Of a stretch of DNA of 64,000 nucleotides, positions 1 to 64,000 are shown piece after piece. The translations under genes and the position numbers were made by a program. Where the stretch lies: NCBI RefSeq assembly GCF_024502345.1, contig NZ_JALDNN010000001.1, one strand, 5' to 3'. The notes under the pieces are model-generated. The model had not been told where the DNA came from, ran no database searches, and was given only the letters and a program-made list of their open reading frames with translations. This DNA is from Escherichia coli. GTDB taxonomy: Bacteria > Pseudomonadota > Gammaproteobacteria > Enterobacterales > Enterobacteriaceae. Numbering within the stretch: the first letter of the stretch is position 1; the number at the start of each line of letters is the position of its first letter.

Positions 1-2
1 GA

Positions 3-989
3 ATGACGCCGTGGGACGATGCCATCGCGCAGTGGAGTTTTGATAAAGGCCTGCCTGCGGGCGCGGGCACCGACACGTTACCCGGCGTGCCGTACCAGAT
101 TTTGCCGTTAAAAAGCGGTGAGAAAACCTACGGGCTGGTGGTGGTGGAACCGGGGAATCTGCGTCAGTTGATGATCCCGGAACAGCAGCGCCTGCTGGAG
201 ACGTTTACGCTGTTAGTCGCCAATGCGCTTGAGCGGCTGACGCTGACCGCCAGCGAAGAACAGGCGCGGATGGCAAGCGAACGTGAACAGATCCGCAACG
301 CCCTGCTGGCGGCGCTTTCGCATGATTTACGCACTCCGCTCACGGTGTTGTTCGGTCAGGCAGAAATCTTAACGCTCGATCTGGCAAGCGAAGGATCGCC
401 CCACGCCCGCCAGGCCAGCGAGATTCGTCAGCATGTGCTGAACACTACCCGACTGGTGAATAATCTACTGGATATGGCGCGAATTCAGTCCGGCGGCTTT
501 AATTTGAAGAAAGAGTGGTTAACGCTGGAAGAAGTAGTCGGCAGCGCGCTGCAAATGCTGGAACCGGGTTTATCGTCGCCCATCAACCTTTCTCTGCCAG
601 AACCGCTGACCTTAATCCACGTTGACGGGCCACTCTTTGAACGGGTGCTGATTAATCTGCTGGAGAACGCGGTGAAATATGCGGGTGCGCAGGCGGAAAT
701 TGGTATCGATGCCCACGTTGAGGGCGAAAATCTACAACTGGATGTCTGGGATAACGGCCCCGGTCTTCCGCCAGGCCAGGAGCAGACGATATTTGATAAA
801 TTTGCTCGCGGGAATAAAGAGTCGGCAGTACCGGGTGTAGGGCTTGGACTGGCAATTTGTCGGGCGATAGTGGATGTACACGGGGGCACTATTACCGCGT
901 TCAACCGACCGGAAGGTGGTGCCTGTTTTCGTGTTACACTTCCCCAGCAAACTGCCCCTGAACTTGAAGAATTTCATGAGGATATGTGA
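3..989 (+). CDS. kdpD: Sensor histidine kinase KdpD, C-terminal 328 aa (5' end lies outside window)
   Basis: ORF open at window edge; H-box (SHDLRTPL) and HATPase motifs (DNGPGL, GVGLGL); stop overlaps kdpE start (ATGA). Confidence 0.95.
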   Translation: MTPWDDAIAQWSFDKGLPAGAGTDTLPGVPYQILPLKSGEKTYGLVVVEPGNLRQLMIPEQQRLLETFTLLVANALERLTLTASEEQARMASEREQIRNALLAALSHDLRTPLTVLFGQAEILTLDLASEGSPHARQASEIRQHVLNTTRLVNNLLDMARIQSGGFNLKKEWLTLEEVVGSALQMLEPGLSSPINLSLPEPLTLIHVDGPLFERVLINLLENAVKYAGAQAEIGIDAHVEGENLQLDVWDNGPGLPPGQEQTIFDKFARGNKESAVPGVGLGLAICRAIVDVHGGTITAFNRPEGGACFRVTLPQQTAPELEEFHEDM

Positions 990-1663
990 CAAACGTTCTG
1001 ATTGTTGAAGATGAACAGGCTATTCGTCGCTTTCTGCGCACGGCGCTGGAGGGCGACGGTATGCGCGTCTTTGAGGCCGAAACGCTGCAACGCGGCTTGC
1101 TGGAAGCGGCAACCCGTAAGCCAGATTTGATTATTCTCGATCTCGGCCTGCCCGATGGTGATGGGATTGAGTTTATCCGCGACCTGCGCCAGTGGAGCGC
1201 GGTGCCGGTGATTGTGCTTTCCGTACGCAGCGAAGAGAGCGACAAAATCGCCGCGCTGGATGCCGGAGCGGATGATTATCTAAGTAAGCCGTTTGGCATT
1301 GGCGAATTGCAGGCCCGTCTGCGCGTCGCTTTACGCCGCCACTCCGCCACCGCCGCGCCAGATCCGCTGGTGAAATTTTCCGATGTTACCGTCGATTTAG
1401 CCGCCCGCGTGATTCACCGGGGTGAGGAAGAGGTGCATCTCACGCCGATTGAATTCCGCCTGCTGGCGGTGCTGCTGAATAATGCCGGGAAAGTGCTCAC
1501 CCAGCGCCAACTCCTTAACCAGGTGTGGGGGCCAAACGCGGTCGAACACAGTCATTATTTGCGTATTTATATGGGACATCTGCGACAAAAACTGGAACAG
1601 GATCCCACCCGCCCCCGCCATTTCATTACTGAAACCGGTATTGGGTATCGGTTTATGCTTTAG
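986..1663 (+). CDS. kdpE: Response regulator KdpE (OmpR family)
   Basis: 225 aa; receiver domain plus winged-helix C-terminus; translationally coupled to kdpD. Confidence 0.95.
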   Translation: MTNVLIVEDEQAIRRFLRTALEGDGMRVFEAETLQRGLLEAATRKPDLIILDLGLPDGDGIEFIRDLRQWSAVPVIVLSVRSEESDKIAALDAGADDYLSKPFGIGELQARLRVALRRHSATAAPDPLVKFSDVTVDLAARVIHRGEEEVHLTPIEFRLLAVLLNNAGKVLTQRQLLNQVWGPNAVEHSHYLRIYMGHLRQKLEQDPTRPRHFITETGIGYRFML

Positions 1664-1673
1664 GCGGTTAAAT

Positions 1674-1772
1674 GCTGGATCCGGCATGAACGCCTTATCC
1701 GGCCTACAAAATCGCTTAAATTCAATATATTGCACCATCCTCGCAGGCCTGATAAGCGTAGCGCATCAGGCA
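1674..1772. repeat. REP/BIME element (Y-type REP, spacer with IHF-like motif, inverted Z-type REP; RIP-like)
   Basis: gccggat..cgccttatccggcctac and aggcctgataagcgtagcgcatcaggc palindromic units; near-identical copies at 9104-9201 and 17516-17614. Confidence 0.8.
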
Positions 1773-1792
1773 ATTCTGTGTTTGTCATACGT

Positions 1793-1826
1793 AAAAAAGG
1801 GCGATCTTGCGACCGCCCTTTTTTTA
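1793..1826. terminator. Bidirectional intrinsic terminator between kdpE and pgm
   Basis: GC hairpin gggcgatcttgcgaccgccc flanked by A-run upstream and T-run downstream. Confidence 0.7.
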
Positions 1827-1836
1827 TTAAATGTGT

Positions 1837-3477
1837 TTACGCGTTTTTCAGAACTTCGCTAACAATCTCAACCGCTTCTTTCTCAATCTGCTTGCGATGT
1901 TCTTCACCGAGGAAGCTTTCGCAGTAGATCTTATATGCGTCTTCCGTGCCTGACGGACGCGCGGCGAACCAGCCGTTGTCAGTCATCACTTTCAGACCGC
2001 CAATAGAAGCACCGTTGCCCGGAGCAGCAGTCAGGCGCGCGGTGATCGGATCACCTGCCAGGGTGCTGGCGCTCACCATTTCCGGAGACAGCTTAGACAG
2101 CGCCGCTTTTTGTGCGGAAGTCGCAGCTGCCTGCAAACGGTTGTAGCTCGGCGCACCAAAGCGTTTTGCCAGTTCGTTGTAGTGTTCCTGCGGGTTCTTA
2201 CCGGTGACAGCGGTGATTTCCGCCGCCAGCAGACACATGATGATGCCGTCTTTGTCGGTGGACCACGGCGTGCCGTCGAAACGCAGGAAGGAAGCCCCTG
2301 CGCTCTCTTCGCCGCCAAAGCCGAAGCTGCCGTCGAACAGACCATCAACAAACCATTTGAAACCTACCGGGACTTCTACCAGCTTGCGGCCCAAGTCATT
2401 GACCACACGGTCGATCATCGCAGAAGAAACCAGCGTTTTACCGACAGCAACATCTTTGCTCCACTGCGGACGATGCTGGAACAGGTAGTTGATCGCCACC
2501 GCCAGGTAGTGGTTCGGATTCATCAAACCTGCCGGAGTGACAATACCGTGACGGTCATAATCCGGGTCGTTAGCAAACGCCAGATCGAACTTATCACGCA
2601 GTGCCAGCAGGCCTGCCATTGCACACTCAGAGGAGCAGTCCATACGGATCGCGCCGTCTTTATCAAGGTGCATAAAGCGGAAGGTTTGATCGACCTGATC
2701 GTTAACGATAGTCAGGTTGAGGTTGTAATACTCGCCAATACGCTTCCAGTATTCGATACCGGAACCGCCCAGCGGATCAACGCCAAGCGTCAGGCCCGCT
2801 TTCTGAATCGCCGCCATATCAACGATATCGGCCAGCCCTTCCACAAACGGCTGCACCAGATCCTGCTCTTTCACATGACCGGATGCCATCGCTTCGTCGA
2901 GGGAGATACGCTTCACGCCTTTCAGGCCATCGGCCATCAGTGCGTTGGCTCTGTCTTCCACCACTTTAGTGACGTTGGTATCTGCCGGGCCACCATTTGG
3001 CGGATTGTATTTGATTCCACCATCTTCCGGCGGGTTATGGGACGGTGTAATCACGATACCGTCTGCCAGCGGGCCACCTTTTTTATTGTGAACCAGGATG
3101 GCATTGGAAACGGCAGGCGTCGGGGTGAAGCCATTGTTTTCCTGCACAATAACATCTACGCCGTTCGCTGCCAGCACTTCCAGTACGGAAATGAACGCAG
3201 GCTCGGACAGGGCGTGAGTATCTTTACCCACATAGCAAGGGCCAGTGATGCCGTTTTTCGCACGTTCTTCAGCAATTGCCTGAGCGATCGCCAGAATGTG
3301 CGGCTCGTTAAAGCTGTGGCGCGCTGCACTGCCACGGTGACCGGAAGTACCGAATTTCACCGCGTGCTCCGCATTCCCTGCTTCTGGTTTCAGTACATAA
3401 TATTGCGCCGTCAGTTGGGCGACGTTAATCAAATCACTCTGTTGTGCAGGTTGGCCTGCACGATTGTGGATTGCCAT
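1837..3477 (-). CDS. pgm: Phosphoglucomutase
   Basis: 546 aa from internal Met (MAIHNRAG...); TSGHRGS and SHNPPEDGG motifs; six-frame ORF carries a 17-codon upstream extension. Confidence 0.95.
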
Positions 3478-3502
3478 TGCTTTGTCCTTTGTCTGCAACG
3501 TT

Positions 3503-4048
3503 TTAGATAGTTCCGCAAACCTTCTCAATCAATTCCGCCGGGAATTGCATCGACTGCATGATGTGTTCGATCATGCTGCATTTACGGCCGGTGTTGGTGT
3601 TGGTGATCACCCAATACGGCGTGCCTGGCACATGTTTCGGCTTGGTCTGATTACCATTTTTCAGCAGCGTTTGTTCATCTGCCGCAAAGTAAACGCGTGT
3701 ACGACCGTGCAACGATTCCGTTGCTTCGGCAAACGCCTGGGCGTCAAGAGAATATAGTGTAGACAACAGCAGCATAAAGCGATTGACCGCTCGCTTTTGC
3801 TCTGCGTATTCATCCGAAAGCAGAAGTTCACGCATTGCGCGAACCTTGTCTTTAATCGTTTTGACCGGCTTCGCTTCGACGATAGCAGGTGACGCAACGC
3901 GAACCTCTTTCGTCACCAGAGCAGCAGGCTGTGATGCGGCGGAAAATTTCAACATACGCCGTAAAATGTCGGATGCGCTCTCGCCGATATGCTTAGTGTG
4001 GCTGGCAATATAGCTGTAGAGTTCATCATCAACTTCAATCGTTTTCAT
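3503..4048 (-). CDS. seqA: SeqA, negative modulator of replication initiation
   Basis: 181 aa from internal Met ([13 protein letters not shown]...); ORF track start at 4183 is an N-terminal extension. Confidence 0.92.
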
Positions 4049-4232
4049 CTTAATCCAGTGCAGTGTCTTAGCTGAATACAAGTCGCCAGGAGTATATGAA
4101 TAAATCCCGGCAGCGGATAGCGTCAAGCCTGGCTTGCAGAAAAACTCGGAATAAACCTTATTTGTTGCAGCCCTGTGGCACAATGGTCAACATAATACCC
4201 TAACCCGACAACGCGAAAAAAAGAACTTTGCC

Positions 4233-4997
4233 ATGAAATTGAATATCCGCGCGCAAACTGCACAAAACCAGCACAATAATTCTCCCATCGTTCTTGTCCA
4301 TGGTCTGTTTGGCAGCCTCGACAACCTTGGCGTACTGGCTCGCGATCTGGTAAACGATCACAATATCATCCAGGTTGATATGCGTAACCACGGTCTTTCA
4401 CCGAGAGATCCGGTAATGAATTACCCGGCGATGGCGCAGGATCTTGTTGATACTCTGGATGCACAGCAGATCGACAAAGCAACATTTATCGGTCACTCCA
4501 TGGGCGGTAAAGCGGTAATGGCACTTACTGCACTGGCTCCCGATCGCATCGATAAACTGGTGGCGATCGATATCGCACCGGTCGACTATCACGTTCGCCG
4601 GCATGATGAGATTTTCGCGGCCATCAACGCAGTCAGTGAATCGGACGCACAAACTCGCCAGCAAGCAGCAGCAATAATGCGCCAGCATCTTAATGAAGAA
4701 GGGGTGATTCAGTTTCTGTTGAAATCTTTTGTTGACGGGGAGTGGCGCTTTAACGTGCCGGTATTGTGGGATCAGTATCCGCATATTGTGGGTTGGGAGA
4801 AAATCCCGGCATGGGATCACCCTGCCCTGTTTATCCCTGGTGGTAATTCTCCGTATGTTAGCGAGCAGTACCGTGATGATTTACTGGCACAATTTCCACA
4901 GGCACGGGCGCATGTGATTGCAGGCGCGGGTCACTGGGTCCATGCTGAAAAACCGGATGCGGTATTACGCGCTATCCGTCGCTATCTCAATGATTAA
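4233..4997 (+). CDS. ybfF: Esterase YbfF (alpha/beta hydrolase)
   Basis: 254 aa; GHSMGG nucleophile-elbow motif. Confidence 0.9.
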   Translation: MKLNIRAQTAQNQHNNSPIVLVHGLFGSLDNLGVLARDLVNDHNIIQVDMRNHGLSPRDPVMNYPAMAQDLVDTLDAQQIDKATFIGHSMGGKAVMALTALAPDRIDKLVAIDIAPVDYHVRRHDEIFAAINAVSESDAQTRQQAAAIMRQHLNEEGVIQFLLKSFVDGEWRFNVPVLWDQYPHIVGWEKIPAWDHPALFIPGGNSPYVSEQYRDDLLAQFPQARAHVIAGAGHWVHAEKPDAVLRAIRRYLND

Positions 4998-5136
4998 CGC
5001 AACTGATTAAAAACCCAGCGTCCGCGTCGCTTTCCGCGCGTGGGCGTTGGCGTGACTCATCGCGCTGATGTATTATGGCGCGCTATCCATCCGGGCAGAG
5101 GCCTGGCTGATTGTTTCCCCCGAAGTCACCAAGATC

Positions 5137-5430
5137 ATGGCCAAAGAACAAACGGACCGTACGACATTAGATCTGTTCGCGCACGAGCGTCGACCGGGAC
5201 GACCGAAAACAAATCCGCTTTCGCGCGATGAACAGCTGCGTATTAATAAACGCAACCAACTAAAACGCGACAAAGTACGTGGCCTTAAGCGTGTCGAACT
5301 GAAGCTGAACGCGGAAGCTGTCGAGGCGCTGAACGAGCTGGCGGAATCGCGCAATATGAGCCGTAGCGAACTGATCGAAGAGATGTTAATGCAGCAACTG
5401 GCGGCGCTGCGTAGTCAGGGCATCGTTTAA
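5137..5430 (+). CDS. ybfE: Small conserved protein YbfE (annotated as LexA-regulated)
   Basis: 97 aa from internal Met MAKEQTD...; basic, helical. Confidence 0.8.
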
Positions 5431-5569
5431 ATTTCCACTTTCATGTAGCACAGTGTGCAGTCCTGCTCGTTTGCTGATTCCGCAAGACTGCCTGTTCTGC
5501 TATGATTGCCTTTATCCGTGGGCAATTTTCCACCCCCATTTCAATAAGTTTCAAGAGGTTATTTCACTC

Positions 5570-6100
5570 ATGGCTATCACTGGCATCTTTTTCGGCAGCG
5601 ACACCGGTAATACCGAAAATATCGCAAAAATGATTCAAAAACAGCTTGGTAAAGACGTTGCCGATGTCCATGACATTGCAAAAAGCAGCAAAGAAGATCT
5701 GGAAGCTTATGACATTCTGCTGCTGGGCATCCCAACCTGGTATTACGGCGAAGCGCAGTGTGACTGGGATGACTTCTTCCCGACTCTCGAAGAGATTGAT
5801 TTCAATGGCAAACTGGTTGCGCTGTTTGGTTGTGGTGACCAGGAAGATTACGCCGAATATTTCTGCGACGCATTGGGCACCATCCGCGACATCATTGAAC
5901 CGCGCGGTGCAACCATCGTTGGTCACTGGCCAACTGCGGGCTATCATTTCGAAGCATCAAAAGGTCTGGCAGATGACGACCACTTTGTCGGTCTGGCTAT
6001 CGACGAAGACCGTCAGCCGGAACTGACCGCTGAACGTGTAGAAAAATGGGTTAAACAGATTTCTGAAGAGTTGCATCTCGACGAAATTCTTAATGCCTGA
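5570..6100 (+). CDS. fldA: Flavodoxin 1
   Basis: 176 aa from internal Met ([16 protein letters not shown]...); flavodoxin FMN-binding signature. Confidence 0.95.
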
Positions 6101-6103
6101 TGT

Positions 6104-6133
6104 GATGCGGCGTAGACTCATGTCTACGCCGCA
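6104..6133 (+). terminator. Hairpin downstream of fldA (partial terminator or processing site)
   Basis: gatgcggcgtagac / gtctacgccgcatt inverted repeat immediately after fldA stop. Confidence 0.5.
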
Positions 6134-6305
6134 TTAATAGATAATGCCAATCAAAATAATTGCTACAAATTTGTAACTTTTGCTGTTGTACCTGTACAAT
6201 GTCCCGGTGTTCAAGTGGCCTTGCCGTTGTAAATGTAAGCTGTGCCACGTTTTTATTAACAATATTTGCCAGGGACTTGTGGTTTTCATTTAGGCGTGGC
6301 AATTC

Positions 6306-6324
6306 TATAATGATACGCATTATC
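6306..6324 (+). promoter_or_regulatory. Fur box in fur/uof promoter region (autoregulation)
   Basis: TATAATGATACGCATTATC matches the 19-bp Fur consensus GATAATGATAATCATTATC at 15/19 positions. Confidence 0.6.
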
Positions 6325-6396
6325 TCAAGAGCAAATTCTGTCACTTCTTCTAATGAAGTGAACCGCTTAGTAACAGGACAGATTCCGCATGACTGA
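6310..6396 (+). CDS. uof: uof, upstream-of-fur leader peptide (28 aa)
   Basis: MIRIISRANSVTSSNEVNRLVTGQIPHD; 3' end overlaps fur start, consistent with translational coupling. Confidence 0.8.
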   Translation: MIRIISRANSVTSSNEVNRLVTGQIPHD

Positions 6397-6835
6397 TAAC
6401 AATACCGCCCTAAAGAAAGCTGGCCTGAAAGTAACGCTTCCACGTTTAAAAATCCTGGAAGTTCTTCAGGAGCCGGACAACCATCACGTCAGTGCGGAAG
6501 ATTTATACAAACGTCTGATCGATATGGGTGAAGAAATTGGTCTGGCTACGGTATATCGCGTACTGAACCAGTTTGACGACGCTGGTATCGTCACCCGCCA
6601 CAATTTTGAAGGCGGTAAATCCGTATTTGAACTGACACAGCAACATCACCACGATCACCTGATCTGCCTCGACTGCGGCAAGGTTATCGAATTTAGTGAT
6701 GATTCCATCGAAGCGCGTCAGCGTGAAATTGCCGCAAAACATGGCATTCGCCTAACTAACCACAGTCTCTATCTTTACGGTCACTGTGCCGAAGGCGATT
6801 GCCGCGAAGATGAACATGCGCACGAAGGCAAATAA
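6389..6835 (+). CDS. fur: Ferric uptake regulator Fur
   Basis: 148 aa; HHHDH and CxxC metal-binding motifs. Confidence 0.97.
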   Translation: MTDNNTALKKAGLKVTLPRLKILEVLQEPDNHHVSAEDLYKRLIDMGEEIGLATVYRVLNQFDDAGIVTRHNFEGGKSVFELTQQHHHDHLICLDCGKVIEFSDDSIEARQREIAAKHGIRLTNHSLYLYGHCAEGDCREDEHAHEGK

Positions 6836-6850
6836 GCCAGCCTGAATGAG

Positions 6851-6880
6851 AAAAAGCCAACCTGCGGGTTGGCTTTTTTA
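6851..6880. terminator. Intrinsic terminator after fur (bidirectional with chiQ)
   Basis: aaaaagccaacc-tgcg-ggttggcttttttat. Confidence 0.8.
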
Positions 6881-6919
6881 TGCAAGGGAAATAAGAAAAG
6901 CGAGAGTTACAGCTCTCAC

Positions 6920-7246
6920 TTATTTGTTATTACTGCGAATTTCCTGCCAAACTTTATCACAATCGGCTTTCACCGCCTGATCATTTCCGGTTTGCGTTGC
7001 ACGCAGACACTGCTGATAATCCAGTACGCGGACACTTTCCTGGTCGGCAAAATGCTGATGTTGTTTCTCTTTCTTCAGCACGTTTAACACGCTCTGGCAG
7101 GCTTCAATTTTTTCTGGCGAACCTTGTGCGGTGTTGATACAGGCGCTGTATGCCTCTTTCAGACGACTGTCTTCCTGTGGCGCGGTTGATTGCGCACAAG
7201 CTACCAGCCCCGATGCCATTATGGCGATGAGAATCAGTTTTTTCAT
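6920..7246 (-). CDS. chiQ: Lipoprotein ChiQ (YbfN)
   Basis: 108 aa; signal peptide with lipobox LVAC. Confidence 0.85.
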   Translation of the reverse strand: MKKLILIAIMASGLVACAQSTAPQEDSRLKEAYSACINTAQGSPEKIEACQSVLNVLKKEKQHQHFADQESVRVLDYQQCLRATQTGNDQAVKADCDKVWQEIRSNNK

Positions 7247-7295
7247 TGAAAATTCCTCAAACGTGCGGCAGGCACAAAACCTGCCGCGTCGTGCA

Positions 7296-8702
7296 TCAGA
7301 AGATGGTGAATGGTGCGATTACCATAAATTTCACGTCACGCTCATCCTGGAAGATGTTACCGTAACCGCCGCCCCAGCTTGGGATGTCGGAGTGGTTGTC
7401 GTATTCGGTGAAGTGCAGTTTGAACATCGTGCCTTTGGCGCGACCGTCCTGAATGGTGTAGACCGCATCCAGGCTGTAGGCAGACTCTTCAATAGTCCGG
7501 TTTTTGTCGTAGTACGCATCCGGATTGCTCTGCCAGGTCGCAGGTTTAGCATCCCATGCGTAAACGTAGGAAGCGCCGATGGCGAAGCCTGGAAGATTCC
7601 AGTTTTTCAGGTCATACATCGCACCGAAGAAGACCGCTTTTTCGCCGTTAGCGTTGAAGTCGGAACGGTTATCCCACCAGATATCCAGGCGGCCGTTGGA
7701 GGAAGCGTAGGTTGGAGTCATACGTTGCAGGAAGTATCCCTGCTGACCGTCAGCCTTAACCCAGGTGCCTTCGAGGCGCAAATCCACTACGTCAGCCGCC
7801 CGGTAACCAAAGGTCAACGCTTGCAGCCAGGCGGTGCCGTCATAAAGGTCGTTGACGCTGCGATCGTCAACTTTATCGCGCGTACCATAGAACTGGTAGC
7901 TGGTGGTTAACGGGCTACCGGCGATATCAAATTTGTAGCTGGCTTTGGCAAAATATTGATCGATATACCCTTCCGCCTGACCAAATGCCGCTTCCAGTAC
8001 GAAGTTATTTTTGAAGTCGTATTTCGCCCCAAGGGAGTGCAGATAATCAACTTTGGTGGTTTTATCGTTCTGATAAAACTCATCCATTTCCAGATGCCAC
8101 GGCGCTTTGTATTCGTTGGTCCACATGTAGGAGAAACTCAACGCACCAGCATCGCCGTAATCAAAATTCGCCCCGGCTTCCGCCCCCTGATAAGTACCTG
8201 GCATAAAGCTCCAGTGCGGCGCTAACAGCGTTTGACCAGTTGGCTGAATGTAACCTGCCCTCGCCCAAACCGGACCGTATTTAAATTTGGCCGCAGCTTT
8301 ATACAGGCTTATACCGCTTTTGTCGCCGGACCAGTCTTCGTCATAGGCTTTATTACTTTTTGAAAACGCGATTTCGTTCGGGTGGGAGCTGTCGCCGTTT
8401 TCCGCCATTTCAATCGCCGTAAACGCAGCAATATCAAGGCCGAACATATCAGCAGCATAACCGGACTGAAAATCGAGGTTGGCATTCCAGGTGGAGTGAG
8501 AAAGGTTGGTTTTGTATTTGTCGCCGTCGGTAACATCTTTACGGTCGCGTTCACGCTGCCAGTAATATATACCGCCGGTTAAGGTTGAATCGTCGATGAA
8601 TCCTTCGGCGCGAGCCTCCGGCATTGCCATAAAGCCCGACATTGCTGTAACACCGGCGATAGCCAGCGCCAGCGTACTACGTTTGCCACTAAACGTACGC
8701 AT
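7296..8702 (-). CDS. chiP: Chitoporin ChiP (YbfM), OprD-family outer-membrane porin
   Basis: 468 aa; N-terminal signal peptide; C-terminal aromatic residue (...PFTIF) typical of beta-barrels. Confidence 0.9.
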
Positions 8703-9103
8703 GGGTTAATCCTCTTTGACGTATAAATTGCTGCACCAAAGGTGAACAGCGAAAAAATAAAAATTAAAAAAGTAGCGTTGAGAAAAGTCTCGCTGACTAC
8801 AGGAACAGACTATTTTTCGCGGCGCGAATTATCAATCTCTTTCTGTAACCAGAATGTAAGAACATGAGCAACCGCACATATTTTGATGATTTTTGTTACA
8901 AGGCTTAAGTTTGCGGTTGAAAGGCTTGCAGAAGAATAAAAGCGTGAATTTCCAGCAAGATGAAAGCGGTTACATTTTATTTAATTATGTTTTGTTATTT
9001 TAAATTTATTTTATGGATAAATTGCGAAGCGGAATTAATTCGTGAAGAAAAGCAGAAAAAAACGCCGCAGACCGCGGCGTTTAGGATTGTTTGCATGTTT
9101 CTT

Positions 9104-9267
9104 GCCGGATGCGGCGTGAACGCCTTATCCGGCCTACAAAAGCACGCAAACTCAATATATTGCAGAGATCATGTAGGCCTGATAAGCGTAGCGCATCAGG
9201 CAATTTAGCGTTTGAAACTGTTTGTCTGTTCCTTGCCGGATGCGACGTAAACGCCCCATCCGGCATA
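9104..9267. repeat. BIME cluster: Y REP, IHF-like spacer, inverted Z REP, plus a third REP unit
   Basis: gccggatgcggcgtgaacgccttatccggcctac ... taggcctgataagcgtagcgcatcaggc ... gccggatgcgacgtaaacgccccatccggcat. Confidence 0.85.
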
Positions 9268-9280
9268 GCGAAACGTAAAA

Positions 9281-10945
9281 TTACTCGCCAACTTTCGCCC
9301 AGGTATCACGCAGCCCAACGGTGCGGTTAAATACCGGTTTTTCGGCAGTGGAATGGCGGCTGTCGAGGCAGAAGTAACCTTCACGCTCAAACTGGAATGC
9401 TTTACCCGCTACCGCATCTTTCAGCGACGGTTCAGCAAAGCCCTGTTTGATCACCAGCGATTCCGGGTTAATCACCGACAGGAAATCATCCGCAGCACCT
9501 GGGTTCGGCACGCTGAACAGACGGTCATACAAACGGATTTCAACCGGCAGCGCATGTGCCGCGCTCACCCAGTGAATAACACCTTTGACTTTACGACCAT
9601 CTGCCGGATCTTTGCTTAAGGTATCGGCGTCATAAGTACAGAAGATGGTGGTGATATTACCTTCGACATCTTTCTCGACGCGTTCTGCCTTAATCACATA
9701 AGCATTACGCAGACGCACTTCTTTACCGAGCACCAGACGTTTGTACTGCTTGTTAGCTTCTTCGCGGAAATCGGCGCGATCGATCCAAATCTCACCGCTA
9801 AACGGCACCTGACGGCTGCCCATTTCCGGTTTGTTCGGATGGTTCGGCATGGTAACCATTTCGCCTTCGCCCTGATAGTTTTCGATAACCAGTTTCACCG
9901 GATCGATAACCGCCATTGCGCGCGGCGCATTTTCGTTGAGATCTTCACGGATGCAGGATTCCAGCGACGCCATCTCAATGGTGTTGTCCTGCTTGGTCAC
10001 GCCGATGCGTTTGCAGAACTCACGAATAGAAGCCGCAGTGTAACCACGACGACGCAGACCGGAAATGGTCGGCATACGCGGGTCATCCCAGCCTTCAACG
10101 TGCTTATCGGTCACCAGCAGGTTCAGCTTACGCTTGGACATCACAGTGTATTCCAGATTCAGGCGCGAGAATTCGTACTGGCGCGGGTGAACAGGAATGG
10201 TGATGTTGTCCAGTACCCAGTCGTACAGACGACGGTTATCCTGGAACTCAAGCGTACACAGAGAGTGCGTAATACCTTCCAGAGCATCGCTGATGCAGTG
10301 GGTGAAGTCGTACATCGGGTAGATGCACCACTTGTTGCCAGTCTGGTGGTGTTCAGCAAATTTAATGCGGTACAGCACCGGATCGCGCATCACGATAAAC
10401 GGTGAAGCCATGTCGATTTTCGCACGCAGGCAGGCTTTACCTTCTTCAAAACCGCCGGTACGCATTTTCTCGAACAGCGCCAGGTTCTCTTCAACGCTAC
10501 GGTCGCGGTACGGGCTGTTTTTACCAGGCTGCGTCAGGGTGCCGCGGTATTCGCGGATCTGTTCCGGCGTCAGTTCATCAACGTACGCCAGGCCTTTATT
10601 GATCAGTTCGATCGCATAGGCGTGGAGCTGATCAAAATAATCGGAGGAGTAACGGACGTTACCAGACCAGTGAAAACCTAACCACTCTACGTCGTTTTTG
10701 ATCGACTCAACATACTCGATATCTTCTTTTACCGGGTTAGTGTCGTCGAAACGCAGGTTGCACTGGCCTTTATAGTCCTGGGCGATCCCGAAGTTCAGGC
10801 AGATAGATTTCGCATGGCCAATATGCAGATAGCCATTCGGCTCCGGCGGAAAACGGGTGTGTACTGTGGTGTGCTTACCACTGGCCAGATCTTCATCGAT
10901 GATCTGACGGATAAAGTTAGTCGGGCGGGCTTTTGCCTCACTCAT
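9281..10945 (-). CDS. glnS: Glutaminyl-tRNA synthetase
   Basis: 554 aa; HIGH motif (HIGHAKS) and VMSKR (KMSKS-type) motif. Confidence 0.97.
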
Positions 10946-11147
10946 CGTGGATTCCTCAAAGCGTAAACAACGTATAACGGCGTATGATCTTATAAGCGGG
11001 ACAGGCTGACAACTGTTAGTTTTTTAAAATTGATAATCTAACAAGGATTATGGGGATGATTGATGAAAAAAAAAGCGGCAGAGAAGATCTCCACCGCTTG
11101 TCATTGTTGGATGCGACGCTCAAGCGTCGCATCAGGCATAAAGCAGA

Positions 11148-13094
11148 TTACTTTTTGATTTCATACAGCGGTGTTTGACCCGCCACAACATGGCCCTGAG
11201 CTTTAATGATCAAGCCACTGAAATCGTCGATATTGCTGCAAACCACCGGGCTAATCATCGAGCGGGCGTTAGCGTTCAGGTAATCCAGATCCATTTCCAG
11301 AATCGGTTGCCCTGCGCTTACCTGCGCACCCTCTTCCACCAGACGTTTAAAGCCTTTACCTTCCAGCGCTACGGTGTCGATACCCATATGGACGACGATC
11401 TCCGCGCCTTTTTCGGTTTCCAGGCAGAACGCGTGGTTGGTGTTGAAGATTTTCACGATTGTCCCTGCGGCTGGTGATACGACGATTTTATCTGTCGGTT
11501 TCACCGCCACACCGTCACCCACCGCTTTGCTGGCGAATGCTTCGTCAGGAACCTGATCCAGTGCCACGACATCACCGGTAATCGGCGATACCAGCTCCGC
11601 GATAGATACCGCGTTTGGTACAGCCTGCGGTTTTGCTACAGGCGCGGCAGTTGCCGGAGTTGCTTCAGCTGACGCAGCGGCTACCGGACCACGGGCAACG
11701 ACTTTCTTCATCGCATCGCCGATGGATTCTGCTTTCGCGCCAACAATCACCTGAATAGTCTGTTTGTTCAGTTTCACTACACCAGAAGCACCCAGACGTT
11801 TACACATCGTATCGTTGACGCGGGCAGAGTCAGCCACGGTCAGGCGCAGACGGGTGATACAGGCGTCAATTGCTTTCAGGTTGTCAGTGCCGCCAACCGC
11901 AGCAATATAGTTGGTCGCCAGTTGATTGAGGCCTTCTTCAGTGTTGCTGTTGGCTTCTTCAGTAACGATCTCGTCTTCTTTATCTTCACGACCCGGCGTT
12001 TTCAGGTTGAACATGCGGATAACCAAACTGAACACCACGAAGTAGATAGCGAAGAAGACAACACCCATAACCAGCAGCATCCAGACGTTCTGGCTGGCGG
12101 CCGGCAGGTTATACATCAACGCGTAGTCGATAGCCCCCGCAGAGAAAGAGAAGCCAGCATGGATACCCAGCAGTGTTGCCACAAACAGGCTGATACCGGT
12201 CAGCAGTGCGTGCAGGAGGTACAGCAGCGGTGCAAGGAACATGAACAGGAATTCCAGCGGCTCAGTCACACCGGTCAGGAACGCAGTAACAGCAACAGAA
12301 AGCAGCATCCCGCCAACCATCGGACGACGCTCTTTCGGTGCTGCGAAGTACATCGCCAGCGCCGCACCCGGCAGACCGAACATCATAATCGGGAAGAAGC
12401 CGGACATGAACATCCCCGCGGTGCCGTCACCGGCATAGAAGCGGTTGATATCACCGTGGAAAACCGTACCCGCCGCGTTGGTGAATTCACCAATCTGGAA
12501 CCAGGCGATGGTGTTCAGCACCTGATGCAGACCGGTTGGGATCAGCAGACGGTTGATGAAACCAAAGATACCGGAACCCAGCGCGCCCGCAGAAACGATC
12601 CACTCGCCTCCTGCATGGATAGCGTGCTGTACCGGCGGCCAGACGTAACCAAAAATGGCCGCCAGCACCAGGCAGAAGAAGCCGGTGGCAATCGGCACAA
12701 AGCGTTTGCCGCCGAAGAAACTCAGGAAGTCCGGCAGTTTAATATCGGACCAACGGTTATAGGCTGCGCCACCAACCAGACCGGTAATGATACCCGCCAG
12801 TACACCCATGTTAATTTCTGGGTTGATGGTCACCATCGCTTTGGTTAACACAAAGTAACCTACCGCACCCGCCAGCGCCGCCGCACCTGCGCTGTCTTTC
12901 GACCAGCTGGATGCCACACCGATGGCGAAGATTAATGCGAGGTTATCAAAAATCGCACCGCCCGCCTGGGCAATAAACGCAACGTTAAGTAAATCTGGCT
13001 GACCGAATCGCAGCAACAGTGCCGCCACCGGCAGCACCGCGATAGGGAGCTGTAACGCCCTACCGAGTCGCTGGAAAAAACCTAAAATATTCAT
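11148..13094 (-). CDS. nagE: PTS N-acetylglucosamine-specific EIICBA component
   Basis: 648 aa; polytopic N-terminal EIIC domain, C-terminal EIIB/EIIA domains. Confidence 0.95.
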   Translation of the reverse strand: MNILGFFQRLGRALQLPIAVLPVAALLLRFGQPDLLNVAFIAQAGGAIFDNLALIFAIGVASSWSKDSAGAAALAGAVGYFVLTKAMVTINPEINMGVLAGIITGLVGGAAYNRWSDIKLPDFLSFFGGKRFVPIATGFFCLVLAAIFGYVWPPVQHAIHAGGEWIVSAGALGSGIFGFINRLLIPTGLHQVLNTIAWFQIGEFTNAAGTVFHGDINRFYAGDGTAGMFMSGFFPIMMFGLPGAALAMYFAAPKERRPMVGGMLLSVAVTAFLTGVTEPLEFLFMFLAPLLYLLHALLTGISLFVATLLGIHAGFSFSAGAIDYALMYNLPAASQNVWMLLVMGVVFFAIYFVVFSLVIRMFNLKTPGREDKEDEIVTEEANSNTEEGLNQLATNYIAAVGGTDNLKAIDACITRLRLTVADSARVNDTMCKRLGASGVVKLNKQTIQVIVGAKAESIGDAMKKVVARGPVAAASAEATPATAAPVAKPQAVPNAVSIAELVSPITGDVVALDQVPDEAFASKAVGDGVAVKPTDKIVVSPAAGTIVKIFNTNHAFCLETEKGAEIVVHMGIDTVALEGKGFKRLVEEGAQVSAGQPILEMDLDYLNANARSMISPVVCSNIDDFSGLIIKAQGHVVAGQTPLYEIKK

Positions 13095-13247
13095 CTTATT
13101 CCCCCTACGAGAACCCTATTTGGCTCGTTTAAAGCCGTATTTTTATTTTGCTGCAAATTGTACTGCCGATGTTCTGTAATCAGATTGTTAGATCATCTGC
13201 TACAGAGTGTGTGAAAATTTAATTCGTATCGCAAATTAAACGCGTGT

Positions 13248-13271
13248 CTTTTGTGAGTTTTGTCACCAAAT
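13248..13271. promoter_or_regulatory. CRP binding site in nagE-nagB divergent control region
   Basis: TGTGAgttttgTCACc closely matches TGTGA-N6-TCACA; flanked by AT-rich NagC-operator-like sequence (cttattttatcattcaaaaaatc). Confidence 0.6.
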
Positions 13272-13426
13272 ATCGTTATCATCACTCCCTTTTACTGGCT
13301 AAAGCAGAAAACTTATTTTATCATTCAAAAAATCAGGTCGGATTGACGCCTGTCTGCGCAAATCCAGGTTACGCTTAAAGATGCCTAATCCGCCAACGGC
13401 TTACATTTTACTTATTGAGGTGAATA

Positions 13427-15435
<2,009 letters not shown>

Positions 15436-15443
15436 GAGAAAGT

Positions 15444-16664
15444 ATGACACCAGGCGGACAAGCTCAGATAGGTAATGTTGATCTCGTAAAACAGCTTAAC
15501 AGCGCGGCGGTTTATCGCCTGATTGACCAGTACGGGCCAATCTCGCGGATTCAGATTGCCGAGCAAAGCCAGCTTGCCCCCGCCAGCGTAACCAAAATTA
15601 CGCGTCAGCTTATCGAACGCGGGCTGATCAAAGAAGTTGATCAGCAGGCCTCCACCGGGGGCCGCCGCGCTATCTCCATCGTCACCGAAACCCGCAATTT
15701 CCACGCAATCGGCGTACGGCTTGGTCGTCACGACGCCACCATCACCCTGTTTGATCTCAGCAGCAAAGTGCTGGCAGAAGAACATTACCCGCTGCCGGAA
15801 CGTACCCAGCAAACGCTGGAACATGCCCTGTTGAATGCCATTGCTCAGTTTATTGATAGCTACCAGCGCAAACTGCGCGAGCTGATCGCGATTTCGGTGA
15901 TCCTGCCAGGGCTTGTTGACCCGGACAGCGGCAAAATTCATTACATGCCGCATATTCAGGTAGAAAACTGGGGGCTGGTAGAAGCTCTGGAAGAACGTTT
16001 TAAAGTGACCTGTTTCGTTGGTCACGATATCCGTAGTCTGGCGCTGGCGGAGCACTACTTCGGTGCAAGTCAGGATTGCGAAGACTCCATTTTAGTGCGT
16101 GTCCATCGCGGAACCGGGGCCGGAATCATCTCTAACGGGCGCATTTTTATTGGCCGCAACGGCAACGTCGGTGAAATTGGCCATATTCAGGTCGAACCGC
16201 TGGGTGAACGCTGCCACTGCGGCAACTTTGGCTGCCTGGAAACTATCGCCGCCAACGCTGCCATTGAACAACGGGTGTTGAATCTGTTAAAGCAGGGCTA
16301 CCAGAGCCGCGTGCCGCTGGACGACTGCACCATCAAAACTATCTGCAAAGCCGCGAACAAAGGCGATAGTCTGGCGTCGGAAGTAATTGAGTATGTCGGT
16401 CGTCATCTGGGTAAAACCATCGCCATTGCTATCAACTTATTTAATCCGCAAAAAATTGTTATTGCCGGTGAAATCACCGAAGCCGATAAAGTGCTGCTCC
16501 CTGCTATTGAAAGCTGCATTAATACCCAGGCGCTGAAGGCGTTTCGCACTAATCTGCCGGTGGTACGTTCTGAGCTGGATCACCGCTCGGCAATCGGCGC
16601 TTTTGCGCTGGTAAAACGCGCCATGCTCAACGGTATTTTGCTCCAGCATTTGCTGGAAAATTAA
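15444..16664 (+). CDS. nagC: NagC transcriptional regulator (ROK family)
   Basis: 406 aa; N-terminal HTH, ROK domain with CxCGxxGC zinc motif (CHCGNFGC). Confidence 0.95.
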   Translation: MTPGGQAQIGNVDLVKQLNSAAVYRLIDQYGPISRIQIAEQSQLAPASVTKITRQLIERGLIKEVDQQASTGGRRAISIVTETRNFHAIGVRLGRHDATITLFDLSSKVLAEEHYPLPERTQQTLEHALLNAIAQFIDSYQRKLRELIAISVILPGLVDPDSGKIHYMPHIQVENWGLVEALEERFKVTCFVGHDIRSLALAEHYFGASQDCEDSILVRVHRGTGAGIISNGRIFIGRNGNVGEIGHIQVEPLGERCHCGNFGCLETIAANAAIEQRVLNLLKQGYQSRVPLDDCTIKTICKAANKGDSLASEVIEYVGRHLGKTIAIAINLFNPQKIVIAGEITEADKVLLPAIESCINTQALKAFRTNLPVVRSELDHRSAIGAFALVKRAMLNGILLQHLLEN

Positions 16665-16711
16665 TGTGCTTTTATAGTGGCGCTTATTGTTGTCAATATT
16701 CTGGGTAGTCC

Positions 16712-17464
16712 ATGACCATTAAAAATGTAATTTGCGATATCGACGGCGTGCTGATGCACGATAACGTCGCCGTACCGGGTGCAGCGGAATTTTTGCACGG
16801 GATTATGGATAAAGGCCTGCCGCTGGTGTTGCTGACCAACTATCCTTCGCAGACTGGGCAAGATCTGGCGAACCGCTTTGCCACCGCAGGTGTCGATGTA
16901 CCTGACAGCGTGTTTTATACCTCTGCGATGGCGACTGCCGATTTCCTGCGTCGCCAGGAAGGCAAGAAAGCATATGTGGTGGGCGAAGGCGCACTGATTC
17001 ATGAACTGTACAAAGCCGGTTTCACTATTACCGATGTGAACCCTGATTTTGTGATTGTTGGCGAAACGCGTTCCTACAACTGGGACATGATGCATAAAGC
17101 GGCCTATTTCGTCGCTAACGGTGCACGCTTTATCGCCACCAACCCGGATACTCACGGGCGCGGTTTTTATCCGGCCTGTGGCGCGTTGTGTGCAGGGATT
17201 GAGAAAATCTCCGGGCGCAAACCGTTCTATGTTGGTAAGCCGAGTCCGTGGATTATCCGCGCGGCATTAAACAAAATGCAGGCACATTCGGAAGAAACGG
17301 TGATTGTCGGCGATAACCTGCGTACCGATATTCTGGCCGGCTTCCAGGCAGGTCTGGAGACGATTCTGGTGCTTTCTGGTGTTTCATCGCTCGACGATAT
17401 CGACAGTATGCCGTTCCGCCCAAGCTGGATTTACCCGTCAGTCGCTGAAATCGACGTTATCTGA
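16712..17464 (+). CDS. nagD: UMP phosphatase NagD/UmpH (HAD superfamily)
   Basis: 250 aa; DIDGV HAD motif I. Confidence 0.93.
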   Translation: MTIKNVICDIDGVLMHDNVAVPGAAEFLHGIMDKGLPLVLLTNYPSQTGQDLANRFATAGVDVPDSVFYTSAMATADFLRRQEGKKAYVVGEGALIHELYKAGFTITDVNPDFVIVGETRSYNWDMMHKAAYFVANGARFIATNPDTHGRGFYPACGALCAGIEKISGRKPFYVGKPSPWIIRAALNKMQAHSEETVIVGDNLRTDILAGFQAGLETILVLSGVSSLDDIDSMPFRPSWIYPSVAEIDVI

Positions 17465-17515
17465 ATACCACCCACGTCTGCGGACGTGGTTGGCTCTGAT
17501 GACAAACGCCAAACT

Positions 17516-17614
17516 GCCTGATGCGCTACGCTTATCAGGCCTACGCAGCTCCTGCAATATATTGAATTTTCATGCTTTTGTAGGCCGGATAAGGCGTTCA
17601 CGCCGCATCCGGCA
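17516..17614. repeat. REP/BIME element (Z REP, IHF-like spacer, inverted Y REP)
   Basis: Reverse-complement copy of the element at 9104-9201. Confidence 0.85.
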
Positions 17615-17860
17615 TGAACAAATCGCACTTTATCAGCAATTTGGCCCCCGTAAAATATAACCATTCAATAAAACCCGCTAAAAATTATCGATTCATCAAT
17701 AAATACATCCTCACACCAGACCCTTTTTCACCAATCGACAATCACCATTACGTTTTTTATTTTTTCACCGCCAAATCGCTTGCGCACAGTGCTGCTTTGC
17801 GGCATTTTTTTAAACAAGCAAACACAACAAGCAACAAATACCAGGTTAACGGAGAAGGTT

Positions 17861-19525
17861 ATGTGTTCAATTTTTGGCGTATTCGATATCAAAACAGACG
17901 CAGTTGAGCTGCGTAAGAAAGCACTCGAGCTGTCACGCCTGATGCGTCATCGTGGCCCGGACTGGTCCGGTATTTATGCCAGCGATAACGCCATTCTCGC
18001 TCACGAACGTCTGTCAATTGTTGACGTTAACGCGGGGGCGCAACCTCTCTACAACCAACAAAAAACCCACGTACTGGCGGTAAACGGTGAAATCTACAAC
18101 CACCAGGCATTGCGCGCTGAATATGGCGATCGTTATCAGTTCCAGACAGGGTCTGACTGTGAAGTGATCCTCGCGCTGTATCAGGAAAAAGGGCCGGAAT
18201 TTCTCGACGACTTGCAGGGCATGTTTGCCTTTGCCCTGTACGACAGCGAAAAAGATGCCTACCTGATTGGTCGCGACCATCTGGGGATCATCCCACTGTA
18301 TATGGGCTATGACGAACACGGTCAGCTGTATGTGGCCTCAGAAATGAAAGCCCTGGTGCCAGTTTGCCGCACGATTAAAGAGTTCCCGGCGGGGAGCTAT
18401 TTGTGGAGTCAGGACGGCGAAATCCGTTCTTATTATCATCGCGACTGGTTCGACTACGATGCGGTGAAAGATAACGTGACCGACAAAAACGAGCTGCGTC
18501 AGGCACTGGAAGATTCCGTTAAAAGCCATCTGATGTCTGATGTGCCTTACGGTGTGCTGCTCTCGGGTGGTCTGGATTCCTCAATTATTTCCGCGATCAC
18601 CAAGAAATACGCCGCCCGTCGCGTGGAAGATCAGGAACGCTCTGAAGCCTGGTGGCCGCAATTACACTCCTTTGCTGTAGGTCTGCCGGGTTCACCGGAT
18701 CTGAAAGCAGCCCAGGAAGTGGCAAACCATCTGGGCACGGTGCATCACGAAATTCACTTCACTGTACAGGAAGGTCTGGATGCCATCCGCGACGTGATTT
18801 ACCACATCGAAACTTATGATGTGACCACAATTCGCGCTTCAACACCGATGTATTTAATGTCGCGTAAGATCAAGGCGATGGGCATTAAAATGGTGCTGTC
18901 CGGTGAAGGTTCTGATGAAGTGTTTGGCGGTTATCTTTACTTCCATAAAGCGCCCAACGCTAAAGAACTGCATGAAGAGACGGTGCGTAAACTGCTGGCC
19001 CTGCATATGTATGACTGCGCGCGCGCCAACAAAGCGATGTCCGCCTGGGGCGTGGAAGCGCGCGTTCCGTTCCTCGACAAAAAATTCCTTGATGTGGCGA
19101 TGCGTATTAACCCACAGGATAAAATGTGCGGCAACGGCAAAATGGAAAAACACATCCTGCGTGAATGTTTTGAAGCGTATCTGCCTGCAAGCGTGGCCTG
19201 GCGGCAGAAAGAGCAGTTCTCCGATGGCGTCGGTTACAGTTGGATCGACACTCTGAAAGAAGTGGCGGCGCAGCAGGTTTCTGATCAACAGCTGGAAACT
19301 GCCCGCTTCCGCTTCCCGTACAACACGCCGACGTCCAAAGAAGCGTATCTGTACCGGGAGATCTTTGAAGAACTGTTCCCACTTCCGAGCGCCGCTGAGT
19401 GCGTACCGGGCGGTCCTTCCGTCGCGTGTTCTTCAGCTAAAGCGATCGAATGGGATGAAGCGTTCAAAAAAATGGACGATCCATCTGGTCGTGCGGTTGG
19501 TGTTCACCAGTCGGCATATAAGTAA
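17861..19525 (+). CDS. asnB: Asparagine synthetase B (glutamine-hydrolysing)
   Basis: 554 aa from internal Met; N-terminal nucleophile Cys (MCSIFG); SGGLDSS PP-loop. Confidence 0.95.
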   Translation: MCSIFGVFDIKTDAVELRKKALELSRLMRHRGPDWSGIYASDNAILAHERLSIVDVNAGAQPLYNQQKTHVLAVNGEIYNHQALRAEYGDRYQFQTGSDCEVILALYQEKGPEFLDDLQGMFAFALYDSEKDAYLIGRDHLGIIPLYMGYDEHGQLYVASEMKALVPVCRTIKEFPAGSYLWSQDGEIRSYYHRDWFDYDAVKDNVTDKNELRQALEDSVKSHLMSDVPYGVLLSGGLDSSIISAITKKYAARRVEDQERSEAWWPQLHSFAVGLPGSPDLKAAQEVANHLGTVHHEIHFTVQEGLDAIRDVIYHIETYDVTTIRASTPMYLMSRKIKAMGIKMVLSGEGSDEVFGGYLYFHKAPNAKELHEETVRKLLALHMYDCARANKAMSAWGVEARVPFLDKKFLDVAMRINPQDKMCGNGKMEKHILRECFEAYLPASVAWRQKEQFSDGVGYSWIDTLKEVAAQQVSDQQLETARFRFPYNTPTSKEAYLYREIFEELFPLPSAAECVPGGPSVACSSAKAIEWDEAFKKMDDPSGRAVGVHQSAYK

Positions 19526-19533
19526 GAAATGCG

Positions 19534-19568
19534 AAACAGCCCCGGTGAAATCCGGGGCTGTTTCAATT
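19534..19568 (+). terminator. Intrinsic terminator after asnB
   Basis: aaacagccccgg-tgaaa-tccggggctgttt hairpin followed by T-containing tail. Confidence 0.75.
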
Positions 19569-19836
19569 ATTGAGGTGCCTGTTGATTCTGATATGCAGTA
19601 AGGAAATGTTCCGGGTTTGCCACATCACTGTTTGACAACTCATCACTGTAGGCCAGTATTTCATAGATTAATTTCCCACCACTATTGTTGAATTCCGAAT
19701 TTCATCCTGTATGACAAAAGAATGGCTGTAGGGTGGGGAAAAAACACAAAGTAAACAATAATTGACGAATATAGCGCCACGCTGTTCGCAACCTAACCAA
19801 ACAGTCACTTTCGAGCAATTTTCCTTGAAAAAGAGG

Positions 19837-19866
19837 TTGACGCTGCAAGGCTCTATACGCATAATG
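19837..19866 (+). promoter_or_regulatory. Sigma-70 promoter of the tRNA operon, with GC-rich discriminator
   Basis: TTGACG (-35), ~17-bp spacer, CATAAT (-10), then gcgccccgc; AT-rich UP-like sequence upstream. Confidence 0.5.
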
Positions 19867-19905
19867 CGCCCCGCAACGCCGATAAGGTATCGCGAAAAAA
19901 AAGAT

Positions 19906-19982
19906 GGCTACGTAGCTCAGTTGGTTAGAGCACATCACTCATAATGATGGGGTCACAGGTTCGAATCCCGTCGTAGCCACCA
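19906..19982 (+). tRNA. metT: tRNA-Met (CAU), elongator
   Basis: 77 nt; ggctacgtagctcag...CCA; anticodon loop ctCATaa. Confidence 0.95.
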
Positions 19983-19991
19983 TCTTTTTTT

Positions 19992-20076
19992 GCGGGAGTG
20001 GCGAAATTGGTAGACGCACCAGATTTAGGTTCTGGCGCCGCAAGGTGTGCGAGTTCAAGTCTCGCCTCCCGCACCA
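19992..20076 (+). tRNA. leuW: tRNA-Leu (UAG)
   Basis: 85 nt with long variable arm; anticodon loop ttTAGgt; ends CCA. Confidence 0.93.
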
Positions 20077-20099
20077 TTCACCAGAAAGCGTTGTACGGA

Positions 20100-20174
20100 T
20101 GGGGTATCGCCAAGCGGTAAGGCACCGGTTTTTGATACCGGCATTCCCTGGTTCGAATCCAGGTACCCCAGCCA
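20100..20174 (+). tRNA. glnU: tRNA-Gln (UUG)
   Basis: 75 nt; tggggtatcgccaagcggtaagg...; anticodon loop ttTTGat. Confidence 0.93.
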
Positions 20175-20208
20175 TCTTCTTCGAGTAAGCGGTTCACCGC
20201 CCGGTTAT

Positions 20209-20283
20209 TGGGGTATCGCCAAGCGGTAAGGCACCGGTTTTTGATACCGGCATTCCCTGGTTCGAATCCAGGTACCCCAGCCA
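20209..20283 (+). tRNA. glnW: tRNA-Gln (UUG)
   Basis: 75 nt; identical to the copy at 20100-20174. Confidence 0.93.
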
Positions 20284-20298
20284 TCGAAGAAACAATCT

Positions 20299-20375
20299 GG
20301 CTACGTAGCTCAGTTGGTTAGAGCACATCACTCATAATGATGGGGTCACAGGTTCGAATCCCGTCGTAGCCACCA
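20299..20375 (+). tRNA. metU: tRNA-Met (CAU), elongator
   Basis: 77 nt; identical to the copy at 19906-19982. Confidence 0.93.
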
Positions 20376-20423
20376 AATTCTGAATGTGTCGAATACGTTC
20401 GGCAAATTCAAAAACCAATTTGT

Positions 20424-20498
20424 TGGGGTATCGCCAAGCGGTAAGGCACCGGATTCTGATTCCGGCATTCCGAGGTTCGAATCCTCGTACCCCAGCCA
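20424..20498 (+). tRNA. glnV: tRNA-Gln (CUG)
   Basis: 75 nt; anticodon loop ttCTGat (wild-type, not the supE amber-suppressor allele). Confidence 0.93.
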
Positions 20499-20535
20499 AT
20501 TTATTCAAGACGCTTACATCGTAAGTGCACCCAGT

Positions 20536-20610
20536 TGGGGTATCGCCAAGCGGTAAGGCACCGGATTCTGATTCCGGCATTCCGAGGTTCGAATCCTCGT
20601 ACCCCAGCCA
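20536..20610 (+). tRNA. glnX: tRNA-Gln (CUG)
   Basis: 75 nt; identical to the copy at 20424-20498. Confidence 0.93.
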
Positions 20611-20614
20611 CATT

Positions 20615-20645
20615 AAAAAAGCTCGCTTCGGCGAGCTTTTTGCTT
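20615..20645 (+). terminator. Intrinsic terminator of the tRNA operon
   Basis: aaaaaagctcgc-ttcg-gcgagctttttgctttt. Confidence 0.85.
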
Positions 20646-20664
20646 TTCTGCGTTCATTCAATGT

Positions 20665-20735
20665 CGAATGCGATGTTGACACGTCTTATCCTTCAATGTC
20701 GGATGCGACGCTGCCGCGTCTTATCCGACCTACGG
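20665..20735. repeat. Degenerate REP-like palindromic units
   Basis: gtcgaatgcgatgttgacacgtcttatcc...gtcggatgcgacgctgccgcgtcttatccgacctac. Confidence 0.5.
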
Positions 20736-20763
20736 TTGGCACGCATCCGGCAATGTTGTAAGG

Positions 20764-21939
20764 CTACAACCCTAACGCATATTTCAGCGCCTGACGTTTC
20801 AACACGCCAGCACGCTCTGCCGCCATTAACCCGAGATTACGCACAAAACGCAGCGGCGGCAGATTATTACTGAATCCGGCATAAAACAGATCCATACCAC
20901 TTTGCATAATGAAGTTATCCGCCATGCGCCGCATCTGGTAACGCTTGAGGACAGGATAACTGGCCCACGCTTCACCGTAGCTGCGGGCATTCACCAGAAC
21001 ATCAATCAGGGCATCGACATCACGATAACCAAGATTCACCCCCTGCCCCGCCAGCGGATGGATGGTATGCGCGGCATCGCCCACCAGCGCAAGCCCCGGC
21101 TGCACATACTGCAACGCATGTCGGCGCGTCAGCGGAAACGCACCAGCGGCAAGCGGTGTAACGTAACCCAGACGCGACGGGAAATGCTTCGCGATTTCCG
21201 CCTGGAGTTGCGCCATATTCATATTCTGCAACTGGCGAATACGCACCGGAGAGTCATACCACACCAGCGATGCCCAGTTATCAAACAACGGCAGAAACGC
21301 ACGCGGTCCGTCCGGGGTAAATTGCTGCCAGGTGCTGTCGCCGGGATCGTTCTCACACTGTACGCTAATCAACATACACGACTGCGCATACTGCCAGGCA
21401 TGAACGCCAATTCCCGCCATCTGCCGCACCTGCGAATTTGCTCCGTCAGCACCAATCACCAGCTTCGCGCGAATCACTTCACCGCCCTTCAGTTCCAGCT
21501 CCTGAAGATCATTATCTCGATGTAATGCAATCAGCGAGCCTAGCACACGTAACGTTACTTTCGGATGAGCTTCCAGCGCCTGCCACAATGCCTGTTGCAG
21601 GACGGTGTTTTCCACCATATAGCCAAGCAGCGGCAGCTTAAGTTCAGCGGCGTCAAACATCACATGCGCCGTTTCCCACTCCCACGTTTCCAGTCTGCGG
21701 TAAGGATGGCAACGCATAGCCTGTACTGCATCCCAGACCCCTAACCCTTTAAGCAATGATACCGATGCGGCGCTGATCGCCGAGATCCGCACGTCCGGTT
21801 GGCTATCAGCGACAAACGGTGCAGGTTCTGCGTGCTCGATCACCGTTACCGAAAATCCGTGCTGTGCCAGCCCCAGCGCCAGTGCGCCGCCGACCATTCC
21901 TCCGCCGACAATGGCAATTTCCGTTGGTTGATTTGTCAT
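20764..21939 (-). CDS. ubiF: Ubiquinone biosynthesis FAD-dependent monooxygenase UbiF
   Basis: 391 aa; N-terminal GxGxxG (IVGGGMVGG) FAD-binding motif. Confidence 0.9.
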   Translation of the reverse strand: MTNQPTEIAIVGGGMVGGALALGLAQHGFSVTVIEHAEPAPFVADSQPDVRISAISAASVSLLKGLGVWDAVQAMRCHPYRRLETWEWETAHVMFDAAELKLPLLGYMVENTVLQQALWQALEAHPKVTLRVLGSLIALHRDNDLQELELKGGEVIRAKLVIGADGANSQVRQMAGIGVHAWQYAQSCMLISVQCENDPGDSTWQQFTPDGPRAFLPLFDNWASLVWYDSPVRIRQLQNMNMAQLQAEIAKHFPSRLGYVTPLAAGAFPLTRRHALQYVQPGLALVGDAAHTIHPLAGQGVNLGYRDVDALIDVLVNARSYGEAWASYPVLKRYQMRRMADNFIMQSGMDLFYAGFSNNLPPLRFVRNLGLMAAERAGVLKRQALKYALGL

Positions 21940-22084
21940 GGTCAATCATCCTGTTAGCAATATGCTTTAAGTTTACAGGATTTTTACCCCCAAGGGCTGA
22001 TAACGCTCATACTGGTCACAACGGCAGCAAAGCATTACACTATGCGCCCTGCATTCCTGGCTACTATTTCGCAAGAGCAAGTCG

Positions 22085-23509
22085 ATGACCAAAAAACTCC
22101 ATATTAAAACCTGGGGCTGTCAGATGAACGAGTACGATTCATCGAAGATGGCCGATCTGCTGGATGCCACCCACGGCTATCAACTGACCGACGTGGCGGA
22201 AGAAGCGGATGTGCTGCTGCTGAACACCTGCTCAATCCGCGAGAAGGCTCAGGAAAAAGTCTTCCATCAGTTGGGTCGCTGGAAACTGTTAAAAGAGAAG
22301 AATCCAGACCTGATTATCGGCGTCGGTGGCTGCGTGGCATCGCAAGAAGGCGAGCACATTCGCCAGCGCGCCCACTATGTCGATATTATTTTTGGGCCGC
22401 AAACGCTGCACCGTCTGCCGGAGATGATCAACTCCGTGCGCGGCGACCGCAGCCCGGTTGTAGATATCAGCTTCCCGGAAATCGAGAAGTTTGACCGTCT
22501 GCCGGAACCGCGCGCCGAAGGGCCGACCGCGTTTGTCTCCATCATGGAAGGCTGCAATAAATATTGCACCTACTGCGTGGTGCCTTACACCCGTGGTGAA
22601 GAGGTAAGCCGTCCGTCCGACGATATTCTGTTTGAGATCGCCCAGCTTGCGGCTCAGGGCGTGCGTGAAGTCAACCTGCTCGGTCAGAATGTGAATGCCT
22701 GGCGTGGTGAGAACTACGACGGCACCACCGGATCGTTTGCCGATCTGTTGCGTCTGGTTGCTGCGATCGACGGGATCGATCGTATTCGCTTTACCACCAG
22801 CCATCCGATCGAATTCACCGACGATATCATCGAAGTGTATCGCGACACGCCGGAGCTGGTGAGCTTCCTGCATCTGCCGGTACAGAGCGGTTCCGATCGC
22901 ATTCTGAACCTGATGGGACGTACCCATACGGCGCTGGAGTACAAAGCGATCATCCGTAAACTGCGTGCGGCGCGTCCGGATATTCAGATCAGTTCTGACT
23001 TCATTGTTGGCTTCCCTGGCGAAACCACCGAAGACTTCGAGAAAACGATGAAGCTGATTGCCGACGTCAATTTCGACATGAGCTACAGCTTTATCTTCTC
23101 TGCACGTCCGGGTACACCAGCCGCCGATATGGTTGATGATGTTCCGGAAGAAGAGAAGAAGCAGCGTCTGTATATTCTGCAAGAGCGCATTAATCAGCAA
23201 GCGATGGCATGGAGCCGCCGGATGCTCGGCACCACCCAGCGTATTCTGGTAGAAGGGACTTCGCGTAAGAGCATCATGGAGCTTTCCGGGCGTACCGAAA
23301 ATAACCGCGTGGTCAACTTCGAGGGCACACCGGATATGATCGGTAAATTCGTCGATGTAGAAATTACCGACGTCTACCCGAACTCTCTGCGCGGTAAAGT
23401 GGTGCGTACTGAAGATGAAATGGGTCTGCGCGTGGCAGAAACACCGGAATCGGTGATTGCCCGTACCCGCAAAGAAAACGACCTTGGCGTGGGTTATTAT
23501 CAGCCGTAA
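22085..23509 (+). CDS. miaB: tRNA-i6A37 methylthiotransferase MiaB (radical SAM)
   Basis: 474 aa; CNKYCTYC radical-SAM cluster motif; C-terminal TRAM domain. Confidence 0.95.
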
Positions 23510-23661
23510 TTCTCAGGCCCGCCGTTCCGGTGGGCCTTGTTTTTTCTCTCTTTATCCCCATCTTTATCGCAATGCTTGCGCCTTTTTCCTGTGGCGTGAA
23601 TAATTTCCTTATAGGCCGGTGAATGTTCAGCTTCCGGCGGCATACAGATAAGAGGAACGGT

Positions 23662-24702
23662 TTGAACATAGACACTCGCGAAATCACCCTGGAGCCAGCA
23701 GACAACGCGCGTCTGTTGAGCCTGTGCGGCCCGTTTGATGACAACATCAAGCAGCTCGAACGCCGTCTCGGCATCGAGATCAATCGCCGCGACAACCACT
23801 TTAAACTGACCGGCCGTCCGATTTGCGTCACCGCTGCGGCAGACATTCTGCGTAGCCTGTATGTCGATACAGCCCCGATGCGCGGTCAGATTCAGGATAT
23901 CGAACCGGAACAGATCCACCTTGCGATTAAAGAAGCGCGAGTACTGGAGCAAAGTGCGGAGAGCGTGCCGGAGTACGGCAAAGCGGTCAATATCAAAACC
24001 AAACGCGGCGTAATTAAGCCGCGCACGCCAAACCAGGCGCAGTACATCGCCAATATTCTCGACCATGACATTACCTTCGGCGTTGGCCCGGCGGGTACGG
24101 GTAAAACCTACCTGGCAGTGGCTGCGGCAGTTGATGCCCTGGAGCGTCAGGAGATTCGCCGTATTCTGCTGACTCGTCCGGCGGTCGAAGCCGGTGAGAA
24201 ACTGGGCTTCCTGCCTGGCGATTTAAGCCAGAAAGTAGACCCGTATCTGCGCCCGCTGTACGACGCGCTGTTTGAAATGCTGGGCTTTGAGAAAGTTGAG
24301 AAACTGATTGAGCGCAACGTTATTGAAGTCGCGCCGCTGGCCTATATGCGTGGTCGTACGCTGAACGACGCGTTTATCATTCTCGATGAGAGCCAGAACA
24401 CCACCATCGAACAGATGAAGATGTTCCTGACCCGTATCGGTTTTAACTCAAAAGCGGTTATCACCGGCGACGTCACACAGATCGACCTGCCGCGTAATAC
24501 TAAATCAGGCTTACGTCACGCCATCGAAGTGCTGGCCGATGTCGAAGAGATCAGCTTTAACTTCTTCCACAGCGAAGACGTGGTTCGTCACCCTGTGGTG
24601 GCGCGTATCGTTAACGCCTATGAAGCCTGGGAAGAAGCAGAACAAAAACGTAAAGCGGCGCTGGCAGCAGAACGAAAGCGCGAAGAACAGGAACAAAAAT
24701 GA
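23662..24702 (+). CDS. ybeZ: PhoH-like ATPase YbeZ
   Basis: Walker A GPAGTGKT; probable TTG start at 23662 preceded by aggaa RBS (ORF track gives an alternative start at 23623); stop overlaps ybeY start. Confidence 0.85.
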
Positions 24703-25166
24703 GTCAGGTGATCCTCGATTTACAACTGGCATGTGAAGATAATTCCGGGTTACCGGAAGAGAGCCAGTTTCAGACATGGCTGAATGCGGTGATCCCGCAG
24801 TTTCAGGAAGAGTCGGAAGTGACGATTCGCGTGGTCGATACCGCCGAAAGCCACAGTCTGAATCTGACCTATCGCGGTAAGGATAAGCCGACCAACGTGC
24901 TCTCCTTCCCGTTTGAAGTGCCGCCTGGCATGGAAATGTCGCTACTGGGCGATCTGGTTATCTGCCGTCAGGTGGTTGAGAAGGAAGCTCAGGAGCAAGG
25001 CAAACCACTGGAGGCGCACTGGGCGCATATGGTGGTGCACGGCAGTCTGCATTTGTTAGGTTACGATCACATCGAAGATGACGAAGCAGAAGAAATGGAA
25101 GCCCTCGAAACAGAGATTATGCTTGCTCTGGGCTATGAGGATCCGTACATTGCCGAGAAAGAATAA
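24699..25166 (+). CDS. ybeY: Endoribonuclease YbeY (16S rRNA maturation)
   Basis: 155 aa; HGxLHLxGYDH zinc-binding motif. Confidence 0.95.
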
Positions 25167-25255
25167 TTTGCCAGGCATTTGACTGGCAGACGTCCCCGCC
25201 GTTGGTGATTAACGACGGCGTTTTGATTAACTAACATGAGAACCCATACGACGCC

Positions 25256-26134
25256 ATGAGCGACGACAATTCACACAGTAGTGACACGATAAGCAACAAG
25301 AAGGGATTTTTCTCCCTGTTACTCAGCCAACTTTTCCACGGTGAACCGAAAAACCGTGACGAACTGCTGGCGCTGATCCGTGATTCCGGGCAGAACGACC
25401 TTATCGACGAAGATACGCGCGATATGCTCGAAGGGGTGATGGACATCGCAGACCAACGCGTTCGCGACATCATGATCCCCCGCTCCCAGATGATTACCCT
25501 GAAACGCAACCAGACGCTGGACGAATGCCTTGATGTCATCATCGAGTCCGCCCACTCACGTTTCCCGGTGATTAGCGAAGACAAAGATCACATTGAAGGG
25601 ATTCTGATGGCGAAAGACTTGCTGCCGTTTATGCGCAGCGATGCTGAAGCCTTCAGCATGGACAAAGTGTTACGTCAGGCGGTTGTCGTTCCTGAAAGTA
25701 AGCGCGTAGACCGGATGCTGAAAGAGTTTCGCTCTCAGCGTTACCACATGGCGATCGTCATTGACGAATTCGGTGGGGTTTCCGGTCTGGTGACCATTGA
25801 AGACATCCTGGAACTGATTGTTGGTGAGATTGAAGACGAATATGACGAAGAAGATGATATCGACTTCCGTCAGCTGAGTCGTCATACCTGGACCGTGCGC
25901 GCGCTGGCTTCCATTGAAGACTTCAACGAAGCGTTCGGCACCCACTTTAGCGATGAAGAGGTCGACACTATCGGTGGTCTGGTGATGCAGGCGTTTGGGC
26001 ATCTTCCAGCGCGTGGTGAAACCATCGACATCGACGGTTACCAGTTCAAAGTGGCGATGGCCGACAGTCGGCGTATTATTCAGGTTCATGTCAAAATCCC
26101 GGATGACTCACCCCAGCCAAAGCTGGATGAATAA
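25256..26134 (+). CDS. corC: CorC/YbeX, CBS-domain magnesium/cobalt efflux-associated protein
   Basis: 292 aa; tandem CBS domains plus CorC_HlyC C-terminal domain. Confidence 0.9.
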
Positions 26135-26158
26135 AACCGAAACTGGATAGATAACTAC

Positions 26159-27697
26159 ATGGCTTTTGCCTCATTAATTGAACGCCAGCGCATTCGCCTG
26201 CTGCTGGCGTTATTATTCGGTGCCTGCGGAACGCTGGCCTTCTCTCCTTACGACGTCTGGCCTGCGGCGATTATTTCGCTGATGGGGCTTCAGGCGTTGA
26301 CCTTTAACCGTCGCCCACTCCAGTCTGCCGCTATTGGCTTTTGCTGGGGATTTGGCCTCTTTGGCAGCGGTATTAACTGGGTCTATGTCAGCATCGCGAC
26401 CTTTGGCGGGATGCCTGGCCCGGTTAACATCTTCCTGGTGGTGCTGCTGGCGGCGTATTTGTCGCTGTATACCGGACTGTTTGCTGGCGTGCTGTCGCGT
26501 CTGTGGCCGAAAACCACCTGGCTGCGCGTGGCGATTGCCGCCCCTTCTCTCTGGCAAGTGACCGAGTTTCTGCGCGGTTGGGTACTGACAGGCTTCCCGT
26601 GGTTACAGTTCGGCTATAGCCAGATTGATGGCCCGTTAAAAGGGCTGGCACCGATAATGGGCGTGGAAGCCATTAACTTCCTGCTGATGATGGTTAGTGG
26701 CCTGCTGGCACTGGCGTTGGTTAAACGCAACTGGCGTCCGCTGGTGGTGGCCGTCGTGCTGTTTGCCCTACCCTTCCCGCTGCGTTACATCCAATGGTTT
26801 ACCCCGCAACCGGAGAAAACCATTCAGGTTTCGATGGTTCAGGGCGATATTCCGCAATCACTGAAATGGGATGGAGATCAGCTTCTTAATACGCTGAAGA
26901 TTTACTACAACGCAACGGCTCCGCTGATGGGCAAATCATCGTTGATTATCTGGCCGGAGTCGGCGATAACCGATCTGGAAATTAATCAGCAACCGTTCCT
27001 CAAAGCACTGGACGGTGAGTTGCGCGATAAAGGTAGCTCGCTGGTAACCGGGATTGTCGACGCGCGTCTCAATAAGCAGAACCGCTACGATACCTACAAC
27101 ACCATCATCACACTGGGTAAAGGTGCACCGTACAGCTACGAATCAGCCGATCGCTATAACAAAAACCATCTGGTGCCGTTTGGCGAGTTTGTCCCGCTGG
27201 AGTCGATTCTGCGTCCGTTAGCACCGTTCTTTGATCTGCCGATGTCGTCGTTCAGCCGTGGGCCATATATCCAGCCGCCGCTGTCAGTAAATGGTATTGA
27301 GCTTACTGCGGCTATTTGCTACGAGATCATTCTCGGCGAGCAAGTGCGCGATAACTTCCGCCCGGATACCGACTATCTGCTGACTATCTCCAACGATGCG
27401 TGGTTTGGTAAATCTATTGGTCCATGGCAACACTTCCAGATGGCGCGAATGCGTGCGCTGGAGCTGGCGCGCCCACTGTTGCGCAGCACCAACAACGGCA
27501 TTACGGCGGTGATTGGCCCGCAGGGTGAGATTCAGGCGATGATCCCGCAGTTCACCCGCGAGGTGTTAACCACTAATGTGACACCGACCACCGGACTCAC
27601 ACCGTATGCACGTACCGGCAACTGGCCACTGTGGGTGCTGACGGCACTGTTTGGTTTTGCCGCTGTGTTGATGAGTCTGCGTCAGCGACGTAAATAA
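26159..27697 (+). CDS. lnt: Apolipoprotein N-acyltransferase
   Basis: 512 aa; N-terminal transmembrane segments followed by a CN-hydrolase domain. Confidence 0.95.
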
Positions 27698-27796
27698 TCC
27701 CTTCTTAGCGTGCCGGAATACATCCCATATTTCGGCACGCTCACCGGATGCGGCATCAGTGCGTTATCCGGATAACAATATTCTCCTATCCAACTT

Positions 27797-27812
27797 TGGC
27801 ACATCTATTGCT
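27797..27812 (+). promoter_or_regulatory. Candidate sigma-54 (-24/-12) promoter upstream of gltI
   Basis: TGGCACatctaTTGCT, with GG and GC separated by 10 nt; from memory gltIJKL is nitrogen (NtrC) regulated. Confidence 0.45.
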
Positions 27813-28093
27813 TTGTTATACAAGGCAAAGCTTGAACCAGCATCAGTACAACCCGGTTGCACCACAGCAATCCACCGGTAGCACCAAAAGAGTGCATTTT
27901 AAGAATTTTGCTTCGGAATGGTGCGGCGCACCTCCCAAATATAAACAATAAAACAGCAATATCTTTACATTTAGCCAAACTAAATGTTACCTAACAGGTA
28001 CAACACTGCACAATAAAGTTGCAGATGATAACAACACAAACACTCACAACGGGTATCCATGCGTTCTTAACGCAGAAGATAAAGGAGTTGGAT

Positions 28094-29002
28094 ATGCAAT
28101 TACGTAAACCTGCCACAGCAATCCTGGCCCTGGCGCTTTCCGCAGGACTGGCACAGGCAGATGACGCAGCCCCGGCAGCGGGCAGTACGCTGGACAAAAT
28201 CGCCAAAAACGGTGTGATTGTCGTCGGTCACCGTGAATCTTCAGTACCTTTCTCTTATTACGACAATCAGCAAAAAGTGGTGGGTTACTCGCAGGATTAC
28301 TCCAACGCCATTGTTAAAGCAGTGAAAAAGAAACTCAACAAACCGGATTTGCAGGTAAAACTGATTCCGATTACCTCACAAAACCGTATTCCGCTGCTGC
28401 AAAACGGCACTTTTGATTTTGAATGTGGTTCTACCACCAACAACGTCGAACGCCAAAAACAGGCGGCTTTCTCTGACACTATTTTCGTGGTCGGTACGCG
28501 CCTGTTGACCAAAAAGGGTGGCGATATCAAAGACTTCGCCGATCTGAAAGGCAAAGCCGTAGTCGTCACTTCCGGCACTACCTCTGAAGTTTTGCTCAAC
28601 AAACTGAATGAAGAGCAAAAAATGAATATGCGAATTATCAGCGCCAAAGATCACGGTGACTCTTTCCGTACCCTGGAAAGCGGTCGTGCCGTTGCCTTTA
28701 TGATGGATGATGCTCTGCTGGCCGGTGAACGTGCGAAAGCGAAGAAACCAGACAACTGGGATATCGTCGGCAAGCCGCAGTCTCAGGAAGCCTATGGTTG
28801 CATGTTGCGTAAAGACGATCCGCAGTTCAAAAAGCTGATGGATGACACTATCGCTCAGGTGCAGACCTCCGGTGAAGCGGAAAAATGGTTTGATAAATGG
28901 TTCAAAAATCCCATTCCGCCGAAAAACCTGAACATGAATTTCGAACTGTCAGACGAAATGAAAGCACTGTTCAAAGAACCGAATGACAAAGCACTGAACT
29001 AA
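28094..29002 (+). CDS. gltI: Glutamate/aspartate ABC transporter periplasmic binding protein
   Basis: 302 aa from internal Met with aaggag RBS; signal peptide ...AGLAQA. Confidence 0.93.
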   Translation: MQLRKPATAILALALSAGLAQADDAAPAAGSTLDKIAKNGVIVVGHRESSVPFSYYDNQQKVVGYSQDYSNAIVKAVKKKLNKPDLQVKLIPITSQNRIPLLQNGTFDFECGSTTNNVERQKQAAFSDTIFVVGTRLLTKKGGDIKDFADLKGKAVVVTSGTTSEVLLNKLNEEQKMNMRIISAKDHGDSFRTLESGRAVAFMMDDALLAGERAKAKKPDNWDIVGKPQSQEAYGCMLRKDDPQFKKLMDDTIAQVQTSGEAEKWFDKWFKNPIPPKNLNMNFELSDEMKALFKEPNDKALN

Positions 29003-29004
29003 TT

Positions 29005-29152
29005 ACAAGAACCAGGGGCGGAAATTCTAGCCCTCTCGATTGTTACGTAGCACGGACAGACTATACGCCTGATGGTCGTTCCCCATCGGGCCTGAAAACC
29101 GCAATACGCTGGGTAACAATCTTCGAGGGTAGCAGTTAACGCTGCTACCCTC
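29005..29152 (+). ncRNA. sroC: SroC sRNA (gltI-gltJ intergenic, processed from the gltIJKL transcript; GcvB sponge)
   Basis: Position matches the known sroC locus; ends in hairpin ggtagcagc-gttaacgctgctaccc plus T-run (29117-29152); boundaries approximate. Confidence 0.6.
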
Positions 29153-29171
29153 TTTTTTCTGGAGTAGATTT

Positions 29172-29912
29172 ATGTCTATAGACTGGAACTGGGGTATTTT
29201 TTTACAACAAGCCCCGTTCGGCAACACCACCTATCTTGGTTGGATCTGGAGTGGTTTTCAGGTGACGATCGCTTTGTCGATCTGCGCCTGGATTATCGCT
29301 TTCCTCGTCGGTTCATTTTTCGGCATTTTACGTACCGTTCCAAACCGTTTTCTCTCCGGTCTGGGTACGTTGTATGTCGAACTGTTCCGCAACGTGCCGT
29401 TGATTGTGCAATTCTTTACCTGGTATCTGGTGATCCCGGAGCTGTTGCCGGAGAAAATCGGCATGTGGTTTAAGGCCGAGCTGGATCCCAATATTCAGTT
29501 TTTCCTTTCATCCATGCTCTGCCTTGGGCTGTTTACCGCCGCCCGTGTTTGCGAACAGGTACGCGCCGCTATTCAGTCGCTGCCGCGTGGGCAGAAGAAT
29601 GCCGCGCTGGCGATGGGTCTGACGCTACCGCAGGCTTACCGCTACGTACTGCTGCCTAATGCTTATCGCGTTATCGTCCCGCCGATGACCTCAGAGATGA
29701 TGAACCTGGTGAAAAACTCCGCCATCGCCTCGACCATCGGTCTGGTAGATATGGCAGCGCAGGCGGGTAAATTGCTCGACTACTCGGCTCACGCCTGGGA
29801 GTCGTTTACCGCCATTACGCTGGCGTATGTATTGATTAACGCTTTTATCATGCTGGTGATGACGCTGGTTGAACGTAAAGTTCGCCTGCCCGGCAACATG
29901 GGGGGCAAATAA
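29172..29912 (+). CDS. gltJ: Glutamate/aspartate ABC transporter permease
   Basis: 246 aa; polytopic membrane protein. Confidence 0.93.
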
Positions 29913-30586
29913 TGTACGAGTTTGACTGGAGTTCCATTGTTCCTTCCCTGCCATATCTGCTCGACGGGCTGGTGATCACCCTGAAAATCACCGTCACGGC
30001 AGTCGTGATTGGTATTTTGTGGGGCACCATGCTGGCGGTGATGCGCTTGTCCAGCTTTGCGCCCGTAGCGTGGTTTGCCAAAGCCTACGTTAACGTATTC
30101 CGCTCGATTCCTTTAGTTATGGTTTTGCTGTGGTTTTACCTGATCGTGCCGGGTTTTCTGCAAAACGTGCTGGGATTATCGCCAAAAAATGATATCCGTT
30201 TAATTTCGGCGATGGTGGCGTTTTCGATGTTTGAAGCGGCCTACTATTCAGAGATTATCCGTGCCGGTATTCAAAGTATTTCTCGTGGTCAGTCGAGCGC
30301 CGCTCTGGCGTTGGGAATGACTCACTGGCAGTCGATGAAACTGATTATTCTGCCGCAGGCGTTCCGCGCGATGGTGCCGCTGCTGCTCACTCAGGGCATC
30401 GTACTGTTCCAGGATACCTCACTGGTGTATGTGTTATCTCTGGCCGATTTCTTCCGTACCGCCTCAACTATTGGTGAGCGTGATGGTACGCAGGTTGAGA
30501 TGATCCTGTTTGCCGGATTTGTTTATTTCGTTATTAGCCTTAGCGCGTCGTTGTTGGTCAGCTACTTGAAAAGAAGGACAGCATAA
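29912..30586 (+). CDS. gltK: Glutamate/aspartate ABC transporter permease
   Basis: 224 aa; start overlaps gltJ stop by 1 nt. Confidence 0.93.
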
Positions 30587-31311
30587 TGATTACCCTGAAA
30601 AATGTTTCAAAATGGTATGGTCACTTTCAGGTGCTGACCGACTGCTCAACCGAAGTGAAAAAAGGCGAAGTGGTGGTGGTTTGCGGCCCGTCTGGTTCCG
30701 GCAAATCAACGCTGATTAAAACCGTCAACGGCCTCGAACCAGTGCAGCAAGGTGAAATCACCGTCGATGGTATCGTGGTTAACGACAAGAAAACCGATCT
30801 GGCAAAGCTGCGTTCCCGCGTCGGGATGGTATTCCAGCATTTTGAGCTGTTCCCTCATCTGTCGATTATCGAAAACCTGACCCTGGCGCAGGTGAAAGTG
30901 CTTAAACGCGATAAAGCGCCGGCTCGTGAAAAAGCATTGAAATTGCTGGAGCGCGTGGGACTTTCCGCACATGCCAATAAATTTCCGGCGCAGCTTTCCG
31001 GCGGTCAGCAGCAGCGTGTGGCGATCGCTCGCGCATTGTGTATGGATCCTATTGCCATGCTGTTTGACGAACCGACATCGGCGCTGGATCCGGAGATGAT
31101 CAACGAAGTGCTGGACGTAATGGTCGAACTGGCGAACGAAGGAATGACCATGATGGTGGTGACCCACGAAATGGGCTTTGCCCGCAAAGTGGCGAATCGG
31201 GTGATCTTTATGGATGAGGGTAAAATTGTTGAAGACTCGCCGAAAGATGCGTTCTTCGATGATCCGAAATCGGACCGCGCAAAAGACTTCCTCGCGAAAA
31301 TCCTGCATTAA
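30586..31311 (+). CDS. gltL: Glutamate/aspartate ABC transporter ATP-binding protein
   Basis: 241 aa; Walker [13 protein letters not shown] signature LSGGQQQR, Walker [11 protein letters not shown]. Confidence 0.95.
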
Positions 31312-31428
31312 TCACTCTGGCGCGCATACCCAATTGCGCGCCATCTCACGCTTTATCGTTTCGCCCCTCGTATCTGTTACATCCTGGCGTTACCCTTGTC
31401 GCAAAGAAGCACACAACAAGGAGCAACA

Positions 31429-32364
31429 ATGGCACTGCCAATTCTGTTAGATTGCGACCCAGGTCATGACGACGCTATCGCAATAGTTCTCGCCCTCGCC
31501 TCACCAGAGCTTGATGTCAAAGCAATTACGTCTTCCGCCGGAAACCAGACACCAGAAAAAACCTTACGCAATGTTCTGCGTATGCTGACCTTGCTTAATC
31601 GCACCGATATTCCGGTGGCAGGCGGCGCGGTAAAACCGTTAATGCGTGAGTTAATTATCGCGGACAATGTGCACGGCGAAAGCGGTCTCGACGGCCCGGC
31701 ATTACCGGAACCGGCGTTCGCACCGCAAAACTGTACGGCGGTAGAGCTAATGGCGAAAACGCTGCGTGAAAGTGCGGAACCTGTCACGATTGTGTCTACC
31801 GGACCGCAAACTAACGTTGCCTTGCTGCTCAATAGCCATCCGGAACTGCATAGCAAAATTGCCCGTATCGTGATTATGGGTGGCGCTATGGGGCTGGGTA
31901 ACTGGACGCCTGCGGCTGAATTTAATATTTACGTTGACCCGGAAGCGGCAGAAATTGTCTTCCAGTCAGGGATCCCGGTGGTGATGGCCGGTCTGGATGT
32001 TACTCACAAAGCACAAATCCACGTTGAAGACACCGAGCGTTTCCGCGCGATTGGCAACCCTGTTTCAACCATTGTTGCCGAACTGCTGGATTTCTTCCTC
32101 GAATATCATAAAGACGAAAAATGGGGCTTTGTCGGCGCACCGCTGCATGACCCATGCACCATCGCCTGGCTGTTGAAACCGGAGTTGTTTACCACTGTTG
32201 AGCGCTGGGTTGGCGTGGAAACACAAGGGAAATATACCCAGGGTATGACGGTTGTTGATTATTATTATCTGACCGGCAATAAACCGAATGCCATTGTAAT
32301 GGTCGATGTTGATCGTCAGGGCTTTGTTGATTTACTGGCTGATCGTCTGAAATTTTACGCTTAA
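31429..32364 (+). CDS. rihA: Pyrimidine-specific ribonucleoside hydrolase RihA
   Basis: 311 aa from internal Met; DCDPGHDDA nucleoside-hydrolase motif. Confidence 0.93.
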
Positions 32365-32379
32365 CATTTATCAGTAATT

Positions 32380-32412
32380 AAAATCACCACCTTAAAATGT
32401 GGTGATTTTTTC
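32380..32412. terminator. Bidirectional intrinsic terminator between rihA and the downstream convergent small ORF
   Basis: aaaatcaccac-cttaaaat-gtggtgatttttt; U-run available on both strands. Confidence 0.75.
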
Positions 32413-32426
32413 CATATTCATTAATA

Positions 32427-32816
32427 TCAATCAACTGTGACTTTTTTCCCAAAATCCTCTTCTGCAATCCAGGTTAAAAACGATGTATCGGCGCCACCTA
32501 ATTTAACAACGCGATCATATAACATCATAACACCAAAATCATGTTCGATATCCCAGGAGCATGAGAACTCGAAACCAATATAAGGCTGGCCATTATTATG
32601 CACCGATAAAATATGTATCGCTAATGGTGATAACAACTTTGAAAAATCCTCTTGAGTTCCAACATCTGGCATATACAACTCTTTTTCTTCCTCGTCATAG
32701 TCATATTGCCCTTGTAAATCAGGATATTTTTTCATAAGTTCCGAAAGAATGGATGCCAAAATTTCAGATTGATGAACAATAATATACTGTAACCCAGTCT
32801 TATGGCATTCGCTCAT
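32427..32816 (-). CDS. Hypothetical acidic protein (129 aa), function unknown
   Basis: Intact ORF in an AT-rich island; by my count 23 acidic versus 9 basic residues; no signal peptide or TM segment; no motif I recognise. Confidence 0.6.
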   Translation of the reverse strand: MSECHKTGLQYIIVHQSEILASILSELMKKYPDLQGQYDYDEEEKELYMPDVGTQEDFSKLLSPLAIHILSVHNNGQPYIGFEFSCSWDIEHDFGVMMLYDRVVKLGGADTSFLTWIAEEDFGKKVTVD

Positions 32817-32855
32817 ACATGAAGTTGGATCATCGCCACCAAGGCTGTAGTATAA

Positions 32856-33377
32856 TTATTCAGCCTCATCACCGAAAAAACTCACCCAGGATGATAAGAC
32901 TATTGGTTCACAGACTCGGTCATCCTCATACTCTGGTTCCGACAATATTTTAGGTTCATCAAGATGACGGTTAAAAAACTCCATACATGCACGGTTACGG
33001 GTAAAGATATATTCTTTATTTTCATCATAACTACGTTGAAAATAGTTAAGCGCATCATCCTCTGCTCCACACGCATAAAGGCACTCACCGCGATAGTAAT
33101 TAACAATATAGTATTCATTTATTTTTCTGTTGACATGGTTATCACCTATAGTTAGCCAACGCTTAACATTTTCAATGTCTTTTAACTTAATATATTCATT
33201 CACCATCCTGCCAATAATGATATTGGCATCATGTATTTTATATTTTTCCTCATCCATGATGCTCCACTGACATTCAATAAATTCAATAATATCCGTTGAT
33301 GTAATATTGCTATTTTTGAGCATCGAGCGGTCCAGAAAACTATAAATCTCTGCTACTTTCTCTAACGCATTTGACAT
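32856..33377 (-). CDS. Hypothetical acidic protein (173 aa), function unknown
   Basis: Intact ORF with aagaggga RBS before ATG; by my count ~34 acidic versus ~20 basic residues; five Cys; no motif I recognise; 39-bp gap to the downstream ORF suggests an operon. Confidence 0.6.
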   Translation of the reverse strand: MSNALEKVAEIYSFLDRSMLKNSNITSTDIIEFIECQWSIMDEEKYKIHDANIIIGRMVNEYIKLKDIENVKRWLTIGDNHVNRKINEYYIVNYYRGECLYACGAEDDALNYFQRSYDENKEYIFTRNRACMEFFNRHLDEPKILSEPEYEDDRVCEPIVLSSWVSFFGDEAE

Positions 33378-33641
33378 AACATCCCTCTTAAATCAATCTA
33401 AAACTAATGCTAAATATTTAAAATATTGATGATTCGGTAGAATGCATATTAAAAGGAGGAAGAGCGCCTGGCTCTCCCTCACGTGCTGTTAAAAAAGTTG
33501 AACTAAAAATGATAGATAGTAACAACGCTACGCTGACAGCCACTCTTCCCATGTCGACATTCCTGAATGTATTCCCTTTTTCTTCATTCCAACAGAAATG
33601 GTATTCGACATAAATCGCTAACAGCGTGCGAAATCATACTA

Positions 33642-34124
33642 TTACGGCTCGAACGGGCGTCTCTGGAACTGGTCATGACCACATTTCGGGCATAGCGTCA
33701 GCACTTCCGGTGTGTAGATCGGGAGATGGAAGTGACATTTCTCGCAGACCAGATTTCCCAGCCCGACCACTTCTCCGCTGTGATAAACCCCATGATGATT
33801 GAGGTCCTGGAAAACTTCGCGCCATTCAAGCTGCGTTTTATCGGTGATGTCTGCCAGCTCCTGCCACAAGCTTTCTTTAATCACCCGCATAAAGACGCTG
33901 TCAGATTCTTCTTTCAGGCTCTCTTCATAGCTCATGGCGAACTCTTCCAGGTCACGTCTGACAGCTCGCGTCAGCTCATCGACCTCGGTTCGCGTTAACT
34001 CCCCTGTTTTTATTACGCGCTCGCGCGCCTGTTCCACCAGTGCGTCGATATCACGTTCGCCATTGCGCAGGCGTTCGCTCAGTGACGCAACCAGTTCACG
34101 GTAATATTGAGCAACCTTGTTCAT
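33642..34124 (-). CDS. ybeL: Conserved protein YbeL (DUF1451, zinc-ribbon C-terminus)
   Basis: 160 aa; C-terminal CxxC...CxxC pairs (CEKCHFH...CPKCGH). Confidence 0.88.
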   Translation of the reverse strand: MNKVAQYYRELVASLSERLRNGERDIDALVEQARERVIKTGELTRTEVDELTRAVRRDLEEFAMSYEESLKEESDSVFMRVIKESLWQELADITDKTQLEWREVFQDLNHHGVYHSGEVVGLGNLVCEKCHFHLPIYTPEVLTLCPKCGHDQFQRRPFEP

Positions 34125-34358
34125 CGTTTCATCTCCCGGGTCGTTAACTGACTATAATAATAGACGTTCTTTGTTCCTTGCTTTGCTAATACGCCCACAA
34201 ACTCTGTAAATTAATGTATGAATAATCCGGGCATCATTTCAACGTCGAGTGCGCGAAAGGCTGTTTTGACGCGGACGTTTGGGCTATGCTATGCGGATCT
34301 GAAAAACCACCTCAACGCTACATTTGTAGCCGTATTGAAAACAGGACCACTGGCTGCC

Positions 34359-36941
34359 ATGCAAGAGCAATACCGCCCGGAAGAGATAGAATCCAAAGTA
34401 CAGCTTCATTGGGATGAGAAGCGCACATTTGAAGTAACCGAAGACGAGAGCAAAGAGAAGTATTACTGCCTGTCTATGCTTCCCTATCCTTCTGGTCGAC
34501 TACACATGGGCCACGTACGTAACTACACCATCGGTGACGTGATCGCCCGCTACCAGCGTATGCTGGGCAAAAACGTCCTGCAGCCGATCGGCTGGGACGC
34601 GTTTGGTCTGCCTGCGGAAGGCGCGGCGGTGAAAAACAACACCGCTCCGGCACCGTGGACGTACGACAACATCGCGTATATGAAAAACCAGCTCAAAATG
34701 CTGGGCTTTGGTTATGACTGGAGCCGCGAGCTGGCAACCTGTACGCCGGAATACTACCGTTGGGAACAGAAATTCTTCACCGAGCTGTATAAAAAAGGCC
34801 TGGTATATAAGAAGACTTCTGCGGTCAACTGGTGCCCGAACGACCAGACCGTACTGGCGAACGAACAAGTTATCGACGGCTGCTGCTGGCGCTGCGATAC
34901 CAAAGTTGAACGTAAAGAGATCCCGCAGTGGTTTATCAAAATCACTGCTTACGCTGACGAGCTGCTTAACGATCTGGATAAACTGGATCACTGGCCAGAC
35001 ACCGTTAAAACCATGCAGCGTAACTGGATCGGTCGTTCCGAAGGCGTGGAGATCACCTTCAACGTTAACGACTATGACAACACGCTGACCGTTTACACTA
35101 CCCGCCCGGACACCTTTATGGGTTGTACCTACCTGGCGGTAGCTGCGGGTCATCCGCTGGCGCAGAAAGCAGCGGAAAATAATCCTGAACTGGCGGCCTT
35201 TATTGACGAATGCCGTAACACCAAAGTTGCCGAAGCTGAAATGGCAACGATGGAGAAAAAAGGCGTCGATACTGGCTTTAAAGCTGTTCACCCATTAACG
35301 GGCGAAGAAATTCCCGTTTGGGCAGCAAACTTCGTATTGATGGAGTACGGCACGGGCGCAGTTATGGCGGTTCCGGGTCACGACCAGCGCGACTACGAGT
35401 TTGCCTCTAAATACGGCCTGAACATCAAACCGGTTATCCTGGCAGCTGACGGCTCTGAGCCAGATCTTTCTCAGCAAGCCCTGACTGAAAAAGGCGTGCT
35501 GTTCAACTCTGGCGAGTTCAACGGTCTTGACCATGAAGCGGCCTTCAACGCCATCGCCGATAAACTGACTGCGATGGGCGTTGGCGAGCGTAAAGTGAAC
35601 TACCGCCTGCGCGACTGGGGTGTTTCTCGTCAGCGTTACTGGGGCGCGCCGATTCCGATGGTGACGCTGGAAGACGGTACCGTAATGCCGACCCCGGACG
35701 ACCAGCTGCCGGTGATCCTGCCGGAAGATGTGGTGATGGACGGCATTACCAGCCCGATTAAAGCAGATCCGGAGTGGGCAAAAACTACCGTTAACGGTAT
35801 GCCAGCGCTGCGTGAAACCGACACTTTCGACACCTTTATGGAGTCCTCCTGGTACTATGCGCGCTACACTTGCCCAGAGTACAAAGAAGGTATGCTGGAT
35901 TCCGAAGCGGCTAACTACTGGCTGCCGGTGGATATCTACATTGGTGGTATCGAACACGCCATTATGCACCTGCTCTACTTCCGCTTCTTCCACAAACTGA
36001 TGCGTGATGCAGGCATGGTGAACTCTGACGAACCAGCGAAACAGTTGCTGTGTCAGGGTATGGTGCTGGCAGATGCCTTCTACTATGTTGGCGAAAACGG
36101 CGAACGTAACTGGGTTTCCCCGGTTGATGCTATCGTTGAACGTGACGAGAAAGGCCGTATCGTGAAAGCGAAAGATGCGGCAGGCCATGAACTGGTTTAT
36201 ACCGGCATGAGCAAAATGTCCAAGTCGAAGAACAACGGTATCGACCCGCAGGTGATGGTTGAACGTTACGGCGCGGACACCGTTCGTCTGTTTATGATGT
36301 TTGCTTCTCCGGCTGATATGACTCTCGAATGGCAGGAATCCGGTGTGGAAGGGGCTAACCGCTTCCTGAAACGTGTCTGGAAACTGGTTTACGAGCACAC
36401 AGCAAAAGGTGATGTTGCGGCACTGAACGTTGATGCGCTGACTGAAGATCAGAAAGCGCTGCGTCGCGATGTGCATAAAACGATCGCTAAAGTGACCGAT
36501 GATATCGGCCGTCGTCAGACCTTCAACACCGCAATTGCGGCGATTATGGAGCTGATGAACAAACTGGCGAAAGCACCAACCGATGGCGAGCAGGATCGCG
36601 CTCTGATGCAGGAAGCGCTGCTGGCCGTTGTCCGTATGCTTAACCCGTTCACCCCGCACATCTGCTTCACGCTGTGGCAGGAACTGAAAGGCGAAGGCGA
36701 TATCGACAACGCGCCGTGGCCGGTTGCTGACGAAAAAGCGATGGTGGAAGACTCCACGCTGGTCGTGGTGCAGGTTAACGGTAAAGTCCGTGCCAAAATC
36801 ACCGTTCCGGTGGACGCAACGGAAGAACAGGTTCGCGAACGTGCTGGCCAGGAACATCTGGTAGCAAAATATCTTGATGGCGTTACCGTGCGTAAAGTGA
36901 TTTACGTACCAGGCAAACTCCTCAATCTGGTCGTTGGCTAA
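34359..36941 (+). CDS. leuS: Leucyl-tRNA synthetase
   Basis: 860 aa from internal Met (MQEQYRPEE...); HMGH and KMSKS motifs; ORF track start at 34218 is a 47-codon extension. Confidence 0.96.
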
Positions 36942-36955
36942 GCGCGGGAGGAAGC

Positions 36956-37537
36956 GTGCGATATCTGGCAACATTGTTGTTATCTCTGGCGGTGTTAATC
37001 ACCGCCGGGTGTGGCTGGCATCTGCGTGATACCACGCAGGTTCCTTCCACTATGAAGGTCATGATCCTGGACTCAGGCGATCCGAACGGGCCATTAAGCC
37101 GTGCGGTGCGTAACCAGTTACGTCTGAATGGTGTCGAGTTGCTTGATAAAGAAACCACGCGTAAGGACGTTCCATCCCTGCGTTTGGGTAAAGTGAGCAT
37201 CGCGAAAGATACCGCATCGGTATTCCGTAACGGTCAAACAGCAGAGTATCAGATGATCATGACGGTGAATGCGACCGTGTTGATCCCCGGCCGTGATATC
37301 TACCCGATTAGCGCCAAAGTCTTCCGTTCGTTCTTTGATAACCCGCAAATGGCGTTAGCGAAAGATAACGAACAAGACATGATCGTAGAAGAGATGTACG
37401 ACCGTGCTGCCGAACAGCTGATTCGTAAGCTGCCAAGCATCCGTGCTGCGGATATTCGTTCCGACGAAGAACAGACGTCGACCACAACGGATACTCCGGC
37501 AACGCCTGCACGCGTCTCCACCACGCTGGGTAACTGA
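36956..37537 (+). CDS. lptE: LPS assembly lipoprotein LptE
   Basis: 193 aa; GTG start; lipobox ITAGC. Confidence 0.92.
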
Positions 37538-38568
37538 TGATTCGGTTGTACCCGGAACAACTCCGCGCGCAGCTCAATGAAGGGCTGCGCGCGGCGTATC
37601 TTTTACTTGGTAACGATCCTCTGTTATTGCAGGAAAGCCAGGACGCTGTTCGTCAGGTAGCTGCGGCACAAGGATTCGAAGAACACCACACTTTTTCCAT
37701 TGATCCCAACACTGACTGGAATGCGATCTTTTCGTTATGCCAGGCTATGAGTCTGTTTGCCAGTCGACAAACGCTATTGCTGTTGTTACCAGAAAACGGA
37801 CCGAATGCGGCGATCAATGAACAACTTCTCACACTCACCGGACTTCTGCATGACGACCTGCTGTTGATCGTCCGCGGCAATAAATTAAGCAAAGCGCAAG
37901 AAAATGCAGCCTGGTTTACTGCTCTTGCGAATCGCAGCGTGCAGGTGACCTGTCAGACGCCGGAGCAGGCTCAGCTTCCCCGCTGGGTTGCTGCGCGCGC
38001 AAAACAGCTCAACTTAGAACTGGATGACGCTGCAAATCAGGTGCTCTGCTACTGTTATGAAGGTAACCTGCTGGCGCTGGCCCAGGCACTGGAGCGTTTA
38101 TCGCTGCTCTGGCCAGACGGCAAACTGACATTACCGCGCGTTGAACAGGCGGTGAATGATGCCGCGCATTTCACCCCTTTTCATTGGGTTGATGCTTTGT
38201 TGATGGGAAAAAGTAAGCGCGCATTGCATATTCTTCAGCAACTGCGTCTGGAAGGCAGCGAACCGGTTATTTTGTTGCGCACATTACAACGTGAACTCTT
38301 GTTACTGGTTAACCTGAAACGCCAGTCTGCCCATACGCCACTGCGTGCGTTGTTTGATAAGCATCGGGTATGGCAGAACCGCCGGGGCATGATGGGCGAG
38401 GCGTTAAATCGCTTAAGTCAGCCGCAGTTACGTCAGGCCGTGCAACTCCTGACACGAACGGAACTCACCCTCAAACAAGATTACGGTCAGTCAGTGTGGG
38501 CAGAGCTGGAAGGGTTATCTCTTCTGTTGTGCCATAAACCCCTGGCGGACGTATTTATCGACGGTTGA
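37537..38568 (+). CDS. holA: DNA polymerase III delta subunit
   Basis: 343 aa; start overlaps lptE stop. Confidence 0.92.
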
Positions 38569-38569
38569 T

Positions 38570-39211
38570 ATGAAATCTTTACAGGCTCTGTTTGGCGGCA
38601 CCTTTGATCCGGTGCACTATGGTCATCTTAAACCCGTGGAAACGCTGGCGAATTTGATTGGTCTGACGCGGGTCACAATCATCCCTAATAATGTTCCTCC
38701 TCATCGTCCCCAGCCGGAAGCGAACAGCGTACAGCGTAAACACATGCTTGAACTGGCGATTGCCGACAAGCCATTATTTACTCTTGATGAACGAGAGCTA
38801 AAGCGCAATGCCCCCTCTTACACTGCGCAAACACTGAAAGAGTGGCGGCAGGAACAAGGGCCGGACGTGCCGCTGGCGTTTATTATTGGTCAGGATTCAT
38901 TGCTGACCTTTCCGACCTGGTACGAATACGAAACGATACTCGACAATGCACATTTGATCGTCTGTCGGCGTCCAGGTTACCCACTTGAAATGGCGCAACC
39001 GCAATACCAGCAATGGCTGGAAGATCATTTGACACATAACCCGGAAGATCTTCACCTTCAGCCTGCCGGTAAAATTTATCTGGCTGAAACGCCGTGGTTT
39101 AACATCTCGGCGACCATCATCCGCGAACGTTTGCAAAACGGTGAATCATGTGATGATTTATTGCCGGAACCGGTACTGACTTACATTAACCAACAAGGCT
39201 TGTATCGCTGA
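38570..39211 (+). CDS. nadD: Nicotinate-mononucleotide adenylyltransferase
   Basis: 213 aa; [11 protein letters not shown] nucleotidyltransferase motif. Confidence 0.95.
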
Positions 39212-39231
39212 TACCTGTCGTTACGGAGGGC

Positions 39232-39846
39232 ATGATGCGACTGTGGTTAATTCGTCATGGCGAAACACAAGCGAATGTCGATGGTCTGTACAGCGGTCAT
39301 GCGCCCACACCCCTGACCGCGCGCGGTATTGAGCAAGCGCAAAATCTGCATACACTGCTAGATGATGTTTCCTTTGACCTGGTTTTATGCAGTGAACTGG
39401 AACGGGCACAGCATACCGCGCGACTGGTTCTCAGTGACCGCCAGCTCCCCGTTCATATCATCCCTGAACTCAACGAAATGTTTTTTGGCGACTGGGAGAT
39501 GCGACATCATCGCGACCTCATGCAAGAAGATGCCGAAAACTATAGCGCGTGGTGCAATGACTGGCAGCATGCTATCCCCACGAACGGTGAAGGATTTCAG
39601 GCATTTTCGCAACGTGTGGAACGCTTTATCGCAAGGCTTAGTGAATATCAGCACTATCAGAATATTTTAATCGTCAGCCATCAGGGCGTACTGAGTCTGT
39701 TAATTGCTCGTTTAATTGGCATGCCTGCCGAGTCTATGTGGCATTTTCGCGTTGACCAGGGGTGTTGGAGCGCCATTGATATCAACCAAAAATTCGCGAC
39801 GCTACGCGTCCTCAATAGCCGTGCCATCGGGGTCGAGAATGCATGA
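39232..39846 (+). CDS. cobC: Histidine-phosphatase family protein CobC/PhpB (alpha-ribazole phosphatase)
   Basis: ~203 aa; RHGET catalytic motif; start could be 39232 or 39235. Confidence 0.88.
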   Translation: MMRLWLIRHGETQANVDGLYSGHAPTPLTARGIEQAQNLHTLLDDVSFDLVLCSELERAQHTARLVLSDRQLPVHIIPELNEMFFGDWEMRHHRDLMQEDAENYSAWCNDWQHAIPTNGEGFQAFSQRVERFIARLSEYQHYQNILIVSHQGVLSLLIARLIGMPAESMWHFRVDQGCWSAIDINQKFATLRVLNSRAIGVENA

Positions 39847-40087
39847 CTTTTCTGTTTTTTTACGGGTAAGCCGCAACGACCATTGACAGCCCCGGGCAGG
39901 CTGATATTCTCCGCAGCCAGACTTTTTCCGCCAGACACGACTTTGTAGAAATTGTTTTACAAAAATGGCGATGCAATCTGCGGCGCGGGGTGAGATGATA
40001 GCCCACTTTCGAAAGCCGATTCGGCGACAATTGTCCCGAAATCGCCTCTGGTTCAGGTATACTGACAGACCATTTTTATCTATTTGA

Positions 40088-40423
<336 letters not shown>

Positions 40424-40426
40424 TGC

Positions 40427-40894
40427 GTGAAGCTGCAACTTGTCGCCGTGGGAACGAAAATGCCGGACTGGGTACAAACCGGTTTTACCGAGTACCTGCG
40501 TCGTTTTCCGAAAGATATGCCCTTCGAGCTGATTGAAATTCCGGCCGGAAAACGCGGCAAGAATGCGGACATCAAGCGCATACTCGACAAAGAGGGTGAG
40601 CAGATGTTGGCGGCCGCAGGCAAAAACCGCATTGTCACCCTCGATATTCCAGGCAAGCCCTGGGATACGCCGCAGTTAGCCGCTGAGCTGGAACGCTGGA
40701 AGCTGGATGGTCGCGACGTCAGTCTACTGATTGGCGGGCCTGAAGGGTTGTCGCCTGCCTGTAAAGCGGCGGCTGAGCAGAGCTGGTCGCTGTCGGCGCT
40801 TACCCTCCCCCATCCGCTGGTTCGCGTGCTGGTCGCAGAGAGTCTGTACCGGGCGTGGAGCATCACCACCAACCATCCTTATCACCGTGAGTGA
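40427..40894 (+). CDS. rlmH: 23S rRNA (pseudouridine1915-N3)-methyltransferase RlmH
   Basis: 155 aa; SPOUT family; GTG start. Confidence 0.92.
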
Positions 40895-40924
40895 TAAGGG
40901 AGCTTTGAGTAGAAAACGCAGCGG

Positions 40925-42826
40925 ATGAAACTACAGAACTCTTTTCGCGACTATACGGCAGAGTCCGCGCTGTTTGTGCGCCGGGCGCTGGTCGCCTTTT
41001 TGGGGATTTTGCTGCTGACCGGCGTGCTTATCGCCAACCTGTATAATCTGCAAATTGTTCGCTTTACCGATTACCAGACCCGCTCTAATGAAAACCGCAT
41101 TAAGCTGGTGCCTATCGCGCCCAGCCGCGGCATTATCTACGACCGTAATGGTATCCCTCTGGCTCTCAACCGCACTATCTACCAGATAGAAATGATGCCG
41201 GAGAAAGTCGATAACGTGCAGCAAACGCTGGACGCTTTGCGCAGCGTGGTTGATCTGACCGATGACGATATTGCTGCATTCCGAAAAGAGCGCGCACGTT
41301 CACACCGTTTCACCTCCATTCCGGTGAAAACTAACCTGACCGAAGTACAAGTAGCTCGCTTTGCCGTCAATCAGTACCGTTTTCCGGGCGTCGAAGTTAA
41401 AGGCTATAAACGTCGTTACTATCCTTACGGTTCGGCGTTGACCCACGTCATCGGCTATGTGTCGAAAATCAACGATAAAGACGTCGAACGCCTGAATAAT
41501 GACGGCAAACTGGCCAACTATGCGGCAACGCATGATATCGGTAAGCTGGGCATTGAGCGTTACTATGAAGACGTGCTGCACGGTCAGACCGGTTATGAAG
41601 AGGTTGAAGTTAACAACCGTGGGCGTGTTATCCGCCAGTTAAAAGAAGTACCACCGCAAGCCGGACACGATATTTACCTGACGCTGGATCTCAAACTCCA
41701 GCAATATATTGAAACGCTGCTGGCGGGTAGCCGCGCAGCTGTGGTAGTCACCGATCCGCGTACAGGTGGGGTGCTGGCGCTGGTTTCCACGCCTAGTTAT
41801 GACCCAAACCTGTTTGTTGACGGTATCTCCAGCAAAGATTATTCCGCCTTGCTGAATGACCCGAATACACCGCTGGTGAACCGCGCCACACAGGGGGTTT
41901 ATCCTCCCGCGTCTACAGTTAAACCCTATGTGGCGGTTTCGGCATTGAGCGCCGGGGTGATCACGCGCAATACGACGCTGTTTGACCCAGGCTGGTGGCA
42001 ACTGCCAGGTTCGGAAAAACGTTATCGTGACTGGAAAAAATGGGGCCACGGGCGTCTGAATGTCACAAGATCGCTGGAAGAATCTGCGGATACCTTCTTC
42101 TATCAGGTGGCCTACGATATGGGAATCGATCGCCTCTCCGAATGGATGGGTAAATTCGGTTATGGTCATTACACCGGTATCGACCTGGCGGAAGAACGTT
42201 CCGGCAACATGCCTACCCGCGAATGGAAACAGAAACGCTTTAAAAAACCGTGGTATCAGGGTGACACCATTCCGGTTGGTATCGGTCAGGGTTACTGGAC
42301 AGCGACCCCAATCCAGATGAGTAAGGCACTGATGATCCTGATTAATGACGGTATCGTGAAGGTTCCGCATTTGCTGATGAGCACCGCCGAAGACGGCAAA
42401 CAGGTGCCATGGGTACAGCCGCATGAACCGCCCGTCGGCGATATTCATTCCGGTTACTGGGAGCTGGCGAAAGACGGTATGTACGGTGTTGCTAACCGCC
42501 CTAACGGTACGGCGCATAAATACTTTGCCAGCGCACCGTACAAAATTGCGGCGAAATCTGGTACCGCTCAGGTCTTCGGTCTGAAAGCGAACGAAACCTA
42601 TAATGCGCACAAAATTGCCGAGCGTTTACGTGACCACAAACTGATGACCGCCTTTGCGCCATACAACAATCCGCAAGTGGCTATCGCCATGATTCTGGAG
42701 AACGGTGGCGCGGGTCCGGCGGTTGGTACGCTGATGCGCCAGATCCTCGACCACATTATGCTGGGTGATAACAACACCGATCTGCCTGCGGAAAATCCAG
42801 CGGTTGCTGCAGCGGAGGACCATTAA
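40925..42826 (+). CDS. mrdA: Penicillin-binding protein 2 (peptidoglycan D,D-transpeptidase)
   Basis: 633 aa; STVK active-site motif; N-terminal membrane anchor. Confidence 0.95.
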
Positions 42827-42828
42827 TC

Positions 42829-43941
42829 ATGACGGATAATCCGAATAAAAAAACATTCTGGGATAAAGTCCATCTCGATCCCACAATGCTGCTGATTTTA
42901 CTGGCATTGCTGGTTTACAGCGCCCTGGTTATCTGGAGCGCCAGCGGTCAGGATATTGGCATGATGGAGCGTAAAATCGGCCAAATCGCGATGGGTCTGG
43001 TCATCATGGTGGTGATGGCGCAAATTCCTCCACGCGTTTATGAAGGCTGGGCCCCCTATCTCTATATCATCTGTATTATTTTGCTGGTGGCGGTAGATGC
43101 TTTCGGTGCCATCTCTAAAGGCGCTCAACGCTGGCTGGACCTCGGTATTGTTCGTTTTCAGCCGTCGGAAATTGCCAAAATAGCCGTACCACTGATGGTT
43201 GCGCGCTTTATCAACCGCGACGTTTGCCCGCCATCGTTGAAGAACACTGGCATCGCGCTGGTGCTGATATTTATGCCCACGCTGCTGGTGGCTGCACAGC
43301 CTGACCTGGGAACATCAATCCTCGTTGCGCTTTCCGGTCTGTTTGTACTGTTCCTCTCTGGCCTTAGCTGGCGTCTGATTGGCGTCGCAGTAGTGCTGGT
43401 AGCGGCGTTCATTCCGATTCTGTGGTTCTTCCTGATGCATGATTACCAGCGCCAGCGCGTAATGATGCTCCTGGACCCGGAATCAGACCCACTCGGCGCG
43501 GGCTATCACATTATTCAGTCTAAAATTGCTATTGGCTCCGGCGGATTACGCGGCAAAGGCTGGCTGCACGGCACTCAGTCACAGCTTGAATTTCTCCCCG
43601 AACGCCATACCGACTTTATCTTCGCGGTACTGGCGGAAGAGCTGGGATTAGTGGGCATTTTGATTCTGCTCGCTCTCTACATTCTGCTGATCATGCGCGG
43701 GCTGTGGATAGCCGCCAGAGCGCAAACCACCTTTGGTCGCGTAATGGCTGGCGGCTTAATGCTGATATTATTCGTTTATGTCTTCGTAAATATTGGTATG
43801 GTAAGCGGTATTCTGCCGGTTGTAGGGGTTCCGCTCCCACTGGTCAGTTATGGAGGATCGGCGCTAATTGTGCTGATGGCTGGGTTCGGGATTGTAATGT
43901 CAATCCACACCCACAGGAAAATGTTGTCGAAAAGCGTGTAA
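42829..43941 (+). CDS. mrdB: RodA, SEDS-family peptidoglycan glycosyltransferase
   Basis: 370 aa; polytopic membrane protein. Confidence 0.95.
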
Positions 43942-43951
43942 GAGGTGCGCA

Positions 43952-45040
43952 ATGCGTAAGCAGTGGCTCGGGATCTGCATCGCGGCAGGAATGCTCGCGG
44001 CATGTACAAGCGATGATGGTCAGCAACAGACGGTAAGTGTACCGCAGCCTGCGGTATGTAACGGCCCCATAGTTGAAATTAGCGGGGCGGACCCGCGTTT
44101 CGAACCACTGAACGCGACGGCAAATCAGGATTACCAGCGCGACGGTAAAAGCTACAAAATCGTGCAGGATCCGTCTCGATTTAGCCAGGCGGGACTGGCG
44201 GCAATCTATGATGCCGAACCAGGCAGTAACCTGACGGCCTCTGGCGAAGCTTTCGATCCGACACAGCTGACGGCGGCCCATCCAACGCTTCCGATCCCCA
44301 GCTACGCCAGAATCACTAACCTGGCTAACGGGCGAATGATCGTGGTGCGCATTAATGATCGCGGCCCTTACGGCAACGACCGCGTTATTTCGCTTTCTCG
44401 CGCGGCAGCTGACCGTCTTAACACGTCAAACAACACCAAAGTTCGTATCGATCCGATTATTGTCGCCCAGGATGGTTCGCTTTCTGGTCCTGGTATGGCT
44501 TGTACCACAGTCGCCAAACAGACTTACGCCCTGCCTGCACCTCCCGATTTAAGCGGTGGCGCGGGAACAAGTTCAGTGTCTGGCCCGCAGGGTGACATTC
44601 TTCCGGTCAGTAATTCGACGCTAAAAAGCGAAGATCCGACCGGCGCGCCGGTAACCAGCAGCGGTTTCCTCGGCGCACCAACGACCTTAGCGCCAGGTGT
44701 ACTGGAAGGCAGCGAACCGACGCCTGCGCCACAGCCCGTTGTTACAGCTCCGTCGACAACGCCTGCAACCTCGCCTGCAATGGTGACACCGCAAGCCGCC
44801 TCGCAAAGCGCCAGCGGCAACTTTATGGTGCAGGTCGGGGCCGTTAGCGATCAGGCTCGTGCGCAACAGTACCAACAGCAACTGGGACAGAAGTTCGGCG
44901 TCCCCGGTCGCGTAACTCAAAATGGCGCAGTCTGGCGGATCCAACTTGGCCCATTCGCCAGCAAAGCCGAAGCCAGTACCTTGCAGCAACGTTTGCAAAC
45001 CGAAGCCCAATTACAGTCATTTATTACCACCGCGCAGTAG
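43952..45040 (+). CDS. rlpA: Septal ring lytic transglycosylase RlpA (lipoprotein, SPOR domain)
   Basis: 362 aa; lipobox LAAC; Pro/Thr-rich linker; C-terminal SPOR domain. Confidence 0.92.
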   Translation: MRKQWLGICIAAGMLAACTSDDGQQQTVSVPQPAVCNGPIVEISGADPRFEPLNATANQDYQRDGKSYKIVQDPSRFSQAGLAAIYDAEPGSNLTASGEAFDPTQLTAAHPTLPIPSYARITNLANGRMIVVRINDRGPYGNDRVISLSRAAADRLNTSNNTKVRIDPIIVAQDGSLSGPGMACTTVAKQTYALPAPPDLSGGAGTSSVSGPQGDILPVSNSTLKSEDPTGAPVTSSGFLGAPTTLAPGVLEGSEPTPAPQPVVTAPSTTPATSPAMVTPQAASQSASGNFMVQVGAVSDQARAQQYQQQLGQKFGVPGRVTQNGAVWRIQLGPFASKAEASTLQQRLQTEAQLQSFITTAQ

Positions 45041-45179
45041 CGTAAAGCAGGCATCTGATGTGTCAATTTCTGTAAATGACGTTAACAAAGTCACGCGGAA
45101 AGTCAGATGCCTGCCGGTAGTGCATTTGCTATAGTAGGGCACTTTTTTTAATTCCATCACGGATGTCGTAGTTCAGACC

Positions 45180-46391
45180 ATGAATACCATTTTTTCCGCT
45201 CGTATCATGAAGCGCCTGGCGCTCACCACGGCTCTTTGCACAGCCTTTATCTCTGCTGCACATGCCGATGACCTGAATATCAAAACTATGATCCCGGGTG
45301 TACCGCAGATCGATGCGGAGTCCTACATCCTGATTGACTATAACTCCGGCAAAGTGCTCGCCGAACAGAACGCAGATGTCCGCCGCGATCCTGCCAGCCT
45401 GACCAAAATGATGACCAGTTACGTTATCGGCCAGGCAATGAAAGCCGGTAAATTTAAAGAAACTGATTTAGTCACTATCGGCAACGACGCATGGGCCACC
45501 GGTAACCCGGTGTTTAAAGGTTCTTCGCTGATGTTCCTCAAACCGGGCATGCAGGTTCCGGTTTCTCAGCTGATCCGCGGTATTAACCTGCAATCGGGTA
45601 ACGATGCTTGTGTCGCCATGGCTGATTTTGCCGCTGGTAGCCAGGACGCTTTTGTTGGCTTGATGAACAGCTACGTTAACGCCCTGGGCCTGAAAAACAC
45701 CCACTTCCAGACGGTACATGGTCTGGATGCTGATGGTCAGTACAGCTCCGCGCGAGATATGGCGCTGATCGGCCAGGCATTGATCCGTGACGTACCGAAT
45801 GAATACTCGATCTATAAAGAAAAAGAATTTACGTTTAACGGTATTCGCCAGCTGAACCGTAACGGCCTGTTATGGGATAACAGCCTGAATGTCGACGGCA
45901 TCAAAACCGGACACACTGACAAAGCGGGTTACAACCTTGTTGCTTCTGCGACTGAAGGCCAGATGCGCTTGATTTCTGCGGTGATGGGCGGACGTACTTT
46001 TAAAGGCCGTGAAGCCGAAAGTAAAAAACTGCTAACCTGGGGCTTCCGTTTCTTCGAAACCGTTAACCCACTGAAAGTAGGTAAAGAGTTCGCCTCTGAA
46101 CCGGTTTGGTTTGGTGATTCTGATCGCGCTTCGTTAGGGGTTGATAAAGACGTGTACCTGACCATTCCGCGTGGTCGCATGAAAGATCTGAAAGCCAGCT
46201 ATGTGCTGAACAGCAGTGAATTGCATGCGCCGCTGCAAAAGAATCAGGTCGTCGGAACTATCAACTTCCAGCTTGATGGCAAAACGATCGAGCAACGCCC
46301 GCTGGTTGTGTTGCAAGAAATCCCGGAAGGTAACTTCTTCGGCAAAATCATTGATTACATTAAATTAATGTTCCATCACTGGTTTGGTTAA
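45180..46391 (+). CDS. dacA: D-alanyl-D-alanine carboxypeptidase PBP5
   Basis: 403 aa; signal peptide; SLTK and SGN motifs. Confidence 0.95.
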
Positions 46392-46443
46392 AAATTGAAC
46401 ACTTGAAAGTGTAATTTCCGTCCCCATATACTAAGCATCAGTA

Positions 46444-46477
46444 AAAAAACTCCCGCCTTCTGGCGGGAGTTGCTATT
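46444..46477 (+). terminator. Intrinsic terminator after dacA
   Basis: aaaaaaactcccgcc-ttct-ggcgggagttgctattt. Confidence 0.6.
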
Positions 46478-46501
46478 TAATTACGTTACGCCGGAGCTGA
46501 C

Positions 46502-46765
46502 ATGAAAACCAAACTTAACGAACTGCTTGAATTCCCTACTCCTTTTACTTACAAAGTTATGGGGCAGGCGTTACCTGAGCTGGTTGATCAGGTGGTTGAA
46601 GTAGTACAGCGCCATGCGCCAGGTGACTACACCCCAACGGTAAAACCAAGCAGCAAAGGCAACTACCACTCGGTATCTATCACTATCAACGCCACTCATA
46701 TCGAGCAGGTTGAAACACTATATGAAGAACTGGGCAAAATCGATATTGTCCGCATGGTTCTGTAA
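46502..46765 (+). CDS. ybeD: Conserved protein YbeD (UPF0250)
   Basis: 87 aa. Confidence 0.9.
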
Positions 46766-46865
46766 CTCGCTTCTCCGTTACCCGGCTCCTGGTCGGGTAA
46801 CTCCCCCCTCCTCGCTGTGATATACTTTTCCCCCACTTTTACTCATTCTCCACGGAGATGCCGTT

Positions 46866-47507
46866 TTGTATCAGGATAAAATTCTTGTCCGCCAGCTCGG
46901 TCTTCAGCCTTACGAGCCAATCTCCCAGGCTATGCATGAATTCACCGATACCCGCGATGATAGTACCCTTGATGAAATCTGGCTGGTCGAGCACTATCCG
47001 GTATTCACCCAAGGGCAGGCAGGAAAAGCGGAGCACATTTTAATGCCGGGTGATATTCCGGTGATCCAGAGCGATCGCGGTGGACAGGTGACTTATCACG
47101 GGCCGGGGCAACAGGTGATGTATGTGTTGCTTAACCTGAAACGCCGTAAACTCGGTGTGCGTGAACTGGTGACCTTGCTTGAGCAAACAGTGGTGAATAC
47201 CCTGGCTGAACTGGGTATAGAAGCGCATCCTCGGGCTGACGCGCCAGGTGTCTATGTCGGGGAAAAGAAAATTTGCTCACTGGGTTTACGTATTCGACGC
47301 GGTTGTTCATTCCACGGTCTGGCATTAAACGTCAATATGGATCTTTCACCATTTTTACGTATTAATCCTTGTGGGTATGCCGGAATGGAAATGGCTAAAA
47401 TATCACAATGGAAACCCGAAGCGACGACTAATAATATTGCACCACGTTTACTGGAAAATATTTTAGCGCTACTAAACAATCCTGACTTCGAATATATTAG
47501 CGCTTAA
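46866..47507 (+). CDS. lipB: Octanoyltransferase LipB
   Basis: 213 aa; TTG start. Confidence 0.93.
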
Positions 47508-47766
47508 TTCCATACATCAATGGCCCAATTTACACTGGGTCATTACTCATAATACCTGCTAATGCTTTACATCTCCTTCGCGTTTGTATATTTTCTTTAT
47601 CACTTGCAGAAATGCGATGCTACGCCTTGCTCCGTAACTCACCCCATTGATTAACTTATTGAAATAGTTGATTATGGTGAGCAAAAGCGTTCCGTTCCAA
47701 TTAGACATAAGATTATTGTAATTTTTTTAAATATTATTTTTCCATGAATAAAATTGGAGTAAGTGC

Positions 47767-48720
47767 GTGGATAGTAATAATCAAATCGAACCCTGTTTAA
47801 GCAGAAAGTCGTCAGAAGGTAAACCACAAATATTTACAACCTTACGAAATATTGATCTTAACCTTCTGACTATTTTTGAAGCTGTATATGTACATAAAGG
47901 GATCGTTAATGCAGCGAAAGTGCTTAATCTGACCCCCTCGGCAATCAGTCAGTCTATTCAGAAACTGCGCGTTATATTCCCTGACCCATTGTTTATTCGC
48001 AAAGGCCAGGGTGTCACTCCTACCGCATTTGCGATGCATCTACATGAGTATATCAGTCAGGGCCTTGAGTCCATTCTTGGCGCGCTGGATATCGAAGGAA
48101 GCTATGATAAGCAACGAACGATAACTATTGCGACCACCCCCTCGGTCGGAGCCCTGGTCCTTCCTGTCATTTATCGGGCGATTAAAACTCACTATCCGCA
48201 GCTTTTACTGCGCAACCCGCCCATCAGCGACGCGGAAAACCAACTCAGTCAGTTTCAAACCGATCTCATCATCGATAACATGTTTTGCACCAATCGTACG
48301 GTGCAACATCATGTTCTGTTCACCGACAATATGGTGTTAATTTGCCGCGAGGGAAATCCACTACTCTCTTTAGAAGATGACAGAGAGACTATCGACAACG
48401 CTGCACATGTACTCCTGTTACCGGAAGGACAAAATTTCAGCGGTCTGCGGCAGAGAATTCAAGAGATGTTTCCGGACCGGCAGATCAGCTTCACCAGCTA
48501 CAACATTTTGACAATAGCTGCACTGGTTGCCAACAGTGACATGTTAGCGATTATTCCCAGCCGTTTTTATAACCTGTTTAGCCGTTGCTGGCCGCTGGAA
48601 AAACTGCCTTTTCCGTCCTTAAATGAGGAGCAAATAGATTTCTCTATCCACTACAACAAATTCAGCCTGCGTGATCCCATCCTGCACGGAGTAATAGATG
48701 TTATCCGTAATGCATTTTGA
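47767..48720 (+). CDS. ybeF: LysR-family transcriptional regulator YbeF
   Basis: 317 aa; N-terminal HTH followed by LysR substrate-binding domain. Confidence 0.85.
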   Translation: MDSNNQIEPCLSRKSSEGKPQIFTTLRNIDLNLLTIFEAVYVHKGIVNAAKVLNLTPSAISQSIQKLRVIFPDPLFIRKGQGVTPTAFAMHLHEYISQGLESILGALDIEGSYDKQRTITIATTPSVGALVLPVIYRAIKTHYPQLLLRNPPISDAENQLSQFQTDLIIDNMFCTNRTVQHHVLFTDNMVLICREGNPLLSLEDDRETIDNAAHVLLLPEGQNFSGLRQRIQEMFPDRQISFTSYNILTIAALVANSDMLAIIPSRFYNLFSRCWPLEKLPFPSLNEEQIDFSIHYNKFSLRDPILHGVIDVIRNAF

Positions 48721-48928
48721 AAAAGTATTGTTACAGCCAGATCACAGCGCAGAACGATAAAATGGCACAATCCAACAACAATTTTACATTTTCGCGACCG
48801 CTTTGGCTGCTTTCAGGTCCGTTTCAATGATATACTGCCAGTCGTTAATTCAAAAATAGTTGATAATTACAACAATCTATTGAATTGAAACGCTTTCCTT
48901 CGTAATTCGCAACTGGAACACGCACGCT

Positions 48929-49894
48929 ATGAGTAAACCCATTGTGATGGAACGCGGTGTAAAATACCGCGATGCCGATAAGATGGCCCTTATCCCGGTT
49001 AAAAACGTGGCAACAGAGCGCGAAGCCCTGCTGCGCAAGCCGGAATGGATGAAAATCAAGCTTCCAGCGGACTCTACACGTATCCAGGGCATCAAAGCCG
49101 CAATGCGCAAAAATGGCCTGCATTCTGTCTGCGAGGAAGCCTCCTGCCCTAACCTGGCGGAATGCTTCAACCAAGGCACAGCAACGTTTATGATCCTCGG
49201 CGCTATTTGTACCCGCCGTTGTCCGTTCTGTGACGTTGCCCACGGTCGCCCGGTAGCTCCTGATGCCAATGAACCAGTGAAACTGGCGCAGACCATTGCC
49301 GATATGGCGCTGCGTTATGTGGTTATCACCTCCGTTGACCGTGATGACCTGCGCGATGGCGGTGCCCAGCACTTTGCGGATTGCATTACTGCCATTCGGG
49401 AAAAAAGCCCGCAAATCAAAATTGAAACTCTGGTGCCGGATTTCCGCGGTCGTATGGATCGTGCTCTGGATATTCTGACTGCAACGCCACCAGATGTGTT
49501 CAACCATAACCTGGAAAACGTACCGCGTATTTACCGTCAGGTACGGCCTGGTGCAGATTACAACTGGTCGCTGAAGCTGCTGGAACGCTTTAAAGAAGCG
49601 CATCCGGAAATCCCGACCAAGTCTGGTCTGATGGTGGGTCTGGGTGAAACCAATGAAGAAATTATTGAGGTAATGCGCGACCTGCGCCGTCATGGTGTGA
49701 CGATGTTAACGCTGGGGCAATATTTGCAGCCAAGCCGCCATCACCTGCCGGTTCAACGTTACGTTAGCCCGGATGAGTTCGACGAAATGAAAGCCGAAGC
49801 GCTGGCGATGGGCTTTACCCATGCTGCATGCGGTCCGTTTGTCCGCTCTTCTTACCACGCCGATTTGCAGGCGAAAGGGATGGAAGTTAAGTAA
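48929..49894 (+). CDS. lipA: Lipoyl synthase (radical SAM)
   Basis: 321 aa; CTRRCPFC and CxxxxCxxxxxC cluster motifs. Confidence 0.96.
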
Positions 49895-49924
49895 ACCTGT
49901 AATAATTACTTACATCTGTCTGAT

Positions 49925-49954
49925 AAAAAACCCGCTTTTTGAAGCGGGTTTTTT
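49925..49954. terminator. Bidirectional intrinsic terminator between lipA and tatE
   Basis: aaaaaacccgc-tttttgaa-gcgggtttttt. Confidence 0.85.
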
Positions 49955-49994
49955 GTATCGAACAAGATATTGAGGGAGCGTCCTGCTCGCCACG

Positions 49995-50198
49995 TCACTC
50001 TTTATGAGAGAGCTTTTCAGCCTGAAGATCAACGTCTGCGCCTTTTTTCGCCGCAGCATCGTCATCATTCATCGCCTTCTTGAACCCTTTAATGGCCGCT
50101 CCAAGGTCTCCGCCCAGCGTACGTAACTTCTTAGTCCCAAACAGCAGAACGACCAGCGCCGCAACTACCAGCAGTTTGGTAATACTAATCTCACCCAT
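49995..50198 (-). CDS. tatE: Sec-independent translocase component TatE
   Basis: 67 aa; N-terminal TM helix plus amphipathic helix. Confidence 0.92.
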
Positions 50199-50326
50199 AG
50201 ATACCTTCTTGACATATAACCGGCAACAGAACGCGCCTTAAAAACCAGAGAATATTAACGGTCATTCGACGCGCGCACACAATAGCAATCTGTAACAAGG
50301 TGAATCAAGCGCCGAGTAAAAAAACA

Positions 50327-51121
50327 TCATAATAATTGCGGCGACGCAAAGCGACGGTTGTTTAAGACGGGCAGTTGCGCGCGCACCTGACGCACACGTT
50401 CGGGCGTCACTTCCGCCATAATGAGTGCAGGCATTTCTGACGCTGCCGCAATGGTGACGCCAAAGGGATCTATAATCCGGCTTTGCCCGATATTTTTGTT
50501 CCCGCACTCCCCCGCCGCCACCATATAACAGGTGGTATCCAGCGCACGAGCGGCAAGCAACGTTGACCAGTGATGCTCTTTGAGCGGCCCGCGAACCCAG
50601 GCGGCAGGAAGCACCAGGATTTCAGCTCCCTGTAATGCCTGTGCCAGCGCCAGCTCTGGAAAGCGTAAGTCATAACAGGTCATCAGACCGACCTTCATCC
50701 CTTCCACCTCCAGTAACGGAGCTATTTCATTACCAGCATCAACATGGCGTGATTCCTGAATGGCAAATGCATCATAGAGATGCAGTTTGGCATAACGGGC
50801 GACAATGTTTCCTGCCTGTAGCGCCACCAGCATATTCCATGCGCGCCCCGGCGTTGAAGGAACATGAATCGTCAGAATTGTCGTCATCATGTTACGTTTA
50901 CTTTCTCGCCGTAAACGTCCGAGGAATTCGCCTTCCAGCAGCTGTGCTGATTTAACCGATAGATCTGCATCATGATCATCGCGTGCCAGCAATGCTTCCG
51001 GCAGGACAAACAGCGATACGTCGTTTTCCGCCGCCTGCGCCATCAACGAGGCACAAATCTCAGCGTTCTTTTCCCACACAGATGTAACAGCAAACTGTCC
51101 TGCAGCAACCAGCATTGCCAC
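50327..51121 (-). CDS. ybeM: Carbon-nitrogen hydrolase (nitrilase superfamily) YbeM, apparently intact
   Basis: 264-aa uninterrupted ORF (start may be 2 codons downstream); GECGNKNIG around the expected catalytic Cys. Confidence 0.8.
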
Positions 51122-51207
51122 CTCCTGTCAGAGTCGTAAAATTCGCCAACGACGATTATTCGGCGTTACACTTATCACTCATACAAATCAAATAGCAGGA
51201 TTTTGCA

Positions 51208-51591
51208 GTGTTACAACTTCTTTTAGCAGTTTTTATTGGCGGTGGTACAGGAAGCGTGGCGAGATGGCTGTTAAGTATGCGATTTAACCCGCTGCATCAG
51301 GCGATTCCGTTGGGGACGCTGGCAGCAAACCTGATTGGGGCATTCATCATAGGAATGGGATTCGCCTGGTTCAGCAGGATGACGAACATTGATCCAGTGT
51401 GGAAAGTATTAATCACCACCGGATTTTGTGGCGGTCTAACAACCTTCTCAACATTTTCGGCAGAAGTGGTGTTTTTGTTACAAGAGGGCCGCTTTGGCTG
51501 GGCGTTACTGAACGTTTTCGTCAACCTTCTGGGGTCTTTTGCCATGACAGCACTGGCTTTCTGGCTGTTTTCGGCCTCAACCGCACACTAA
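51208..51591 (+). CDS. crcB: Fluoride export channel CrcB/Fluc
   Basis: 127 aa; four TM helices; TTG start. Confidence 0.9.
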
Positions 51592-51596
51592 AGACC

Positions 51597-51626
51597 AAAA
51601 AAAAACCCGCTGATTAAGCGGGTTTT
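51597..51626. terminator. Bidirectional intrinsic terminator between crcB and cspE
   Basis: aaaaaaaaacccgc-tgattaa-gcgggtttt. Confidence 0.8.
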
Positions 51627-51645
51627 GAATTCTTGCTGACGTATC

Positions 51646-51855
51646 TTACAGAGCGATTACGTTTGCAGCAGAAGGGCCTTTGGCACCGTTAGTGATTTCG
51701 AACTCTACGCGCTGACCTTCAGCAAGAGTTTTAAAACCATTAGTCTGGATTGCAGAGAAGTGTACGAACACGTCTTTGCTGCCGTCTTCCGGAGTAATGA
51801 AACCGAATCCTTTGGACTCATTAAACCACTTAACGTTACCTTTAATCTTAGACAT
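51646..51855 (-). CDS. cspE: Cold-shock-domain protein CspE
   Basis: 69 aa from internal Met; KGFGFI (RNP1) and VFVHF (RNP2) motifs. Confidence 0.95.
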
Positions 51856-52029
51856 CAAAATTACCTTTACATGAAAAATAGACACAAATGCTGTGTCGGT
51901 TACCAGTACACCAATTGTGGTACGCTTTGTCCAGTGCAACTTTACTAAAAAGTGATAAAAGTCGCGTTATTTTTGATGTTACTTATTTTAGCTATTGATT
52001 TTAAAGAAGTTACTAAAACTTCATTTGTC

Positions 52030-52590
52030 TCAAAACTGAAAGCGCATCCAGGCAAAGTACACATTGCCATTGTTGTAGGTACCCGGAATGTAGGTCATCT
52101 GAAAAGTCACTGGGCCATAACCCACGGAGGCCAATGGCAGTAGAACCGGGAGAGGGATGTAATTCCAGTTATCGCGTGCCGTTACGCCAGCGGTGAATCC
52201 CAGACCTAAATGAAAATTTTCATCCGCCAGCGGTCGCCAGGTACTTTCCCATCCGTATCCGGCAATCGGTTCCCATTTGTTCCACGAGTCCTTAAATGCC
52301 ATGGCATACAGGCCATGCCAGTTTCCTTTTTCATCCCAACGCGACAGGCCAAAACCGCCACCCCACGGTCGCTCGTTATAGCGATCGGTTTTTTCTTTGT
52401 CGTAAGCGAAACGTGCATGCCAGGTGATGGCAGGAATATATAAATCATAATGTTCAGGCTGTTGCCAGGTTTGTGCAATATTTTCTCTAAACGTTGTCAT
52501 CCACTCATCTGCGTTAGCAAAAACTTTACCAACGCTGATTAACTGAATAAAAACAAAGGAAAAGATAGCGACATATTTACTCACGTTCAT
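52030..52590 (-). CDS. pagP: Lipid A palmitoyltransferase PagP
   Basis: 186 aa from internal Met; signal peptide; small beta-barrel. Confidence 0.92.
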
Positions 52591-53075
52591 TTGTGACCAT
52601 AAAACATTTATCAAAAATCTACTACTAGCATAGCAAAGCTACAATTAACATAACCTTAATAGACCCAACATAAAGAATAATCTGAATAGCTGCTCTATTT
52701 ATTTCCGCTTGTTCAAGTTAAATATTTCCGCGCATCGATTAAAGATGATGCGTCGTTTTCTGCGATGGGAATAGTCAAAAAAGAAAAACCAAGTCTTTTT
52801 TGATGACAAAATGCAATCAAGGAAAAATTATTTTATTTTTTAACTAGATACAACAATCATCTTAACGAAGTATATAATATAAATCGTCAACCTATGCTCA
52901 TGTTAGATTATTTTTTGAGCGCACAGCCGCAGCTAACACCATTGCAATTAACAAATTTGCATCAATCCACCATCAATTTACACACATTATTATGTGATAA
53001 TTGCCAACCGCTAAATATGCGTTTTGTTATCTATGTATAAAAACAGCAACTTCAATGTCTTAATGGCAGTTTTTC

Positions 53076-53089
53076 TTGATTTTAATCAG
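53076..53089. promoter_or_regulatory. FNR-like binding site upstream of dcuC
   Basis: TTGATtttaATCAg matches TTGAT-N4-ATCAA at 9/10 positions, ~90 bp upstream of dcuC ATG; dcuC is anaerobically induced. Confidence 0.4.
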
Positions 53090-53178
53090 CATTCATCGCC
53101 AATTTATTGGGCATATTTTTTCCTTAAGCTTTAGGAATTTTTTATTATTTACTTTGGGGCCTGGAGACAGGAAAAATT

Positions 53179-54564
53179 ATGCTGACATTCATTGAACTCC
53201 TTATTGGGGTTGTGGTTATTGTGGGTGTAGCTCGCTACATCATTAAAGGGTATTCCGCCACTGGTGTGTTATTTGTCGGTGGCCTGTTATTGCTGATTAT
53301 CAGTGCCATTATGGGGCACAAAGTGTTACCGTCCAGCCAGGCTTCAACAGGCTACAGCGCCACGGATATCGTTGAATACGTTAAAATATTACTAATGAGC
53401 CGCGGCGGCGACCTCGGCATGATGATTATGATGCTGTGTGGATTTGCCGCTTACATGACCCATATCGGCGCGAATGATATGGTGGTCAAGCTGGCGTCAA
53501 AACCATTGCAGTATATTAACTCCCCTTACCTGCTGATGATTGCCGCCTATTTTGTCGCCTGTCTGATGTCTCTGGCCGTCTCTTCCGCAACCGGTCTGGG
53601 TGTTTTGCTGATGGCAACCCTATTTCCGGTGATGGTAAACGTTGGTATCAGTCGTGGCGCAGCTGCTGCCATTTGTGCCTCCCCGGCGGCGATTATTCTC
53701 GCACCGACTTCAGGGGATGTGGTGCTGGCGGCGCAAGCTTCCGAAATGTCGCTGATTGACTTCGCCTTCAAAACGACGCTGCCTATCTCAATTGCTGCAA
53801 TTATCGGCATGGCGATCGCCCACTTCTTCTGGCAACGTTATCTGGATAAAAAAGAGCACATCTCTCATGAAATGTTAGATGTCAGTGAAATCACCACCAC
53901 TGCTCCTGCGTTTTATGCCATTTTGCCGTTCACGCCGATCATCGGTGTACTGATTTTTGACGGTAAATGGGGTCCGCAATTACACATCATCACTATTCTG
54001 GTGATTTGTATGCTGATTGCCTCCATTCTGGAGTTCCTCCGCAGCTTTAATACCCAGAAAGTTTTCTCTGGTCTGGAAGTGGCTTATCGCGGAATGGCAG
54101 ATGCGTTTGCTAACGTGGTGATGCTGCTGGTTGCCGCTGGGGTATTCGCTCAGGGGCTTAGCACCATCGGCTTTATTCAAAGTCTGATTTCTATCGCTAC
54201 CTCGTTTGGTTCGGCGAGTATCATCCTGATGCTGGTATTGGTGATTCTGACCATGCTGGCGGCAGTCACGACCGGTTCAGGCAATGCGCCGTTTTATGCG
54301 TTTGTTGAGATGATCCCGAAACTGGCGCACTCTTCCGGCATTAACCCGGCGTATTTGACTATCCCGATGCTGCAGGCGTCAAACCTGGGCCGTACCCTTT
54401 CGCCCGTTTCTGGCGTAGTCGTTGCGGTTGCCGGGATGGCGAAGATCTCGCCGTTTGAAGTCGTAAAACGCACCTCGGTACCGGTGCTTGTTGGTTTGGT
54501 GATTGTTATCGTTGCTACAGAGCTGATGGTGCCAGGAACGGCAGCAGCGGTCACAGGCAAGTAA
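53179..54564 (+). CDS. dcuC: Anaerobic C4-dicarboxylate transporter DcuC
   Basis: 461 aa; polytopic membrane protein; uninterrupted. Confidence 0.93.
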   Translation: MLTFIELLIGVVVIVGVARYIIKGYSATGVLFVGGLLLLIISAIMGHKVLPSSQASTGYSATDIVEYVKILLMSRGGDLGMMIMMLCGFAAYMTHIGANDMVVKLASKPLQYINSPYLLMIAAYFVACLMSLAVSSATGLGVLLMATLFPVMVNVGISRGAAAAICASPAAIILAPTSGDVVLAAQASEMSLIDFAFKTTLPISIAAIIGMAIAHFFWQRYLDKKEHISHEMLDVSEITTTAPAFYAILPFTPIIGVLIFDGKWGPQLHIITILVICMLIASILEFLRSFNTQKVFSGLEVAYRGMADAFANVVMLLVAAGVFAQGLSTIGFIQSLISIATSFGSASIILMLVLVILTMLAAVTTGSGNAPFYAFVEMIPKLAHSSGINPAYLTIPMLQASNLGRTLSPVSGVVVAVAGMAKISPFEVVKRTSVPVLVGLVIVIVATELMVPGTAAAVTGK

Positions 54565-54604
54565 ATAGTAATGCCGGAGGCAAGTTTCCTCCGGCTTTAT
54601 CATG

Positions 54605-55285
54605 TCACCCACTGTGGTATATGCGTTGTGGTCTGCCAACTTTGCCGTGAACAATTTCAGCAATAATCAGATGGCGGCTGGCGCAATATTCAAGATAACG
54701 CCTGGCAGTGGTGCGACTGATGGTCAGTGCCTGCGCCACCGTTTCTGCCGTATGTTGCACACCAGGCTCTTTAAACAGTTTTCGCACCGCGTTTAGCGTC
54801 AAGGGATCAATGCCGGTCGGCAGTTCGTCTTTAGGTTCACCGCGAGCATAGGCATTAAACATCTCATCAATTTGCTTCTGGCTGGCGCTATCAATACTTT
54901 CCAGCATATGTTTACGCTGGCGGAAACGGGTTAGCGTTTGCCCCAGCCGTTCATAGGCAATGGGCTTAATGAGATAATCAAATACACCACAACGTACGGC
55001 TTCAGACACCGTTTCCATATCGCTGGCTGCAGTGGTAAACACCACGTCGCCGGGATAATGCGCCTGCACCAGTTCATGCAATAAATTAATCCCTCTGCCG
55101 TCAGGAAGATAGTTATCGAGCAAGATTAGCCCCGGCTTAAAACGCTCGATCATCATTCGGGCCTGCGCCAGGTTTCCCGCCAGTAATATCTGACTGAATC
55201 CGGGAATGTGACGAATATATTCCGCATGCATCTCTGCCAGCGGCGTTTCGTCCTCAACGATCAATAGGGTTAATGGAGCTGTCAT
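54605..55285 (-). CDS. dpiA: Response regulator DpiA (CitB)
   Basis: 226 aa; receiver domain plus C-terminal HTH. Confidence 0.93.
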   Translation of the reverse strand: MTAPLTLLIVEDETPLAEMHAEYIRHIPGFSQILLAGNLAQARMMIERFKPGLILLDNYLPDGRGINLLHELVQAHYPGDVVFTTAASDMETVSEAVRCGVFDYLIKPIAYERLGQTLTRFRQRKHMLESIDSASQKQIDEMFNAYARGEPKDELPTGIDPLTLNAVRKLFKEPGVQHTAETVAQALTISRTTARRYLEYCASRHLIIAEIVHGKVGRPQRIYHSG

Positions 55286-56912
55286 TAGGTTTCACTTTCG
55301 GAATATAGATTGAAAATAAGGTACCGCAGGGATCATTATCTTCGAGAGTGATAACACCACCGCAGCGCGTTACATAGCTGGCAATCAAGTACAACCCAAT
55401 GCCATGTTCACCGGGCTCGTCAGCACGCGTACTGACCCCCTGCTCAAATATTTTGTCTCGTAGAGACTCTGGAACGCCGCAGCCCTGATCGGCGACTTCA
55501 ATCACCACATCATCGCCTTCATCGCTGAGGAATAATTCAACGATCTTGTTTCCTTCATCGCTACGCAGGCTGGCTTCGAAGGCGTTATCAAGTAAATTTC
55601 CCACAATGGCGGCAAACTCGGTGCTATCCAGTCCTGGCGGCAGTTGCGAAAGCTGGCTACCGGGGACGATGATCATTTTTAGCCCCAGTTCGCGGGCGCG
55701 CTGAACTTTACCAAAAAGCAGCCCCGCCACCTGGCGATCGGCAAACGCCTCGCGCAGGCTGTCAATAAGCTGTTGCTGGGCCTGAGACTCCCCCTGCACC
55801 ATCGCCAGCACGCGATCATACTCTTTCATCTGCAACAGACCATTGAGCGTCGACATCCAATTGAGATGCTCGTGTCGCAATGTACGAAGGCTCTCGACGT
55901 ATTGTTTTATTTGCGTCAGTTGCGCATTGAGGGTGGAAATTTCGTCTTTACTACGAAAGCTGATAATGGCCCCCAGCAAATCATCACCTGAACGAATAGC
56001 TTCCCGATTGGCAATAACGCTCAGACCGTTAAAGTTAGCCACCACATCCTGACGTTTTTCATCAATCTGTTCGGTAAAGAAATCGGCGGGCCTGACCACT
56101 TCAGCAATGGGTTTACCCAACCATTGCCGTCCGGGGGAACTCAGCCCCAGCATCTTTCTTGCGTTACGATTGATGGCGGTAATGTAACCGTGCGGATCCA
56201 CCGCAATCAGCCCTTCATAAACCGAACTAAACAGCGCCTCTTGCTGACGGACCACGCGTGCGATTTGCTTTGGCTCCATGCCCATCATCTGCCGACGGAT
56301 ATGCGCGGCCAGGAACCACGACAGCAACATCAGAATCCCTAACAGCACGACAAACACACCTGCCATCGGTAATAAAAACTCAGCCCGCCAGCTATCGATT
56401 TTACTCACCAGGTAGCCAATCGACACCACGCCGATGACTTTTCCATCGTCATCAAAGATTGGCGTTTTGGCGCGCATCGCCATACCCATTGACCCTTTCC
56501 CGGTAATGAAGTAGCTCTCCCCTTTCTCCAGCGCGCCCTGTTTGGTGAACTGCATAGGATAACCAATTTTCTCCGGATTAGGATGGTAAAGGCGGATCGA
56601 GTGCCGGTCGCCAATCACCACATAATCAAAATCGGTATCTCTTTGTAATTTGTTAGCGATGGTCGCCAGCCGTTTGTAGTCACGCGTTTTTACTGCGCTG
56701 ATGATACTGTCATTGGAGGCAATAATTTTCGCCTGATTCATTGCCATGTCGCGTACATGAAGCGTTAAATAGTCCTCAAAACTGGCCGTAAAATATTGCG
56801 CCAGGGCTGCAATGACAAATATTGAGAACACCAGAATCAGCAAAAAGATACGCAGCGGAAATGCCAGTCTTTGGAAAAATGCAAACTGTTTATTCTCGTT
56901 AAGCTGCAACAT
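55254..56912 (-). CDS. dpiB: Sensor histidine kinase DpiB (CitA)
   Basis: 552 aa from internal Met (MLQLNENKQFAFF...); periplasmic PAS-like sensor, H-box, HATPase; 3' end overlaps dpiA by 32 nt. Confidence 0.93.
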   Translation of the reverse strand: MLQLNENKQFAFFQRLAFPLRIFLLILVFSIFVIAALAQYFTASFEDYLTLHVRDMAMNQAKIIASNDSIISAVKTRDYKRLATIANKLQRDTDFDYVVIGDRHSIRLYHPNPEKIGYPMQFTKQGALEKGESYFITGKGSMGMAMRAKTPIFDDDGKVIGVVSIGYLVSKIDSWRAEFLLPMAGVFVVLLGILMLLSWFLAAHIRRQMMGMEPKQIARVVRQQEALFSSVYEGLIAVDPHGYITAINRNARKMLGLSSPGRQWLGKPIAEVVRPADFFTEQIDEKRQDVVANFNGLSVIANREAIRSGDDLLGAIISFRSKDEISTLNAQLTQIKQYVESLRTLRHEHLNWMSTLNGLLQMKEYDRVLAMVQGESQAQQQLIDSLREAFADRQVAGLLFGKVQRARELGLKMIIVPGSQLSQLPPGLDSTEFAAIVGNLLDNAFEASLRSDEGNKIVELFLSDEGDDVVIEVADQGCGVPESLRDKIFEQGVSTRADEPGEHGIGLYLIASYVTRCGGVITLEDNDPCGTLFSIYIPKVKPNDSSINPIDR

Positions 56913-57291
56913 TGTTTTCCTTGCGGGTTGTCCCGAGCCTCTTTGACGGATGTAATTAAAATGTTGAATCAAAATACATAGATATTAATTATAATCGTGG
57001 CAAATTTTATTCATTAAATCAATTAAATCACTTAAACCTGCGGGTCATTTCGTAATTACATTAATTAAAAAACTTAAAACCATTAAATAAATAAAAAACC
57101 ACTAACTCTATGTGAAATAAATCAAAATTTCACGCCGAAATACTCCTTAGGATGTATAGCGAAAGGAGAAAAAGATATACCTCAATCACCCCCCTTTCTC
57201 CCAAGTGAAAATAAAAGGTTATCAGTTTGCAACATTGAACAACATTCGTTGCAAATCGATAACAACATGCACCTTCAGGATACTATTTATT

Positions 57292-58350
57292 ATGTTCGGC
57301 AATGATATTTTCACCCGCGTAAAACGTTCAGAAAATAAAAAAATGGCGGAAATCGCCCAATTCCTGCATGAAAATGATTTGAGCGTTGACACCACAGTCG
57401 AAGTATTTATTACCGTAACCCGCGATGAAAAGCTTATCGCGTGCGGTGGAATTGCCGGAAATATTATTAAATGCGTTGCTATCAGTGAATCCGTTCGCGG
57501 TGAAGGACTGGCGCTGACATTAGCCACTGAACTGATAAACCTCGCCTATGAGCGGCACAGCACGCATCTGTTTATTTATACCAAAACCGAATACGAGGCG
57601 CTGTTCCGCCAGTGCGGTTTTTCCACGTTGACCAGCGTACCAGGCGTGATGGTGCTGATGGAAAACAGCGCCACGCGATTGAAACGCTATGCCGAATCGC
57701 TGAAAAAATTTCGTCATCCCGGGAACAAGATTGGCTGCATTGTGATGAACGCCAATCCCTTTACGAAGGGTCACCGTTATCTGATTCAACAAGCTGCGGC
57801 ACAGTGCGACTGGTTGCATCTGTTTTTAGTCAAAGAAGATTCTTCACGCTTCCCCTATGAAGACCGGCTGGATCTGGTGTTAAAAGGCACCGCCGATATT
57901 CCACGCCTGACTGTGCATCGCGGCTCCGAATACATCATCTCCCGCGCTACGTTCCCTTGCTACTTCATTAAAGAACAGAGCGTCATTAACCATTGTTACA
58001 CCGAAATTGATCTGAAGATTTTCCGTCAGTACCTCGCTCCCGCACTGGGTGTAACTCACCGCTTTGTCGGTACTGAACCCTTTTGTCGCGTTACCGCCCA
58101 GTACAACCAGGATATGCGCTACTGGCTGGAAACGCCGACTATCTCCGCACCGCCCATCGAACTGGTTGAAATTGAGCGGCTGCGTTACCAGGAGATGCCG
58201 ATATCCGCTTCCCGGGTACGTCAACTGCTGGCGAAAAACGATCTCACGGCTATCGCGCCGCTGGTCCCTGCAGTCACGCTGCATTATTTGCAGAACCTGC
58301 TTGAGCACTCCCGCCAGGACGCGGCAGCTCGTCAAAAGACCCCCGCATGA
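57292..58350 (+). CDS. citC: [Citrate lyase] ligase CitC
   Basis: 352 aa from internal Met (MFGNDIFTRVK...). Confidence 0.9.
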   Translation: MFGNDIFTRVKRSENKKMAEIAQFLHENDLSVDTTVEVFITVTRDEKLIACGGIAGNIIKCVAISESVRGEGLALTLATELINLAYERHSTHLFIYTKTEYEALFRQCGFSTLTSVPGVMVLMENSATRLKRYAESLKKFRHPGNKIGCIVMNANPFTKGHRYLIQQAAAQCDWLHLFLVKEDSSRFPYEDRLDLVLKGTADIPRLTVHRGSEYIISRATFPCYFIKEQSVINHCYTEIDLKIFRQYLAPALGVTHRFVGTEPFCRVTAQYNQDMRYWLETPTISAPPIELVEIERLRYQEMPISASRVRQLLAKNDLTAIAPLVPAVTLHYLQNLLEHSRQDAAARQKTPA

Positions 58351-58364
58351 GAAACAGGTGAAAA

Positions 58365-58661
58365 ATGAAAATAAACCAGCCCGCCGTTGCAGGCACCCTT
58401 GAGTCTGGGGATGTGATGATACGCATCGCCCCACTCGATACGCAGGATATCGACCTGCAAATCAACAGCAGCGTTGAGAAACAGTTTGGCGATGCAATTC
58501 GCACCACCATTCTGGACGTTCTCGCCCGCTACAACGTGCGCGGCGTACAGCTGAATGTCGATGACAAAGGCGCACTGGACTGCATTTTACGTGCACGACT
58601 GGAAGCCCTGCTGGCACGCGCCAGCGGTATCCCGGCTCTGCCATGGGAGGATTGCCAATGA
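58365..58661 (+). CDS. citD: Citrate lyase acyl carrier protein (gamma subunit)
   Basis: 98 aa. Confidence 0.93.
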
Positions 58662-59566
58662 TTTCCGCTTCGCTGCAACAACGTAAAACTCGCACCCGCC
58701 GCAGCATGTTGTTTGTGCCTGGTGCCAATGCCGCGATGGTCAGCAACTCCTTCATCTACCCGGCTGATGCCCTGATGTTTGACCTCGAAGACTCCGTAGC
58801 ATTGCGTGAAAAAGACACCGCCCGCCGCATGGTTTACCACGCGCTGCAACATCCGCTGTATCGCGATATTGAAACCATTGTGCGTGTCAACGCGCTGGAT
58901 TCCGAATGGGGTGTCAACGACCTGGAAGCCGTCGTTCGCGGTGGTGCGGACGTTGTGCGTCTGCCGAAAACCGATACCGCTCAGGATGTTCTGGATATCG
59001 AAAAAGAGATCCTGCGTATCGAAAAAGCCTGTGGTCGTGAACCCGGCAGCACCGGCCTGCTGGCGGCGATTGAATCTCCGCTGGGCATTACCCGCGCAGT
59101 GGAAATCGCTCACGCTTCCGAGCGTTTGATCGGTATCGCCCTCGGTGCAGAAGACTATGTGCGCAACCTGCGTACAGAACGCTCCCCGGAAGGAACTGAA
59201 CTGCTGTTCGCTCGCTGCTCCATTTTGCAGGCCGCGCGCTCTGCGGGTATTCAGGCGTTCGATACCGTCTATTCCGACGCTAACAACGAAGCTGGATTCC
59301 TGCAAGAAGCCGCCCACATCAAACAGCTGGGCTTTGACGGCAAATCGCTGATCAACCCGCGTCAGATTGATCTGCTGCACAACCTCTACGCACCGACCCA
59401 GAAAGAAGTGGATCACGCCCGCCGCGTCGTAGAAGCCGCTGAAGCCGCCGCTCGCGAAGGCCTCGGCGTGGTTTCCCTGAACGGCAAGATGGTGGACGGT
59501 CCGGTTATCGATCGCGCCCGTCTGGTGCTCTCCCGTGCAGAACTTTCCGGCATCCGCGAAGAATAA
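58658..59566 (+). CDS. citE: Citrate lyase beta subunit (citryl-ACP lyase)
   Basis: 302 aa from internal Met ([10 protein letters not shown]...); start overlaps citD stop (ATGA). Confidence 0.93.
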
Positions 59567-59576
59567 GGCAATCAAA

Positions 59577-61109
59577 ATGACGCAGAAAATTGAACAATCT
59601 CAACGACAAGAACGGGTAGCGGCCTGGAATCGTCGCGCTGAATGCGATCTTGCCGCTTTCCAGAACTCGCCAAAGCAAACCTACCAGGCTGAAAAAGCGC
59701 GCGATCGCAAACTGTGCGCCAACCTGGAAGAGGCGATTCGTCGCTCTGGTTTACAGGACGGCATGACGGTTTCCTTCCATCACGCTTTCCGTGGCGGTGA
59801 CCTGACCGTCAATATGGTGATGGACGTCATCGCGAAGATGGGCTTTAAAAACCTGACCCTGGCGTCCAGCTCCCTGAGTGATTGCCATGCGCCGCTGGTA
59901 GAACACATTCGCCAGGGCGTGGTTACCCGCATTTATACCTCCGGCCTGCGCGGTCCACTGGCGGAAGAGATCTCCCGTGGTCTGCTGGCGGAACCGGTGC
60001 AGATCCACTCTCACGGCGGACGTGTGCATCTGGTACAGAGCGGCGAACTGAATATTGATGTGGCTTTCCTCGGCGTCCCGTCATGTGATGAATTCGGTAA
60101 TGCCAACGGCTACACCGGTAAAGCCTGCTGCGGCTCCCTCGGTTATGCAATGGTTGATGCCGACAACGCAAAACAGGTCGTGATGCTTACCGAAGAACTG
60201 CTGCCTTATCCGCATAATCCGGCAAGCATTGAGCAAGATCAGGTTGATCTGATCGTCAAAGTTGATCGCGTTGGCGATGCTGCAAAAATCGGCGCTGGTG
60301 CTACCCGTATGACCACTAACCCGCGCGAACTGCTTATTGCCCGTAGCGCTGCGGATGTGATTGTCAACTCTGGCTACTTCAAAGAAGGTTTCTCCATGCA
60401 AACCGGCACCGGCGGCGCATCGCTGGCGGTAACCCGTTTCCTGGAAGACAAAATGCGTAGCCGCGATATTCGCGCCGACTTCGCCCTTGGCGGTATTACC
60501 GCGACGATGGTTGACCTGCACGAAAAAGGTCTGATCCGCAAACTGCTGGATGTGCAGAGCTTTGACAGCCATGCTGCGCAATCGCTGGCCCGTAACCCCA
60601 ATCACATCGAAATCAGCGCCAACCAGTACGCTAACTGGGGTTCGAAAGGCGCATCGGTTGATCGTCTCGACGTGGTGGTACTGAGCGCGCTGGAAATTGA
60701 CACGCAGTTCAACGTTAACGTGCTGACCGGTTCTGACGGCGTACTGCGTGGCGCTTCCGGTGGTCACTGCGATACCGCGATTGCCTCTGCGCTTTCCATC
60801 ATCGTCGCGCCGCTGGTACGCGGTCGTATTCCGACTCTGGTGGATAACGTGCTGACCTGCATCACCCCGGGCTCCAGTGTCGATATTCTGGTCACAGACC
60901 ACGGTATCGCAGTTAACCCGGCACGTCCGGAACTGGCAGAACGTCTGCAGGAAGCGGGCATTAAAGTGGTTTCCATTGAGTGGCTGCGCGAACGCGCGCG
61001 TCTGCTGACCGGTGAACCACAGCCGATTGAATTCACCGACCGCGTCGTTGCCGTTGTGCGTTACCGCGATGGCTCGGTGATCGATGTTGTGCATCAGGTG
61101 AAGGAATAA
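59577..61109 (+). CDS. citF: Citrate lyase alpha subunit (citrate CoA-transferase)
   Basis: 510 aa from internal Met (MTQKIEQSQ...). Confidence 0.93.
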   Translation: MTQKIEQSQRQERVAAWNRRAECDLAAFQNSPKQTYQAEKARDRKLCANLEEAIRRSGLQDGMTVSFHHAFRGGDLTVNMVMDVIAKMGFKNLTLASSSLSDCHAPLVEHIRQGVVTRIYTSGLRGPLAEEISRGLLAEPVQIHSHGGRVHLVQSGELNIDVAFLGVPSCDEFGNANGYTGKACCGSLGYAMVDADNAKQVVMLTEELLPYPHNPASIEQDQVDLIVKVDRVGDAAKIGAGATRMTTNPRELLIARSAADVIVNSGYFKEGFSMQTGTGGASLAVTRFLEDKMRSRDIRADFALGGITATMVDLHEKGLIRKLLDVQSFDSHAAQSLARNPNHIEISANQYANWGSKGASVDRLDVVVLSALEIDTQFNVNVLTGSDGVLRGASGGHCDTAIASALSIIVAPLVRGRIPTLVDNVLTCITPGSSVDILVTDHGIAVNPARPELAERLQEAGIKVVSIEWLRERARLLTGEPQPIEFTDRVVAVVRYRDGSVIDVVHQVKE

Positions 61110-61112
61110 GCC

Positions 61113-62517
<1,405 letters not shown>

Positions 62518-62567
62518 TTATTTAAACACTTGATAAATTTTGAAATATTAATTTTCGGAGAACCCGT

Positions 62568-64000
62568 ATGTCTTTAGCAAAAGATAATATATGGAAACTA
62601 TTGGCCCCACTAGTGGTGATGGGCGTCATGTTTCTTATCCCTGTCCCCGACGGTATGCCGCCGCAGGCATGGCATTACTTCGCTGTGTTTGTGGCAATGA
62701 TTGTCGGCATGATCCTCGAGCCAATTCCGGCAACAGCGATCAGTTTTATTGCGGTTACTATTTGCGTTATTGGCAGTAATTACCTGCTCTTTGATGCCAA
62801 AGAATTAGCTGACCCAGCGTTTAATGCGCAAAAACAGGCGCTGAAATGGGGTCTGGCTGGTTTTTCCAGCACCACGGTATGGCTGGTATTTGGCGCATTT
62901 ATTTTTGCATTAGGGTATGAAGTTTCCGGGTTAGGTCGTCGCATTGCCCTTTTCCTGGTGAAATTCATGGGCAAACGCACGCTGACGTTGGGTTATGCGA
63001 TTGTCATTATCGACATTCTGCTGGCACCGTTTACACCGTCCAACACCGCGCGTACCGGGGGTACGGTTTTTCCGGTCATTAAAAACCTGCCGCCGCTGTT
63101 TAAATCATTCCCGAACGATCCGTCCGCGCGTCGTATTGGCGGCTATTTGATGTGGATGATGGTCATTAGTACCAGTCTGAGTTCGTCCATGTTTGTCACC
63201 GGTGCGGCACCAAACGTGCTGGGTCTGGAGTTCGTCAGCAAAATTGCCGGTATCCAGATTAGCTGGTTGCAGTGGTTCCTCTGCTTCCTGCCGGTTGGGG
63301 TTATCTTGCTTATCATTGCGCCGTGGCTTTCCTACGTGCTGTACAAACCGGAAATCACACACAGTGAAGAAGTGGCAACCTGGGCAAGTGATGAACTAAA
63401 AACCATGGGTGCGCTGACACGCAGAGAGTGGACGCTGATTGGCCTTGTATTGCTCAGCTTAGGTTTGTGGGTATTTGGCAGTGAAGTCATTAATGCTACT
63501 GCGGTTGGTCTGCTGGCAGTTTCGCTAATGCTGGCCCTGCACGTTGTGCCGTGGAAAGACATTACCCGTTATAACAGCGCATGGAACACGCTGGTCAACC
63601 TGGCAACTCTGGTTGTGATGGCTAACGGCCTGACTCGTTCTGGTTTTATTGACTGGTTCGCCGGTACCATGAGTACGCACCTGGAAGGATTCTCACCAAA
63701 CGCAACGGTGATTGTACTGGTTCTGGTGTTCTACTTTGCACACTACCTGTTTGCCAGCCTGTCTGCGCACACGGCAACCATGCTGCCGGTTATTCTGGCC
63801 GTCGGTAAAGGTATTCCGGGCGTACCAATGGAACAACTGTGTATCCTGCTGGTGCTGTCTATCGGTATCATGGGCTGTCTGACGCCGTATGCAACCGGTC
63901 CTGGGGTGATTATTTACGGCTGTGGCTATGTGAAATCAAAAGATTACTGGCGTCTTGGCGCAATCTTCGGGGTGATTTACATCTCTATGTTGCTGTTGGT
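62568..64000 (+). CDS. citT: Citrate/succinate antiporter CitT, N-terminal ~477 aa (3' end outside window)
   Basis: Frame open from ATG at 62568 to the window end; begins MSLAKDNIWKLLAPLVV...; not in the ORF track because no stop falls inside the window. Confidence 0.9.
   Translation, partial: MSLAKDNIWKLLAPLVVMGVMFLIPVPDGMPPQAWHYFAVFVAMIVGMILEPIPATAISFIAVTICVIGSNYLLFDAKELADPAFNAQKQALKWGLAGFSSTTVWLVFGAFIFALGYEVSGLGRRIALFLVKFMGKRTLTLGYAIVIIDILLAPFTPSNTARTGGTVFPVIKNLPPLFKSFPNDPSARRIGGYLMWMMVISTSLSSSMFVTGAAPNVLGLEFVSKIAGIQISWLQWFLCFLPVGVILLIIAPWLSYVLYKPEITHSEEVATWASDELKTMGALTRREWTLIGLVLLSLGLWVFGSEVINATAVGLLAVSLMLALHVVPWKDITRYNSAWNTLVNLATLVVMANGLTRSGFIDWFAGTMSTHLEGFSPNATVIVLVLVFYFAHYLFASLSAHTATMLPVILAVGKGIPGVPMEQLCILLVLSIGIMGCLTPYATGPGVIIYGCGYVKSKDYWRLGAIFGVIYISMLLL

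Follow-up and report, generated by a model that had tools for sequence, protein, structure and literature searches.

A 173-codon acidic open reading frame in the rihA–ybeL spacer of Escherichia coli is the 5′ part of a nonsense-interrupted gene for a TPR-like and DUF6985 protein

The question raised by this locus is whether a short, acidic open reading frame in AT-rich DNA encodes a small protein in its own right or is a piece of something larger. The frame (ORF173) lies in a stretch of 64 000 nucleotides of Escherichia coli DNA (contig NZ_JALDNN010000001.1), the whole of which was analysed and is referred to here as the window. The original prediction described ORF173 as an acidic protein without a recognisable motif and drew an analogy with small acidic cytoplasmic proteins of AT-rich islands, which are often immunity proteins, antitoxins or DNA mimics. 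The gene order in the window is lnt-gltIJKL-rihA, the island, and then ybeL-leuS-lptE-holA-nadD, and its leuS shares 99.8% identity with E. coli genomes, as expected for a chromosome of E. coli type. The AT-rich character of the island is borne out by its composition (36% GC versus 51% for the window). The features of the spacer that surround ORF173 are as follows.

32365..33641: AT-rich island that fills the entire rihA–ybeL spacer, 1277 bp
32380..32409: bidirectional terminator hairpin common to rihA (plus strand) and the disrupted gene (minus strand)
32856..33377, minus strand: ORF173, ATG start, 173 residues, 5′ fragment of the disrupted gene
33382..33389, minus strand: Shine–Dalgarno-like sequence AAGAGGGA, belonging to the ancestral gene and identified by direct reading
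33456..33480, minus strand: intrinsic-terminator hairpin downstream of ybeL (-17.6 kcal/mol, z -2.9)

The bidirectional hairpin has folding energies of -13.4 and -14.5 kcal/mol (z of -5.0 and -3.4) and is followed by U-runs on both strands. The apparent ybeL terminator is located ~80 nt upstream of ORF173; it sits within the island, about 160 nt beyond the ybeL stop codon, and in E. coli strains that do not carry the island ybeL is followed by just a 36-bp hairpin spacer, which separates it from rihA. A simple scan found no sigma-70 consensus promoter between the ybeL terminator and the ORF173 start codon, which in AT-rich DNA argues neither for nor against expression. No RNA family scored above its Rfam gathering threshold in the island.

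Taken by itself, ORF173 has most of the properties that had been ascribed to it. The frame and its ATG start are as predicted, and the product carries 34 acidic residues (13 Asp and 21 Glu) against 20 basic residues (10 Lys and 10 Arg), with a computed pI of 4.66. There are indeed five cysteines (at positions 36, 99, 103, 131 and 156), and the expected absence of a transmembrane helix or a signal-peptide-like segment is confirmed by Kyte–Doolittle analysis, in which the highest 19-residue mean is 0.61. The frame also has its own ribosome-binding site, AAGAGGGA, with a GAGGG core 5 nt from the ATG, and this sequence is invariant among the aligned E. coli alleles. The probability that a 173-codon frame would be open by chance at the composition of the island is ~3.6e-6. 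This low value, together with the existence of the homologues described below, indicates that ORF173 is real coding sequence. A conserved metal site formed by the five cysteines was considered and ruled out: the positions and numbers of cysteines vary across the family, with the full-length relatives containing between two and nine, and those of ORF173 are not conserved. The full-length relatives are all acidic (pI 4.4–5.2).

Profile and sequence searches with ORF173 gave no significant match in Pfam, NCBIfam, PADLOC, PHROGs or the PDB sequences. PADLOC returned no match at all and PHROGs a best match of only E = 0.047, which places ORF173 with neither the anti-phage defence proteins nor the phage proteins that these collections represent. 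The statement that the protein has no recognisable motif holds for significant matches in Pfam and NCBIfam, but it overlooks a weak TPR motif and a modelled fold that is TPR-like. The motif is a sub-threshold TPR_2 match at about residues 90–123 (E = 0.015, 15.8 bits), which falls short of the Pfam cut-off of 27 and does not by sequence assign ORF173 to the TPR family.

The claim that ORF173 is a small protein standing alone did not survive inspection of the DNA downstream of it. The frame closes at an in-frame premature TAA inside a frame of 316 codons, the parts of which are listed here.

32427..33377, minus strand: whole disrupted gene, a 316-codon frame with one internal stop (single-frame translation and colinearity with homologues)
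32856..32858, minus strand: premature stop TAA at codon 174 (allele comparison)
32817..32855, minus strand: 13 sense codons in frame, LYYSLGGDDPTSC, that separate the stop from the following ATG and are homologous to coding DNA in intact relatives
32427..32816, minus strand: ORF129, the 3′ fragment, 129 residues (Pfam PF22481)
Within ORF173: TPR-like domain (residues 1–136), acidic linker (residues 137–156), first strand and helix of DUF6985 (residues 157–173)

ORF173 and ORF129 are in one frame, and between them there is just the single TAA and the 13 sense codons, so that translation across the break is continuous (...FFGDEAE*LYYSLGGDDPTSCMSECHK...). The intervening codons align with ELYYEIVKSNGD... 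of the homologue P0002 and with ELYYDLGGDDPKS of the homologue P0037. ORF129 matches PF22481, the DUF6985 profile, with E = 5e-23 and 82.7 bits (the Pfam cut-off is 24.5), although it covers just positions 46–146 of the 148-position profile and is missing about 30% of the domain; the 173-residue product on its own gives no PF22481 match and does not contain a DUF6985 domain. When the stop is read as Gln, the match spans residues 165–298 with 84.7 bits, above the gathering score, and the gene as a whole belongs to the DUF6985 family. Because this read-through match crosses codon 174, the stop must lie inside the DUF6985 domain. The acidic C-terminal tail that had been remarked on does end in ...FFGDEAE, but it consists of the interdomain linker and the first strand and helix of the broken domain. 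No obvious Shine–Dalgarno sequence was seen upstream of the ORF129 ATG when the sequence was read directly. Recoding of the stop was also considered. Selenocysteine is encoded by UGA and pyrrolysine by UAG; the codon here is TAA, which is neither, and recoding was rejected on this basis. ORF173 is the 5′ part of a nonsense-interrupted gene for a TPR-like and DUF6985 protein, and the lesion splits the DUF6985 domain. We consider it probable that ORF173 represents the N-terminal fragment of a two-domain gene that has been pseudogenised or is, at best, crippled.

The wider family provides the reference against which this arrangement can be judged. When 1.84 billion representatives were searched exhaustively with HMMER, 31 relatives were found (a word-indexed protein search with ORF173 gave just one fragment, and the family was seen via the exhaustive search). 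The relatives that have both domains are all single proteins of 300–325 residues; ORF173 aligns with the first ~170 residues of these proteins, the C-terminal half of which is DUF6985. An uninterrupted frame of ~300–325 residues with both domains is not found in the window allele, which has TAA at codon 174. A genome scan, based on a narrower alignment, gave 55 loci in Flavobacterium, Chryseobacterium, Myroides and Campylobacter, with matches that run from residue 1 to ~300 and for the most part lie in a single ORF. When tested, the fused single-ORF form proved to be the norm among the relatives and the two-ORF arrangement did not. Full-length homologues in the same four genera are 36–49% identical, and homologues are also present on oral-metagenome contigs (P0025). 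The closest relative outside Escherichia, P0037, is 60% identical and is encoded on an enterobacterial contig between ybeL and a YbeT-like Sel1/DUF1266/DjlB_C/HSP70(HscC) block, which is followed by rihA. A literature search found no paper that mentions DUF6985.

The N-terminal domain has a distribution of its own. Homologues reach 21.7 bits against the TPR_14 model (cut-off 23.5), and neither Pfam nor NCBIfam has a model for the domain (window positions 32970–33377, residues 1–136). Three architectures were seen: the domain by itself, the domain joined to DUF6985, and the domain together with additional TPRs and a SUKH domain (P0018). Proteins that consist of the N-domain only, of 131–140 residues, occur naturally (P0015, P0023, P0026 and P0028), and one such homologue sits in an array of small genes without a DUF6985 partner. 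P0023 was examined as a natural split system and rejected, as the next gene does not encode DUF6985 (hhalign probability 0.15; no Pfam match). The TPR-like N-domain is a candidate for the definition of a new domain family.

Intact alleles of the gene exist within the genus. P0032, a protein of 316 residues, is 95% identical to the read-through window protein over 100% of its length in the profile search. Its 90% cluster has 137 members, which include the E. fergusonii proteins WP_253168904.1 (316 residues) and WP_236713842.1 (330 residues), both annotated as 'DUF6985 domain-containing protein', and many E. coli 'hypothetical protein' fragments of 173, 155, 116, 87 and 81 residues. The two E. 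fergusonii proteins are orthologous to the window gene: they have the same TPR-like and DUF6985 architecture and the same locus between ybeL and rihA (the site of the 330-residue allele is identical), and, with the stop read as a sense codon, the amino-acid identity across the 316 codons is about 95%. Unlike these alleles, the window allele has TAA at codon 174, and ORF173 retains just the first ~17 residues of DUF6985. The intact alleles have CAG at codon 174, one E. coli allele type has CAA, and the window has TAA.

The island is carried by 12 of 5426 complete E. coli genomes. Seven of the 12 have an allele with both K47* and Q174*, and the other five combine K47* with two -1 frameshifts; the gene was broken in all five of the island-bearing complete genomes that were inspected, and the 46-residue N-terminal fragment annotated in four inspected genomes shows the K47* allele. 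An additional allele, from a draft E. coli assembly, has a +1 frameshift at codon 112. Conservation as coding sequence across homologous loci, the absence of which had been named as refuting the original prediction, is accordingly mixed: every E. coli allele examined is disrupted (by K47*, Q174* or frameshifts), whereas the gene is intact in E. fergusonii and in other phyla. The 173-residue product has already been deposited as 'hypothetical protein [Escherichia coli]' (P0060 and P0061), and the split allele that encodes ORF173 and ORF129 is common (P0060 occurs in 146 index blocks and P0061 in 43). Both frames are open in all ten of the split-allele copies that were compared. These copies are nearly invariant, with seven polymorphisms among them (four nonsynonymous and three synonymous), which are too few for a selection test; the near-invariance suggests a young, largely clonal event.

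Two further features of the Escherichia alleles were observed. The decayed E. coli alleles are mosaic: in the 3′ part of the gene the window allele agrees with the L001 type, in the 5′ part it is the L001 and L002 types that agree, and K47*, Q174* and the frameshifts occur in different combinations in the window, L001, L002 and L014 alleles. This distribution points to intragenic recombination between pseudogene alleles. In addition, the DUF6985 motif SW[DE]xEHGLGV contains a Gly, at codon 280 (~32538–32540), that is replaced by Asp in the window (EHDFGV) and by Tyr in E. fergusonii, where the allele is intact (EHYFGV). As this Gly is otherwise invariant, the Escherichia clade had already diverged from the rest of the family at a site that is strictly conserved.

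The substitution pattern distinguishes the history of the gene from its present state. Comparison of the window allele with the intact allele gave a dN/dS of 0.16 for the N-terminal part (six nonsynonymous and eight synonymous changes, p = 0.0015 against neutrality) and 0.25 for the C-terminal part (11 and 10, p = 0.004). The low values in both parts indicate that purifying selection once acted on the entire gene, during most of the divergence. Between decayed alleles of E. coli, dN/dS is 0.76 (ten nonsynonymous and three synonymous changes), which is indistinguishable from neutral. The dS of the gene (0.09–0.13) is similar to that of the flanking rihA (0.13) and below that of ybeL (0.27), which fits long residence at this site and not a recent import.

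The structure of the read-through protein was predicted with AlphaFold2 (mean pLDDT of 92.2, pTM of 0.79). In the model, residues 1–136 form an all-helical, three-repeat TPR-like domain, residues 137–156 form the acidic linker, which is predicted with lower confidence, and residues 157–300 form an α/β domain composed of a β-α-β unit, a long helical hairpin and a four-stranded antiparallel sheet, after which there is a terminal helix. The helix pairs of the N-domain stack antiparallel and superpose on solved TPR domains, as expected for a TPR fold; no solved structural relative was found for the DUF6985 α/β domain. The three-repeat modules that were compared are CTPR3, the Hop/STI-1 TPR domains, IpgC, PcrH and the PlcR/Rap-type TPRs. 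IpgC and PcrH are class II chaperones of type III secretion systems. Sequence identity between the N-domain and the solved modules is only 6–14%, and the Pfam TPR score lies below the cut-off.

The sequence comparisons and the model together give the history of the gene. The ancestral gene encoded an acidic cytoplasmic protein of ~316 residues, with the TPR-like domain at residues 1–136, a disordered acidic linker and DUF6985 at residues ~157–300. It is an old resident of the ybeL–rihA spacer in Escherichia that is still intact in E. fergusonii. In the window lineage, the change CAG>CAA>TAA at codon 174 ends translation within DUF6985. The product, if made, would consist of the TPR-like module with a dangling acidic linker; it could be translated from the ancestral Shine–Dalgarno sequence, and ORF129 would probably be translated only through fortuitous re-initiation. 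As ORF173 provides just the TPR-like module and ORF129 is incomplete, the locus is most likely non-functional and decaying, and an ordinary pseudogene of recent origin is the likeliest reading of its sequence. Public databases already list the intact gene and its fragments under hypothetical or DUF6985 entries, and ORF173, far from being a new small acidic protein, is an artefact that pseudogenisation has produced at the level of annotation. For the window itself the finding matters little, being an ordinary nonsense-truncated allele of a catalogued gene; its value is for annotation, where a single entry flagged as a pseudogene should replace ORF173 and ORF129.

The alternative that survives best is that ORF173 is a functional, stand-alone TPR-like binder that sequesters a partner or toxin, with ORF129 either dispensable or acting as a split partner. 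The natural homologues that consist of the N-domain only suggest that such a fragment could fold and act alone, the Shine–Dalgarno sequence of ORF173 is conserved, and in the comparison with the intact allele dN/dS is lower for the N-terminal part. The last of these mainly reflects the period during which the gene was intact, and within E. coli the ratio is about 0.76. K47* and the codon-112 frameshift destroy the N-domain in other E. coli alleles, and the stop leaves a piece of DUF6985 dangling from the fragment. The split allele is widespread with both frames still open, so loss of function is probable and not certain, but its low diversity fits a young clonal event. We regard a functional stand-alone ORF173 as unlikely. 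Less likely again is the combined proposal that the TPR-like and DUF6985 proteins are an undescribed orphan immunity or adaptor family of which the 173-residue fragment is a still functional member, possibly together with ORF129.

The preferred reading of the window copy as a decaying allele leaves the role of the intact family to be considered. The intact proteins most likely act through protein–protein binding, in which the TPR-like groove may serve as an adaptor and DUF6985 as a binding or effector module. The immunity analogy was examined through the neighbourhoods and fusions of the relatives. A survey for adjacent toxin genes (Rhs, CDI or T6SS effectors), which had been suggested for other strains, found no toxin-domain neighbour in the window, at the Escherichia loci, at 28 other loci or at L004–L010 and L076–L079. 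Copies in Escherichia, Campylobacter, Myroides and the oral-metagenome contigs stand singly amid housekeeping genes. The Flavobacterium and Chryseobacterium copies lie in long same-strand arrays of small genes; as raw co-occurrences, Imm19 is found in five Flavobacterium loci, and SMI1_KNR4/SUKH genes also occur in such arrays, the remaining neighbours being miscellaneous. In P0018, a Bacteroidota-type protein, the N-domain and its extra TPRs are joined to a SUKH/SMI1_KNR4 domain in place of DUF6985, and its gene adjoins Imm44/DUF1963 and Imm17 genes. Imm44, Imm17 and SUKH are the immunity-type entries at L078/L079.

Heterogeneous polyimmunity loci and polyimmunity proteins have been described previously (Zhang et al., 2012; PMC3482391). 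The same-strand Bacteroidota arrays with Imm19, Imm17, Imm44/DUF1963 and SUKH, and the SUKH fusion, appear to match these polyimmunity loci, which lends the immunity analogy modest, purely associative support. Like the immunity proteins of polymorphic toxins, the family members are small to medium in size, acidic and cytoplasmic, and copies elsewhere are sporadic, strain-variable singletons. Unlike them, many copies are stably embedded among housekeeping genes, and no sequence or fold similarity to the Imm or SUKH families was found. The analogy is therefore upheld in part, by the fusion and the Imm and SUKH neighbours in the relatives, and weakened by the lack of an adjacent toxin gene and by the fact that the window protein is a fragment. 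Provided that the protein is intact, an orphan immunity-type role against interbacterial toxins is the best-supported guess, which we put forward tentatively as a possibility that falls short of an even chance. If DUF6985 proteins are immunity proteins, the locus in the window would be an orphan immunity gene in the course of being lost. A separate observation concerns the oral-metagenome contigs, some of which (L008/L009 against L007/L010) have a SMI1_KNR4 (SUKH) gene inserted in the mla (MlaFEDCB-type) operon at a distance of three genes from the DUF6985 homologue. Other contigs, identical in all else, lack this gene, which looks like a strain-variable orphan insertion of immunity type.

A link between the intact family and chaperones was also weighed, in which the protein would be a co-chaperone-like adaptor tied to the HscC/DjlB/DjlC Hsp70 island and the window copy a remnant of that island. 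P0037 lies directly beside the YbeT-like Sel1, DUF1266, DjlB_C and HSP70(HscC) genes, and the structural neighbours of the N-domain include TPR modules of Hsp70/Hsp90 co-chaperones (Cns1, STI-1/Hop and FKBP). Such structural matches are generic to any three-repeat TPR domain, however, and neither HscC nor J-protein genes are linked to the homologues from Flavobacteriia, Campylobacter and the oral-metagenome contigs. In E. fergusonii and in the window the gene occurs with no chaperone block beside it, and a literature search found nothing that links the gene to the hscC/djlB/djlC/ybeQRTU island or that identifies this island as a defence system. A chaperone-linked role is very unlikely on this evidence. 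A role for ORF173 in DNA mimicry, in anti-defence or as an antitoxin has the strong acidity of the protein in its favour, a property shared by the full-length relatives, but is scarcely credible and finds nothing in the analysis to support it, given that ORF173 is a fragment and not a small protein, that there is no adjacent toxin gene, phage or mobile-element context or PHROG or PADLOC match, that the predicted fold is a TPR-like solenoid with the charge mostly in the disordered linker, and that the gene has kept a single, stable chromosomal site in both E. coli and E. fergusonii.

The reading of the window copy as a young pseudogene in an old location is accompanied by several observations on the spacer itself. 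The rihA–ybeL spacer is a multi-state hotspot, which may be empty apart from the 36-bp hairpin, may hold the 1.3-kb AT-rich island or may hold the ybeQ-hscC island, as in K-12. With its mosaic allele decay, the spacer is a neat illustration, on a small scale, of how E. coli loses genes. In the E. coli assembly GCA_002484775.1 (L085) the ybeL gene is split into two called ORFs, of 50 and 97 residues, which reflects either a lesion or a sequencing error. The enterobacterial contig L076 has the 60%-identical homologue and the YbeT/DUF1266/DjlB/HscC block together. Directly upstream of P0037 on this contig, positions 449–1483 encode a protein of 319–344 residues that has a signal-peptide-like N-terminus and no Pfam match; its gene is absent from the window and from E. 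fergusonii, and it is separated from P0037 by a gap of 14 nt, which may indicate an operon.

Follow-up and report, generated by a model that had tools for sequence, protein, structure and literature searches.

An Intact ybeM Allele in Escherichia coli, Probably Encoding a Nit1-Type Deaminated Glutathione Amidase, and the Single-Base Deletion That Truncates It in K-12 and a Related Lineage

Introduction

Nit1 converts deaminated glutathione (dGSH), the α-keto analogue of glutathione, to α-ketoglutarate and Cys-Gly, and thereby corrects a side reaction of transaminases (PMC10452834). The product of the yeast NIT2 gene is the Nit1 ortholog (PMC5714238), and dGSH amidase is present in many bacteria (PMC7041631).

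The Escherichia coli gene ybeM, the function assigned to it and its status as a pseudogene in K-12 are all already known and stand in the current annotation. The E. coli enzyme itself was reportedly also assayed by Peracchi et al. in 2017. Here we describe ybeM in a 64-kb stretch of E. coli DNA (the window). What the analysis adds is modest: the exact coordinates of the K-12 lesion, the recognition of the deletion (ΔG200) as a natural lineage allele that exists beside other, independent knock-outs of the gene, and two substitutions private to K-12, V33A and V37A.

Results

The ybeM Frame and Its Start Codon

The ORF listing of the window contains a minus-strand ORF of 264 aa with a GTG start (50327..51121), which the earlier note had read as an intact ybeM of that length. 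The frame is indeed open from end to end at these coordinates, but the length did not hold, as 264 aa is the maximal frame and the real start lies two codons further in, at an ATG (51113-51115). Upstream of this ATG the coding strand reads ...CTGACAGGAGGTGGCA-ATG, in which a Shine-Dalgarno sequence, AGGAGG (51121..51126, minus strand, read from the sequence), stands 5 nt from the start codon. The GTG (51119-51121) was rejected as the start because it overlaps this Shine-Dalgarno sequence and because the orthologs and PGAP agree on the ATG: the start methionine is common to 13 of 13 aligned orthologs from eight genera, and PGAP calls a 789-bp ybeM CDS (WP_001401281.1) in strain 88-3493. The predicted gene is thus a minus-strand CDS at 50327..51115, with 262 codons and a TGA stop, for a Nit1-type deaminated glutathione amidase of the nitrilase superfamily.

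Strain 88-3493 is 98.9% identical to the window over the whole 64 kb and 100% identical over the ybeM segment (50200-51210); the best 20-kb match of the window in the complete-genome collection is 99.3%. These values suggest a mosaic or recombinant relationship with 88-3493 at the ybeM locus. A foreign origin of ybeM was considered and rejected, as its GC content of 0.50-0.56 is typical of the core genome.

The length of an ORF alone is no evidence for a gene, because the window also holds a 282-aa frame antisense to lipA (48845-49693, minus strand). We count ybeM as a gene because of its homology, that is, its Pfam and NCBIfam matches.

Assignment to the Deaminated Glutathione Amidase Family

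The gene order lipA, tatE, ybeM, crcB, cspE, pagP is common to the window, MG1655, BL21(DE3), UM146 and 88-3493. In the window, tatE (49995..50198, minus strand) lies 128 bp downstream of ybeM with lipA to its left, and crcB (51208..51591, plus strand) is separated from ybeM by a 92-bp spacer, with cspE to its right. By its synteny with crcB on one side and tatE-lipA on the other, the window gene is the orthologue of E. coli ybeM.

The 262-aa protein matches the Pfam CN_hydrolase family (PF00795) with E=4.3e-41 and 141.4 bits, against a cutoff of 23.2, and the match runs from residue 5 to 247 and takes up nearly the complete profile (positions 2-255 of 256), which bears out the CN-hydrolase features noticed at first reading. 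The deaminated-glutathione amidase-like character proposed with them is sustained by the NCBIfam model NF033621 (de_GSH_amidase, deaminated glutathione amidase), on which the protein scores 450.8 bits (curated cutoff, 355) over profile positions 2-260 of 260. On the same model the alleles of BL21(DE3) and UM146 score 452 and 450, and the K-12 stub described below scores 82.8. Among the NCBIfam CN-hydrolase models, the cutoff of the omega-amidase model of the YafV/Nit2 type (NF007757, PRK10438) was not passed (61.5 bits against 249), nor was that of the true nitrilase model (NF040852, 61.5 bits against 500), and the nitrilase, formamidase, aliphatic amidase, AguB and Lnt models all scored far under their own cutoffs.

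A phmmer search against PDB chains matched NitFhit of C. elegans (1EMS; 1.6e-29, 106 bits), Nit2 of S. cerevisiae (4H5U; 1.1e-26, 97 bits) and Nit2 of K. lactis (7ELF), and matched mouse Nit2 (2W1V, 82 bits) and yeast Nit3 (1F89, 75 bits) more weakly. An AlphaFold2 model built from the ortholog alignment reached a pLDDT of 80.7 and a pTM of 0.84. Foldseek placed this model nearest to yeast Nit2 structures, including 4HGD, which contains an 'endogenous peptide-like ligand' (TM about 0.8, probability 1.00), and Nit2, NitFhit, N-carbamoylputrescine amidohydrolase and formamidase structures were all matched with probability 1.00 and TM 0.73-0.83. The protein is predicted by the model to have the alpha-beta-beta-alpha sandwich fold of the nitrilase superfamily.

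These matches bear on whether YbeM might be mainly an omega-amidase of the Nit2/YafV type, acting on 2-oxoglutaramate or 2-oxosuccinamate rather than on dGSH. Such an enzyme would belong to the same branch and have the same fold, and both 2W1V (TM 0.83) and 1F89 (TM 0.79) are matched by sequence as well; moreover, according to the titles of their PDB entries, yeast Nit2 crystals bind α-ketoglutarate and oxaloacetate. Because mouse Nit2 reaches a TM of 0.83, the fold has no power to split Nit1-type from Nit2-type enzymes, and the separation comes from the curated HMMs. There, the protein falls far short of the NF007757 cutoff and beats that of NF033621 by nearly 100 bits, and the Nit1-type structures outscore the Nit2-type ones in the sequence search (106 and 97 bits against 82 and 75). 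We consider a mainly omega-amidase function very unlikely, and a Nit1-type amidase the preferred reading.

Active-Site Residues and Proposed Mechanism

The expected catalytic Glu-Lys-Cys triad was found, together with a second glutamate. With residues counted from the ATG and all codons on the minus strand, the general base would be Glu40 (GAA, 50996..50998), which lies in the motif VLPE and aligns with E54 of NitFhit 1EMS, and the catalytic lysine Lys110 (AAA, 50786..50788), which lies in the motif YAKLHLYD and aligns with K127 of 1EMS. The predicted nucleophile, Cys147 (TGT, 50675..50677), corresponds in the alignments to C169 in both 1EMS and yeast Nit2 4H5U, and its column holds a serine in the yeast C169S mutant 4HGD. 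The second active-site glutamate, Glu121 (GAA, 50753..50755, motif QES), falls on the conserved 'ES' that NitFhit and yeast Nit2 share and stands in a loop (residues 114-124) that AlphaFold2 modelled with low confidence. None of the four residues varies among 14 aligned enterobacterial orthologs, drawn from E. coli, E. fergusonii, Citrobacter, Salmonella, Leclercia, Kosakonia, Cronobacter, Enterobacter and Silvania, every one of which is 262 aa long, with 72-99% identity.

We infer the substrate, chemistry and activity of the window allele, and the Cys-Glu-Lys-Glu steps follow the established mechanism of the nitrilase superfamily. Cys147 would attack the amide carbonyl that joins the 2-oxoglutaryl moiety of dGSH to Cys-Gly, with Glu40 as general base and Lys110 stabilising the tetrahedral intermediate and its oxyanion. 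Cys-Gly would then leave, a thioester acyl-enzyme would be formed on Cys147, and Glu121 would help to place the hydrolytic water, after which 2-oxoglutarate would be released. The role of YbeM would be metabolite repair, the salvage of glutathione that has been accidentally deaminated by transaminases.

Expression Signals and Integrity of the Window Allele

The 92-bp spacer between crcB and ybeM contains no Rfam match to a fluoride riboswitch. A simple promoter and terminator scan, whose counts are at chance level, found no convincing ybeM promoter in this spacer, and the sole promoter-like site that it found there points towards crcB. A terminator candidate at 50336-50349 was rejected because it sits inside the end of the ybeM CDS. 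In the uropathogenic strain CFT073, ybeM falls 0.30-fold under NO stress and an NsrR ChIP peak is located at crcB/ybeM (PMC5320621); this expression change indicates that intact ybeM is transcribed in a wild strain. To the right of crcB, the Rfam cspA thermoregulator (RF01766) matches the leader and gene of cspE (51598-52040, minus strand) with 124.4 bits against a gathering score of 78, as expected for a paralog of the csp family.

An open frame may still encode a protein that is dead or silent, either because the uncommon residues H124 and S258 cripple it or because it is not expressed. These residues differ from those of the BL21, UM146 and K-12 alleles, the chance-level scan picked up no sigma-70-like promoter ahead of the gene on the minus strand, and ybeM is evidently dispensable in E. 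coli. However, positions 124 (H/R/N/Y/L/S) and 258 (P/S/I/A) are variable across genera, all invariant and catalytic residues are retained, and a consensus Shine-Dalgarno sequence stands at ideal spacing, whereas a scan that performs at chance gives no ground to exclude a promoter. The identical allele also occurs in strain 88-3493, and its codons differ from those of BL21 and UM146 by 8-11 synonymous changes but only 2 nonsynonymous ones, a pattern that fits purifying selection. A dead or silent allele seems to us slightly less probable still than an omega-amidase, and we retain the reading of an intact Nit1-type enzyme.

The Lesion in K-12

The annotation of MG1655 (NC_000913.3) lists ybeM (b4581) as a 788-bp pseudogene (658031..658818), and PGAP labels the gene of an MG1655 derivative 'frameshifted', in agreement with the K-12 status that the earlier note had given. 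Pairwise alignment with MG1655, which that note had proposed as a check, showed that the K-12 allele is not intact and lacks one G. In a global alignment, the window and MG1655 differ by 12 substitutions and 1 indel, with 98.4% DNA identity over the CDS. The base deleted in K-12 is the coding-strand G at CDS nt 200, in codon 67 (CGT), which is present in the window at position 50916 (minus strand); in MG1655 the deletion point follows coordinate 658229. Its context, GGAC[G]TTTA (GGACGTTTA), contains no homopolymer. The K-12 frame stops 9 codons past the lesion and would give a 75-aa product in which Glu40 is kept but Lys110 and Cys147 are gone. Past the lesion, the frame once shifted is open up to the normal stop, and K-12 ybeM is, by this comparison, a single-lesion pseudogene. 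This 'pseudo gene' has been used as a neutral site for integration (PMC7242477).

Ahead of the frameshift, K-12 has two nonsynonymous changes of its own, V33A (T98C) and V37A (T110C); the bases at CDS nt 98 and 110 of MG1655 have their counterparts in the window at 51018 and 51006. V37, which is 3 residues away from Glu40, does not vary across genera, and natural carriers of ΔG200 are without both changes. K-12 appears to have gained these two further damaging changes after the frameshift, and they are consistent with decay following inactivation. Because K-12 carries V33A and V37A as well, repair of the frameshift alone would be insufficient: it would not yield the wild-type protein, as the two changes near Glu40 would remain.

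Within ybeM, an out-of-frame ORF of 47 aa (50722-50865, minus strand) begins with MFLQRRGAH, and its frame is the one that K-12 reads after the frameshift. The same 9-residue peptide is encoded by a 29-bp ybeM fragment of UTI89 that causes filamentation on over-expression; over-expression of the whole UTI89 ybeM ORF was innocuous, whereas out-of-frame fragments led to filamentation (PMC6206680).

Distribution of Intact and Disrupted Alleles

Allele counts were made as exact matches of diagnostic 61/62-mers in a collection of complete genomes that is not a random sample, so that the percentages are descriptive. Of 5424 complete E. coli genomes, 3622 match the window 62-mer over the deletion site exactly, and 860 (15.9%) match the K-12 61-mer with ΔG200. 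The intact form is the majority state in E. coli and, because 262-aa orthologs occur across Enterobacteriaceae, also the ancestral one, which upholds the description of the window gene as a wild-type allele.

These counts also speak to the suspicion that an error of assembly or sequencing has produced the open frame and that the strain truly carries the K-12-type frameshift. No assembly error is commoner than the single-base indel, and some public assemblies of the ybeM locus look error-ridden, such as two (L011 and L012) with two insertions in homopolymer runs and unusual flanking genes. The deleted G, however, is outside any homopolymer, the window 62-mer recurs exactly in the 3622 genomes above, and at least 10 further positions separate the window haplotype from the lineage that carries the deletion. 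An artefact is extremely improbable, and we treat the frame as intact.

The deletion is not confined to laboratory strains. Its carriers include ECCHD184, from chicken, and FORC 064, from cucumber, as well as dog and human isolates, in all of which PGAP labels the gene 'frameshifted'. The 61-mer with T98C and T110C is exactly matched in 365 genomes, essentially K-12 derivatives; assuming that all 365 carry the deletion, about 495 genomes with ΔG200 are outside the K-12 lineage. ΔG200 is a natural lineage allele and not a peculiarity of K-12.

Other, independent lesions were found in the same gene. ΔC326 is present in two isolates from pangolin and one from swine, whose genomes keep G200, and one of these three, M171-1, also matches the intact 62-mer. 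In E. coli O166:H15 JNE21-003, the IS21-family element ISEc62 (istA/istB) is inserted in ybeM at locus positions 781-3698; PGAP calls the 5' part of this ybeM as a 241-aa 'deaminated glutathione amidase' CDS with no pseudogene flag. The protein database contains a variant with an in-frame deletion (P0117) and a ybeM-tatE fusion (P0017).

Three clusters of 205-215-aa proteins (P0041, P0044 and P0058) were rejected as measures of allele frequency, since clusters at 90% identity mix fragments. The frameshift in an A-run (-1) implied by P0041 had no exact match in the complete genomes, and the source assemblies of P0044, L011 and L012, look error-prone; neither cluster was counted as a real allele. 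A '+3 bp' length class in BLAST was likewise rejected as a ybeM variant, as the extra bases are intergenic and the UM146 CDS is intact.

Repeated loss in natural strains shows that ybeM is dispensable in E. coli: ΔG200 is fixed in a natural lineage, and ΔC326 and the ISEc62 insertion make at least two more independent knock-outs. That strains lacking dGSH repair gain a conditional advantage in certain niches, and do not merely tolerate its absence, is an unlikely though conceivable explanation of the recurrent loss.

Other Features of the Window

In lipA (48929..49894, plus strand), codon 82 (49172-49174) encodes glutamine where K-12, BL21 and 88-3493 (WP_000042632.1) have histidine. The change, CFNHGTATF to CFNQGTATF, falls three residues after Cys79 of the CX4CX5C motif of the auxiliary cluster. 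Not one of 5,426 complete E. coli genomes matches the 61-mer around this codon exactly, whereas 4,864 match it with one mismatch. Gln82 reflects either a nonsynonymous variant private to this DNA or an error in sequencing.

A small minus-strand island (32427-33377) lies between rihA and ybeL, where BL21(DE3) has hscC-djlC-ybeR-ybeQ. It encodes a DUF6985 protein of 129 aa (Pfam, 5e-23) and a 173-aa ORF without a Pfam match, which is annotated in 88-3493 as two shorter hypothetical genes.

Discussion

We conclude, with a probability of roughly 93%, that the window carries the intact ancestral allele of ybeM, a core gene for a Nit1-type dGSH amidase, which ΔG200 has truncated in K-12 and a related lineage. 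K-12 is the exception at this locus, and the finding has little importance beyond correct annotation. In practice, the annotation of ybeM should start at the ATG and give 262 aa. Inferences about the repair of glutathione damage made from K-12, K-12-based metabolic models and knock-out collections are not transferable to most E. coli.

The closest known alleles are those of other E. coli strains. The protein of 88-3493 (WP_001401281.1) is identical to the window protein, that of BL21(DE3) (WP_000959109.1) differs from it only at H124R and S258P, and that of UM146 (WP_001298343.1) differs at two residues, A22G and S258P. All three are intact and 262 aa long, lie at the same locus (crcB <> ybeM > tatE, beside lipA), are annotated 'deaminated glutathione amidase' and have the same NF033621 score as the window protein. 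The K-12 MG1655 gene (b4581) is at the orthologous locus, but it lacks G200 and carries V33A and V37A.

Among more distant relatives, eukaryotic Nit1, yeast Nit2 (YJL126W; 4H5U, 4HGD) and the Nit domain of NitFhit (1EMS) share the predicted fold (TM about 0.8), about 27-30% identity, the E-K-C(-E) residues and the motifs LPE, KLHL(F/Y)D and CYD(L/V/I)RFPE with YbeM. The reaction assigned to YbeM is that of Nit1 and yeast Nit2 (PMC10452834, PMC5714238). With 262 aa, the window protein falls short of the about 300-340 aa of these relatives, and it has neither the insertions of the yeast protein nor a Fhit fusion. The omega-amidases of the Nit2/YafV type (2W1V, 1F89) have the superfamily branch, the fold and the catalytic residues in common with YbeM, but on the NF007757 comparison (61.5 against 249 bits) the YafV-type enzyme is a paralog of ybeM and not its ortholog.

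Follow-up and report, generated by a model that had tools for sequence, protein, structure and literature searches.

Class II FNR promoters, exemplified by the dmsA, narG-type and yfiD-type promoters of Escherichia coli, carry an FNR site centred near −41.5. Another well-described arrangement is that of the H-NS-bound, IS5-activated regions of the bgl, flhDC and fucAO type. In PhoP promoters of architecture IV, such as those of Salmonella pagP and E. coli crcA (pagP), phased (T/G)GTTTA-like repeats lie just upstream of a weak −10 element. S1 mapping and footprinting of Salmonella pagP defined the −10 hexamer TATTAT and the PhoP box CTGTTTATAGTTTGTTAAG (PMC3335776), and the PhoP site lies 44 bp from the start in Salmonella versus 32 bp in E. 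coli crcA (PMC2908699). Additionally, Myers et al. (2013; PMC3688515) placed dcuC among the operons directly activated by FNR, with an FNR ChIP peak at 655,298.

Here we analysed the divergent intergenic region (hereafter, the gap) between pagP and dcuC in a 64,000-nucleotide stretch of E. coli DNA (hereafter, the window, whose positions are used below). We consider it very likely that the gap is a shared control region of the two genes, comprising an FNR promoter, a PhoP promoter and an H-NS-bound core. This reading draws on the identity, conservation and geometry of the sites and on how well they match ChIP data in the literature. The FNR site and the dual regulatory character of the region have already been published, with FNR, PhoP and perhaps ArcA and H-NS represented in genome-scale data; DcuC allows fermenting E. 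coli cells to export succinate and PagP modifies lipid A, and the region matters little beyond housekeeping annotation. The additions of the present analysis are modest: a phylogenetic footprint confirming that, across Enterobacteriaceae, both the imperfect FNR site and the distance from it to the −10 element are fixed, a precise placement of both promoters in line with sigma-70 ChIP peaks in the literature, a specific candidate for the sequence of a predicted ArcA site, and an origin for the length of the gap in a fast-evolving core instead of a hidden gene.

The gap (52591–53178) matched 5375 of the 5426 complete E. coli genomes at a coverage of at least 80%, in 5392 places distributed over 5381 records. 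Identity was 100% in strain E2865 and 99.3% in K-12-like strains; the MG1655 counterpart, 655,969–656,556, is likewise 588 bp long. RefSeq annotation of the 100%- and 99.3%-identical records confirmed the flanking genes as pagP (crcA; 52030–52590, minus strand), encoding the 186-residue lipid A palmitoyltransferase, and dcuC (53179–54564, plus strand), encoding a 461-residue anaerobic C4-dicarboxylate transporter; cspE and crcB follow beyond pagP, and dpiA and dpiB beyond dcuC. No feature is annotated inside the gap in MG1655 or in the RefSeq records of identical or near-identical strains. The earlier note, made from the sequence of the window, had placed the gap at 52615–53178 (564 bp). Its right edge stands, but its left edge is 24 bp off, because the longest pagP open reading frame begins at a TTG at 52614 and not at the annotated ATG at 52590, the start of PagP (MNVSKY...).

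Consistent with the same note, the gap is both very AT-rich (GC 0.313 compared with 0.509 for the window) and unusually long. At 588 bp it was the longest of the 65 annotated gaps over the corresponding stretch of E2865 (next longest, 454 bp; median, 54 bp), a comparison that holds for unbroken colinearity only over window positions 33626–64000, the first half of the window containing indels. Among stretches of the window free of open reading frames of at least 100 residues, it ranked third, behind a tRNA cluster and one stretch of 578 bp. Gap length is not conserved outside Escherichia: it ranged from 293 to 911 bp across genera, with 293 bp in Klebsiella pneumoniae and about 400–470 bp in Salmonella and Citrobacter. 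Several Enterobacter species have gaps of 710–911 bp, compared with 446 bp in others of the genus.

The dcuC-proximal part of the gap resembles class II FNR promoters of E. coli. Like them, it contains a 14-bp inverted repeat of the TTGAT-N4-ATCAA type, TTGATTTTAATCAG (53076–53089, plus strand, centre 53082.5), which agrees with the FNR consensus at 9 of 10 positions. The earlier note had pointed out this FNR-like site, and its end is indeed 90 bp upstream of the dcuC ATG. As a bare pattern the sequence is unremarkable, since the window contained 6 matches with at most one mismatch against 2.75 expected; its position and conservation, however, are far beyond chance. Among dcuC loci collected from 80 Enterobacteriaceae species, TTGAT-N4-(A/G)TCA(G/T) was found upstream of dcuC in all 80, with or without pagP as the neighbour, at a median distance of 100.5 bp from the ATG. 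The form TTGAT....ATCAG occurred in 57 of these species, GTCAG as the right half-site in 16, and other single changes in 7. Thus the half-sites were essentially fixed and the N4 spacer took 13 forms, as would be expected for a site bound by a dimer. A match not conserved in orthologous regions had been named beforehand as the outcome that would speak against an FNR site; instead, the match was recovered from every orthologous dcuC upstream region examined.

The site differs from the class II consensus in one respect. Its final base, at 53089, is a non-consensus G (ATCAG in place of ATCAA), and this G was kept in 74 of the 80 species. The imperfection itself may have been selected, possibly to tune the affinity for FNR. 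The sole apparent exception in position among the 80 species was Citrobacter amalonaticus S646, in which a leader insertion of about 235 bp shifted the site to −334.5. The insertion is GC-rich, has internal repeats in the form of two copies of GGGGCTCGCCCTTTCGGGGC-like stems, and resembles a small repetitive element; it separates the −10 block of dcuC from the ribosome-binding site.

Published data support the assignment of this site to dcuC. Table S6 of PMC3688515 lists the FNR motif CTGATTAAAATCAA at 655,281 (U00096.2), which is the reverse complement of TTGATTTTAATCAG and hence the same 14-mer. Anchored on this motif, U00096.2 coordinates equal 708,370 minus the window coordinate, a conversion that reproduces the motif position exactly. 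The motif lies under FNR peaks obtained by ChIP-seq and ChIP-chip (Tables 1, S5 and S6), including a peak at 655,340 given in Table S5 of the same study, the peak was retained at equal height in an hns/stpA mutant (Table S7), and dcuC is classed as 'Activated' by FNR (Table S8). The aerobic/anaerobic ratio for dcuC was 0.05, corresponding to about 20-fold higher expression anaerobically, and that for crcA was 0.29 (Table S12). Anaerobic induction of dcuC, together with a ChIP peak and fnr dependence published for the same site (PMC3688515), is a further likeness to class II FNR promoters. Taken with the conservation in 80 of 80 species, the published motif under a ChIP peak and the FNR-activated expression bear out the suggestion that the FNR-like site serves dcuC.

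The predicted geometry of the downstream DNA would also fit a class II promoter. In a 20-species alignment, a conserved block, TTTATTcGGCAcATTT, lay 3′ of the FNR site at a fixed, ungapped spacing. From this block and a sigma-70 ChIP-seq peak we infer the dcuC −10 hexamer to be CATATT (53112–53117, plus strand), which reads CACATT in other genera and spans 29.5–34.5 bp from the centre of the FNR site. The predicted dcuC start at about 53124 would put the FNR site at −41.5, and the anaerobic sigma-70 ChIP-seq peak of PMC3688515 at 655,235 converts to 53,135, 11 bp downstream of that start. The spacing between the FNR site and the putative hexamer would therefore correspond to class II geometry, with the site one helical-phase-correct distance upstream of the −10 element and no −35 element. 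The ribosome-binding region, GGAGACAGGAAAAATT (53163–53178, plus strand), contains a conserved ACAGGGGAAA block and lies within a predicted leader of about 55 nt, which folded no better than its shuffles (z = +1.66). In the model we propose for this part of the gap, which takes up about 250 bp, an anaerobic [4Fe-4S]-FNR dimer would bind TTGAT-N4-ATCAG at 53076–53089, about 41.5 bp upstream of the start near 53124, and would replace the −35 element in recruiting sigma-70 RNA polymerase to CATATT at 53112–53117. The resulting dcuC mRNA would carry a short, unstructured leader.

Myers et al. (PMC3688515) remarked of dcuC 'TSS not in peak region', so another dcuC start may exist. A candidate is a sigma-70 consensus-like promoter, ATGACA-17-AATTAT (52803–52831, plus strand), from which dcuC could also, or even mainly, be transcribed with a leader of about 340 nt, possibly containing regulatory RNA elements. 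Besides being recovered by our consensus scan, the same hexamer pair was given by Shimada et al. (PMC3946193) as a constitutive dcuC promoter on the basis of RpoD genomic SELEX, and the remark quoted above means that the known dcuC start lies outside the FNR peak region. However, the O103 and 81009 alleles have a degraded −35 hexamer, ATAACA, the spacer contains indels in common E. coli alleles, and in other Escherichia species the region cannot be aligned. The would-be long leader gave no structure signal (z = −0.62), no sigma-70 peak lies there among the anaerobic ChIP-seq peaks retrieved from PMC3688515, and the promoter and terminator scan returned fewer promoter-like sites in the gap than in shuffled sequence (2 versus 4.7). 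We therefore regard activity of this element in vivo as doubtful and a substantial contribution to dcuC transcription as unlikely, and retain the predicted FNR-dependent start near 53124 as the preferred one.

At the other end of the gap, the region upstream of pagP compares closely with the architecture IV promoter of Salmonella pagP and E. coli crcA. A 16-species alignment revealed a single conserved block with the invariant columns GTTAAG...ATTnA...G-TA. Its G-TA part would contain the −10 hexamer TATGCT (52627–52632, minus strand; predicted start at about 52620), which aligns with the TATTAT mapped in Salmonella (PMC3335776). Supporting this placement, the sigma-70 ChIP-seq peak at 655,742 (U00096.2) converts to 52,628, inside the predicted hexamer. 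Both promoters of the divergent regulatory region proposed here thus agree with sigma-70 ChIP peaks, at 53,135 and 52,628.

Upstream of TATGCT, a motif scan found three PhoP-box-like, phased direct repeats with 2–3 mismatches (52634–52676, minus strand), including TATTAAggttaTGTTAA (52645–52661) and TCTTTAtgttgGGTCTA (52660–52676). Matches to the PhoP consensus (T/G)GTTTA-N5-(T/G)GTTTA with at most three mismatches abound by chance in the window (185 found versus 131 expected), and agreement with the consensus is not significant by itself; we base the assignment on where the boxes lie, on their conservation and on the literature. Indeed, TATTAAggttaTGTTAA lies 12 nt before TATGCT, a placement that fits the crcA distance of 32 bp reported in PMC2908699, and it shares columns with the footprinted Salmonella box across the 16 species. 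As in Salmonella, (T/G)GTTTA-like repeats are phased just upstream of a weak −10 element, and the E. coli block aligns with both the footprinted box and the TATTAT hexamer of PMC3335776. In contrast to Salmonella, the better-placed E. coli box is one helical turn nearer the −10 element, as noted in PMC2908699, and the E. coli half-sites are degenerate, with 2–3 mismatches. In our model, the pagP-proximal part of about 100 bp would be a PhoP-activated promoter whose boxes (52634–52676) overlap and precede the −35 position of TATGCT.

Control of pagP also appears to be linked to oxygen. Sigma-70 occupancy at its promoter rose about 10-fold anaerobically (37 to 366; PMC3688515, Table S2), and crcA/pagP mRNA was about 3.4-fold higher anaerobically (Table S12). 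Such oxygen-linked control of a lipid A palmitoyltransferase falls outside the usual PhoP account.

Additional regulators may act from the gap. In an arcA mutant comparison, Park et al. (2013; PMC3798270) found dcuC 4.1-fold and pagP 2.8-fold lower, and predicted an ArcA site of at least 15 bits in the gap shared by dcuC and crcA, where they recorded no ChIP peak. Three repeats phased by 11 bp, TGATGG, TGATGC and TGTTAA (52948–52975, minus strand), which we read directly from the sequence, form a candidate for this site; the TTAACA block, which corresponds to the TGTTAA unit, shows partial conservation between genera. Located at the dcuC-side edge of the core, the candidate may explain the ArcA dependence of both genes. 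Together with the PhoP boxes and with H-NS coverage, it agrees with the expectation that a gap of this length has room for several regulator sites. By genomic SELEX (PMC3946193, PMC8743547, PMC5493296), RpoD holoenzyme, RpoN holoenzyme and NtrC bind in the gap, and peaks of minor-sigma holoenzymes lie just outside it, within dcuC and pagP. These signals, which we treated as weak, could reflect extra promoters or simply sticky AT-rich DNA. A sigma-54 promoter, prompted by the RpoN/NtrC SELEX peak at 655,760, was considered and rejected: inspection by eye revealed no GG-N10-GC element either near 52,610 or within GGCAC, the conserved block at the −10 element of dcuC, and we took the SELEX signals as binding to AT-rich DNA.

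Between the two promoters lies a hypervariable, AT-rich core (52730–52980). Pairwise divergence of the core was 8–14% within E. coli, about 22% to Escherichia sp. MOD1 and about 50%, effectively unalignable, to E. whittamii and its relatives; the corresponding values for the dcuC-proximal part were 0.3–2.7%, about 7% and about 17%. Both ends of the gap were nearly invariant within E. coli. Measured against a crude yardstick, the synonymous codon difference of the flanking genes (11–30 of the 461 codons of dcuC differed synonymously), the core evolves at a rate that is roughly neutral or higher, with indels. We attribute the unusual length of the gap to this fast-evolving AT-rich core and not to an unannotated gene. 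Polymorphism between E. coli alleles peaked in the same interval, at 14–19 differences per 100 bp compared with 0–5 in pagP and dcuC. In the O103-type allele the flanking genes were 99.1–99.5% identical and the core differed by 13.6%, a divergence so far above that of the flanks as to suggest a recombined segment. Over the whole gap, E. coli genomes fell into three identity bands of similar size (2244, 1588 and 1549 genomes).

The gap also shares features with H-NS-bound, AT-rich divergent regions that attract IS5. H-NS ChIP-chip regions at 654,590–655,558 and 655,584–656,283 (PMC3688515, Table S3) convert to 52,087–53,780 with a 25-bp break, which covers the whole gap and both gene starts, and an H-NS flag accompanies the gap promoter in the SELEX table of PMC3946193. 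Reported H-NS occupancy thus coincides with a tract whose GC content is 0.31 compared with 0.51 for the window. Like those regions, the gap, at 31% GC and under H-NS ChIP-chip coverage, received IS5 insertions under kanamycin selection (PMC6307192). It differs from them in that FNR occupancy was unchanged in the hns/stpA mutant (PMC3688515, Table S7) and in that split or IS-interrupted copies are rare in natural genomes, as seen from the 5392 places in 5381 records. In our model, the core, about 250 bp with little sequence constraint and bound by H-NS, would probably be a spacer or silencing scaffold only. A more elaborate role, which we consider improbable, would make it a tunable silencer or insulator whose alleles set the basal levels of pagP or dcuC, or their coupling, and in which IS5 may derepress pagP; a weaker variant would add a condition-specific transcript like the Shigella RNA discussed below, or a long dcuC leader. 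If true, IS5-mediated derepression of pagP would tie the gap to aminoglycoside tolerance.

The length of the gap had also raised the prospect of an unannotated small RNA or peptide, and neither was borne out. For an RNA, the closest precedent is Ssr31 of Shigella flexneri 2a 301 (pagP/dcuC, 694,274–693,980, 295 nt, pagP strand), which was predicted from a promoter and a terminator and was positive by RT-PCR (PMC4782007). However, RT-PCR alone cannot tell an sRNA from read-through or DNA carry-over, and that study reported neither a Northern blot nor RACE for Ssr31. Our scan did find one weak terminator-like hairpin in the gap, GCGCATCGATTAAAGATGATGCGT followed by CGTTTTC (52730–52753, plus strand), which we judged not functional: its folding z-scores were only −1.25 and −1.42, and uncompensated changes disrupt its stem in Escherichia sp. 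MOD1 as well as in two E. coli alleles, O103 and CFSAN061763. An Rfam scan of 51500–54700 at E-values up to 10 returned nothing real in the gap, its sole real match being the cspA-type thermoregulator over cspE. Folding of both core strands, the putative long leader, both short leaders and the hairpin stayed within about 1.5 standard deviations of shuffles, and the z-scores of the core (52720–53030) were −0.9 on the minus strand and −0.6 on the plus strand. Moreover, no other part of the locus varies as much as the candidate region, the anaerobic sigma-70 ChIP peaks retrieved from PMC3688515 include no third peak in the gap, and neither MG1655 nor RefSeq annotates anything there. The supplementary tables of an E. 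coli 3′-end mapping study (PMC7815308) contain no dcuC or pagP entry. With no family match, an unconserved hairpin, no folding signal and a hypervariable sequence, an sRNA encoded on the pagP strand is highly unlikely.

A small protein is less probable still. A 48-residue frame (52894–53040) and a 36-residue frame (53024–53134) are both present in the window and in K-12, but no small open reading frame was convincingly kept across five E. coli alleles and Escherichia sp. MOD1. In the O103 allele the start codons of the 48-residue frame are gone, and in strain 81009 the frame is interrupted by a frameshift. The 36-residue frame begins with TTG, overlaps the FNR site and the −10 element, and survives only where other constraints conserve the DNA, with indels disrupting it in E. 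whittamii and related species. Neither frame is annotated in any record examined. Starts or frames are thus lost across alleles and what remains lies within promoter DNA, in agreement with the earlier view that the gap contains no convincing ORF or terminator. Finally, although the window contains several one-mismatch matches and one Salmonella subspecies has a GTGAT left half-site, the idea that TTGAT-N4-ATCAG arose by chance in an AT-rich sequence, or serves a different member of the CRP/FNR family (CRP, for instance), is effectively refuted by conservation in every species with a variable spacer, by the published FNR ChIP peak and FNR-dependent expression (PMC3688515), and by a geometry that fits a −41.5 site.

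Several further observations concern the locus and its surroundings. In E. coli 81009, RefSeq locus tags jump from RS20725 (pagP) to RS20735 (dcuC); it seems that a feature in between was once annotated and later removed, or belongs to a type that is not displayed. The urinary isolate E. coli MINF_8D, which has a deletion of dcuC, dpiA and dpiB, carries an IS1 element about 150 bp into the gap (at about 52740), with citC immediately after it. Beyond pagP, the Rfam cspA thermoregulator (RF01766) matched cspE and its leader at 51598–52040 on the minus strand, with 124 bits against a gathering score of 78. This match is the expected 5′ UTR of the cold-shock family and also fills the 174-bp gap between pagP and cspE. 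Farther along, ybeM (50327–51121, minus strand), encoding deaminated glutathione amidase, is intact at 264 residues in the window, likewise in E2865; in K-12 (b4581) and MINF_8D a frameshift has made it a pseudogene.

Follow-up and report, generated by a model that had tools for sequence, protein, structure and literature searches.

The dpiB–citC spacer as a shared control region of divergent citrate operons in Escherichia coli

The spacer between dpiB and citC is the shared control region of the divergent operons dpiBA (= citAB) and citCDEFXGT. It spans 379 bp (positions 56913–57291) of the 64-kb stretch of E. coli DNA that we analyzed, hereafter the window. Its regulatory nature and density are real, but the region is ordinary and was already known. 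The evidence points to CRP, NarL (through nitrate) and H-NS acting together with DpiA. We consider it highly probable that the spacer functions as an H-NS-silenced region shared by dpiBA and citCDEFXGT, with inputs from DpiA, CRP and NarL and with two predicted promoters.

The spacer is bounded by the ATG of dpiB at 56912 (minus strand) and the ATG of citC at 57292 (plus strand). Translation of the plus strand from 57292 yields MFGNDIFTRVKRSENKK..., which corresponds to CitC, and the reverse complement ending at 56912 yields MLQLNENKQFAFF..., which corresponds to DpiB. The RefSeq annotation of matching genomes presents the same two divergent genes, 378–380 bp apart. Relative to K-12, the locus is 98.7% identical over 979 bp, with the same flanking genes in the same orientation. 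The initial annotation was thus right about the identity of the genes and their divergent arrangement around a 379-bp spacer. The products of dpiBA are a citrate sensor kinase and its response regulator, and citCDEFXGT encode citrate lyase and a citrate/succinate antiporter.

Within the spacer, 374 of the 379 positions are identical to K-12, with a 1-nt indel in a C-run. One of the K-12 substitutions, C to T at window position 57080, changes the AAAACC of Block D (see below), which is invariant elsewhere. Window positions convert to K-12 U00096.2 as approximately 651458 + (56912 − window position). The locus was matched at a threshold of at least 95% in 5420 of 5426 complete E. coli genomes and therefore belongs to core E. 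coli. Because this is a core locus with only 5 differences from K-12 over 379 positions, the K-12 literature is applicable to the spacer.

Composition and conserved blocks of the spacer

The spacer presents a much lower GC-content than the whole window (respectively, 0.314 and 0.509), and only 0.5% of 379-bp windows are equally A+T-rich. It had been described as rich in A/T tracts and short repeats, and both strings quoted in support have a single copy in it (AATTAAAT at 57021, AAATAAATAAAAAACC at 57085). The repeats are real: we observed 62, 32 and 14 repeated 6-, 7- and 8-mers relative to 42.2, 14.6 and 4.9 expected from 1000 dinucleotide-preserving shuffles (respectively, P = 0.003, 0.001 and 0.011). 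In contrast, A/T homopolymer tracts of at least 4 nt showed no excess in the spacer (11 observed vs 11.3 expected), and the richness in A/T tracts therefore reflects composition. Using TRF, a 9-bp tandem of ATTAAATCA was identified with 2.7 copies at 57013–57036. The tetranucleotide TTAA is found at 57014, 57023 and 57032 and again at 57065, 57074 and 57083, forming two triplets with a 9-bp spacing.

We further compared the region across about 40 Enterobacterales. The divergent dpiB/citC arrangement was found in 47 species with A+T-rich spacers of 324–556 bp, and the low GC-content of the spacer is kept across Enterobacterales (21–42%). This comparative footprint defines a module of ~210 bp that is nearly devoid of indels. 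Among 20 genera-level taxa, the mean column identity is 0.89 in the conserved blocks and 0.60 outside. A 150-bp core is present as a single copy 5′ of citC in 64 loci, some of which have another upstream neighbor, and an ungapped stack of 29 taxa retains a TAcGAT −10 and a TGTGA box at a constant offset. The assignment of factors to the conserved blocks rests on conservation, with single-sequence consensus matches at or near chance. The footprint is a compact map of the bases that matter, and it leaves the view of how the system works unchanged. The features of the spacer are as follows:

56913–57291, no strand: whole spacer, 379 bp, GC 31.4%, inside an H-NS-bound region in K-12
56917–56922, minus strand: dpiB Shine-Dalgarno AAGGAA, 4 nt before the ATG at 56912; TTCCT core kept in the 20-taxon alignment
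56951–56966, plus strand: Block A, direct repeat TGTAA-N6-TGTTG (family consensus TGTWA-N6-TGTTT, 11-bp register)
56993–57006, minus strand: Block B, family consensus GATCGTTACAGATT on the plus strand, TGC-CACGAT on the minus strand
57013–57040, no strand: Block C, 9-bp tandem ATTAAATCA/ATTAAATCA/CTTAAACC, conservation 0.91, found by TRF, repeat family D1
57017–57022, minus strand: candidate dpiBA −35 TTGATT, inside Block C and 17 bp from the candidate −10
57060–57102, no strand: Block D, TTAATTAAAAAACTTAAAACCATTAAATAAATAAAAAACC, with the second TTAA triplet at 9-bp spacing; a direct repeat of Block C ~42 bp away
57111–57126, no strand: Block E, TGTGAAATAAATCAAA, CRP-type box, centre at 57118.5, −41.5 from the predicted citC start
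57141–57156, no strand: NarL/NarP-like 7-2-7 element TACTCCT-TA-GGATGTA, overlapping the −10, candidate nitrate-repression site
57148–57153, plus strand: predicted citC −10 TAGGAT (TAcGAT in most taxa), with T1, A2 and T6 conserved
57205–57245, no strand: Block F, GAAAATAAAAGGTTATCAGTTTGCAAC...CAACA, conserved, inside the predicted citC leader
57218–57263, plus strand: leader hairpin with 16-nt arms and a 14-nt loop, 13 nt 5′ of the citC Shine-Dalgarno, inverted repeat I2
57222–57291, minus strand: 3′ end of nog1 (last 23 codons and stop), a published antisense gene with a full span of 57222–57527
57277–57280, plus strand: citC Shine-Dalgarno AGGA, 11 nt before the ATG at 57292; cAGGA conserved

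Regulatory inputs at the citC and dpiBA promoters

Blocks C and D are probably the operators of DpiA (CitB). Relative to the citC start that we predict, Block D occupies about −60 to −100, and a similar sequence precedes the TGTGA box at citC loci of the K. pneumoniae type. EcoCyc annotates DpiA operator sites in the spacer, and a 2025 study used this annotation to design a truncation of the Citrobacter rodentium orthologue. Deletion of all the DNA 5′ of the equivalent of position 57099 abolished citrate induction. The truncation primer of that study matches positions 57099–57126 of the window, and both Blocks C and D fall in the removed segment. The C. rodentium PcitC sensor is induced by the combination of citrate, anaerobiosis and glucose, and it still works without its own dpiAB. 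In addition, a gfp fusion of the segment corresponding to 56844–57203 responds to anaerobiosis and citrate. The annotated DpiA sites, the truncation and this fusion bear out the regulatory role that the initial annotation had ascribed to the spacer. We located DpiA on Blocks C and D because of their conservation, the truncation of the orthologue and the EcoCyc annotation as cited in the 2025 study. With citrate and under anaerobiosis, phosphorylated DpiA would bind the TTAA sequences of these two blocks at about −60 to −150 of citC. Both blocks would overlap or adjoin the predicted dpiB promoter, and DpiA bound at Block C or D may also autoregulate dpiBA.

Two H-NS regions determined by ChIP-chip in K-12 (650481–652224 and 650239–653919) include the spacer, with as well as without oxygen, and extend over both gene starts. 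Expression of citC, D, E, F, X, G and T was 3.5–5-fold higher without O2, only in a strain lacking hns and stpA. With its GC-content of 31.4%, its occupancy by H-NS and its dependence on O2 only without H-NS/StpA, the spacer is an H-NS-silenced region according to the K-12 literature. Without inducer, H-NS would coat this A+T-rich DNA and keep both promoters essentially silent, a step that we take as shown in K-12 because of the ChIP-chip data and the derepression observed without hns and stpA. CitR (YbdO) was rejected as a direct regulator: deletion of citR increases citC 16-fold, but the sole confirmed ChIP-exo peak of this protein is citR-ybdNM, and its effect is probably indirect.

The CRP-type box of Block E presents a single mismatch to TGTGA-N6-TCACA. 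Four CRP matches with at most one mismatch were found in the 64-kb window relative to 2.1 expected, and the match alone is non-significant. The sequences TGTGAA and TCAA of the box are invariant in 20–29 taxa, and the TCAC right halves found in distant orthologues favor CRP over FNR. The offset between TGTGA and the −10 is 37 nt in all taxa, K. pneumoniae-type loci included. The centre of the box is 29.5 bp 5′ of TAnGAT, which places it at −41.5 if transcription starts at 57160, and we predict the citC start near this position. Since the gfp fusion of 56844–57203 is active, the start is required to be 5′ of 57204. Sites for CRP and CitB have been reported in the citS-citC spacer of K. pneumoniae, and both NarL and the cAMP-CRP of the E. 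coli host are stated to regulate the orthologous promoter. Bound to TGTGA-N6-TCAAA at −41.5, cAMP-CRP would be a class II activator of a weak promoter with TAGGAT and without a −35, and transcription from near 57160 would generate a leader of ~130 nt. Activation by CRP is not easily squared with glucose being, as reported, a required co-substrate.

Nitrate is a strong inhibitor of the orthologous promoter. The NarL-like element contains a perfect left heptamer and a right heptamer matching at 5 of 7 positions, i.e., two mismatches to TACYYMT-NN-AKRRGTA. Such 7-2-7 matches are at chance level in the window (3 vs 2.5 expected). However, conservation extends beyond the −10 (AATACTCCTTAcGAT) and covers the left heptamer more than a −10 would require. 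Binding of NarL or NarP over the −10 at TACTCCT-TA-GGATGTA would account for the inhibition by nitrate.

On the minus strand, we infer that TGC-CACGAT (56994–57002) is a candidate extended −10 of dpiBA. Block B, which contains it, is conserved, yet missing at L033, a citC locus without a divergent gene. The complement of the candidate −35 (AATCAA) is near-invariant, and the spacing shows no gaps in 29 taxa. The operon would be read leftward from this weak extended −10 promoter (TTGATT, 17 bp, TGC-CACGAT), with a start predicted near 56987. A simple sigma-70 scan of the spacer yielded no promoter above threshold, and folding of the dpiB leader as predicted gave nothing notable (z = +0.75). In glucose minimal medium, published sigma-70 ChIP-seq data place no peak in the spacer, which is consistent with an uninduced promoter and provides no positive support. 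Reg-Seq lists dpiBA among its "gold standard" promoters, whose architecture is known, and RegulonDB annotates sites for it.

Block A was found on the plus strand in every one of 41 loci, 159–160 bp 5′ of the TGTGA box, and outside these loci its motif has only 3 matches in about 1 Mb. It is also present at citC loci without a divergent dpiB. A reading of Block A as the CRP site of a class II dpiB promoter was rejected: the start would be 5 nt from the ATG and the motif persists without the divergent gene. The spacing of Block A to the −10 is constant within 1 bp in 41 species.

Two other explanations of these sequences were weighed against the model of DpiA, CRP and NarL acting on an H-NS-silenced region. 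The repeats and the A+T-richness could be devoid of operator function, the spacer being low-GC H-NS-silenced DNA whose motifs arise from composition alone. The coverage by H-NS, the number of A/T tracts at expectation and the individual consensus matches no better than chance agree with such an explanation, as does the neighboring pagP-dcuC spacer, which is as A+T-rich as the dpiB–citC spacer. We nevertheless find it scarcely credible in view of the discrete blocks that stand out from the sequence between them (0.89 vs 0.60 identity), the 210-bp module nearly without indels in 41 loci and a core that is kept 5′ of citC in 64 loci, also with a different upstream neighbor. The repeated k-mers in excess of dinucleotide shuffles and the induction lost upon truncation of the C. 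rodentium orthologue likewise argue against it.

Direct anaerobic control by FNR, ArcA-P or both is the other explanation: FNR would act as a class II activator on TGTGA/ATCAA, and ArcA-P would bind Block A and the minus-strand TGTTR repeats of Block F. In favor of this explanation, the cit operon is induced anaerobically, and Block E, which would be centred at −41.5, has a right half (ATCAA) that matches the FNR half-site perfectly. Block A (TGTAATTAAAATGTTG) presents the direct-repeat register of the ArcA box, 11 bp centre to centre, together with strong conservation and a constant position. However, conservation does not reveal which factor binds, and Block A contains two mismatches, a level commonly encountered in the window, where ArcA-like matches at two mismatches number 63 relative to 44 expected. 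Similarly, 45 FNR-like matches with at most two mismatches were found in the window relative to 34 expected. The sequence GTGAAATAAATCAA differs from TTGAT-N4-ATCAA at two positions and lacks the T of TTGA in its left half, which is of the CRP type (GTGA) in every taxon, and the right halves of distant orthologues are TCAC. ArcA is mainly a repressor in anaerobiosis, i.e., when cit is induced, which counts against its direct action. For FNR, citC, dpiB, citA and dpiA are absent from the ChIP-chip/seq peaks, the predicted sites and the peaks of the hns/stpA-deficient strain, all in glucose-minimal medium (Myers et al. 2013). For ArcA, citC, dpiB, citA, dpiA and citT are absent from the ChIP-seq supplements, which cover anaerobic glucose growth (Park et al. 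2013). Sites of FNR or ArcA masked by the H-NS coverage could have been missed by ChIP. Overall, direct control by FNR or ArcA appears unlikely, and FNR and ArcA, the anaerobic factors named by the initial annotation, received no support from the ChIP tables or from consensus matches at chance. Of the motif scans that it proposed, the one for CRP returned a conserved box with one mismatch, itself at or near chance as a single-sequence match, and those for FNR and ArcA did no better than chance.

The citC leader and the antisense gene nog1

Downstream of the predicted citC start, GTTAT and CAACA of Block F are invariant in 18 taxa, and alignment gaps make its distance to the promoter variable. 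The arms of the leader hairpin are 88% complementary, and its folding energy of −16.5 kcal/mol was reached by none of 200 shuffles (z = −5.0). In the alignment, 82% of the cells are paired, relative to 23–47% when the partners are slid, and three pairs present two-sided changes. The U-G wobbles fit an RNA of the plus strand only. This hairpin is limited to Escherichia and the C. freundii group. RNAalifold found no consensus structure for the leader across 18 taxa, and Rfam returned no match (best scores of 7.7–14.6 bits vs gathering thresholds of 36–80; E-values of 1–9). A first 5′ hairpin (57165–57201) was dropped: its z is about −1 in most single sequences and its register shifts between genera.

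The segment 57205–57291 might instead be coding if citC started at the GTG at 57205. An open frame with this GTG is present in the window, and citC of EDL933 is annotated from the equivalent codon (381 aa). We rejected this start, since the codon is not kept in relatives and the Shine-Dalgarno is found at the ATG instead: no Shine-Dalgarno precedes 57205, and AGGA precedes 57292. In four of the five other Escherichia lineages the extension has no start codon, with a start in E. albertii only at −57, and in most other genera its frame is closed or devoid of a start. Using tblastn, matches begin at residue 1 of CitC in nearly all of 80 loci. RefSeq also places the citC start at the ATG, and the gaps in the alignment of 57205–57291 have lengths that are not multiples of three. 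A role of this segment as N-terminal sequence of CitC is thus very improbable, and we retain the ATG at 57292 as the start of citC.

The 3′ end of nog1 falls within the final 70 bp of the spacer, which the initial annotation had missed. This ORF begins with GTG, encodes 101 aa and is kept intact only within Escherichia, and both its length and its offset from the EDL933 citC annotation correspond to nog1 of Fellner et al. 2015. The nog1 promoter is occupied by sigma-70, lies inside citC near 57567 on the minus strand and points across the entire spacer toward dpiBA. Scans with simple sigma-70 and terminator models yielded nothing useful in the spacer, at the intragenic sigma-70 peak in dpiB or in the nog1 promoter region.

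It is possible, although on balance doubtful, that the conserved blocks reflect more than the inputs of DpiA, CRP, NarL and H-NS and form a rigid nucleoprotein module of ~210 bp. Blocks A and F and the leader hairpin could then mark an undescribed regulator or a looped complex plus a post-transcriptional layer on citC, and the nog1 promoter could be a distal promoter of dpiBA or yield an interfering transcript.

Relation to known citrate systems

The citC-citA(dpiB) region of E. coli K-12 (citCp and dpiBp in RegulonDB/EcoCyc) is the same locus and differs from the window by strain-level substitutions only. The citS-citC spacer of K. pneumoniae, which responds to CitB and cAMP-CRP, likewise presents A+T-rich targets of the CitB family and CRP sites. 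Its divergent partner is citS-oadGAB-citAB, in contrast to dpiBA here, and we drew the comparison through K. pneumoniae-type loci. Two loci without the E. coli arrangement (L033 and L035) present the same order of elements: the TTAATTAAA...CATTAAAACCA block, TGTGA-N6-TCATA and TACGAT at the 37-nt offset. The leader of the L033 type is ~45 nt long and lacks Block F and the hairpin, relative to ~130 nt here. In K. pneumoniae, CRP sites are reportedly located at −41.5 of both citC and citS, and the class II CRP step proposed above agrees with this citC promoter.

DpiA belongs to the same family of response regulators as DcuR, which, together with DcuS, controls the dcuB, frdA and dctA promoters. 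Operators of the CitB family are A+T-rich tandem hexamers of the form (T/A)(A/T)(T/C)(A/T)AA, which resemble the ATTAAA repeats of Blocks C and D with their 9-bp period. A DcuR site is also said to be located in front of citA. The spacer is similar to other H-NS-silenced, activator-dependent promoters in its GC-content of 31%, its H-NS coverage and its dependence on O2 only without H-NS/StpA. In contrast to horizontally acquired H-NS targets, it is a core locus whose low GC-content and specific blocks are conserved across Enterobacterales.

The orthologous promoter is in use as a gut biosensor (2025 study), and the neighboring citT is the gene that was activated in the Cit+ lineage of Lenski. 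The dpiB–citC region is already curated and matters mostly as context: it decides whether E. coli turns on citrate fermentation, and DpiA connects citrate sensing with SOS responses and with the replication of both plasmids and the chromosome.

Identity and composition of the dpiB-citC spacer

Translation shows that the spacer (56913-57291, 379 bp) between the divergent dpiBA and citCDEFXGT operons is bounded exactly by the two start codons: the DpiB N-terminus (MLQLNENKQFAFF...) is encoded by the reverse complement ending at 56912 and the CitC N-terminus (MFGNDIFTRVKRSENKK...) by the frame from 57292. In matching genomes of E. coli, RefSeq annotates dcuC, dpiA and dpiB to one side of the spacer and citC-D-E-F-X-G-T to the opposite side, with 378-380 bp between the two groups. 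A 979-bp query covering the spacer and its surroundings was found with at least 95% identity in 5420 of the 5426 complete E. coli genomes, which indicates that the locus belongs to the core chromosome. Relative to K-12 MG1655, the spacer presents four substitutions and one single-base indel, and knowledge from K-12 is therefore directly applicable. The spacer is the known dpiBA/citCDEFXGT control region, already described, and the initial annotation was right to read it as regulatory and gave its limits exactly.

The spacer is GC-poor relative to the window (respectively, 31.4% and 50.9%), a value as low being reached in just 0.5% of 379-bp windows. The initial annotation also described it as rich in short repeats and A/T tracts. 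The two strings it quoted are present and the repeats are confirmed: 6-, 7- and 8-mers recur more often than in dinucleotide-preserving shuffles (P = 0.003, 0.001 and 0.011, respectively), TRF detects a 9-bp tandem (ATTAAATCA, 2.7 copies; 57013-57036), and TTAA occurs in two triplets with 9-bp spacing (57014/23/32 and 57065/74/83). The A/T homopolymer tracts, however, are no more abundant than composition predicts. The pagP-dcuC spacer (52500-53178) is similarly A+T-rich (31.8% GC), and it contains an FNR-like site with one mismatch (TTGATTTTAATCAG; 53076-53089) that precedes the dcuC ATG (53179) by about 100 bp.

Conserved blocks and candidate operators

Scanning for CitC in one genome per species yielded 80 loci. 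A dpiB homologue lies divergently upstream in 47 of them (spanning Escherichia, Citrobacter, Salmonella, Hafnia, Buttiauxella, Atlantibacter, Pluralibacter, Edwardsiella and Providencia), with spacers of 324-556 bp and 21-42% GC. In a 20-taxon alignment, mean column identity was 0.89 in the conserved blocks (A to F) relative to 0.60 outside. In a profile search, 64 loci each contained a single copy of the 150-bp core, located upstream of citC, and some of these loci lack a divergent dpiB. The features of the region are as follows.

Features of the dpiB-citC spacer
56951-56966, plus strand: Block A, TGTAA-N6-TGTTG
56993-57006: Block B, consensus GATCGTTACAGATT
57013-57040: Block C, consensus TTAAATCAATTAAACAAATAAAAACC
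57060-57102: Block D, consensus TAATTAAaAAAcTtAAAACCATtAA...
57111-57126: Block E (TGTGA box), TGTGAAATAAATCAAA; adjoining conserved sequence AATACTCCTTAcGAT
57205-57245: Block F, downstream part of the spacer (predicted citC leader)
57218-57263, plus strand: leader hairpin with 16-bp arms
57222-57527, minus strand: nog1, 101-aa GTG ORF antisense to citC

Block A was detected at 41 loci, with a constant strand and with the TGTGA box invariably 159-160 bp downstream; off-site, only three copies occur in about 1 Mb. The segment of about 210 bp from Block A to the -10 is thus practically free of indels in these taxa. Block A is retained in a citC locus without divergent gene (L033) and therefore belongs to citC control. 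Its register matches that of direct repeats of the ArcA type, or of another OmpR-family type, without pointing to one factor. The spacers of a Citrobacter MAG (L020) and of Intestinirhabdus alba (L023) reach 514 and 556 bp relative to the usual ~380-390 bp; the additional 125-175 bp, which may represent a small insertion, lie between the dpiB start and Block A, and the module from Block A to the CRP-type box is unchanged. Two loci carry unexpected labels: a 484-bp contig assigned to Terrisporobacter mayombei (L071) shares 99% identity with citC of E. coli and is probably contamination, and a 647-kb contig assigned to Chryseobacterium sp. 18061 (L035) harbors an enterobacterial citC locus (76% identity), probably in a mislabelled assembly.

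A dpiAB-PcitC cassette of C. rodentium tested in an E. coli host was induced anaerobically by citrate together with glucose. It remained responsive without the heterologous dpiAB, and the response was lost when PcitC was further truncated to remove the "DpiA operator sites", whose positions had been taken from an alignment with the E. coli sites listed in EcoCyc. The truncation primer (CATCTAACTCTTTGTGAAATAAATCAAA) corresponds to window positions 57099-57126, and the required DNA therefore lies upstream of 57099. Fellner et al. observed a ~2-fold induction by anaerobic citrate of a gfp fusion of 56844-57203, which places a citC start upstream of 57204. Blocks C and D are mutual direct repeats about 42 bp apart, with (A/T)TTAAA words every 9 bp, and they lie at about -60 to -150, within the segment needed for citrate induction. 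Owing to these repeats and this position, Blocks C and D are the best candidates for DpiA operators, and probably represent them. K-12 MG1655 has a T at 57080, in place of the final C of the AAAACC word of Block D that is present in the window and in the remaining 19 taxa of the alignment; this T is a laboratory-strain variant within a probable DpiA operator.

Block E presents one mismatch to the CRP consensus and two to that of FNR, and neither match is significant alone. All taxa share TGTGA as its left half, and more distant orthologues possess TCAC right halves (e.g., TGTGAATTTGATCACC). CitB and CRP sites have been described in the citS-citC spacer of K. pneumoniae, and the authors of the C. 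rodentium study attributed PcitC regulation to host NarL and cAMP-CRP. The invariant half, the distant TCAC halves and the reports of CRP for the Klebsiella region and the orthologous promoter together favor a CRP-type rather than an FNR box. A TAnGAT hexamer (here TAGGAT, 57148-57153) is conserved 37 nt downstream of the TGTGA start, with an identical offset even in differently arranged citC loci. If TAGGAT is the -10, citC transcription would start near 57160 and Block E would be centered at -41.5, a class II geometry. The CRP box of K. pneumoniae citC is likewise said to be centered at -41.5. Conserved TACTCCT, upstream of and overlapping the -10, is followed by TA-GGATGTA; this arrangement fits the NarL/NarP 7-2-7 pattern with two mismatches and constitutes a candidate site, at which NarL/NarP binding over the -10 would explain the nitrate inhibition described for the orthologous promoter.

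Block B, together with a portion of Block C, contains on the minus strand TTGATT and TGC-CACGAT separated by 17 bp, which would constitute a weak extended -10 promoter with a dpiBA start near 56987. In the citC locus without divergent gene (L033), Block B is absent, consistent with this promoter reading.

The citC leader and nog1

The citC start is annotated at GTG 57205 in EDL933 (381 aa) and at ATG 57292 in RefSeq (352 aa). The GTG is missing in four of the five other Escherichia lineages and, in most other genera, the extension presents no start or a closed frame. CitC protein matches start at the first residue of the ATG-initiated form, and a Shine-Dalgarno sequence is found only before the ATG. 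The segment 57205-57291 is therefore leader, not CitC coding sequence, the whole predicted leader being about 130 nt long.

The leader hairpin is unusually stable in Escherichia (-16.5 kcal/mol; z = -5.0; none of 200 shuffles equally stable). Across 11 distinct sequences of Escherichia and the C. freundii group, pairing is maintained in 82% of cells relative to 23-47% for slid partners, three pairs present two-sided changes, and the U-G wobbles fit the plus-strand RNA only. One of the 11 sequences served to derive the structure, which makes this comparative support modest. We observed no conservation of the hairpin in wider taxa beyond this group and no match to an Rfam family. An exact 10-mer (TGCAACATTG) is found at the dpiB start codon (56905-56914) and again in Block F (57228-57237). 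This recurrence may be fortuitous (~0.1 expected) or may reflect an element of GCAACA type common to both sites.

The nog1 ORF (306 bp) matches Fellner et al. (2015) in length and offset, is intact in Escherichia only, and has its last 23 codons and stop within the spacer. In K-12, a sigma-70 peak is found at 650810, equivalent to ~57561 and 6 bp from the nog1 5'-RACE start (~57567); transcription from this start crosses the spacer toward dpiB.

Published binding and expression data

We placed the spacer at K-12 ~651081-651457 using rna (643420-644226) and gene spacing. H-NS ChIP-chip regions cover it both anaerobically (650481-652224) and aerobically (650239-653919). All seven cit genes are 3.5-5-fold up without oxygen, a dependence restricted to a strain deficient in both hns and stpA. 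The initial annotation expected anaerobic control elements and proposed FNR and ArcA scans, but operators for these regulators find no support: citC, dpiB, citA and dpiA are absent from the FNR tables (peaks, predicted sites and peaks of the hns/stpA-deficient strain) and from the ArcA ChIP-seq supplements. The supported inputs are DpiA, CRP, NarL and H-NS. In addition, dpiBA is among the Reg-Seq promoters of known architecture, and sites are annotated for it in RegulonDB.

Sigma-70 ChIP-seq in uninduced K-12 detected peaks at 650810 and 651823 and none inside the spacer. The latter, the strongest nearby and higher anaerobically, maps to ~56549 inside dpiB (about +363 from the ATG); it could represent an intragenic or antisense promoter, and a simple promoter scan at this position was negative. 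Genomic SELEX with RpoS holoenzyme alone assigned a peak to the citC/dpiB spacer at K-12 651466 (~56904-56912, the spacer/dpiB boundary); for sigma-28, a peak is listed within dpiB at 652632 (PMC5493296). YbdO, a LysR-type regulator currently annotated as CitR, is encoded by citR/ybdO ~14 kb downstream of citC in a matching genome (L002). Deletion of citR increases citC ~16-fold; since the sole confirmed ChIP-exo peak is at CitR's own promoter (PMC9068703), its effect on the spacer is probably indirect.

The new contributions, namely the comparative map and the module with its fixed spacing, constitute a useful refinement but do not amount to a new type of element.
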